Source: a virus
Lineage: Duplodnaviria; Caudoviricetes
DNA length: 38,725 nt
IMG/VR virus record: IMGVR_UViG_3300044940_000463
Coordinates: 1 to 38,725 of that record
Strand: one strand, 5' to 3'
Position 1 is the first letter of the stretch. The number at the start of each line of letters is the position of its first letter. The notes beneath the pieces are model-generated. The model did not search any database, was not told the origin of the DNA, and saw only the letters and a list, made by a program, of their open reading frames with translations. The position numbers and the translations under genes are program-made. Positions 1 through 38,725 of this stretch are shown here, one piece after another.

Positions 1-185
1 GATGTATTAGCTTATATTTTTTTATTAGATAGTGAATATACCACTAGTCTAACACTTTCAGCAATAAGCCCAACTTTTGCTTTTGCCAGTTTTTCATTTA
101 GTATTAGTTCTAATTGGACTTCAAGCCCATTTCCTTCTATTTCAAATAGTATAACATTAGACGGTTCTCCTTATTTGTATACACG
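1..185 (+). repeat. Terminal direct repeat, left copy (assembly circularisation overlap)
   Basis: 1-185 is identical to 38541-38725 except C128 vs T38668. Confidence 0.97.
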
Positions 186-315
186 CACAGGTGCTCTCAC
201 TTACGTGCTTGCATGGCCTGGTAATAATTCATGGAGATTATTTAGAACTACCCCAGCAGTAGCTACGTTTACTCCAACTTTTACCCGTTCAGTCGCATAT
301 ATTAGCCCTAGATAG
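1..315 (+). CDS. 3' part of the Dit-like gene spanning the genome junction
   Basis: Frame 1 reads DVLAYIFLLDSEY...VAYISPR, stop TAG at 313-315, in frame with the ORF from 37515. Confidence 0.85.
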   Translation, partial: DVLAYIFLLDSEYTTSLTLSAISPTFAFASFSFSISSNWTSSPFPSISNSITLDGSPYLYTRTGALTYVLAWPGNNSWRLFRTTPAVATFTPTFTRSVAYISPR

Positions 316-324
316 GATATACCA

Positions 325-2067
325 ATGTTTAGTGTTTCATTTAGACGTATAAATACCAAAAATATTGAAACTATAAATGTACCATACCCTAATATTATTA
401 GTTGGAATATACAACAAAATAAGTATGGTTCATTAAAAGCCACACTTAAAATTACAGGCTCAATTTCTTTACTTTCTTTTTTTTACGAAAATGATTATGT
501 TCTAGATGTTCAATTTTTTTGGAGAGGTATTTTAATATGGCGTGGGCGAACAGAAGCTGTTAAACTTACCCCAACTACAGTAGAAATTACAGCATTAGGT
601 TATATACGACTTTTCGCAGAACGTAAAACATTTAGTTTTTATTCCAGTACAGATTTAACACAATTTTTTGTAGTTGATCCCACTATTATAGGTGGTACAA
701 ATACTCCTTTTAAATATAATGTAAATATTAGCGATAGTTCTCTTTATTTCAGTTTAAAAAAGAATATTAGTTATAATAATTCTGCAAACCCAATTTATTT
801 AGCTTTTAAATTACCCCAACGTCTAATAGATGTTCCTGCTAGAGTGCAATTTAAGGTAACGTTTAATCTACCAAATAATTGGGTTTTACAATTAAATTCA
901 ATCAATTCTGGTTTTGCTACTATTGCTACAGAGTTTACTACTACAGCTACAGGAGTTCCTACTACAATTTGCTATTGCGATAATCTAAATCCTAATGTAT
1001 ATACTATTATGTTTTTTATTTTTAATAATACAGGTGGGGTTTATAATAACACTTTAGATGATGATGTATGGTTTGTTCGAATAACTGATTTTAGATTAAT
1101 TACAACATCAGGTAGAAATGTTGATACTACCTTGACAAATTCTGTAAATCCCGGTTCTCCTGCTACGTTTCCCGTAGCTAGTACTGCTAATATTTATGTT
1201 GGACAAAAACTAACGATAGCTTCAAATACAACAGCATCAGAAATTGTAACTGTTTTAAGTGTTACAGGATCTAGTTTTACAGCTAATAACACTACATTTA
1301 AACCTAATGGATCTACTGTACGATCTGCTTCTATGTATGCTGATGATATTATTAAAAAGCTAATTAGTGATGCTTCTAATAGTACTCCTTTACAATCTAA
1401 TATTGTTAATATTTTACCAAATAATTTAGATGTATTTAATTTAATTACTTATGGGGATAATGTATTGAATGTAATTGAAACATTAACTACACAGGGGGGT
1501 AATAGCAATTCTAATTGGAATTTTTATATAGATAATACTATTACCGCACATTTTAAACCTATATCAGCATTAAATACACGAAACTTTATTTTATATATTA
1601 ATGACTTTAATATTCAACGTTTATTAGAAACATTAACTGCATATTCTATAGTTATTTTTAAAACAACTTATGGAGCACAACACCGTACTTTTTCAAAGGC
1701 TAATCCAAATCTCCCTTTATTTGGGAGCGGCAAAACAAATGTAATTAAAATAGATAGTACATCTCAAGCTGAAGCTGAGCAAGTGCGTGAATTAGATTTA
1801 ATTAATAATGGGCTTATAAAAGCTCAAACAAGTATTCAAATTGAGTTTATGTTACTTAATTCAATTAAAGCAGATATTTTTGATCCTCAACCTTATGATA
1901 CATGTACCATTGCTAATTTACCTTTAAGTGCTAGCCCTGTTATTAACAGTGTAAAAACATTTAGAATTAGTGAAGTTCATGTAGATAGCTCAGGAACTAT
2001 TAAGCTTATACCCGATTTACCTATTCCTGGTTTAGAATTTCTTCAAACCAGACAGTCTTTTGGGTAG
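325..2067 (+). CDS. Tail tip / baseplate hub (Tal-like) protein with internal beta-rich insert
   Basis: 580 aa, second gene after the tape measure. Hub-like N-terminus (IWRGRTEAV...EITALGY) and a Thr/Asn-rich middle. Confidence 0.65.
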   Translation: MFSVSFRRINTKNIETINVPYPNIISWNIQQNKYGSLKATLKITGSISLLSFFYENDYVLDVQFFWRGILIWRGRTEAVKLTPTTVEITALGYIRLFAERKTFSFYSSTDLTQFFVVDPTIIGGTNTPFKYNVNISDSSLYFSLKKNISYNNSANPIYLAFKLPQRLIDVPARVQFKVTFNLPNNWVLQLNSINSGFATIATEFTTTATGVPTTICYCDNLNPNVYTIMFFIFNNTGGVYNNTLDDDVWFVRITDFRLITTSGRNVDTTLTNSVNPGSPATFPVASTANIYVGQKLTIASNTTASEIVTVLSVTGSSFTANNTTFKPNGSTVRSASMYADDIIKKLISDASNSTPLQSNIVNILPNNLDVFNLITYGDNVLNVIETLTTQGGNSNSNWNFYIDNTITAHFKPISALNTRNFILYINDFNIQRLLETLTAYSIVIFKTTYGAQHRTFSKANPNLPLFGSGKTNVIKIDSTSQAEAEQVRELDLINNGLIKAQTSIQIEFMLLNSIKADIFDPQPYDTCTIANLPLSASPVINSVKTFRISEVHVDSSGTIKLIPDLPIPGLEFLQTRQSFG

Positions 2068-4543
2068 CAAATTCCTTTAACATAGGTGGATTATCAAAAA
2101 ATCTTTTACTTATATCCACATCAACTTGCCAGGGTACTTCAGGGAACCACTGCTCTGCAACAGCGATCATTATCTGTTGGAGAATACTAGCTCCTAATTC
2201 AGCCTTATCTTCATCACACTCACAAATAATACTATCGTGAATGAGATGGATTACAGTTAATGGATTATCTCCGAATTCTACTAAATAAGCTGCTCGTGTG
2301 TTTAAATCTGATGCTGCACCCTGAATAGGCGCATTGACTGAAGCTTTTTTAACTTCATCAAGGTTTGCAGCACTAATAAGTGGAAAATGGCGTTTACGCC
2401 CTAAGCGGCTTTGTACATAACCGTTCTTTCGGGCAAATCGAAATTGTTCCATCTGCCATTGCATAGCTATTGGCATTTCTGCTTTAGCTTTTGCTAAAGC
2501 TTTTTCAAGAACATTAGGGCTAATCTCAATTCCAAATCCATGTAACATTGCTAAAATACCATGAACCCCACCCAAATAGACTAATCCCCCGAAATTAATT
2601 TGTTTTGCTATTTGCCTAAGATATTTAACTTTAGCTTTATGCTCTTTATTTTCTATTTCACTGAGATCTTTAATTGTCAAATATGCAGGATCAATAGCTT
2701 GTACATCAAATGTTAAGAAACGTTGTGCTCCTAATAAATGTACATCCTCATTATTTTTATATGCATTTATTAGTAAAGGTTCTTTCGATAAAGCTGCAAA
2801 TACTCTAAGCTCAGCTTGAGAATAATCAGCTTTAATAAAAACTTTACCTGGACGAGCTATGAAGGCTCCTTGTATCATTTGTCCATATATATCCTCAGCA
2901 CGAGGAATACTGTGCAAACCCCCATCAGCACTTAATCTACCAGTTTCAGTACCCTGCACATTGAAATTAATATGAATAAGATTATCAGGATCAAGTTTCT
3001 CTAAAAGCGCTGTAGCATAGGTACTTAGAAATTTACTAACCCTGCGATACCTACGTAACGCAATCACAAATGGATGGTTAGGTAATGCGTCTAAGCTTTC
3101 TTTATTTGTGCTGAGCTTGTTCGATTTATAGCTCAGTTTTTTAGTATGCTTTAATTCCAATGCATAAAACAACACCCAACTCATTTGAGTATCAGAATTA
3201 GGATTGAAAACACAACTATTAACTACTTCTTCACTAGTAGGGGGTAATAAATATTTCTCGTTTTTATAAAATGGGGAGCCTATAACCATCGATCCTTTGT
3301 AAGCTCTTGTAAAAATTTCCCACATTTGTTCAGTAAGTTGATCCAACTCCGCTTGTAAACGTAATTCTACTAACTCCAAATATTTTCGATCTATTTTAAT
3401 TCCACGAGCTTCAGCTCTTTGTAATACGGCTGAAGCTTGTAAATTTGTTTCATAAGCAGTTAGTACTTGATCAGCAACAACCATAGGATAAAGAACATGA
3501 AATAAACCTAGTGTTGCTACTCCATCATATGCTGCATACTCATATAAAAGTTTTTTAGGGAGTTTACTGTATTTTCGATTTTCTTTTGTATACCCATATG
3601 CCTCAAACCAACCCTCAATAATACTTTCGTAATCAGGAGCTTTTAAATAAAGTGTAGCAAGCTCTTTAAGACTATGTCCCCCTCTTACTTCTTTGAGTAC
3701 TCTACTCATTAATAGGGTATCATGATCTATTTTTGGAGTAGGATAATTTCGGCCAAAGCCATTTTGATCAAATTTACCATTATGCGCAATAACAGTTAAA
3801 GAATGTAACTTTTCTAATAATAAATACACACGGTCTTGATTTAATATTTCAGATGGAATAATAAAAGATCGATCTAATTCAAATGTAATTACAATACACA
3901 ATAAAAGTGCAGGTGGACTAGATCGATTACCCCATAAATTAAGATTATCTGTCTCAATATCAAAAGCTATCGGAGTACCTGGCTTTAATGTATCTAAATG
4001 AGCTATAAAATAATCCCAATTATCAGAAGTTACTACATAAGTTTGTATTTTATCCCATGCAATTTCTATTTTTGGTTTTTCTAAGCTTTGAAAAGTTTGA
4101 ATAAACGAATAAATCAATCCGGGTTTATACGTAACATGCATAGGAGCATGTGTAGCTATATGCTCCCAATCTATAACTGTTAATTGTTCTGAAGCAGTAA
4201 CACCTAATGCTACAGTTGGAACTGATATATCAGCAAGCTCAGTTAATTCGTGAAGTAAGCCGCCACGACACGCCTCAATAGCCTCAACTGGGGGTTTACC
4301 GAAGGATCGACACGCAACACAGCTAAGCTGAGCTACTTCATTCAGCTTAAAACCTGATGCATTTAATACTTCTTCCATTACCCGATAGGCATCGCCACCC
4401 AACGGTTGGTTGTCTAATATAGATCGGGGAGCAACTTGATCAATAACTAAAATCAAGCTAGGATCATTTGGGATAACCGAAGATACATATTCGTTAAATT
4501 GAAGTGGACACGCTGTGCAATTTGATCCTACGCGCTTGCTCAT
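2021..4543 (-). CDS. polA: Family A DNA polymerase with N-terminal UDG family-4-like domain and 3'-5' exonuclease
   Basis: Exonuclease motifs FDIET, HNGKFD, YAAYD; GTETGRLS; motif A DYSQAELR, motif B KQINFG, motif C IHDS. N-terminal CxxC...C...C and VALG. Confidence 0.95.
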   Translation of the reverse strand: MSKRVGSNCTACPLQFNEYVSSVIPNDPSLILVIDQVAPRSILDNQPLGGDAYRVMEEVLNASGFKLNEVAQLSCVACRSFGKPPVEAIEACRGGLLHELTELADISVPTVALGVTASEQLTVIDWEHIATHAPMHVTYKPGLIYSFIQTFQSLEKPKIEIAWDKIQTYVVTSDNWDYFIAHLDTLKPGTPIAFDIETDNLNLWGNRSSPPALLLCIVITFELDRSFIIPSEILNQDRVYLLLEKLHSLTVIAHNGKFDQNGFGRNYPTPKIDHDTLLMSRVLKEVRGGHSLKELATLYLKAPDYESIIEGWFEAYGYTKENRKYSKLPKKLLYEYAAYDGVATLGLFHVLYPMVVADQVLTAYETNLQASAVLQRAEARGIKIDRKYLELVELRLQAELDQLTEQMWEIFTRAYKGSMVIGSPFYKNEKYLLPPTSEEVVNSCVFNPNSDTQMSWVLFYALELKHTKKLSYKSNKLSTNKESLDALPNHPFVIALRRYRRVSKFLSTYATALLEKLDPDNLIHINFNVQGTETGRLSADGGLHSIPRAEDIYGQMIQGAFIARPGKVFIKADYSQAELRVFAALSKEPLLINAYKNNEDVHLLGAQRFLTFDVQAIDPAYLTIKDLSEIENKEHKAKVKYLRQIAKQINFGGLVYLGGVHGILAMLHGFGIEISPNVLEKALAKAKAEMPIAMQWQMEQFRFARKNGYVQSRLGRKRHFPLISAANLDEVKKASVNAPIQGAASDLNTRAAYLVEFGDNPLTVIHLIHDSIICECDEDKAELGASILQQIMIAVAEQWFPEVPWQVDVDISKRFFDNPPMLKEFATQKTVWFEEILNQE

Positions 4544-4544
4544 A

Positions 4545-4952
4545 TTATTCCTTAAAAAAGTGTTGTAAGTGGTTTTTTAGATACTGAAAAGCATTATCAA
4601 CATCAGGCCCATAATCAATACTTAAATTAAAAAGTATCTCTTGAAGCGCAACTTTAATAAACGCATCTTCTGATGGAAATTGGGGATTAAAAATTGTAGC
4701 TTCACCGGCACGTTTTTCAGCGCGTAACATACTCTTTTTTACTAAACGTTGCGCAATTGTTTGAATTGTTGTATACGCAAGATACGAACCATAAAGATCG
4801 TTTATTTCACGTTGAATAGTACTAATAGTTCGACAACCACCCCAAACTGCTACCATTAATTTAGCTTCCAATTCCCCCATAAATTTTTCTAAACCTGGTT
4901 TATGTGGGCGAACATGAGTACATCGAAACACAACATCAGCACTCATCTTCAA
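4545..4952 (-). CDS. BlaI/MecI/CopY-family winged-helix regulator
   Basis: GELEAKLMVAVW...LAYTTIQTIAQRLVKKSML matches the family pattern. Confidence 0.85.
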   Translation of the reverse strand: MKMSADVVFRCTHVRPHKPGLEKFMGELEAKLMVAVWGGCRTISTIQREINDLYGSYLAYTTIQTIAQRLVKKSMLRAEKRAGEATIFNPQFPSEDAFIKVALQEILFNLSIDYGPDVDNAFQYLKNHLQHFFKE

Positions 4953-5697
4953 AACTCCAATCTACTTGATATTGTGCAGGTAATTTTCCCCAACCACTTA
5001 CAATACAATCGATAACTTCAGCTTCAGATCGTGGAACCCAATTTCCTGCACTTCTAGGGCTTGCTCCCACTATTAATCCTAACTGCACAAACAATGCTTT
5101 TAATTCTTCAGGTTTAGTACCCTCAACAATACCTACTAAAATCATATTTCCCCTAGAACTAGTTAAAAAATGTGATCCTTCAAGCCCTCGTACACTATAG
5201 GGAAGTGTACGAAACTCAGTTCCTTGTTTTAATTTTTGATGCACACATAATGCTATAGCTAACACATCTGCTGGTACTCGTGGATTAACTTCAAAAATAT
5301 TAACATTAACCATTTCTTCTTTGCCTTTTGTTTCAAGATATGCTTCAATAGTTACATCATGCCAATCTTGTAATCGATTATGATAACTAATCCATCCTTT
5401 TCGCGTTAAACTAGAATATGTTACAGCGTTTAAAATACAAAAACCACTTACAGATATTCCAAATAACACTCCAATTAAACGGTATATACCAATAAAAGTA
5501 TAATCTCCCGGAAACAAACTCTCCATTTGTCGTGGGCCGAAAAGACTAGCGACCCACGCCCCAATAGCGCTAAGTAGGATAAAAAGTAACGTTAATGCTG
5601 AACTAAATAAAACTTCATGTGCTTGAGGTTTACCACTATCTAAATTCATCGGGCTAGTGGCTAAGCGAGTTATTTTTGTGTAATTTGTATTTTTCAT
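4936..5697 (-). CDS. Hypothetical membrane protein (2 N-terminal TM segments + soluble domain)
   Basis: Two hydrophobic stretches at about aa 30-53 and 68-93. Confidence 0.6.
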   Translation of the reverse strand: MKNTNYTKITRLATSPMNLDSGKPQAHEVLFSSALTLLFILLSAIGAWVASLFGPRQMESLFPGDYTFIGIYRLIGVLFGISVSGFCILNAVTYSSLTRKGWISYHNRLQDWHDVTIEAYLETKGKEEMVNVNIFEVNPRVPADVLAIALCVHQKLKQGTEFRTLPYSVRGLEGSHFLTSSRGNMILVGIVEGTKPEELKALFVQLGLIVGASPRSAGNWVPRSEAEVIDCIVSGWGKLPAQYQVDWSFEDEC

Positions 5698-5773
5698 TTC
5701 TTTTTCAACCTAACTAAGTGTAAATATTTTTTCTTTACTTTACCATAATTGGGGGTGTAAAGAATTTATCTCC

Positions 5774-5850
5774 ATCTGTTTGTTGATCTGTGTGTCGCAC
5801 ACAGCGTTTTAATCGGAAAAATATATCTTTCACACAGATTATAAACAGAT
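5774..5850. repeat. Imperfect inverted repeat with a competing inner hairpin
   Basis: ATCTGTTTGTTGATCTGTGTG (5774-5794) / CACACAGATTATAAACAGAT (5831-5850); also CTGTGTG-TCG-CACACAG. Confidence 0.7.
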
Positions 5851-5914
5851 ATATGAGTTTATTATTTCTCAAAATTTTTTACAACAACATGCTAGAAATT
5901 TGCTTATCCTTTGC

Positions 5915-6565
5915 TCAGGGTTTGCTTGTGATTTGCTTAACTTTAGCCGCTTTACAATGCGCTTTATGACCGTTTAACATTTTTTGACTTTTATATTTTG
6001 CCCCACATTCACAGCGGAAAGGAAACTCTTGAAACTCTTTACGATGTACCAAAGCTAGAGAATGTGTATAACGATGAACAAGCAGTCCATAAAAAAAACC
6101 TAACAAAGGTAGGGGTACTGCATGTGTCAAGGTTTCGGCTGTTGTAGCTACATAAGTACCCCCATTAAAAAATAAGAGATTTGATAAAATTGATGCGATA
6201 ACTGCTACAAAATTTACGAGATACCATAAAACAGCAGTAGGATTGTAAGTTAATATCTCTACTGTACCGATCCTCAGGATTTTGGTTTCATCATCAAGCT
6301 GTTGATCGGCTAGAGCAATTGCACCCAAATATGCGCTTTCAAAACTCCAACCTGCTAAAACATTCCACGGGCTAACAAGATATTCCCCTGCAAATTGTGT
6401 TACTCCATATGCTGCTGTAGCCGCAATCAATGCCATTGGAATACGAATAATCCACCACAACCAATTAATTGCTCCTAACCATTTATAAACTAACTCATAC
6501 CTATGTGTAATTTTTGGCATAGGTAAAAAAGGTTTATGCATATTCATTTGAACAGCATTATTCAT
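5915..6565 (-). CDS. Polytopic membrane protein with C-terminal zinc-finger-like motif
   Basis: About 4 hydrophobic segments, then FRCECGAKYKSQKMLNGHKAHC. Confidence 0.65.
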   Translation of the reverse strand: MNNAVQMNMHKPFLPMPKITHRYELVYKWLGAINWLWWIIRIPMALIAATAAYGVTQFAGEYLVSPWNVLAGWSFESAYLGAIALADQQLDDETKILRIGTVEILTYNPTAVLWYLVNFVAVIASILSNLLFFNGGTYVATTAETLTHAVPLPLLGFFYGLLVHRYTHSLALVHRKEFQEFPFRCECGAKYKSQKMLNGHKAHCKAAKVKQITSKP

Positions 6566-6586
6566 TATTAAATCTTTCTATGTAAA

Positions 6587-6618
6587 TAAAAGGGGTTAGA
6601 ATGATCTAACCCCTTTTA
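6587..6618. terminator. Intrinsic terminator (bidirectional-looking)
   Basis: TAAAAGGGGTTAGA-ATGA-TCTAACCCCTTTTA. Confidence 0.8.
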
Positions 6619-6627
6619 TATTTCGAA

Positions 6628-7062
6628 CTAATCATTATCTAGCATATCGGCAAGCGTAGAAACTGAACCGTAAGGCATATACTTCAGTACTTGTGGACGT
6701 GCTTCATACACACGCCCTGTTACCTTGTCAACATTCGGTTTACCCATACTTACTTGAACAGTAAGGAGTTCACCTAGGTGATCCTCACAGTTTAGTTCGA
6801 CTTCTTCATTAATATCCCGATACCCAATAGCTAGCAAAGCTTCTTTAGCCTTAATATTTGCATAATTTGATACATTGGGTGTGAAAATTAGACTAGTGGA
6901 GAAAACGCGCCCTGCTTCATGCCCATCAATGATCTTTAGGAGCCAATCAATCTTGAGGTTCCCCGAAGCTTCAACAATTTTCGTAGTTGACTTGATAATC
7001 TCCACATTAAAAGTACCTTCAAGTACTTCTTGTTTGATTGCACCCAAATTAATCTTTAGCAT
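6628..7062 (-). CDS. Phage ssDNA-binding protein (DUF669/gp2.5-like)
   Basis: Follows the Sak4-like ATPase; EGTFNVEII...IDGHEAGRVF pattern; acidic C-terminal tail. Start moved to ATG 7062 behind an AAGGAG SD. Confidence 0.7.
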   Translation of the reverse strand: MLKINLGAIKQEVLEGTFNVEIIKSTTKIVEASGNLKIDWLLKIIDGHEAGRVFSTSLIFTPNVSNYANIKAKEALLAIGYRDINEEVELNCEDHLGELLTVQVSMGKPNVDKVTGRVYEARPQVLKYMPYGSVSTLADMLDND

Positions 7063-7162
7063 TGTTATCTCCTTAGTTAGAAAATTGTACACCTTCATCC
7101 CTTTGTGCATACATGTGTAATAAATTTAGATTAGTGCATAAACTCCTATCACTTAAAATAAT

Positions 7163-7909
7163 TTAAAACGGCCTAAGGTTTTCCTCAGGAGTACTCACAG
7201 CTTGAAGAGCTGAAATTAACAAATTTGCAAATTCCCTATCAGGTTTTTGAATTTCAAGTCCTACGGGAATAGTATTATAGCGAGATTTGGCTACAATAGC
7301 TGCATGTTCTTTTGTCATTTCTAAAAGAAGATCGAACTCATATTCTGTGTCTTCTCGTTGAATAGGTTTTAAACCTAGCTTAACAACTTCAAGTTTATTG
7401 GTTACAGGATTTGTTGTTATTTGATGTTCAATTTTACTACGCATTGTACAAATAATATGCGTTTCACTAGAACGGCAACTTGTAATTGCTTGAATAAGTT
7501 TGTTGTGCTCAGGAGTAGCTACTTTCCAACCCCGAATATCCCCACCCGCAATTTCTAAAACTCCTGTCCATGCCGGGCTAATTCCGTCAACAATTAATAC
7601 AGCATATTTAGCTTTTTTTGCAGCTTCAATTAAACTTACATAATTAGATGGTCTGTGATCATTCAAACCAACAAAATCAAATGTAAATTGAGTGCGATAA
7701 AGTAAACTAGATCTGTTTTCTGTATCGATTACAGCAATTTTACCTTCTCCTGCTAATACTCGTGCAAGCGTAAGTGCGGTAAACGTTTTACCTGAACCCG
7801 GTATTCCCGAAATAGCCATTACTAAACGAGGTTCACGTAATATTGAAGCATCTTTAAACACAGTATTTACTGTTGCTTCATACGTTGGGTGATTAATTTT
7901 CACTGTCAT
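7163..7909 (-). CDS. Sak4-like AAA_24 ATPase (ssDNA annealing)
   Basis: GIPGSGKT, AVIDTE, LIVDGIS, EYEFD, KSR motifs. Confidence 0.85.
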   Translation of the reverse strand: MTVKINHPTYEATVNTVFKDASILREPRLVMAISGIPGSGKTFTALTLARVLAGEGKIAVIDTENRSSLLYRTQFTFDFVGLNDHRPSNYVSLIEAAKKAKYAVLIVDGISPAWTGVLEIAGGDIRGWKVATPEHNKLIQAITSCRSSETHIICTMRSKIEHQITTNPVTNKLEVVKLGLKPIQREDTEYEFDLLLEMTKEHAAIVAKSRYNTIPVGLEIQKPDREFANLLISALQAVSTPEENLRPF

Positions 7910-8958
7910 ACATACCTACCATTTTTTATATATTGCGATGCCAAAATTGATGTTTCAACAGATGCTTCAGCTAAACAAGGTGATCGAAAATTGCAGTAAT
8001 TACAGGCATGCGATGGGCTAGGATAGATTAACACAGAAGGTCGTAACATTTCTTTAACGATAGCTTTTAATTCTTTACTAAATGCATTTAATTGTTCCTC
8101 ACTATATCTAATAATAGTTCGTTCAAAGTAATTATTTGGATTAGTCAATAATTTTTGAAGTACTTCTCCATATTCTTCAGTAATCTGTGCATTAGTCCAA
8201 TCAGGATGAACTGTACGAATAGTTTGAAGATACCACTCAGCACTCGTATTAAAATATTCTCCGTTTTTAATTGACTTGCTTAATACTCCAGATTTAAGCA
8301 ATTCAGGAGTTTTTGGTAAACTTTTACGAACAAGTGTATATACAACACCCTGAATATTTAAACCTGTAGCTTCTCTAGCTGCTAATAAATAAAGCTTAGG
8401 TTGATCGTCAAGCTCCAATTGTTTAAGCCGCTCAGGGATCGATCTACATGTTTTATACTCTTTCAGAAAATACCCCTCAGAACCAAATCGATCACCTTTA
8501 TATTTAATAATACCGTCATAAGTGCCTGTAAGCCTTACCTGTACACGTTTGGTTGGATTGAAAAACGGTACGGAAAAAGGTCGCTCAGGTGTAAAATCCC
8601 AAAAATGATCCGCTAAAAAAGTTTTATTTGTTTTTTGCCAAATTAAATAATGTTCCAATAAACCTTTAACCAAAAGAAGATCCTGCGCAATCAAATCCGG
8701 ATTAGTATTATCCCAACGCCCCTCAGCTTTCAATTTATCTATAGTTTCCTGCTCTATAACAGCCATAATATCAATCAGATTTACAGAACTCGTAAGTCTG
8801 ATTAATTCCATAGCACGATGAAACATTGTTCCAACGACAAACGGGCTATACAAGAATTTGGGCGTTAAATTTTTTCGGTGACGTGAACTGTAGTCCCATA
8901 ATTTTCGGCATCGCTTAAACAATGTGAGGTCGCTCGCATGTAAATGAAATGTAGGCAT
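7906..8958 (-). CDS. Cas4/AddB-like PD-(D/E)xK exonuclease with split Fe-S ligands
   Basis: N-terminal FKRCR, GTMFH, GTYDG...EYKT, QPKLY, C-terminal CNYCNFRSPC. Confidence 0.85.
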   Translation of the reverse strand: MPTFHLHASDLTLFKRCRKLWDYSSRHRKNLTPKFLYSPFVVGTMFHRAMELIRLTSSVNLIDIMAVIEQETIDKLKAEGRWDNTNPDLIAQDLLLVKGLLEHYLIWQKTNKTFLADHFWDFTPERPFSVPFFNPTKRVQVRLTGTYDGIIKYKGDRFGSEGYFLKEYKTCRSIPERLKQLELDDQPKLYLLAAREATGLNIQGVVYTLVRKSLPKTPELLKSGVLSKSIKNGEYFNTSAEWYLQTIRTVHPDWTNAQITEEYGEVLQKLLTNPNNYFERTIIRYSEEQLNAFSKELKAIVKEMLRPSVLIYPSPSHACNYCNFRSPCLAEASVETSILASQYIKNGRYV

Positions 8959-9036
8959 AGTGTTTCCTTCAAAACGACACGTTGACGGCTTGAATTCTAA
9001 TACAATTCCAAATTCTCAAGTTTCGAATACGTACCT

Positions 9037-9065
9037 AGTATAACCTATTCCCTACAATTTGTCAA
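9037..9065 (-). promoter_or_regulatory. Sigma70/sigmaA promoter
   Basis: TTGACA-N17-TATACT on the minus strand. Confidence 0.85.
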
Positions 9066-9130
9066 TTGACAAGGTATAGGATTATACCTTTAAAAAAATA
9101 AGCCCTTAACTTTTAATAAACTTAACCAAC

Positions 9131-10456
9131 TTAAAATTTAACTCCTTTTAAAGCTAAATGAATAACATCTTGTACATTCTGCTTATTCCGCACAGTATCA
9201 AATACATAGCTATCAATCGTACCTTCTGCTTGCAAATAAAAAATATGTTTCACATTCTCAATATTAATCCTATGCACCCGATCTATCGCTTGTTGCATTA
9301 AAATATTTGACCACTCACAATCAATAAAGATAGCTGTATTAATGTGAGGGAGATCTAAACCTTCTCCCATTGCTGCAATAGTACCTACAATACAACGTGT
9401 AGCTTGTGTAACATCACTACGATCTGATCCGCCTATAATAAGCTTAACTGGCTGATCAAACCCTTCTAACGCCTCAAGCTCCTGAGCAATTTTGATTGCT
9501 AATTGTCTGAAACGAGTAAAGATGATTACAGGTTCATTAGGATTATCCAGTACCCAATCTTTAACCCACGCAATTTTCGCTGAGCTTTCCTTAGCCCCCA
9601 ATAGCGCAGGATCAGATGTGCATTGTACTAACCGTAAAATCTCCGTAAGCACAATCGGCATTGATACTTCAACACCCTGTGCTACTTCAACCAATACATC
9701 AGAACTATTAACCAACTTTTTATACAATTCCATTTGATCGGGGTTAAGTTGAATAGATACAACCTGATCAATACGTGCAGGTATATCTTCCCGTACATCG
9801 CTTTTCAGCCTTCGGATCGTATAAGGACGTAATACAATAGCAAACCGTTTTGGGTCACGTAAGGGTTGAGCCTTAATAATCTGCTTAATCATTTGCCCTT
9901 TTCCGATTAAGCGGCTCTCGTAGTTAACGTGCGCTTCAAAAAACTTCCAATAGCTCTTAAAGAATTCAGGCGCTAGCCAGTTATAAATACTCCAACTATC
10001 CGCAGGGTTAAGATCCAATGGAGTACCTGTCATTGCTAACTTTCGATACGCATGGAGAGCTTTTAATGCTTCTGTGCGCTTTGCCTTACGGTTCTTAATC
10101 CGATGAGCTTCATCAGCTACAATAATACTCCAATAAACCCCTTGAAGTATCTCCCTATATTTTACCACAGCTTCATAATGAGTGACGATAATTGCATTTT
10201 CCTGAATATTAAGTGCGTTTTCCACAGGTACAATCCGAACAGGCTCCACACCCTGTGCAATTAAAGCATTAACCCATTGTGAGCGTAAGCTTTTTGGAAT
10301 AACAATCAAGGCTGGGCGATTAATCTTAGTTTGTAAGATCTTTATTGCCTCAATTGCTTGAAGTGTTTTTCCCAAACCACATTCATCGCCCAAAAGGATA
10401 TTCTTTCGGACAATTGTATGAATTGCATCAAGTTGATAAGGTCGTGGGATAAGCAT
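9131..10456 (-). CDS. SNF2-family helicase
   Basis: DECGLGKT, DEAH, MTGTP, GEGLDL, QAIDRVHRI. Confidence 0.93.
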   Translation of the reverse strand: MLIPRPYQLDAIHTIVRKNILLGDECGLGKTLQAIEAIKILQTKINRPALIVIPKSLRSQWVNALIAQGVEPVRIVPVENALNIQENAIIVTHYEAVVKYREILQGVYWSIIVADEAHRIKNRKAKRTEALKALHAYRKLAMTGTPLDLNPADSWSIYNWLAPEFFKSYWKFFEAHVNYESRLIGKGQMIKQIIKAQPLRDPKRFAIVLRPYTIRRLKSDVREDIPARIDQVVSIQLNPDQMELYKKLVNSSDVLVEVAQGVEVSMPIVLTEILRLVQCTSDPALLGAKESSAKIAWVKDWVLDNPNEPVIIFTRFRQLAIKIAQELEALEGFDQPVKLIIGGSDRSDVTQATRCIVGTIAAMGEGLDLPHINTAIFIDCEWSNILMQQAIDRVHRINIENVKHIFYLQAEGTIDSYVFDTVRNKQNVQDVIHLALKGVKF

Positions 10457-10458
10457 TA

Positions 10459-10761
10459 TTATTCCCCTTCTAACCGAACTAACAAAGTAACATTTTGTTG
10501 TTTTTCAAGGTAAATAGATGCTTTTTTACCATCATCTAGCAAAATAACAACACACACATAATTAATATTATCCATAGGAAAAAACTTTGAACCGTTTTCC
10601 GTAGATATTGGATTGCCCCTAACATCAACAAGAAAACTTTGCTCATTACACGTTTTATTTATAGCGCCGATTGAAATTTTTGGGGTTTTGTCAAACAACA
10701 TTCTGAACGCATTAAGTCGTTGGATAAGTTCAGCGAGGGTTCGAAAGGGTACAGTAATCAT
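10459..10761 (-). CDS. Hypothetical early protein
   Basis: 100 aa with AGGAG SD and its own promoter. Confidence 0.7.
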   Translation of the reverse strand: MITVPFRTLAELIQRLNAFRMLFDKTPKISIGAINKTCNEQSFLVDVRGNPISTENGSKFFPMDNINYVCVVILLDDGKKASIYLEKQQNVTLLVRLEGE

Positions 10762-10799
10762 TGGTATAACTCCTGTTGACTAATTTAGTTACTGAAGCT

Positions 10800-10828
10800 A
10801 TTATAGCCGATTAAAGTTAAAATGTCAA
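10800..10828 (-). promoter_or_regulatory. Perfect consensus sigma70 promoter
   Basis: TTGACA-N17-TATAAT. Confidence 0.9.
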
Positions 10829-10862
10829 GGGGTTTAACTTAATTTACTAAGCTAAACCCCTT
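10827..10862 (-). terminator. Terminator-like hairpin overlapping the -35 box of the next promoter
   Basis: AAGGGGTTTAGCTTA...TAAGTTAAACCCCTT; the U-tract is interrupted. Confidence 0.6.
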
Positions 10863-10868
10863 TCAGTT

Positions 10869-11162
10869 TTACCGGCTTGTGGCCCATTTGGTATAACCCC
10901 ACTGGTACATCAAAGTACGAGCTACGTCATTAATACTGCTGTGACGTTCTCCCCGCTCTCCCTTATTGCGCTTCACATAAATAATCGGCACTTGTGAACC
11001 ATCTTGCAATGTCCACATCCCCTGAAAGGTAAAATAAGCTACATCTCCCCGGCTTGTTACAATCGAACCATTAACTACCCCCAATCGAACGGCATTCTCA
11101 AGCTCCTTCTTAACTTCATTGCGGATCTGTTGCTTGACCTTTTGGCTTACATTGCGGTTCAT
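10869..11162 (-). CDS. Hypothetical early protein (stand-alone cassette)
   Basis: 97 aa with AAGGAG SD, own promoter and downstream hairpin. Confidence 0.75.
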   Translation of the reverse strand: MNRNVSQKVKQQIRNEVKKELENAVRLGVVNGSIVTSRGDVAYFTFQGMWTLQDGSQVPIIYVKRNKGERGERHSSINDVARTLMYQWGYTKWATSR

Positions 11163-11204
11163 TGGGGTAGCTCCTTATCAGTTCAGCTTAGCTTACCTGA
11201 ACTA

Positions 11205-11233
11205 AGTATAGCACTCTAACTAAAACTTGTCAA
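11205..11233 (-). promoter_or_regulatory. Sigma70 promoter with extended -10
   Basis: TTGACA-N17-TATACT with TGc before the -10. Confidence 0.9.
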
Positions 11234-11254
11234 GCCCTAATTTTGGTTAAGTAG

Positions 11255-11734
11255 CTAACGCTTTCTCTTACTCCTGTTTTTCTGCATTGCAATAAAGTAA
11301 CAGAGATGTTTATAAGCATCTGTTATATGTTTACTTTTAAGTAATATTTTGTGTTTAGGTGGAATAGTACAATTAAGTCGTAAATTGGCTCCTTGCATTC
11401 TAATCCGATCCCCCCAATTCAGTAACTCTGCGTATACCGTTATGCGCTCAATAAGACGAGGAACCGGCATATTCGACCACCCTTGACTTTCAGCTTTATA
11501 TGGATATAAGCGGTATTCTTCAATAATAATAGCAGCTAAGTACAATTTTCCTTCTTCTTCTTCAGTTTTTAATTGTTGAAGAGCATAATAAATATTAGAG
11601 CGATTACTCCATAATAATTCACCTGCATACGTAAGATCAAAGGAGCGTGTAGAAAAATCTACACGCTCAGCGATAACTACTCCTGTAGTAATACCTGGAT
11701 CAAACGAAATTATAGCAATATTAGAAGTAAACAT
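11255..11734 (-). CDS. RuvC-like (RNase H fold) Holliday junction resolvase
   Basis: ISFDPGITTG, IIIEEY, HITDAYKH. Confidence 0.75.
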   Translation of the reverse strand: MFTSNIAIISFDPGITTGVVIAERVDFSTRSFDLTYAGELLWSNRSNIYYALQQLKTEEEEGKLYLAAIIIEEYRLYPYKAESQGWSNMPVPRLIERITVYAELLNWGDRIRMQGANLRLNCTIPPKHKILLKSKHITDAYKHLCYFIAMQKNRSKRKR

Positions 11735-11739
11735 TAATC

Positions 11740-11913
11740 TTAAAAATTCCCTATATATCGAATAAGTAAAAAGAAACCAAACAAATCTAACGTACCAACA
11801 AACCCTACAAGTACCGCTATAATCTGTTCATTCTCATTTACAGATACAAGAGGTACCGTAGGGGTTTCTGAGCGGCTATAAAGCCGCTCTGTATCCCCTG
11901 TATACGGCATCAT
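11740..11913 (-). CDS. Small 57-aa membrane protein (not in the ORF track)
   Basis: ATGA overlap with the upstream stop; MMPYTGDTERLYSRSETPTVPLVSVNENEQIIAVLVGFVGTLDLFGFFLLIRYIGNF; fills the gap almost exactly. Confidence 0.65.
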   Translation of the reverse strand: MMPYTGDTERLYSRSETPTVPLVSVNENEQIIAVLVGFVGTLDLFGFFLLIRYIGNF

Positions 11914-12494
11914 TTACTTTCCTTAATTTTATTTCGATATTTAAATGCTTCAACAAGGTGTTCAGGTTGAATTACTGTTTCGTTAGCAAGGTCGGCAATA
12001 GTACAGGCTACCTTAACAAAAAACTCTAACTCTGACTGTTGCAAAGCTAATTGTTTTACAGCCCGATTAAGCAAATCCTTGCATTGAGGGGTTATAGTTA
12101 AGTTGGGCTTTTGTGAACGAGATTTTACCTGCTTTACCCTCTTTTTAACCGTAGCTGTATCTTCAGGAATATCTTCAGACAGAAGTTCACTAGGCTTAGG
12201 CAAACCCATATACACGCACATATATATAGCAGAGGGAAATGTCCGTATTACATGTTTTTGTTGCTGTTCTAGGGTACAAAAACATGGATAAATATCACTA
12301 CCCCAATGCCCGCACGGGCAAGAAGTTAAAATATAAGGATCATATTCAGCGAGTGCGAAAAAAGCAGGGCGCATAATAAGTTGTGCATCATTATATGCAT
12401 CTGTAACAATAATTGCCAACCGATGATCACCTGCTGCAGCTATCTCCATAGCCCGTTTAATATGTGCTTGACCTTTGATATTTGCGAAATCCAT
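11910..12494 (-). CDS. Internally deleted YifB/ComM (Mg-chelatase-related) homolog
   Basis: DFANIKGQAHIKRAMEIAAAGDH, CPCG...CFC and VACTIADLA...HLVEAFKYR are present; no Walker A or B. Confidence 0.8.
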   Translation of the reverse strand: MDFANIKGQAHIKRAMEIAAAGDHRLAIIVTDAYNDAQLIMRPAFFALAEYDPYILTSCPCGHWGSDIYPCFCTLEQQQKHVIRTFPSAIYMCVYMGLPKPSELLSEDIPEDTATVKKRVKQVKSRSQKPNLTITPQCKDLLNRAVKQLALQQSELEFFVKVACTIADLANETVIQPEHLVEAFKYRNKIKESK

Positions 12495-12523
12495 GACTAT
12501 TCTCCTTAATTACAACTTGTACC

Positions 12524-13261
12524 CTAAAGGTTCCCAACCTTTTTAGCACAAACCGGGCCAATACCCTTTATAATACTTTCAGGTGTTGTTAATAGCCGAT
12601 TACAAACCCAACAACGTCCACTTTCTAGGGCATAGGCTGTGCCCATATCGATCCTACCTTGTTTATCTGCCTTGAGAAGAGCAAAAAGCGCTGAAGCTAG
12701 AACTGTATCGCTTTTAAATCGTTTAAACAAATTAGCCGAACGTCCTTGCACAAAAGCAAACCCGGTATAATCACTTTCATTATTTAAGCCGCTCAGATAA
12801 CTCGCAATCTGCGTACCCTTCGGTTGATTATACGTTGCAGCTTGCTCCGCATCTAATGTAGTAATTTTGATTGTCCGATAAATGCCCGTTTCATCTAGAA
12901 CAATCGTATAAATTCCATCAAGTAGATCACTTTCAACTACAGTAGGAGACAGGCTCTCTCTTTCAATCTCATCAGTTTCAATAGATTGTGGGGCATTGCG
13001 TAGCATATCATTCAAAGCACACGCAATCTGCCTGTTTGTCAGCCGTCCTTTCCGCTTATGTTGGGCCTTAAGGCTGTTCATAAACTCATTAGAACCATTG
13101 TAATACTGTACGTACCAATGCCCCACATCCACTAGTGTTTTCGACAGCTCAACATGAGTAACAAGAATACCATCGGGAAGATGAACAGCCCGCTTGAGCA
13201 CTTGTTGCACAACAGCCGCGTTAAAGTCGAAAGGTTCCGCAAATTCGATGTGAGTAGTCAT
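12524..13261 (-). CDS. DUF6011-like zinc-ribbon protein
   Basis: C-terminal CWVCNRLLTTPESIIKGIGPVC. Start moved to ATG 13261 behind AAGGAG, because the longer start lies inside the promoter. Confidence 0.75.
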   Translation of the reverse strand: MTTHIEFAEPFDFNAAVVQQVLKRAVHLPDGILVTHVELSKTLVDVGHWYVQYYNGSNEFMNSLKAQHKRKGRLTNRQIACALNDMLRNAPQSIETDEIERESLSPTVVESDLLDGIYTIVLDETGIYRTIKITTLDAEQAATYNQPKGTQIASYLSGLNNESDYTGFAFVQGRSANLFKRFKSDTVLASALFALLKADKQGRIDMGTAYALESGRCWVCNRLLTTPESIIKGIGPVCAKKVGNL

Positions 13262-13299
13262 TGGAACAGTCTCCTTAGTGGATTGCTTAACTTGAACTA

Positions 13300-13328
13300 A
13301 GTATAGCATATTAAAGCTTACTTGTCAA
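13300..13328 (-). promoter_or_regulatory. Sigma70 promoter with extended -10
   Basis: TTGACA-N17-TATACT. Confidence 0.9.
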
Positions 13329-13462
13329 GCCCCAATATTGTAAAGAATGTATTTTAATATAAGGGCTAAGCTTAACTATGGACTTTTAAAATTTTGCATT
13401 ACAAAGTTTTTTTATCGTTATTTTCAGATTGGTTAAAAATTTTCAAAATTTACTGAGTATAG

Positions 13463-13502
13463 AAAAAAAAAGCAGCTAGCAATTTTTGCTAGCTGCTTTT
13501 TT
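13463..13502. terminator. Intrinsic terminator
   Basis: A-run + GCAGCTAGCAA-TTT-TTGCTAGCTGC + T-run. Confidence 0.9.
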
Positions 13503-13519
13503 ATTTAAAACTAAGAAAT

Positions 13520-14017
13520 TTATGCAATAACCGTTTGTTCTTCAGTATTAAAAATCTCTGCCCTAGAAATTTCAACTACATCAGAATTGTTGGGATCTAC
13601 TTCTTCTCCAACTTGTTTCTTGTACGCACGTTCCAAAGTAATCCCCTGCTCCTGAAGCAACGTAGTAAGTTCCTCAATTCGATCAGCAGGTACCCAACAA
13701 ACCATTTTCACCCCGTTTCGCTTTACTCTTTGAATACCTGAAGCTTTAACGGTTCGACGACTGTTAATCCACTGCTCAATAGCTTGAGCACTATAATAAG
13801 TCACTTCATAATCTGTACCAGGAATACCTACTGTAGTATAACCACCTTCACTAGTGAATGCAGGGTAGTTTTTAACAGCTAGGCGAACAGTACTGATGCG
13901 TTCCCCGGTTAGTGTGGCGATTTGTTTAGTCGTATACCACCCCTCAGGAATGTGCAAGTTAAACATCTCTTTTGTCTCCGTTTCCGTCTCCATAACCTGA
14001 TCCTTGTGTTTTGTCAT
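13520..14017 (-). CDS. Putative HTH DNA-binding protein
   Basis: YTTKQIATLTGERISTVRLAVK resembles a MerR/Xis-type HTH. Confidence 0.55.
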   Translation of the reverse strand: MTKHKDQVMETETETKEMFNLHIPEGWYTTKQIATLTGERISTVRLAVKNYPAFTSEGGYTTVGIPGTDYEVTYYSAQAIEQWINSRRTVKASGIQRVKRNGVKMVCWVPADRIEELTTLLQEQGITLERAYKKQVGEEVDPNNSDVVEISRAEIFNTEEQTVIA

Positions 14018-14225
14018 TGCTTTCCCCCTTTATGCCCCTCTACGGGGCTAATCCAAAAGATTTTCTTACCCGCGTAGCAAGTTTAGCGGGTATCCCCCTG
14101 TAATTTGCACTGTAGCACGTCAATAATAAATGATGCTAGAGCAGGGTTCGTCTGACAGTGGTAACACCCAGTGAGCTTGATAATGGCAACTACCCGCTAG
14201 GCTGTTAAAATATCAGACTGAAGTA

Positions 14226-14254
14226 ATAATAGCATACCTTTGGGTAGTTGTCAA
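14226..14254 (-). promoter_or_regulatory. Sigma70 promoter
   Basis: TTGACA-N17-TATTAT with TG extension. Confidence 0.8.
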
Positions 14255-14799
14255 GCCCTTCCATGGACTATTCCGTACTGATTTTGGTATTTACCTGAGT
14301 AACCTTCTGTTTCCTCTCCTTGTAAAAAGATCACTTGTGCTATTCCCTCGTTTGGGTAAATCAGAACAGGCAAAGGTGATAAATTTCCTAACTCAATCGT
14401 AACTGTTCCCTTCCAACCCGGTTCAAGCGGGGTGAAATTAGCCACTACTCCTGAACGAGCATAAGTAGATTTACCTAACACAATCCCAATTAAATCACGT
14501 GGTATATGAAATACTTCGATACTCTCAGCTAAACAAAAACTGTTCGGCGGTAGAACAAAAGCTCCTTTAACAGTGATAGTAAGCCATGCATTGGGATCAA
14601 ATTTTTTTGGATCAATTGCACCCGCATACCAAAGATTTGGTACTTTAAAAACATCCCCAATCCTCATATCATACCCAAATCTCCCCAACCCATAACTAAT
14701 AAGGCGCTCACTAAGGTTTTCTTTAACCTGCGCAGCTTCATAATGTTCGATCATTCCTTGCAGTGCACGCTCATGAATTTGCCTTTTATTCAGAGGCAT
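14251..14799 (-). CDS. dcd: dCTP deaminase
   Basis: ISYGLGRFGYDMR, GKSTYARSG, TPLEPGWKG, NEGIAQ, GKYQNQ. Confidence 0.93.
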   Translation of the reverse strand: MPLNKRQIHERALQGMIEHYEAAQVKENLSERLISYGLGRFGYDMRIGDVFKVPNLWYAGAIDPKKFDPNAWLTITVKGAFVLPPNSFCLAESIEVFHIPRDLIGIVLGKSTYARSGVVANFTPLEPGWKGTVTIELGNLSPLPVLIYPNEGIAQVIFLQGEETEGYSGKYQNQYGIVHGRA

Positions 14800-14803
14800 A
14801 TGT

Positions 14804-17068
14804 TTACTCCTTTATGATATTACTAATAATCGGTTGAAAATTATGCAACATAGGTTGACGATTATGATATTGCCATACTCGTACTCCATCAACTGTATTA
14901 TATTCTTGTCCTAACCCATAGCGATCCGCAATATCCGCCACACGTTTATAAAACTTATCGTCACTGAACGGTTTACGCCCACCCATCTCACAAGCTTGTT
15001 TATATGCCTGATACATCGCTTGCTTGCTGATTGCATAACCTGGTTTGTAAGCACAACTAGCCAAAAACCCAGCTACAGTATCTGCACTAAAACGATATTC
15101 AGCTTGAGCAGCTTCAATAGAAGCGCTCTTACTAAAACCATTTTGTTTAACTAAACGAGATAATCCTTCGATAGCCCTGTTTAATCCGGCACTAAAAATA
15201 TCGGGTTTAATCAAGCTCTCTACAATATCTTTATCTGCCTTTCGTTGTCCAACTCCGGGATTTTGATAAAATTTCGTAGTGCAAGGTATTATAATAGCCC
15301 TGCTGAAGAAAGCTTCATCAGGTGCTCTTACCTGAGGATAACTATTTGCTGAGAAAAAAAGTCTAGCCCCGTTCTTAAAGAAAAAATGATCTTTATGTTT
15401 CCTTTCTCCTGAAATATGATCATCACCGGTTAAAGCTTTAATTTGTCCTACACTCTTAGCCTCACTTTCATCAAGATCACTAAAAATATTAGCAATTTTT
15501 CCAAATAAAGCTGCCATAGCGAACCGATTATCAGCTAATGCTTGTAAACTCAAAGCTGCACAATTAGTTTTCCCCCCAAAAAAATGAAACAACCACTCCA
15601 ATAATTTGCTCTTACCTGTGTTACCTGGGCCAACTAAAGCTAAAAATGCTTTAGGCCAATATTGATGTTGAATAAAACAACTACCTACATATTCCCACCA
15701 CACATCAATTGCATCATGAGGTAAAATAGCTGCAATAAAATTATCTAACTCAGAACTAACTATTCCGGGCATATAGGAAACTGGTAATTGATGTAAACTT
15801 AAATAATTAGGGCTATGGGGTAATACTTCACCCGTCATAAAATTTACCATACCATTTATACAATTGATTAATCCTTTATGTTGGTTTAATTCATCTCCTG
15901 ATACCCTGTGCGTATCTTCAATATATGTGACTGTTTCAAGTGCTATGCGAATTGTCCATTTCGATCCCAAACGTTGTGCTACTTGTTCACGTACCCACGC
16001 TTCTCCATCAGCTTTATACACCCCATTTTCATAGCGATACAATAACTCATTTACATAGAGAAATAATCGCTCAGGAGCTTCAAAAGCTTCTAATACTTTT
16101 TTCGGTTCAAAACGGTTTTTAGTAAAATAACGATCAGGATTATTTCGATAATTTGTTAGTGCTTCATTAACTGTACTTACTACATAATCATAACGCCCAG
16201 TAATGCGGTATTTCATACCGCTTAGCCAGTGAGAGTGACAAAGTACTGATAAAACTTCATTAGGGCTATAACCTAACCTAAGAAGCGCTGAAGCAATGTA
16301 ATAATCGTTTTTACTCCTATCAATTTCACCCCCCGCTGTCAATGGAGCATCAGCTTTACGAGCGGTATCCTCTGAGTAAATTCGATTATAAAGTTTCTTA
16401 TCTTGCTCCTTTAACACATCAAGAAAATCGGGGTCAAGTTCAACTTGATCCCACTCTTCAATAGTTTGTTGTGTTATCGGTACTGCAACAAAATCTTCTA
16501 AACTATAAATACGTTCAGGCTCATACAAAAGAATTGTACATTGTACTGGTCTGTCGGGATCTTTTAGGTTATATGTCTCAGGTACTCTAAGCACTCGTGC
16601 AAGATCAAAACAACTATCAACAGCATCTTTATCGAAAAGATTGAGTAACGCCTTATTCCGGCTTTTAATCGCCTCTAGATCTGTGCAAAAAGCATTAAGT
16701 AACCAATACGCTTGTAAACCACGCCCCGAATTTACAATCAGCGTAGGTGGCTTGTCAAGAGCTTGTAATGCTTGAAAACCCTCAAGCTGAGAGTTATAAC
16801 AATCATAGTCAATCCATAAAACACTAGAACCTAAGCTATCTGCTTCTTTTCCTCGTCCTTTCGAAGGTTTATTTTTAAGCGGCGTTATCCGAATATAGGT
16901 ATTTTGTTTGGGATCTTGTCGAATATCGTTTGGCAATAAGTTATTTTTATAGGAGCCTAAATAGAATTTGGAACGCATTGCTCCAAATACTAATTTACTT
17001 ACCCCGATATAGGCATTATCAGGAGTATAGCAATGTACGATGCTGAGAAATTGATCAAGAGGTCGCAT
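14804..17068 (-). CDS. RepB'-type primase fused to D5/P4-like SF3 helicase
   Basis: LWIDYD, NSGRGLQAYW, DLARVLRVP; D5_N-like region; GPGNTGKS, IKALTGDD, FSAN. Confidence 0.9.
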   Translation of the reverse strand: MRPLDQFLSIVHCYTPDNAYIGVSKLVFGAMRSKFYLGSYKNNLLPNDIRQDPKQNTYIRITPLKNKPSKGRGKEADSLGSSVLWIDYDCYNSQLEGFQALQALDKPPTLIVNSGRGLQAYWLLNAFCTDLEAIKSRNKALLNLFDKDAVDSCFDLARVLRVPETYNLKDPDRPVQCTILLYEPERIYSLEDFVAVPITQQTIEEWDQVELDPDFLDVLKEQDKKLYNRIYSEDTARKADAPLTAGGEIDRSKNDYYIASALLRLGYSPNEVLSVLCHSHWLSGMKYRITGRYDYVVSTVNEALTNYRNNPDRYFTKNRFEPKKVLEAFEAPERLFLYVNELLYRYENGVYKADGEAWVREQVAQRLGSKWTIRIALETVTYIEDTHRVSGDELNQHKGLINCINGMVNFMTGEVLPHSPNYLSLHQLPVSYMPGIVSSELDNFIAAILPHDAIDVWWEYVGSCFIQHQYWPKAFLALVGPGNTGKSKLLEWLFHFFGGKTNCAALSLQALADNRFAMAALFGKIANIFSDLDESEAKSVGQIKALTGDDHISGERKHKDHFFFKNGARLFFSANSYPQVRAPDEAFFSRAIIIPCTTKFYQNPGVGQRKADKDIVESLIKPDIFSAGLNRAIEGLSRLVKQNGFSKSASIEAAQAEYRFSADTVAGFLASCAYKPGYAISKQAMYQAYKQACEMGGRKPFSDDKFYKRVADIADRYGLGQEYNTVDGVRVWQYHNRQPMLHNFQPIISNIIKE

Positions 17069-17085
17069 AATTGGGAAACCCTTGC

Positions 17086-18492
17086 TTATATACTAAAACC
17101 ATCAAGCACTATGGGTTCAGTACCCGTAAGCAGTAACCATCGATCAAAAATATTATTGCAAGTATCAGGATCAATTTCCCCCGTAAAGCATGTTTTTCCT
17201 AGCGAATGACAAGCCCACAATGTTTGCCCCGAACCTGCAAAAGGATCTACAACAAAATTAGAACTCCCTGCGAAAAGTTGAATAAGCCAAAACATGTATT
17301 CAAGTGGCTTACGTCCCCGGTGATCTGTGTGTTCAGTTTCACTTTGCTTAATACTTACTCGTTTAAGATCTTGTGAATTAAACATTATGGAAGTATCAGG
17401 CCACGCAAAAAGTGCTGTAGGGATATGGTTTCCAAAACCTAAATCACCCCGTGTCATACCATTATCGATATAACACGTTAACAGCCACCGGTACGGCATT
17501 GTAGTACATTTTGCAAAATCAAAAAGCGATCGTGTACCGGGAGTTACACACACATATTTAGCAATGTCAATTAAGTAATCATGTTTCCATTTAAAGGACT
17601 GATCCCAACTATCGGCTCCAACCCCGTATGGCGGATCAGCAAAAGCAAATTCACAGAAGGGCAGCTTGCCCCAAAAATCGGGTGTGCTTGTATCGCCACA
17701 GAAAAGCCGGTGACGGCCTAGGGCATACCATGTCCCTACTTTAGCCCTGATGCTCGTCTGTGGCCGTTCTAAGGCCGTTTCTGAGGATGTTCGGAGCCTT
17801 TTGATTGCAGCGCTTGTTTCACTTTTCTTGAGTAGTGCTCGTGCTTCTTTTAATGTGTCAGCCTCTCCGCTACTAAGCATTGTCACAATCGCTTGTCTCT
17901 CAGCTTCAGGCAGTGCAGCTAATATCTTGAGATCAGATGCATTATCAGCTATTGGAGTATCACGTAATACATCAGCTAAAGATCTTAATGCTTCTCCTAA
18001 AGCTGTTTTACGTTGAATAGTACGAGAACTAACTTTAAGTTTTGCAGCAGCATCTTCACTAAAACTAGGAACTTTGGGTTTCAAACTGTCACGTTGTCGG
18101 CTTGATCTACGATCCCCGCCGTGGGCCGTTTGAGGATATTTTTCCAAATATAATGCTTTTCTACGAGCTAACTGAACTGCTTGTTCTAATTCTGTTAATT
18201 CAGATCGAATAAGGTTTTCATCAATTTCGGCTAACTCGTAATCTTGTTCAGTAGGGAACTGAAGTAGCACAGCATCAATGTATTCCCAACCTAAAATTTT
18301 AACAGCCTCTAATCGGTGTAAACCATATACAAGTTCAAATAAATTTGTAGTACTTTTTCGCACCCCAATAGCACTCATTAAACCTAATTCACGAATACTT
18401 TCTGCCAGCGCTTGTGCTCGTTGCGGATTTACCGTCCGTTTTCGGTCAGTTACCGTAATGTCTTTGATGTGAACAGTAATTAATTCATTCAT
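17086..18492 (-). CDS. ParB-like N-terminal domain fused to a beta-class DNA amino-methyltransferase
   Basis: LAESIRELGL, YGLHRLEA, IDENLIR; HTH; then DPPY and DPFAGSG. Confidence 0.88.
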   Translation of the reverse strand: MNELITVHIKDITVTDRKRTVNPQRAQALAESIRELGLMSAIGVRKSTTNLFELVYGLHRLEAVKILGWEYIDAVLLQFPTEQDYELAEIDENLIRSELTELEQAVQLARRKALYLEKYPQTAHGGDRRSSRQRDSLKPKVPSFSEDAAAKLKVSSRTIQRKTALGEALRSLADVLRDTPIADNASDLKILAALPEAERQAIVTMLSSGEADTLKEARALLKKSETSAAIKRLRTSSETALERPQTSIRAKVGTWYALGRHRLFCGDTSTPDFWGKLPFCEFAFADPPYGVGADSWDQSFKWKHDYLIDIAKYVCVTPGTRSLFDFAKCTTMPYRWLLTCYIDNGMTRGDLGFGNHIPTALFAWPDTSIMFNSQDLKRVSIKQSETEHTDHRGRKPLEYMFWLIQLFAGSSNFVVDPFAGSGQTLWACHSLGKTCFTGEIDPDTCNNIFDRWLLLTGTEPIVLDGFSI

Positions 18493-18562
18493 AGTTGTGG
18501 GGCTTTGTGGAGATTAGGACTAACGGTCATAAGCAATCTAACCAGTCACACGGTTCACCTTG

Positions 18563-18591
18563 AGTATAGCATAGGTGTGGGGAAATTGCAA
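18563..18591 (-). promoter_or_regulatory. Leftward early promoter
   Basis: TTGCAA-N17-TATACT with TG extension. Confidence 0.75.
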
Positions 18592-18607
18592 TAGATCATT
18601 TGTTCGA

Positions 18608-18714
18608 TGTGAAGGCTGTGAGTTCTCTAAAATATTATTGCGTAGAACAATTTTTTTTTTCGAATACGCGCGTATACGCATTAATAATTTCGTAATTTCA
18701 CAGCCTTCACAGCC
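18608..18714. repeat. Nested inverted repeats around an AT/poly-T core (ori or operator candidate)
   Basis: Perfect 14-bp IR TGTGAAGGCTGTGA (18608-18621) / TCACAGCCTTCACA (18698-18711), an inner imperfect IR, and a T10 run. Confidence 0.75.
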
Positions 18715-18747
18715 GTTAACAGGTAACTACAAAAGATACTGACCCAC

Positions 18748-18758
18748 TGTGCTATACT
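18748..18758 (+). promoter_or_regulatory. Rightward extended -10 promoter lacking a -35
   Basis: TGTGCTATACT upstream of the first late-arm SD. Confidence 0.55.
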
Positions 18759-18784
18759 CGTTCCTGAGTAGAGGGGGATATTTT

Positions 18785-18994
18785 GTGGATCAAAAATGGC
18801 TTGAAGCTAGGCGTGAAGAGGTTAATCGTAAGCTTATTGAAGCTTTAGATGAACGCTCTTTACTTCAGCGAGAAGAGTTTGTAGCAATTTTAGCTCGTTT
18901 TGAACTTCGATTAATAGAGCGTCTTAAAATATTAGAGTTTAAAATGAGACAACTTGAAAGTAAAGTAAATGACACAAATGAGCCTAGCTCCTGA
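18785..18994 (+). CDS. Small coiled-coil protein
   Basis: GTG at 18785 after a GAGGGGG SD; heptad-like pattern. Confidence 0.65.
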   Translation: MDQKWLEARREEVNRKLIEALDERSLLQREEFVAILARFELRLIERLKILEFKMRQLESKVNDTNEPSS

Positions 18995-19376
18995 GCAATT
19001 AACTATACTTAGAGGTTTAATTACAGAAGCTGTGCAGCGTGAAGTAGATACTCAAATTGCTTTAGCTGTACGTAGAGAGGCTCTTGAGCATATTGCGCCG
19101 CTCAGGGAGCAGGTGCAAATTTTACGTGGTATTGTTTCACAATTACAAGAAGATTATCGCTTAATGCAACAGGAGTATACGGCACTTACACAAGTTATAT
19201 ATGGCGAACCTAAACTGGGTATTATTGGGCTAATGCCACAAGTTAAACGATTAGTTGAAAGTTTAGATAATTGGAGTAATCAATTAAAAGGGGCTAAAAT
19301 AACTGTTGGGGCACTAACTGTTTTAACCAGTGTAGATTTACTTCGATTTGTATATTCGATTTTAAATGGAGTATAA
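18969..19376 (+). CDS. Coiled-coil protein with hydrophobic C-terminus (possible holin-like/membrane protein)
   Basis: Coiled coil, then GAKITVGALTVLTSVDLLRFVYSIL. Confidence 0.5.
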   Translation: MTQMSLAPEQLTILRGLITEAVQREVDTQIALAVRREALEHIAPLREQVQILRGIVSQLQEDYRLMQQEYTALTQVIYGEPKLGIIGLMPQVKRLVESLDNWSNQLKGAKITVGALTVLTSVDLLRFVYSILNGV

Positions 19377-19377
19377 T

Positions 19378-19905
19378 ATGGCACGTCCTACAAAACGCAC
19401 TCCAAAAAAAGATGCTATGTTTTTTGAGCAACTAGCTCGTAACGGTATTGTAGGTTTAGCTGCTGAATATGCTGGGTATCGAAGAGAAAGTGTATATGAG
19501 TATCGTCGTAATGATCCTGAATTTGCTCAAAAATGGGATCATTGTATTCAGCTTAGTACAGAAAAATTAGAGGCTGAAGCTATTCGCCGTGCGAATGAAG
19601 GTGTGAAACGTTACGTACTCCATAAAGGTAAGGTAGTATATATTGATGTAGAAGAACCAGTTAAAGATGAAAAAGGGAAAATTGTATTAGGTGAAGATGG
19701 TAAACCTAAAACACATATTGTGCAAAAAGCATTAGTTGAACATGTTTATAGCGATACACTTACTATTTTTATGCTTAAAGCACGTAAACCAGAAGTCTAT
19801 CGGGATACTTTTGAAAAAGTTAAAACTCTTGATGAACCAAATGTTGATGATCTTACTGATGCCGAACTAGGTGTTATTGCTCGTCAATTACAGGAAAAGC
19901 AATGA
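19378..19905 (+). CDS. terS: Terminase small subunit
   Basis: MARPTKRTP, HTH-like AAEYAGYRRESVYEYR, DPEFAQKW, LEAEAIRRA, YSDTLTIFMLKARKPEVYRD. Confidence 0.85.
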   Translation: MARPTKRTPKKDAMFFEQLARNGIVGLAAEYAGYRRESVYEYRRNDPEFAQKWDHCIQLSTEKLEAEAIRRANEGVKRYVLHKGKVVYIDVEEPVKDEKGKIVLGEDGKPKTHIVQKALVEHVYSDTLTIFMLKARKPEVYRDTFEKVKTLDEPNVDDLTDAELGVIARQLQEKQ

Positions 19906-20882
19906 TTATTCATAATCATCTTTATACATATGTAACAGAAAATGCTGAACCTGCAAAAATACGCCTTAAAACTGATTTTATTGTAGTTCATCATGCAGGT
20001 GCGATATATCAAAAAGGTAATGCATGTAGGGCTATTTTTAATTTTCATAGTCAAAAATGGCCGAAATATGGTCGCATTGGGTACCATATTGTATTACAAG
20101 AAGAAGTAGATAATAGTATCACGATGCAAATTGTCAATCCTTTGGGGATTGTTGGAGCAAATGTAGCTCAGCGTAATCATCAAGTTGTTGGAATTTGTGC
20201 GGCTACAAATTTTTTAAATGTTCGACAACCTGAACAAAAATGGTTAGATGCTATACGATTTAGTTTGCAATATGTTCAAAATATATATCCTTTGGCACGT
20301 GTGGTAGGGCATAAAGATATTGCGTTACCAGAATATGCAACAACATGTCCAGGTAATTATTGGGATAGTTGGAAACATTATGTAATACCTAAAGATATGA
20401 CACAAACATACGTTATTGGGGTTAAACCTAGTTGTACTTTAGCTCAGTTTCGTGCTTTTTTGGTACGTCGTAATGCACCTATTACTGTTGAAGTTATAGA
20501 GCGTATTTATACCTTAGCCCAATGGTTGGATATTGATCCTGCTTTTTTAGCAGCGTTGTGGTATGCGGAACAAGGATCATCAAATCATGCTCTAGGCGAT
20601 ACGGCTGTCGGACGGGCAACACGTAACCCGCTTAATATAAAAGCATATGGTAGGTGGCCTCATGTTTCAGTAGGTGGGGTTATGTGGAACCAATATGAAA
20701 GCTGGCAGTTGGGTCTGATGCATGGCATTATGCATCTTAAACAGATTTATGGGGCTAGTGGATTGCTAACTGTTGAGCAAATTATACCTGTATTCGCTCC
20801 AGTTTCAGATGGTAATAAGCCACAAGCTTACATTAATCGTTTGTTGGCTACAATGCATGCTATTAAAGAAATTAAGGTATAA
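19902..20882 (+). CDS. Endolysin: Amidase_2 + C-terminal glucosaminidase/lysozyme-like domain
   Basis: VVHHA, IGYH, VGHKD, TTCPG zinc-amidase motifs; C-terminal AE...NPLNI...YESW...TVEQIIPVFAP. Confidence 0.88.
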   Translation: MIIHNHLYTYVTENAEPAKIRLKTDFIVVHHAGAIYQKGNACRAIFNFHSQKWPKYGRIGYHIVLQEEVDNSITMQIVNPLGIVGANVAQRNHQVVGICAATNFLNVRQPEQKWLDAIRFSLQYVQNIYPLARVVGHKDIALPEYATTCPGNYWDSWKHYVIPKDMTQTYVIGVKPSCTLAQFRAFLVRRNAPITVEVIERIYTLAQWLDIDPAFLAALWYAEQGSSNHALGDTAVGRATRNPLNIKAYGRWPHVSVGGVMWNQYESWQLGLMHGIMHLKQIYGASGLLTVEQIIPVFAPVSDGNKPQAYINRLLATMHAIKEIKV

Positions 20883-20884
20883 TT

Positions 20885-21145
20885 ATGCCTATTTTGTACT
20901 TGTTTATTTTTCTTTTGTTTTTAGAATTAATAGTACCAGGATTAGGGGCTAATTTTTTTGTTGGGGGTTTGGCAATTATTAACGTAATTGTTACATCAAA
21001 ATATGTGGGGTTAGTTATTGGGTTAGTATTTCTTATTCCTGCGTATTTATTTGGTTGGAACGGAGCGATTAATTTGATCTACACTCAAGCTAAACTGAAG
21101 GCTCAGTTAGATAAAGAAAAAAATCAACGTTCAATTTTTGGTTAG
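20885..21145 (+). CDS. Putative holin
   Basis: 86 aa, 2-3 TM segments, charged C-terminal tail, adjacent to the endolysin. Confidence 0.55.
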   Translation: MPILYLFIFLLFLELIVPGLGANFFVGGLAIINVIVTSKYVGLVIGLVFLIPAYLFGWNGAINLIYTQAKLKAQLDKEKNQRSIFG

Positions 21146-21147
21146 TT

Positions 21148-21531
21148 ATGTTTAAATATAATTTAATTAAATTTAATATTTTATTATTATTATTATTTTA
21201 TGTTGTAATTTGTTTTTCTGTGCAAGCTCAGGATGTAAGTCGATTATATGTAACTCGTATAAATGAAAGAATTTCACGTTTAGAAATAGTAAAGGGAACC
21301 CGATATGTAGAAACTTGTGTTTTTTTACATTCACAAGGTTATGATCAATTAGTCTATTGTTCAAAAGAGCCATATACTTCAATACGATGGTTTCCTCGTG
21401 ATCTTGCTTTTAGGATCGATAGTTCTAGTTATTTTTATGCTGAAGGTTATGATTTAGAGAACGGACTAATTGAACGTTATGCAATGTTTGTTGTTCCTCA
21501 ATATCGCTATTATTTACCTTTGACCTACTGA
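21148..21531 (+). CDS. Secreted hypothetical protein
   Basis: Signal peptide ending VQA-QD; C-terminus YRYYLPLTY. Confidence 0.55.
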   Translation: MFKYNLIKFNILLLLLFYVVICFSVQAQDVSRLYVTRINERISRLEIVKGTRYVETCVFLHSQGYDQLVYCSKEPYTSIRWFPRDLAFRIDSSSYFYAEGYDLENGLIERYAMFVVPQYRYYLPLTY

Positions 21532-23051
21532 TGATAACTGCTGAACAAGCTGCACAAGAATTGTTAGCTCGTAGACGTGCTAGAGCTAATTTTCCTGATT
21601 TTATTCAATATGTTAATCCTGCTTATCAGTTTCAGTGGTTTCATCGTGTTTTAGCAGAGAAACTTCAACAGTGGTATGAAGGATCAATTCGAAATTTAAT
21701 TGTGAATATGCCGCCACGTAATGGAAAAAGTGAACAATGTAGTCGTTTGTTACCAGCATTTATATTTGGTAATGATCCTAATGCACATATTATAGCTACA
21801 TCATATAGTAGTGATTTAGCTAGATTGTTGAATAGAGATGTTCAGCGTATAATTGACAGCCCGCGTTATCGAAATCTTTTTCCTAGAACATGCCTTAATA
21901 CACGCAATGTGCGATCTGATGCTCAAGGTTCTTATCTTCGAAATACTGATATATTTGAAATAGTAGGTTATAGAGGGCAATATCGCAGTACGGGGCGGGG
22001 TGGTGGCGTCACTGGCATGGGTGGAAAATTTCTTATTGTTGATGATCCTATTAAAGATAAAGAAGAAGCTAGATCCTCAGTTATTAAAGAAGCTGCATAT
22101 AATTGGTTAACAACAACATTTTTTAGTCGTCAAGCTGATGATACTGCACGTAAATTAATTATTGCTACACGTTGGGCTTATGATGATCCTGTCGGACGGT
22201 TACTTGATCTGAGCACTCCTGGGTCAGATACGTATGATCCTAATGCAGAGACGTGGGAAATAGTAACATTCCCAGCTTTGGCTTATGATTATGATGATCC
22301 TGCTAGGTCTCCTGAAGACAAGCGAGAACCAGGAGAACCCTTGTGGCCTACAAAATTTAGTAAGCGTTTTCTTTTAGCTTTTAAAGCTAATAATGCTGAA
22401 GATTTTGAAGCTATTCAGCAACAACGTCCAGTAAGTTCAGGTAATGCAATCTTTGAACGTCATTGGTTTAAAATTGTTAAGGCAACTCCAAATCAGGCTG
22501 TCCGTGTTCGCTATTGGGATAAAGCAGGTACAGCCGATGGGGGTGCATACACTGTAGGTACGCTTTTAGCTTTTGATGGAGTTAATTACTATATTGAAGA
22601 TGTTATTCGGAAACAATTGGCTTACAGTGAAAGAGAAGCGCTAATTAAACAAACAGCTATACTTGATAATATGCGTTATGGATCTATTCAACTTGAAAAT
22701 GGATTAGATCCTATTACTACTTTTATTGAACAAGAACCAGGATCAGGTGGTTTAGAAAGTGCTGAGAGAACAATTTTAATGTTAGCGCCTTTTTCTGCTT
22801 ATAAAGATCGTGTAATTGGAGATAAAACCATACGAGCTAACGGTGTTAGTGCTCAAGCTAAAGCTGGTAATATTTTTATACTTGAAGCCGATTGGAATGA
22901 AGGTTGGTTAAATCGTGTTACACAATTCCCTAAAGGAAAATTTAAAGATGAAGTAGATAGCTTAAGTGGAGCCTTTAATAAACTTAGCTTAGGCTGGGAG
23001 CAAGTTTATACGTTTGTAGAAGATGTATATAAAGATATTAGCGTGGTATAA
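21531..23051 (+). CDS. terL: Terminase large subunit
   Basis: MPPRNGKS, LIVDDPIK, ATRW, QQRP, YWDKA, KDEVDSLS. Confidence 0.95.
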   Translation: MITAEQAAQELLARRRARANFPDFIQYVNPAYQFQWFHRVLAEKLQQWYEGSIRNLIVNMPPRNGKSEQCSRLLPAFIFGNDPNAHIIATSYSSDLARLLNRDVQRIIDSPRYRNLFPRTCLNTRNVRSDAQGSYLRNTDIFEIVGYRGQYRSTGRGGGVTGMGGKFLIVDDPIKDKEEARSSVIKEAAYNWLTTTFFSRQADDTARKLIIATRWAYDDPVGRLLDLSTPGSDTYDPNAETWEIVTFPALAYDYDDPARSPEDKREPGEPLWPTKFSKRFLLAFKANNAEDFEAIQQQRPVSSGNAIFERHWFKIVKATPNQAVRVRYWDKAGTADGGAYTVGTLLAFDGVNYYIEDVIRKQLAYSEREALIKQTAILDNMRYGSIQLENGLDPITTFIEQEPGSGGLESAERTILMLAPFSAYKDRVIGDKTIRANGVSAQAKAGNIFILEADWNEGWLNRVTQFPKGKFKDEVDSLSGAFNKLSLGWEQVYTFVEDVYKDISVV

Positions 23052-23475
23052 CATAGGCATACTTAAAGTCTAATTATTATACCACTAAATTTATAAATGA
23101 ATTTAAGGGTATCTCTAATTTTGAGATGCTTAAATATAAAATTAGGTTAGCCTAAAAAAAGTATAAGGTATTTAAAATATTGTTGGATAAACTCTGTTTG
23201 TAAGCTATTAATTTCAGTACGCTAAAATTTAGCTTTAATTGAGCTTAGTCGCACAATAACACTAAGCATTGGGATGCTATATTTTTAAAGTTTTAGGTAG
23301 AGCGCAGTCAGGATACCTGAAGCTTAAGTGTCGGGGTTTAGGAGCCTTCTGGCTGTGGAGCGCATTGGAATGCGGTAAAATTGGCCTTATTTTGCATAAC
23401 TCTTTACACTTAGCAAAAGTTAAGTAAAATAAATTATTTACAGTTTTCAACTAGTCATTTTGTCGGTTTGTTTAC

Positions 23476-23508
23476 AAAAAAAAAGCCCTTAGCTAATTCG
23501 CTAAGGGC
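23476..23508 (-). terminator. Intrinsic terminator for the antisense moron
   Basis: GCCCTTAGC-loop-GCTAAGGGC followed by a long U-tract on the minus strand. Confidence 0.88.
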
Positions 23509-23527
23509 GCAAGTAGGAAATTAAAAT

Positions 23528-23890
23528 TTAAGTAAGAAGGTCAAGAAAGTTATCTTGTTTTGGTTGGGTGTACAGAGCTTGCATACGATTGAAGTTGTTT
23601 ATCCAACATTCAAAACGGCTCCCTAAACGTTGACGACTAACCACATCAAGCATATTATCAATAGGAGCTGAATGAACTGCTTTACCAACCCCGAAATATT
23701 CACGGCCTTGAAAAATCCATAAATGATTACGGCTGGCTGGTACGCATAGCTCAGGGTTAGCAAACCAACGTGCGCTAGGATTAGATGGTTCATAAACGAG
23801 GAAACCACGCTCAGGATCGATAGCTTCAATCCGGCAAAAAACCCCGCCGCCGACAAGATTGATGATAAGATCGCCGATTGAGAACGTCAT
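23528..23890 (-). CDS. Antisense moron 1, hypothetical 120-aa protein
   Basis: ATG 23890 behind AAGGAG; own promoter and terminator; SH3/KOW-like start (FSIGDLI). Confidence 0.8.
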   Translation of the reverse strand: MTFSIGDLIINLVGGGVFCRIEAIDPERGFLVYEPSNPSARWFANPELCVPASRNHLWIFQGREYFGVGKAVHSAPIDNMLDVVSRQRLGSRFECWINNFNRMQALYTQPKQDNFLDLLT

Positions 23891-23934
23891 TGGAGTAGCT
23901 CCTTGAGTTACGTTAGCCATTTGCTAACAAGAGT

Positions 23935-23963
23935 ATTATAGCTTAAGTTAAGCTAATTGTCAA
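23935..23963 (-). promoter_or_regulatory. Perfect consensus sigma70 promoter
   Basis: TTGACA-N17-TATAAT. Confidence 0.9.
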
Positions 23964-23982
23964 TACCCTAATTAAAGGTAAG

Positions 23983-25503
23983 TTGATGCAAAATAGTAAA
24001 GTACAATTAATTGAGCGAATTAAAGAATTAGAAGATGCCCTAGAAGGTTGGGAGCGATTAGGTGGGGGTGTAGATCAAGAATTAACTCCTGAAAGTATTA
24101 AGGAGATTGCACGTCGTGCCCGAATTTTTTATCTTAAAAATCCACTGGTTAATCGTGGGATTAATGTTAAAGCAGATTATGTGTGGGGTAGAGGGTTAAA
24201 TATAAATGCTCCAAATCCTGAACTAAATAAAGTTATTCAGTCTTTTCTTGATGATACAAATAATAAAGCTGAACTAACCACACAGCAAGCACGTATTCAA
24301 AGAGAAATTGAATTACAAACAGATGGTAATTTATTTTTTGTTTTATTTGTACATCCATTGACAGGTTCAGTTCGTGTATCATTTATACCTTTACATGAAA
24401 TTGATGCAATTATACCCGATCCTAATTCACGAAATAAGAATATAGCTTATAGACGAGTTTATACTGTTCAGGATTGGGATTTTAATACTGGTACGTATAA
24501 AAATGTACAGCATACAGAATATTATAAAGACTGGCATTTAACTGAAGATCTTATGATCGGCGATAAGCCTGTGGTATCTAATGCCGTAGTATATCATGTC
24601 AAGATCGGTGCATTTAGTGATTGGCAATTTGGGGTAAGTGATATATATGCAGCTTTAGATTGGGCTAAAGCTTATACTGAATTTTTAAGCAATTTTGCAT
24701 CAATCGTAGCTGCACATAGACGTTATGCATGGGAACTAACTGCTAAAGGTGGCGCACGAGGTGTGCAAGCTGCTAAACAACGTTTGAGTACAACTATAGG
24801 TGATCCAGGAACAAATCGTTTTGATACAAATCCTTCATCTGTTACTGCTGCTACATTCATTACTACTGAACCAGGTACTCTAACTCCTGTAAAAACAGCA
24901 GGAGCTACCACCCCAGCCACCGAAGGTAGGCCATTGAAGCTTATGGTAGCAGCAGCACAGGGTGTGCCTGAAACATTCTATGGAGACGCTGATGTAGGGA
25001 ACCATGCCACAGCAAAAACACTTGATCGGCCTACTGAATTAGGGTTTACTAATCGTCAAGAATTATGGAAGCAGATATACGCTGATATTTTGGATTATGT
25101 TGTGTTGTGCGCAGTTAAGGCTCCGAACGGCCCATTAACCCCATATGGCAGAATTGAAATAAATGAATATAATGAGCCATATGTAGTGTTTAAAGAAGGT
25201 TTTGATCGTAGAATTAGTATAGATTTTCCGCCATTGCTTGAACGTGATACAGAAGCATACATTAGAGCACTCATTAGTGCCTTTACATTTGATGGTAAAC
25301 AGCTTACTGAATATTTTGCAGCAGATCCACGTTATGTAATAAAGCTTTTATTAACGGCTATTGGAGAAAATAATGTAGATGAAATTTTAGATCAATTGTT
25401 TTCAGATTGGGAAGATGTGGAGACCGAACAAGATTTAATGCTTGTCTCTGAAGCAGCTAAAGAATTAGCCCAGGCTATTAAAAATGCTCAGCACACCACA
25501 TAA
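23983..25503 (+). CDS. Portal protein
   Basis: Size and position; NPLVNRGI, DGNLF, FGVSDI, GVPETFYG...NHATA. Confidence 0.88.
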   Translation: MMQNSKVQLIERIKELEDALEGWERLGGGVDQELTPESIKEIARRARIFYLKNPLVNRGINVKADYVWGRGLNINAPNPELNKVIQSFLDDTNNKAELTTQQARIQREIELQTDGNLFFVLFVHPLTGSVRVSFIPLHEIDAIIPDPNSRNKNIAYRRVYTVQDWDFNTGTYKNVQHTEYYKDWHLTEDLMIGDKPVVSNAVVYHVKIGAFSDWQFGVSDIYAALDWAKAYTEFLSNFASIVAAHRRYAWELTAKGGARGVQAAKQRLSTTIGDPGTNRFDTNPSSVTAATFITTEPGTLTPVKTAGATTPATEGRPLKLMVAAAQGVPETFYGDADVGNHATAKTLDRPTELGFTNRQELWKQIYADILDYVVLCAVKAPNGPLTPYGRIEINEYNEPYVVFKEGFDRRISIDFPPLLERDTEAYIRALISAFTFDGKQLTEYFAADPRYVIKLLLTAIGENNVDEILDQLFSDWEDVETEQDLMLVSEAAKELAQAIKNAQHTT

Positions 25504-26923
25504 AGATCAAGCTATTTTATTATTAGAAACCATACACGTTAAAAAGACTATTCGGATTTTACAGCCTTATGAACGCAAATTAGCACGTGGTATACGAACA
25601 GTTTTTAATAAACAATTAGCAGAGTTGCTAGCTGTTCTTGAACGTTCTTATCAATTACAAGAAAGTGATGTTAAAAATGATATTGATCAAGCATTAAGTA
25701 GTGTAAACACATTTTTTGCTAATTTGCTTAATAAAGCTGTTAAGGAAATTATTAAAATAGGTGCATTAGCAGCTATTGATCAATTACAATTGGGTATTTC
25801 ATTTGCTATTGTTAACCCTCTTGTTGTTGCGTATTTGAAAAATTATGGGGGAGAGCAAGTTACACGAATTAATGAAACAACACGTAAAATAATTGCAGAT
25901 ATTGTAACTACAGGCATTCAAAACGGTACACCTTACACTATTCTTGCGCAGGAATTGCGTGATAAATTTCGTGAATTTTCAACACCTATTAAAAGACCGA
26001 AACATATTAGGGATCGTGCAGAATTAATTGCTGTTGATCAATTAGCGCGTGGATACCAATATGGTAATTATGCTTCAGTACAAACAGCAAAAGATGTATT
26101 AGGTATACAGTTTGAAAAAAAGTGGGAAACTGTAGGCGATGATCGGGTATCCGATGGTTGCAGGGAAAATAGCAACATGGGTTGGATACCCATGGAGCAG
26201 GAGTATCGTAATGGAGTAGTAGTTCCCCCACGTTTTCCTGGCTGTCGTTGTGCTGAAGCGTATCGAAGGATAAAATCTGATCCTAACCTTTCTAAACAAG
26301 AATTAAAGCAACTTAAAGATACTTCACTACCTGTTCGATCATTTAGTTCAGGTAGTGAAGCTGATGAATACTTTAAAAAGAATAGGTTACACAAAAAATT
26401 TAATATTGAGCAACTTAATGTTTTAAATTTTTATCAAGCTAATGGTTATGAGCAAATAAATGGTTATCTCCGTGGTTTAACAATTCCTAGAAATAAAGAA
26501 GCATTAGATTATAATATTGGCATACTAGATAAAATGTTTAAAGCTTCAATCTTAAAAGATAATATACAAGTTTATCGTGGGTTAGGAGCAGATATAGATG
26601 ATCAGTTAGCAATACAATTTATGGAAACTTTAGTACCAGGTATAGTATTTCAAGATAAAGGATATACATCAACTACAGTAGATCCGGCTGTAGCAGAACG
26701 GTTTGGGTGGGGTACTGCTTCAAGTAAATTTCTTAATACAGTTAGTTTAACCATTAAAATACCTGCAGGCACTCCTGCACTTTATATGCCTACTGTAAAT
26801 CCTAATAAGCTTACTCAGGAGAGTGAATTACTTTTACCCCGTGGTACGTTGTATAAGGTAATTAGTAGAGAAGTTAAAAATGGGGTAACATATATAGAAT
26901 TAGAGGTTATTCCTAATGCGTAA
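25484..26923 (+). CDS. MuF/SPP1 gp7-like minor head protein fused to a VIP2-like ADP-ribosyltransferase
   Basis: RAELIA, KKWETVGDDRV, PPRFPGCRC; then INGYLRG, VYRG, GYTSTT, QESELLLPRG. Confidence 0.9.
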   Translation: MLSTPHKDQAILLLETIHVKKTIRILQPYERKLARGIRTVFNKQLAELLAVLERSYQLQESDVKNDIDQALSSVNTFFANLLNKAVKEIIKIGALAAIDQLQLGISFAIVNPLVVAYLKNYGGEQVTRINETTRKIIADIVTTGIQNGTPYTILAQELRDKFREFSTPIKRPKHIRDRAELIAVDQLARGYQYGNYASVQTAKDVLGIQFEKKWETVGDDRVSDGCRENSNMGWIPMEQEYRNGVVVPPRFPGCRCAEAYRRIKSDPNLSKQELKQLKDTSLPVRSFSSGSEADEYFKKNRLHKKFNIEQLNVLNFYQANGYEQINGYLRGLTIPRNKEALDYNIGILDKMFKASILKDNIQVYRGLGADIDDQLAIQFMETLVPGIVFQDKGYTSTTVDPAVAERFGWGTASSKFLNTVSLTIKIPAGTPALYMPTVNPNKLTQESELLLPRGTLYKVISREVKNGVTYIELEVIPNA

Positions 26924-27179
26924 ATTTACAAGTCCTATGGGATTTAACGTTGTAACTAATCCCCCTGCTAAAGTAATTACACTTGAAAGTATTCAAGCTA
27001 TAGGGCGTGTGCTTGAGATTAAACCACAAACTATAAATAGTGCTCAACAGATTGCGTGGTTTGGGGTTAAGGTGTTTAATCCTACTGAAGTAGTTACATA
27101 TAAAGACGGGGTTTTTATATCAAAAACCGTATGTGTAACTGCTGAAAGTTTATTGGAGCAAAGCAATGCAAATGACTGA
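26916..27179 (+). CDS. Small hypothetical protein (candidate immunity/partner)
   Basis: 87 aa; overlaps both neighbouring genes. Confidence 0.55.
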   Translation: MRKFTSPMGFNVVTNPPAKVITLESIQAIGRVLEIKPQTINSAQQIAWFGVKVFNPTEVVTYKDGVFISKTVCVTAESLLEQSNAND

Positions 27180-28284
27180 AGCTGGTAAGGTACTTAGTAA
27201 AATTAACCGAAACCAATTGATTACAGCATGGAGAGCATTTAAAGCTGTGTTTATAAATGCAGGTATTGATCCTGATGTTGATGAAACAGAGGGATCAAAT
27301 AATAATGAAATTGAAGTTAGCGATACAAAAGAAGCACTATACAATACTATGCTATTGGAGCCTTCTATTTTAAGTGATGTAACTCCTTTAGTTGAGGTGT
27401 GTGATCTTATTGAGGCGGATACAACTACAAATAGTCGCACCCAACGTATTAAAATTATTGCACCTGGTAAGGGTAGTTCAGGTTATTACCCCAAAGAGGT
27501 GTTGAAACGAGATGGGCCACGGGTATTTACTAAAGGTACCCAAATGTTTATTAATCATGATGGTAAATTGGATCTTGCTAATAGACCTGAAGGGGATTAC
27601 ACAAGGTTAGCGGCTGTGTTGACAACAGATGCTTATTTTGTTGAAGATGATCCAAATGGAGAAGGATTATATGCTGAAATGAAGGTATTCTCCGATCATG
27701 CACAAGCAATCCGTGAAAAAGCGCCGTACACGGGTTTGAGTATTAATGCTTTGGGTAAAATTGTATATAAAGATGTACCAGGATTAGGGAAACAACCAGT
27801 GGTTGAAGCAATTACTGCTGCTAAATCGATTGATTTTGTGACGAAAGCTGGGGCGGGTGGTAAAGTGGTAGTGCTAGAAGAAAGTGCTTCTACAATCCAG
27901 GAGCAGGCAAATATGAGTAATGAGCTACTAGAGCGTATTAAAGGGCAAGAGGAACAGATTGCAACATTGCGACAAGAACTTGCACGAGCTAAAGCTACAA
28001 CAATGGCATTTAATCTTATTGAAGCGTCAACGCTCCCTGCAGTAGCTAAGGTTAAGCTTAAGAATACAGTAACCCAGGGTACGGTACCGCTTACTGAAGC
28101 TGGTTTTTTTGATGAAGTAGCTTTTAAAGAAACTGTAGTGGGGGCTATTAAAGCTGAAACTGAGTACCTTACTCAATTGGGTACTGTTGGGGTACGCAAT
28201 ATGGGAAGTTTTTCTACGGTTAGTTCTACACCTAACACAGTTGAACTTGAAGAAAGTATTAGAACTATGATCAAAAATTTGTAG
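27166..28284 (+). CDS. Prohead protease / scaffold fusion
   Basis: GSSGYYPKEVL, FINH, GLSINA, IDFVTKAGAGG; C-terminal coiled coil. Confidence 0.8.
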   Translation: MQMTEAGKVLSKINRNQLITAWRAFKAVFINAGIDPDVDETEGSNNNEIEVSDTKEALYNTMLLEPSILSDVTPLVEVCDLIEADTTTNSRTQRIKIIAPGKGSSGYYPKEVLKRDGPRVFTKGTQMFINHDGKLDLANRPEGDYTRLAAVLTTDAYFVEDDPNGEGLYAEMKVFSDHAQAIREKAPYTGLSINALGKIVYKDVPGLGKQPVVEAITAAKSIDFVTKAGAGGKVVVLEESASTIQEQANMSNELLERIKGQEEQIATLRQELARAKATTMAFNLIEASTLPAVAKVKLKNTVTQGTVPLTEAGFFDEVAFKETVVGAIKAETEYLTQLGTVGVRNMGSFSTVSSTPNTVELEESIRTMIKNL

Positions 28285-28308
28285 TTAATTGTAAAGGAGT
28301 TCTAATTT

Positions 28309-28668
28309 ATGGCTAATAATATGCGACGTGAAGATAGTACACAACTTAGTGTAGTTTGTACTGCTCCGGTTACTCCTAACAGTGGCGATCCTGTGCTATA
28401 CGGTCAACGTCCAGGAGTTGCTCTTACTGATGAGCGCTCAGATGGTACTACTACAGTTAAATTTGATGGAGTGTTTAATCTTGAAGTAGTAGCAGTTGAC
28501 GGTGGGGGAAATAGCGCAGTGGTAGCGGGTGATGTTCTCTATTATAATGCAGGAGTAATTAATAAAAATACAAATGGAGTTAGATTTGGTTATGCAGGAG
28601 ATGGTACAGGTGGTACACTTATAGTTGCAGGAAATACGGCTATTATTCCAGTTACTGTAGGGTATTAA
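28309..28668 (+). CDS. Capsid cement/decoration protein (DUF2190-like)
   Basis: SGDPVLYG...GVALTD...GVFNL...GDVLYY. Confidence 0.8.
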   Translation: MANNMRREDSTQLSVVCTAPVTPNSGDPVLYGQRPGVALTDERSDGTTTVKFDGVFNLEVVAVDGGGNSAVVAGDVLYYNAGVINKNTNGVRFGYAGDGTGGTLIVAGNTAIIPVTVGY

Positions 28669-28716
28669 CTGTACGTCTGTGCAATTTGATTTTTATTTAA
28701 GGAGTTAAAAATAATT

Positions 28717-29886
28717 ATGGAAGATTTTGTTCCTTCTGTTCGCTCTTATGAAGAAGTACTAAATGAAGTACAAATTGAATTAACTAGAAAAAAAGGTCGC
28801 AAAGGGAACGCTCAGTATCTTGTTCGACTAAATGAAGCAGTTATGTTTCTTAAATCGGTTTATGATGGACAAGTACCAGTAAGCCGATTTATGGAAGCTA
28901 TGTCAACGAGTGACTTTCCAATTTTGTTTGGGGATATTCTTGATCGTCAATTGCTTGATGCTTATGCTGAAACCCCGACAAGTTGGGCACAATATATTAA
29001 TCGGGGCACAGTTCGGGATTTTCGTCAAGCTAGGCGAATTGCGCTTGATGGTTTGGAAACTCCGTTTTTCCCTCAATGGCGCAAAGCTGAGCTTGAAAAT
29101 GTGAAAGAAGATAATGACCTAACAGAAACCCCTTATACCACACAAGTGGAAATTTATGAGAAGGGTTTTACGTTTAATTGGCGTATGATGGTAAATGACG
29201 ATCTTGATGCTTTTAGAAATTTGCCTCAACGCCTAGCTCGTGGCGCTCGTCGTACTGAGCAACGTTTTGCTAGTAGTCTATATCAGAATAGTGCAGGATT
29301 TAACACTACATTTTTTAGTAATGCCAATCGTAATATTGTAAATGTAACAAACGGGGCAACGAGTAATAACCCGCCCCTAAGTATTCAAGGTTTGCGAGAC
29401 GCTTTTAATGTGATGTACCGTCAAGTTGACACAGGGGGTGATCCGATTTTTGTTGATGGGGCTGTGCTTGTTGTACCACCCACGCTTCAGATTACTGCTA
29501 CAGAGATCCTTAAGGCAGTTAATCTAGAGATTACGCCTTCAGGTTCCTCTACGACAATGTTTACGGGTAATTGGATTGGAGAGCGCTTGAGCGTAGCTGT
29601 GGATTGGTATGCACCTATAATTAACACTACATCGGGGCACACAACGTGGTATCTTTTTGTTGCTCCAAATACAGGGCGCCCTGCTGCTGAGATTACATTT
29701 TTGCGTGGGTATGAAGCTCCTATGCTATTGCAGAAAGCCCCGAACACACAGCGAGTTGGGGGTACTGTTGATCCTATGCTAGGAGATTTTGAAGATATGA
29801 GTTGGAGATATAAAGGAATACACATTATTGGGGGTACCTTGCTTGATCCAAAAAGTGCTGTAGTTTCAAATGGTACGGGTGTTTAA
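28717..29886 (+). CDS. Major capsid protein (Mu gpT-like)
   Basis: STSDFPIL, VRDFR, MVNDDLDAF, LVVPP; strong SD. Confidence 0.9.
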   Translation: MEDFVPSVRSYEEVLNEVQIELTRKKGRKGNAQYLVRLNEAVMFLKSVYDGQVPVSRFMEAMSTSDFPILFGDILDRQLLDAYAETPTSWAQYINRGTVRDFRQARRIALDGLETPFFPQWRKAELENVKEDNDLTETPYTTQVEIYEKGFTFNWRMMVNDDLDAFRNLPQRLARGARRTEQRFASSLYQNSAGFNTTFFSNANRNIVNVTNGATSNNPPLSIQGLRDAFNVMYRQVDTGGDPIFVDGAVLVVPPTLQITATEILKAVNLEITPSGSSTTMFTGNWIGERLSVAVDWYAPIINTTSGHTTWYLFVAPNTGRPAAEITFLRGYEAPMLLQKAPNTQRVGGTVDPMLGDFEDMSWRYKGIHIIGGTLLDPKSAVVSNGTGV

Positions 29887-29913
29887 GTTAAATAAGAATT
29901 GAGAGATATTCTT

Positions 29914-30111
29914 ATGGCTGAAGAGCAATCCCGTATCAGTTATGTATCTACACAACTTCCATCACCTATAAATGGTACAGAAACTTATTTACAAGCTGTT
30001 TTAGCTGAACTACAATTAATTAATCAATACCTAAAAACACAAATTATGATTATTGAAAAGCTAGTAAAAGCTATAGAAATTTTAGAAAAAACAAGTAAGG
30101 TTAAAAAATAA
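29914..30111 (+). CDS. Small hypothetical protein
   Basis: ORF between capsid and adaptor genes. Confidence 0.55.
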   Translation: MAEEQSRISYVSTQLPSPINGTETYLQAVLAELQLINQYLKTQIMIIEKLVKAIEILEKTSKVKK

Positions 30112-30497
30112 TGAGCTTTGAGACTGATCCTACAACAGTTATTGGAATGATACGGCTTAAGATTGCTGATCTTAATCCGCAAAATCCTATATTTACTGAT
30201 ACTCAGTTAAATGCATTTTATTTAAATGAGGGTTTGAATATTAAACGTGCAAGCGCTGCAGCATTAGAAGCGATAGCTGTTAATGAAATACTTGTTTTAA
30301 AGGTAATTAAAAATCTTCAATTAAGTACTGATGGGGCTAGAGTAGGGGAGACACTTTTAAAGACTGCTGAGCATTTACGCGCTCAAGCTGCTTTTGATGA
30401 AGATGCTCAGGGTGGGTTTTTCGATATAGCAGAACAAGTTTTTGATCCGTTTACTTTTCGTGAACGTGTTCAAAAACAAAAAGCACGTCAAGTATAA
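30111..30497 (+). CDS. Head-tail adaptor
   Basis: IRLKIAD...FTDTQL...ASAAALEAIA; position. Confidence 0.7.
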   Translation: MSFETDPTTVIGMIRLKIADLNPQNPIFTDTQLNAFYLNEGLNIKRASAAALEAIAVNEILVLKVIKNLQLSTDGARVGETLLKTAEHLRAQAAFDEDAQGGFFDIAEQVFDPFTFRERVQKQKARQV

Positions 30498-30877
30498 TGC
30501 CATTTGCTAATGCCAGATTAATTAATTCGGAAATAGTATCAAGCATACCATTTCACTTTAATAGTTTAGCTCAATTATATCGTGCTGAAATTACGTTAAA
30601 TAATTATAATGAGCCTATTACAACTTATGTACAGTATAATATAGCGCCTATTCGCTGCTATATTGAACCAAAAACAGATAGTGAAGAAATTAGACGCCCT
30701 GATCAAACTATTGTAACTGAACCATTTACTGTTAGTTTACAAGGTTATTTTCCTAATATTAATTTAACGGATATTCTTGTAATTAATTTTCTAACGTATA
30801 ATATATTAGGTATTGTACATGATGATCATAAAACTTTGACTTATCTTACAGTGGAGATAAATCGTGAAGGGAGTTAA
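30497..30877 (+). CDS. Head closure protein
   Basis: Beta-rich 126 aa; synteny. Confidence 0.65.
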   Translation: MPFANARLINSEIVSSIPFHFNSLAQLYRAEITLNNYNEPITTYVQYNIAPIRCYIEPKTDSEEIRRPDQTIVTEPFTVSLQGYFPNINLTDILVINFLTYNILGIVHDDHKTLTYLTVEINREGS

Positions 30878-31253
30878 GGGTATTGAAGAATTAAATCATA
30901 AATTAAATGCTTTACGAGGTATTGCTCAAGGCAATCCTATTCAAGAGGCTGTTAAAGCTGGTTGTTTGATCATTCAGTTACCTGCTATTCGAAAAGCGCC
31001 GTATCGTAGCGGTACTTTGCGACGATCTATAACTATTGAAGTACAGACAAAAGATAATATTGTTATTGGAAAAATAGGCACTAATGTAGAGTATGCTCCT
31101 AGACTTGAGTTTGGTTTTGCTGGTACTGATAAATTAGGTCGTACATATAATCAGGCAGCTAAACCGTTTCTACGCCCTGCTTTTGATAACTATAAGCAAG
31201 CAGCATTAAATGAAATTAGTGATATACTTTCGGGGCTTATTAAAAATGTATGA
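30864..31253 (+). CDS. HK97 gp10-like neck protein
   Basis: APYRSGTLRRSI, YAPRLEFG, AKPFLRPAFD. Confidence 0.88.
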   Translation: MKGVKGIEELNHKLNALRGIAQGNPIQEAVKAGCLIIQLPAIRKAPYRSGTLRRSITIEVQTKDNIVIGKIGTNVEYAPRLEFGFAGTDKLGRTYNQAAKPFLRPAFDNYKQAALNEISDILSGLIKNV

Positions 31254-31660
31254 GTAATTATGCCTTAGCCTTTGTAGAGTATATAAATACAAGTTCTATT
31301 GTTAATTTTAATAATCGTTTTTATCCACTTACTTTACCGCAAAATCCTGTCTATCCCTGTGCAGTATATCAATCCATAAGCGCAATTGATATTGAAAGCA
31401 TGCGGGGATACAGTGGGCTAACTATTCGGCGACTTCAGGTAACAATATTTGATAGTAGTTATAGTCGATTAATGCTGATAGGTAATGAATTTAAACATGC
31501 TGTGCGTTATTACACAGCTAGAAAATATGAGTTTAATAATGGGTTTATATTAGGTGTAAGAATTGATCGAATGAGTATTATAAATGATATAGAAATTAAA
31601 GAACCTTCTACGAATGTTTTTACCCGTATCCTTGATGTGGAGATTGCATATGCTGAATAG
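31250..31660 (+). CDS. Tail terminator (DUF3168-like)
   Basis: RFYPLTLPQ...YPCAVYQSIS...RLQVTIF. Confidence 0.75.
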   Translation: MSNYALAFVEYINTSSIVNFNNRFYPLTLPQNPVYPCAVYQSISAIDIESMRGYSGLTIRRLQVTIFDSSYSRLMLIGNEFKHAVRYYTARKYEFNNGFILGVRIDRMSIINDIEIKEPSTNVFTRILDVEIAYAE

Positions 31661-31778
31661 TAATAAAAATTTTCTTTTTTATAGAGCAAAACAGCCCCCA
31701 TAATTTTTGTGCATTTTTAATTTTACTTTAAAGTTATTTTAGAAGAAAGTATTTATACACACAAAAGGAGTTTGTCTT

Positions 31779-32141
31779 ATGTCGCGCACTCCCATTACTC
31801 CGATCATTCCTGTCGGGCCTTATCCTGTGCTGCCTGTAGCAGCTAATTCACTTGATTTTACATGGACTGCTGCTGATCCTGTTAATCTAAATGCAGTCAC
31901 ATTTGGAGCAACTAATCGATTGCTAGTTCTTGTAAATAATACTAGTCCATCAGCACAAACATTTACAATTTCCAGTGTTCGGGATCAATTTAATCGCACC
32001 GGTGATATTACTAACTATTCTCTAGGTAGTGGCGAATTTGCTGTTTTTGAGGTGCAACGTCCAGGTTGGTTTCAATCTGATGGTAATCTTTATCTTAGTG
32101 CAAACTCTAATACTGTACGTTTTGCTGTGTTTACACTTTAA
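31779..32141 (+). CDS. Virion structural protein (beta-sandwich, possible tail decoration)
   Basis: Strong SD, beta-rich, immediately before the tail tube gene. Confidence 0.5.
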   Translation: MSRTPITPIIPVGPYPVLPVAANSLDFTWTAADPVNLNAVTFGATNRLLVLVNNTSPSAQTFTISSVRDQFNRTGDITNYSLGSGEFAVFEVQRPGWFQSDGNLYLSANSNTVRFAVFTL

Positions 32142-32178
32142 TTTTGTGAACTGATCTAATTGCAAGGAGCATATTACA

Positions 32179-32595
32179 ATGACAATCGGTTCACCTGCAA
32201 CAATTGGTTATGGCACTTTGCTTATGCGTAAGGGAGTTGCTGTAGCTGAAGTTAAAGATATAAGTGGCCCAAATCTAACTCGTACTGCAATTGATGTTAC
32301 ACATCAACAATCTCCAGGGCGTTGGACACAAATGATTAAAGGTCTAAAAACGCCCGGTGAAGTTACGTTTGATATTAACTATTTGCCTAGTGATGCTTCT
32401 CATAATGCTGCTACAGGTATTTTGAGTGATTTTGCAGTGGATAATGTAATCGATCCGTGGTCTATTGTGTTTCCTGATGGAACAGTATGGACGTTCCCAG
32501 CTTTTGTAAGTGAATTTACCCCTAATGCACCTGTAAATGATGTTTTTACAGCTTCAGTTACACTTACGATTGCCGGGCAACCAACACTAGCGTAA
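32179..32595 (+). CDS. Tail tube protein
   Basis: IDVTH...GLKTPGEVTFDINY...FPAFV...TLTIAGQP. Confidence 0.88.
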   Translation: MTIGSPATIGYGTLLMRKGVAVAEVKDISGPNLTRTAIDVTHQQSPGRWTQMIKGLKTPGEVTFDINYLPSDASHNAATGILSDFAVDNVIDPWSIVFPDGTVWTFPAFVSEFTPNAPVNDVFTASVTLTIAGQPTLA

Positions 32596-32656
32596 GTTTG
32601 TAGGGCTAACTACTTTTTCTATATACTAGCCTTAGATTATTTATTAGGAAAAATAT

Positions 32657-33136
32657 ATGGAATACGATCCTAATATGAAGTTTAGTTCAAATGAAATTTC
32701 GGCTGATGATCCCACACCTAAGCGGATTGTACTTAAGCGTAGTGATTTTAATAAAATTGCTGAGCTTAAAAATGATCTACCGGTGTCTTATGTGCATACT
32801 CCTGAGTGGGGGATTGCGTTAGAAATTGATCCTGCGCAGTGTTATGTGTGTATTCGTAGTCTAACAGGTGCAGAGAGAGATGCATATGAAAGTAGTTTGT
32901 TGGTAGGAAAAGGTCGTAATCGTCAAATGAATTTTAATAATGCACGCGCTAAACTTGTTGCATTGACGATGATCGATCCCGATACACATGAACGCCTTTT
33001 TGCGGATCACGAGGTAGCTCAACTAGGTCAAAGAAGTGCTGCTGCTCTAGATCGTGTTTGGAATGCTAGTCGAAAACTGAGCGGTTTGAGTGAAGAAGAT
33101 GTAGAGGATCTTGTAGGTGAACTAAAAAACGAGTAG
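32657..33136 (+). CDS. Tail assembly chaperone (gpG-like)
   Basis: IRSLTGAERDAYE...RKLSGL; ends at the slippery site. Confidence 0.85.
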   Translation: MEYDPNMKFSSNEISADDPTPKRIVLKRSDFNKIAELKNDLPVSYVHTPEWGIALEIDPAQCYVCIRSLTGAERDAYESSLLVGKGRNRQMNFNNARAKLVALTMIDPDTHERLFADHEVAQLGQRSAAALDRVWNASRKLSGLSEEDVEDLVGELKNE

Positions 33137-33165
33137 AGCGGTTATACTGGTTTCGGTTAACCGCT
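33124..33165 (+). other. Programmed -1 frameshift signal
   Basis: A AAA AAC at 33124-33130, a 6-nt spacer, then stem AGCGGTTA/TAACCGCT. Confidence 0.85.
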
Positions 33166-33474
33166 TTACTAGGTCATAAATCAGTACGAGAGTGTCAACA
33201 GGCAATCTCTAGCTTAGAGTTTGCACAGTGGTTGGCTTATTTCAGATTAGAGCCTCAGGGATCTATGCGAGAGGATTATAGATCAGGGATAATTGCTGCT
33301 ATTCTGGCTAATGTTAATCGAAAAAAAGGTACTAAAGTTGTTAATTGGTACGATTTTTACCCGGAATATCGCTTAGAACCTGAGGAAAAAACGTGGCAAG
33401 AACTGTTGGTTGTCGTTGAAGGTATTAACAGTGCGCTAGGGGGGAAAGATTTACGTAAAGAAAAAAGGGGTTAG
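33130..33474 (+). CDS. Frameshifted chaperone extension (gpT-like)
   Basis: The -1 frame is open: RVERLYWFRLTALLGHKSVRECQQAISSLEFAQWLAYFRLEP... Confidence 0.8.
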   Translation, partial: RVERLYWFRLTALLGHKSVRECQQAISSLEFAQWLAYFRLEPQGSMREDYRSGIIAAILANVNRKKGTKVVNWYDFYPEYRLEPEEKTWQELLVVVEGINSALGGKDLRKEKRG

Positions 33475-33500
33475 CTGTATGCTAACCCCTTTTTTCTTTA
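33456..33500. terminator. Bidirectional intrinsic terminator
   Basis: Perfect 20-bp IR TAAAGAAAAAAGGGGTTAGC-TGTAT-GCTAACCCCTTTTTTCTTTA. Confidence 0.9.
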
Positions 33501-33695
33501 ATTAGCTTTACGGCCTTTTAGTCGATACATATCTCCATTAACTTCAACAAATGGAATTTCTTTTAATGCGCGCTTCATTTGTTTACGGCTTAGAACTTCT
33601 CCATTTTTGTCATAAATCCACAAATCCTGAATACGCTTAAACTTATTTCCCGGATACCCACGAATGTGGTCGGCTACGATCTGTTTGATTGTCAT
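33498..33695 (-). CDS. Antisense moron 2, small basic 65-aa protein
   Basis: AAGGAG SD; own promoter and terminator. Confidence 0.8.
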   Translation of the reverse strand: MTIKQIVADHIRGYPGNKFKRIQDLWIYDKNGEVLSRKQMKRALKEIPFVEVNGDMYRLKGRKAN

Positions 33696-33734
33696 TGTTT
33701 TAACTCCTTGTGTGCTATTGGCTAACTTGAGGTT

Positions 33735-33763
33735 AGTATAGCATAGCTTTTGAAGATTGTCAA
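33735..33763 (-). promoter_or_regulatory. Sigma70 promoter with extended -10
   Basis: TTGACA-N17-TATACT. Confidence 0.9.
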
Positions 33764-33769
33764 TACCCT

Positions 33770-36700
33770 ATGGCATCATTAGCTAAACTAGTTGTTGATC
33801 TTGAAGTTAATGTTAATCAGTATCTTAGCGGCTTAAATGAAGCTGCTAAAAAAACTGATGAATTTGGGGTAATGGCTGAAACAAAATTAGCTGGCTTAGC
33901 TGCTAGTGGCGTAGCAGGTTTAGGTGCAGCATTTATGGCTGTAGGGGGTACAGCTTTTAATTTTGCACAAGAGGTTAAACAGGCTACAAATGATATTCAA
34001 GCTGGGTTAGGTTTAACAGCAGATGAAGCTCAAAAATTAGGCTTAGTAGCTAAAGATGTTTTTGGGAATAATTTCGGCGAAAGCATGGAAGAAGTAGCAG
34101 GAGCTATTGTTTCTATTCAAGCAGCATTTAATCGTTTGAGAGTAGATGCAGGAGAGAATATACAAAGTGCCGTCGAAAGTGCTTTTGCTCTTCAAGATGT
34201 TTTTGGAATTGATGTAGCTGAAAGTGCTGATGCTGCTGCAGCACTTATGGCTAATTTTGGGTTAAGTGCACAACAAGCTTTTGATTTTATTACCAAAGGT
34301 GCGCAAGAAGGTTTAAATGCAAGCGATGATCTTATCGATACAATTAGAGAATATACTAATCTTTTTGGTATGCAAGGTCATAGCGCTGAGCAATTTTATA
34401 GTATTTTAAAAACTGGATCTGCTTCAGGTATTTTAGGTACTGATAAAGTAGCAGATGCTTTTAAAGAAAGTGGTATACGCATTCTTGAAATGACTGATGA
34501 AATTATGGAAGCGTATACCAATATTGGTAACGCTAGTTTCGGAGCTGATCTAGCTGCACAATTTGGACAAGTAGGCGATTTTTTGATCACTACTCAAGCT
34601 GAAGCTGAAGCAGCAGCAAGAGCATTAGCGGAAATGGGGATTAATGTTAGTGTTGAAGATCTTCTAATTCCTATCCAAACCTTAAATGAGGAAACCGGTG
34701 AATTAACGTTAAGTGCTCAAAATTTTGGTACTGTGTTTGCTTCTCAAGTGTTAGAGGGTGTTACTGATGGTAGCTTAACTATCGCTGATGCTCAAGCCTT
34801 AGCCCTCAAAGGGCTTAAGGAAATGGAAAATCAGGTATATGCTAATAGTGCAGGAGTTGCTCTTTTTGGTACGATGTGGGAAGATCTAGGCACACAAGTT
34901 ATGGTAGCTATCGATAATACTACTACTAACTTAAGTGACCTAGAAGGAGCTACTGATAGTTTAAATGTTAAATATGATAATTTAGGGGCTGTATTCAGTG
35001 GGGTATGGCGTCAAGGTTTGATTGCCTTAGAACCTGTAGGTGTTGTGCTATTAAATCTTGCTAATCAGATTGCCCCTAGTATTATTAATGTTATGAGTTT
35101 AGTTGGGCCTGCTATTGCAGCAGCTTTTAATTGGATTTTAAACAATGGCCCAACTGTTGTACCGATCCTAGCCGGTATTGGAGCAATAATTATAGCGGCT
35201 GTTGTACCTGCATTTATAACATGGGCTACAGTCGCATCTGCAGCAGGTGCGGCAACATTAGTAGCTATAGCTCCACTTATACCGCCTATTTTAGCTATTG
35301 GGGCAATAGTAGCGGTTTTAACTGCTATATGGGTAAATAATTGGGGAGATATTCAAGGAAAAACATCTGCTGTTATTGAAGCTATTGTCGCATGGTTTAA
35401 AGATTTTCAAAAAGGTTTAGCTCTTGTTCAAAGTTGGGTTACACAAGCAGCTACATTTGTTGTAACTAAATTTGAAGAATTGCGCACAGGAGCTATTAAT
35501 CCCATTGAGGCTGTGCGTAACTTTTTAATGGAAGTTTGGGAAGCGATCTACAGTAACACAGTAGGAAAAGTTACTGAAATGATCGCACATGTAATTAATC
35601 AATTTGCAAAAACGCATCCTGAAACCATTGGTAAGCTTCAAGCTGTATACAATGATGCAATTGCTATTTGGAGTGAATTAAGTAATAGAATAAAGAGTTT
35701 TACATCTGCTTTATGGGATAATATACAAAGTCGGTTTAATGCGGGAAAAACAGTATTAATTGCTATTGTTAATTTTATTAATATAGGAATTATAAATGCT
35801 TTTAATAATTTAATTGCTCCAGTTATTTCAGCGCTTAGCCGGGTATATACTTCGGTTGAAAGTAAGTTTAATGAAGCAAAAACAGTAGCACTTGCTAAAT
35901 TAACTGAATTAGTCTCAGGAATAGCTAACTTAGCAAGCTCTTTTAGTTCAAAAGCGGCGGAAATTGGTAACGCTATTATTGACGGCCTGAAAAAAGCTAT
36001 TTCTAACGGTGCAGCTAGTGTGCTAAACGCTTTAGCTGATATAGCTAAAGGGGCTTTACAAGCTGCTAAAAATGCGTTGGGAATTAGTTCGCCTTCTAAA
36101 GAATTTATTTATGTAGCTCAAATGATTATCAGTGGTTTACTGCATGTTCAAGAATTTGCTCCTGAGTTTCAAAATGCTTTAGTTGAGGTAATTACTATTG
36201 GACTAGATAAGGCAACAGATACTGCTTTAATTAGTTTATCAAGACTAAATAATGCAGTAGGAGAAGGTATTAAGCAAGTAGTAGATACATTTAAAAAGTT
36301 AAGATTTGATGAATTAACAGGAGCTAAGGATTTAGTACGCTCTAAAATTAATGTACAAAATATTTTAGATGATTTTGATCAATCTATTAATTTAATTAAT
36401 CTTGAAGCAAAATTTGCAGAATTAAGCGCACAATATGAAAGTACGGTTAATAAAGCTAATGCTGAAAGAGCTATTATAGCTCAACTTCAGGCTGTTGAAG
36501 ATCTTAATACAAAAGTTAGACAGCAAGAAGCATTAGTAGGCAAACTCCCTCAAGCTTCTAAAGAACAAGAGAAAGCACTTAAAGATCTGTATGTATTGTG
36601 GGAAGAGCAAGAACGTTTGATTGCTTCTTTACCAACAAATATCGGTTCTATTGCCGATGCTGAAAAACGTTTAAGCACTATTCTCAAAGAGCAGGAAAGT

Positions 36701-37513
36701 TTACGAGATAAGCTTAATGCTGTAGCTATTGACAGTCAATTAGCGTCTAAATTAGCTCCAGTTGGTAAACAATTACAAGAAGATTTAGCTGCATTACAAA
36801 ATAAAACAAATGAGTTGGCTAAAATTGATCCAAAAGGCGCTAGCGCATTTTATAAATTGCGATCTTCACAACTTATTGAATTAGCTGAGCTTGAGAGAGC
36901 CGCATTACAAGCTAGTAGTGGGTTAGAAGCTGAACGTATTCGAAATAAAATTGCAAGTTATAAAGAAGCTCATGCATTAGAACTTGCCATATTTGAACAG
37001 GAACAAAATGAGCGTCAAGCTGCATTAGCTGCTGAAGCTGAGAAATTTAAAGAATTGGGAGAAAAAATCGGTCAAGGATTTGCCGATAGTTTATCTCAAG
37101 GGCTTAGTACAATTGTTAATACAATACGTGAAGCAATGCAAGCAATGATTGGGGCTACTAAAAAAGAGCTTCAAATAGCATCCCCATCAGGTGTTTTTTA
37201 TAATATTGGAAAAGATACCCAATTAGGATTAATTAATGCGGTATATGATAGTTTACCAGCTATTAATAAAGCTGGGTCTATGATGGGATTAGCTTTATCG
37301 AACGGGGTAGAAGCTGATATTACTCCTACTTTTAATTCAAATCACCTAAATACTAGGGGAGTTAATAATGAGGGAATTACAATGATATTTAATTTAGATC
37401 TATCTAACTCAAATTTTAGTGAAACTCAAGTTAGAAATATTATCACTGAGGTAGTTGGGGAACAAATGAATAGTGGCTATTTGCGTAGCTTAGTTACTCA
37501 AAATAGGAGCTAA
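33770..37513 (+). CDS. Tape measure protein
   Basis: 1247 aa, Ala-rich and helical; DKVADAFKE, ALFGTMWEDLG, TM region, Trp-spaced repeats, LGISSPS. Confidence 0.93.
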   Translation: MASLAKLVVDLEVNVNQYLSGLNEAAKKTDEFGVMAETKLAGLAASGVAGLGAAFMAVGGTAFNFAQEVKQATNDIQAGLGLTADEAQKLGLVAKDVFGNNFGESMEEVAGAIVSIQAAFNRLRVDAGENIQSAVESAFALQDVFGIDVAESADAAAALMANFGLSAQQAFDFITKGAQEGLNASDDLIDTIREYTNLFGMQGHSAEQFYSILKTGSASGILGTDKVADAFKESGIRILEMTDEIMEAYTNIGNASFGADLAAQFGQVGDFLITTQAEAEAAARALAEMGINVSVEDLLIPIQTLNEETGELTLSAQNFGTVFASQVLEGVTDGSLTIADAQALALKGLKEMENQVYANSAGVALFGTMWEDLGTQVMVAIDNTTTNLSDLEGATDSLNVKYDNLGAVFSGVWRQGLIALEPVGVVLLNLANQIAPSIINVMSLVGPAIAAAFNWILNNGPTVVPILAGIGAIIIAAVVPAFITWATVASAAGAATLVAIAPLIPPILAIGAIVAVLTAIWVNNWGDIQGKTSAVIEAIVAWFKDFQKGLALVQSWVTQAATFVVTKFEELRTGAINPIEAVRNFLMEVWEAIYSNTVGKVTEMIAHVINQFAKTHPETIGKLQAVYNDAIAIWSELSNRIKSFTSALWDNIQSRFNAGKTVLIAIVNFINIGIINAFNNLIAPVISALSRVYTSVESKFNEAKTVALAKLTELVSGIANLASSFSSKAAEIGNAIIDGLKKAISNGAASVLNALADIAKGALQAAKNALGISSPSKEFIYVAQMIISGLLHVQEFAPEFQNALVEVITIGLDKATDTALISLSRLNNAVGEGIKQVVDTFKKLRFDELTGAKDLVRSKINVQNILDDFDQSINLINLEAKFAELSAQYESTVNKANAERAIIAQLQAVEDLNTKVRQQEALVGKLPQASKEQEKALKDLYVLWEEQERLIASLPTNIGSIADAEKRLSTILKEQESLRDKLNAVAIDSQLASKLAPVGKQLQEDLAALQNKTNELAKIDPKGASAFYKLRSSQLIELAELERAALQASSGLEAERIRNKIASYKEAHALELAIFEQEQNERQAALAAEAEKFKELGEKIGQGFADSLSQGLSTIVNTIREAMQAMIGATKKELQIASPSGVFYNIGKDTQLGLINAVYDSLPAINKAGSMMGLALSNGVEADITPTFNSNHLNTRGVNNEGITMIFNLDLSNSNFSETQVRNIITEVVGEQMNSGYLRSLVTQNRS

Positions 37514-37514
37514 T

Positions 37515-38725
37515 ATGGCGTTTTCAGTTCTTAGTATTCAAACAGGCTCTTTAAATATTTCTATTATGAATGCTACAGCAAATCAAGGAACTTATAGATT
37601 AGCTAATGCTACTTTTGCTCCACCTTTAAGTCGTAAAAGAGTAAATAAATTTTTATCTACACTCCCTTATGATGATCTTCAATGGAAGTTAAAAATTAAT
37701 ATTCATGCTAATACAGCGGAAAGTTGTTATACAGCTTTACAAAATCTTGTATTAGCAATGCATCAAATAGAAGATTGGAAAACAGGTACAGCTCCTGCTT
37801 GTAATATACTTTATCAACCACAAGGATCAACTTTACCTGCTCCTAATCGTTATTTATGTATTGATGTATTAGATTATAAATTACCTACTACTTTCGAAGA
37901 AACAGGATATACTTATGTACTTGTTGGTTTTGAATGTACAATAATTACACGTGGTTTAGGTATACAAACAACTACCGATGTAGCCGCCACTGCCTCTGAT
38001 GTGCCTACTTTACAAAAAGGTTTTGCAAATTGGGCTACACATCCTTTTGATTGCCCTTATTCAGTATCTTTTCTAAGCGCAAGTGGAACTGCTAATTTAG
38101 TTATACCCAACCCAGGTACTCTTTTTTTAGCTAATAGTAGCGATGCTCTTCACGTTGTTCCTGCTACAGGTACTGGAAATGTTCCTGGTTGGACTAGTGT
38201 GGCCGATGTAGCTACGGCATATGCTCCATATAATATAGCTAGATTTACACCTACTGTTGCAAATTCTTTTGTAACAGCCCCAACTCTTAGCTCAATCCCA
38301 ATGCCAGGGAACCGAATTAAAATATGGATATTAGCTCGTGTAAACGGAGCAGGGCGTAGATTTTCTATACAAGTAGCCCCAGCAGGTTCGCTATTTACCA
38401 ATATTAGCTTTTTATCTGCTACATTCACAGCAAACATACCAACTTTACAATATTTGGGTACTTATGTAGCTAATGTAACAAATGTAAATCAAATAACGTT
38501 TAGAGCTGCTGTTGATAGTTTAACTGGTAATCCTACATTAGATGTATTAGCTTATATTTTTTTATTAGATAGTGAATATACCACTAGTCTAACACTTTCA
38601 GCAATAAGCCCAACTTTTGCTTTTGCCAGTTTTTCATTTAGTATTAGTTCTAATTGGACTTCAAGCCTATTTCCTTCTATTTCAAATAGTATAACATTAG
38701 ACGGTTCTCCTTATTTGTATACACG
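37515..38725 (+). CDS. Distal tail (Dit-like) / tail-tip protein, 5' part; continues across the junction to 315 (446 aa total)
   Basis: ATG at 37515 with AGGAG SD directly after the tape measure stop. Open frame MAFSVLSIQTGSLNIS... with no stop to the window end. Absent from the ORF track. Dit identity inferred from position. Confidence 0.8.
   Translation, partial: MAFSVLSIQTGSLNISIMNATANQGTYRLANATFAPPLSRKRVNKFLSTLPYDDLQWKLKINIHANTAESCYTALQNLVLAMHQIEDWKTGTAPACNILYQPQGSTLPAPNRYLCIDVLDYKLPTTFEETGYTYVLVGFECTIITRGLGIQTTTDVAATASDVPTLQKGFANWATHPFDCPYSVSFLSASGTANLVIPNPGTLFLANSSDALHVVPATGTGNVPGWTSVADVATAYAPYNIARFTPTVANSFVTAPTLSSIPMPGNRIKIWILARVNGAGRRFSIQVAPAGSLFTNISFLSATFTANIPTLQYLGTYVANVTNVNQITFRAAVDSLTGNPTLDVLAYIFLLDSEYTTSLTLSAISPTFAFASFSFSISSNWTSSLFPSISNSITLDGSPYLYT
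38541..38725 (+). repeat. Terminal direct repeat, right copy
   Basis: Matches 1-185 at 184/185 positions. Confidence 0.97.

Follow-up and report, generated by a model that had tools for sequence, protein, structure and literature searches.

What would a phage gain from a piece of the host recombination helicase ComM that has lost its motor? The question is raised by a short gene in the window (the whole stretch of viral DNA analyzed here, 38,725 nucleotides), whose product, which we call a mini-ComM, has been regarded as an ATPase-dead derivative of ComM/YifB and a candidate decoy. The decoy role is still the best reading of this protein, although the likelier target is the set of ComM partners (the DprA winged helix and YraN) and not ComM itself.

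The window represents a tailed phage, with genes for portal, capsid, tail tube, and tape measure proteins. Its ends are joined by a 185-nt repeat, and two metagenome runs carry it as 38,570-nt contigs with differing starts, so the genome is probably complete. The runs that contain the phage are hot-spring or microbial-mat metagenomes, possibly from a single source, and no RNA datasets are listed among them. No phage variants were seen in four runs of one sample; a loose 39-nt match in those runs was judged from its flanks to be the comM of another organism. A Chloroflexota host is likely, because a 48% match to the phage portal occurs in one of 401 genomes of Chloroflexota, the one phylum searched, and because its mini-ComM is placed with the Chloroflexota-type minis (97/96). 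The best match in a terminase search for a host hint was at 42%, to an archaeal virus record. No integrase was found among the 42 ORFs scanned, an N6/N4 DNA methyltransferase with a fused ParB-like domain is encoded at 17086-18492 (minus strand), and a BlaI-like repressor gene lies at 4545-4952; a plasmid-like prophage state is therefore possible. Elsewhere, the phage encodes a Mu gpF-like head morphogenesis protein fused to an ADP-ribosyltransferase domain (25484-26923, plus strand) and a family A DNA polymerase (2021-4543, minus strand) whose N terminus is weakly uracil-DNA-glycosylase-like (E 0.005, below the cut-off).

The mini-ComM gene sits amid replication and recombination genes (Sak4-like, PD-(D/E)xK exonuclease, SNF2 helicase, and RuvC-like). 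The relevant features are as follows, with residue numbers referring to the mini-ComM protein.

13300..13328, minus strand: near-consensus sigma-70 promoter match, TTGACA-17-TATACT with a TG extension (consensus match only)
12524..13309, minus strand: gene for a DUF6011 protein, 261 aa, upstream of mini-ComM (Pfam)
12502..12507, minus strand: Shine-Dalgarno sequence AAGGAG, 7 nt ahead of the ATG (sequence)
11910..12494, minus strand: mini-ComM gene (P0001), 194 aa (Pfam, phmmer, TIGR00368, AlphaFold2 model)
12429..12467, minus strand: first helix, residues 10-22, HIKRAMEIAAAG, conserved across the mini family (alignment and model)
12381..12407, minus strand: degenerate P-loop, residues 30-38 (alignment to ComM)
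12330..12356, minus strand: deletion junction, residues 47-55, in place of ComM ~233-344 (alignment)
12276..12320, minus strand: C4 zinc knuckle, C59-x-C61 ... C71-x-C73 (alignment to ComM)
12048..12089, minus strand: lid helix 1, residues 136-149 (alignment)
11913..11966, minus strand: C-terminal helix and tail, residues 177-194, HLVEAFKYRNKIK (alignment and model)
11740..11913, minus strand: 57-aa ORF with an ATGA overlap with the mini-ComM gene (ORF call)
11255..11734, minus strand: RuvC-like resolvase gene (Atlas model, TM 0.68 to a RuvC cluster)

The reading frame is uninterrupted from 12494 to 11910, and the Shine-Dalgarno site that had been noted is indeed present. The promoter match heads a unit made up of the DUF6011 and mini-ComM genes; the DUF6011 gene is not kept beside other minis. 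Four near-consensus sigma-70 matches lie within 4 kb on the minus strand of the phage (10800-10828, 11205-11233, 13300-13328, and 14226-14254), two of which have in common a 51-nt repeat at 78% identity. Of the proposed translational coupling to the next ORF, the ATGA overlap stands, but the coupled ORF specifies a 57-aa peptide, not a nuclease. The C-terminal stretch of this peptide is hydrophobic, and it has no Pfam or NCBIfam family. The RuvC-like gene is the next one downstream, and the idea that the mini recruits ComM to this nuclease found no backing, since blastp detected no homologue of it in fetched DNA from 30 other mini loci. No neighbor gene is conserved across 31 mini loci, which suggests that the partner of the mini is probably not encoded nearby.

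Descent of the protein from ComM/YifB (TIGR00368, PRK09862) is clear from profile and pairwise alignments. Pfam places Mg_chelatase at residues 2-29 (E 1.5e-7) and Mg_chelatase_C (PF13335) at residues 121-187 (E 1.9e-11; 44.8 bits against a cut-off of 26), the two families that the original prediction had named. With phmmer, residues 1-46 and 56-189 correspond to residues 189-232 and 345-498 of Legionella ComM (8rxd). These alignments map the deletions to the Lon domain (ComM 1-188) and to the AAA+ core, from which about 110 residues are absent. TIGR00368 matches in three pieces with 70 bits, short of the family cut-off of 362.4 over ~500 aa; judged by these scores, the protein is not a ComM/YifB by family membership. 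An AlphaFold2 model built from 84 relatives has a pLDDT of 94.8 and a pTM of 0.91, and its residues 1-191 superpose on ComM 189-500 (Z 15.4; rmsd 2.2 over 174 residues). PHROGs holds no family matching the protein, a word-index homologue search returned one other protein only, and a locus search with it as the query gave no matches. The sole name given by protein-cluster look-ups is “predicted ATPase with chaperone activity.”

The description of the protein as ATPase-dead was borne out: the Walker A site reads IIVTDAYNDAQ, and Walker B is absent. The junction removes the H2i hairpin, Walker B, the sensor-3 arginine, and the PS1 hairpin (residue roles according to the accessible part of PMC11612176), and the trans-acting arginines (R316, R381, and R463 in Legionella), like the two hairpins, are deleted or replaced. 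From these motif losses, ATP-dependent hexamer and helicase activity are predicted to be absent. The C4 knuckle is a predicted zinc site, by reference to the ComM described in PMC11612176. E. coli YifB (L161, 950-2470) is without three of the four knuckle cysteines, so some full-length proteins can do without this knuckle.

The same architecture, which the original prediction proposed to look for in other phages, recurs widely. A full HMMER scan gave 1,452 matches to the family, and many of the best 150 of these are 185 to 260 aa long, collinear, and 25 to 37% identical. The distance from the KRA motif to the zinc knuckle is bimodal among the 136 top matches in which it was measurable (40 to 49 aa in 75, 140 to 149 aa in 26). 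Taken together, the alignments describe a large, diverse family of ComM/YifB derivatives of 150 to 290 aa with a deletion of ~100 aa of the AAA+ core in common. Carriers are phages and mobile islands of Chloroflexota, Planctomycetota, Omnitrophota, and others, and the three nearest Atlas cluster rows (133, 94, and 142 members) are 65 to 83% viral. A motif scan of viral DNA found 20 loci on 17 contigs, 15 of them with a mini or near-mini; in genomes, it found 28 loci (16 minis, 10 full or partial ComM, and 2 without a match), and in metagenomes it found 31 (30 minis and one broken comM). The genome matches fell in Planctomycetota (10), Chloroflexota (3), Omnitrophota, Victivallales, and one Zixibacteria bin, and several genome minis adjoin island genes (RadC, DUF6094, ArdC, or integrases). 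In 401 Chloroflexota genomes, a set that includes genomes marked unpublished, 2 of the 150 best matches, ahead of 585 further ones, span the mini profile, which indicates that the mini is not a core gene. Cultured or deposited phage records gave 5 weak tblastn matches with spans fitting full-length comM, plasmids gave 12 partial matches with none covering 80%, and a BFVD fold search gave a single match at E<=0.001, a 478-aa viral protein.

Several forms depart from the common type. Tandem double minis (P0030 and P0054) have a degenerate tail on the second copy, three minis of 148 to 166 aa (P0052, P0130, and P0137) are also without the PS-II helix, and two (P0107 and P0117) have an N terminus that is weakly SymE-like, below the cut-off. 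On two related viral contigs of ~146 to 149 kb, a class I (Trp/Tyr) tRNA synthetase is encoded near the mini (L011, 4646-5764; L014, 10728-11732).

The relatives are under purifying selection. In 9 of 10 pairs of relatives, none of which includes P0001 (it has no close relative), dN/dS was 0.10 to 0.32 and thus not near 1; the remaining pair was saturated. With the frame of P0001 intact as well, the view that the gene is not a decaying pseudogene held up.

We classified 202 rows, including 105 minis, 74 full-length proteins, and 22 intermediates. Because rows had to carry CxCG, the first Arg, and the terminal ExxxY to pass the filter, the invariance of these is partly built in and was not counted as evidence. 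The Lon ring is gone from the minis. The Walker B aspartate is found in 0/105 minis and 74/74 full-length proteins, the sensor-3 arginine in 0/105 versus 69/74, the LLDRID arginine in 9/105 versus 68/74, the SAR arginine in 16/105 versus 68/74, and the Walker A lysine in 39/105 versus 74/74. Retention of Walker A differs by clade: 0/46 Chloroflexota-type, 18/19 Planctomycetota-type, 5/7 Omnitrophota-type, and 13/33 unassigned minis have it. On the opposite side of the ledger, L141 is kept in 96/105 minis versus 55/74 full-length proteins, and A145, H179, and H24 are kept in 93, 91, and 91 of the 105 minis, respectively. The position of L149 is a leucine in 76/105 and otherwise mostly F, Y, or M.

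The minis appear to have arisen more than once. All 13 MAG-assigned minis with a reference phylum scored best against their own phylum's ComM (two marginally, and after the filter had dropped three genome minis); scores for P0001 tie between Chloroflexota and Omnitrophota ComM. In a 38-row tree of 18 of the 105 minis and 20 of the 74 full-length proteins, with rows hand-chosen after the own-phylum scoring, three mini clades each lie beside the ComM of their host phylum. The Omnitrophota minis form the sister group of Omnitrophota ComM (99/96), those of Planctomycetota are nested within Planctomycetota ComM (96/91 and 98/97), and a 99/99 branch places the third clade on the Chloroflexota side. 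No row has diverged more than P0001, with a branch of 2.39. A single mini clade was rejected on this tree (AU p 0.0007); with the lid helix 1 and C-terminal columns removed, the grouping stays, with lower support (p 0.07). A FastTree of all 202 rows groups most minis with one another and away from full-length ComM, at weak support; we read this as long-branch attraction, and the same result stands against several origins. At least three origins of the mini form are the likelier reading of these trees, not a settled one.

What has been kept points to partners. Contrary to the original prediction, in which oligomer surfaces were retained, the retained parts, as judged from the alignments, are partner surfaces. 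The kept Mg_chelatase_C face corresponds to the docking site of the DprA winged helix on ComM and to the predicted site for YraN. According to the accessible part of PMC12012524, the winged helix of DprA binds the Mg-chelatase domain of ComM via L455 and R497 and so recruits ComM, and L455 of V. cholerae ComM is needed for this binding; Dataset S1 of the same paper gives AF3 ipTM values of 0.89 for the Chloroflexus DprA/ComM pair and 0.76 for that of Rhodopirellula. For YraN, two-hybrid binding to ComM is reported in the available text of 10.1101/2024.02.06.579203, and a coevolution study (10.1101/558379, likewise as far as available) predicts YraN-PF13335 as a domain pair. L454 and R496 of E. 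coli YifB, 42 residues apart as are L455 and R497, align to L149 and K191 of P0001. Through this numbering step, we infer that L149 is the counterpart of V. cholerae L455 and K191 that of R497, which gives P0001 a leucine at the first position and a basic residue at the second. A basic residue at the R497 position occurs in 24/105 minis and 25/74 full-length proteins.

In nine pairs of a mini and its own host's ComM, lid helix 1 is 55% identical to the own-host protein, compared with 33% to other phyla and 37% between full-length proteins, with the limit that seven pairs are from Planctomycetota and six of those are closely related, which leaves about three or four independent lineages. In the same nine pairs, the P-loop, beta-5, and sensor-2 regions fall to 37 to 43%, from 68 to 79% between full-length proteins. 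The Omnitrophota pair agrees at 16/17 positions in lid helix 1 and 13/16 in the C-helix but at 7/20 between them. The linker/PS-II region is host-like too (39% versus 16%), and when group-diagnostic columns are counted, agreement is as good in the first helix (38/68) as in lid helix 1 (32/64); the host-likeness of the docking helix may come from descent and fold constraints. The genes for the presumed targets are present in hosts of the relatives, the host of the P0001 phage itself being inferred: ComM is over the cut-off in 12/15 mini-bearing genomes, with an unsplit match in 11/15, DprA was found in 10/10 mini-host genomes tested, and YraN was found in 5/5. DprA_WH is present in 37 of 46 Chloroflexota, a count that takes in genomes marked unpublished.

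We assign a probability of about 0.55 to the reading that the mini is a folded, motor-less ComM fragment acting as a decoy for the ComM partners DprA and YraN, binding to which is putative. The mini retains the outer docking face of ComM and would act as a soluble decoy, occupying the C-terminal winged helix of host DprA (the most likely target) and perhaps also YraN, a nuclease; loading of ComM or YraN on recombination intermediates by the host would thereby be prevented. Expression would presumably start early, driven by the sigma-70-like promoter. Islands would gain by being cured less often through transformation; for this phage, host helicase and nuclease would be kept off its single-stranded and D-loop DNA. 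The effect would phenocopy comM insertions, which protect islands from curing (AbaR; accessible parts of PMC11441513 and PMC12378983).

The host-likeness of the docking helix, the catalytic drift, the selection, and the presence of the targets in hosts are all counted for the decoy. Besides the limits given above (few independent host pairs, host-likeness beyond the docking helix, the infrequent basic residue at the R497 position, and the divergence of P0001), three observations are counted against it. Walker A, which a pure decoy would seem not to need, is kept in nearly all Planctomycetota-type minis. According to the accessible part of PMC6158740, V. cholerae expresses ComM poorly unless it is competent and does not need it for repair, which puts the gain for a nonintegrating phage in doubt. 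Finally, in one genome (G406), a mini lies in an island adjoining an already split comM. In that genome (L196, 2275-5307; L197, 6538-7224; L198, 259-1665), the host comM is split near codon 65-69, and the 5′ piece is followed by a serine-recombinase gene that is interrupted by a transposase. The island has a second mini-ComM along with OLD/UvrD and McrBC-type genes; we take the OLD/UvrD pair to be Gabija-like.

Among the alternatives, co-option fares best, though we consider it unlikely: the mini would capture host DprA or YraN for the element's own recombination or restrain them where the element broke comM. This draws on the same kept surface as the decoy and fits the location of P0001 amid phage replication and recombination genes and the G406 island, where a mini lies beside a comM split by a serine-recombinase element. 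However, the mini has no second domain with which to anchor a partner on DNA or on a phage protein, N-terminal extensions vary, no phage partner gene is conserved, and most mini-bearing genomes have the unsplit comM match over the cut-off noted above.

Ranked below it, and improbable, is a different target that docks on ComM (for example, other DprA-type winged-helix proteins, such as regulators or island proteins) or repurposing of the fold as a zinc-stabilized DNA-binding or regulatory protein. Roughly half of the minis have a basic helix following the zinc knuckle (R369 position, 53/105), but conservation at the positions that contact DNA is lower than in ComM (K or R at the K373 position in 43/105 minis versus 73/74 full-length proteins), and every host genome checked for DprA or YraN encodes it.

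We give still less credence to a dominant-negative subunit that joins the ComM hexamers of the host or caps them, the ring poisoning of the original prediction. The ComM fold is kept, tandem double minis exist, and the Walker A of most Planctomycetota-type and Omnitrophota-type minis could give a one-sided ATP-binding cap. As described in the accessible part of PMC11612176, however, the ComM ring is built by the Lon and ATPase domains, with catalysis by E302, trans contacts via R316 and R463, and DNA contact via the H2i and PS1 hairpins; the Mg-chelatase C domains, the part the minis keep, encircle the ring and make no mutual contact. Available portions of PMC6158740 and PMC11612176 further indicate that ComM is monomeric until ATP and DNA are present and that Walker A mutant ComM loses DNA binding. 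With the Lon ring, both pore hairpins, Walker B, and the trans-arginines deleted or drifted, and with Walker A also missing from the Chloroflexota-type clade, ring poisoning is unlikely.

That the minis are neutral relics of captured or disrupted comM is very improbable: partial-deletion intermediates (22/202 classified rows) and the one broken comM among the metagenome matches (L194) exist, and comM is a frequent insertion site of mobile elements, but the frames are intact at low mutual identity with equal deletion size, the dN/dS of relatives largely refutes the idea, and the gene in this phage has a product with a confident predicted fold, a Shine-Dalgarno site, and no integrase nearby.

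A broader proposal, which we regard as doubtful and offer tentatively, is that Chloroflexota and PVC bacteria have in DprA-ComM-YraN an unrecognized module against phages and islands and that their viruses have, at least three times independently, cut the comM of the host itself back to the same docking platform; this would be a counterdefense decoy, with a DprA-binding helix that stays matched to that of the host. A mini that binds DprA or YraN would be a ready-made inhibitor of the recombination step and a natural map of the partner surface of ComM. It offers a test of why ComM, DprA, and YraN persist in phyla with little known competence, and a nonintegrating phage that pays for a decoy would point to an antiphage role of this machinery. 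One deletion that apparently arose repeatedly, from different host genes, would be a clean case of convergent pseudoenzyme evolution. The literature searched, in which subscription journals are little covered, contained no description of a truncated phage ComM and no diffusible protein that blocks the recombination step, silencing by comM insertion being already known; a preprint on phage antidefense proteins does not mention ComM.

How does the mini compare with known systems? Like ComM/YifB, it has the N-terminal helix, beta-1, the zinc knuckle, beta-5, and the Mg_chelatase_C lid, collinear with ComM 189-500, but it is without the Lon domain, Walker B, pore hairpins, and trans-arginines (about 190 versus 500 aa), and ComM/YifB is chromosomal and core, whereas the minis are on phages and islands. 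It retains the ComM domain involved in the DprA-ComM (PMC12012524) and YraN-ComM (10.1101/2024.02.06.579203) interactions, as far as the accessible parts of these sources describe them; there, the surface recruits an active helicase, whereas that of the mini is motor-less, with binding predicted only. Insertion into comM (AbaR, accessible part of PMC11441513) reflects the same conflict, with likely the same outcome. As in other transformation inhibitors, minis are encoded on phage contigs and islands, and hosts of the relatives have ComM, DprA, and YraN. The table of such inhibitors in the available part of PMC12378983 names the RocRp sRNA, ComI, Paratox, Rok-LS20, and PfsE; those described there and in PMC11441513, within the accessible text, work by insertion, RNA, regulation, or uptake block, and none is a ComM protein mimic at the recombination step. 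Phage mimics of host proteins, such as Ocr and antitoxin mimics, are the closest in kind: the mini is likewise a stripped host interaction surface, but its target differs, and it was apparently re-derived from each host lineage's own gene.
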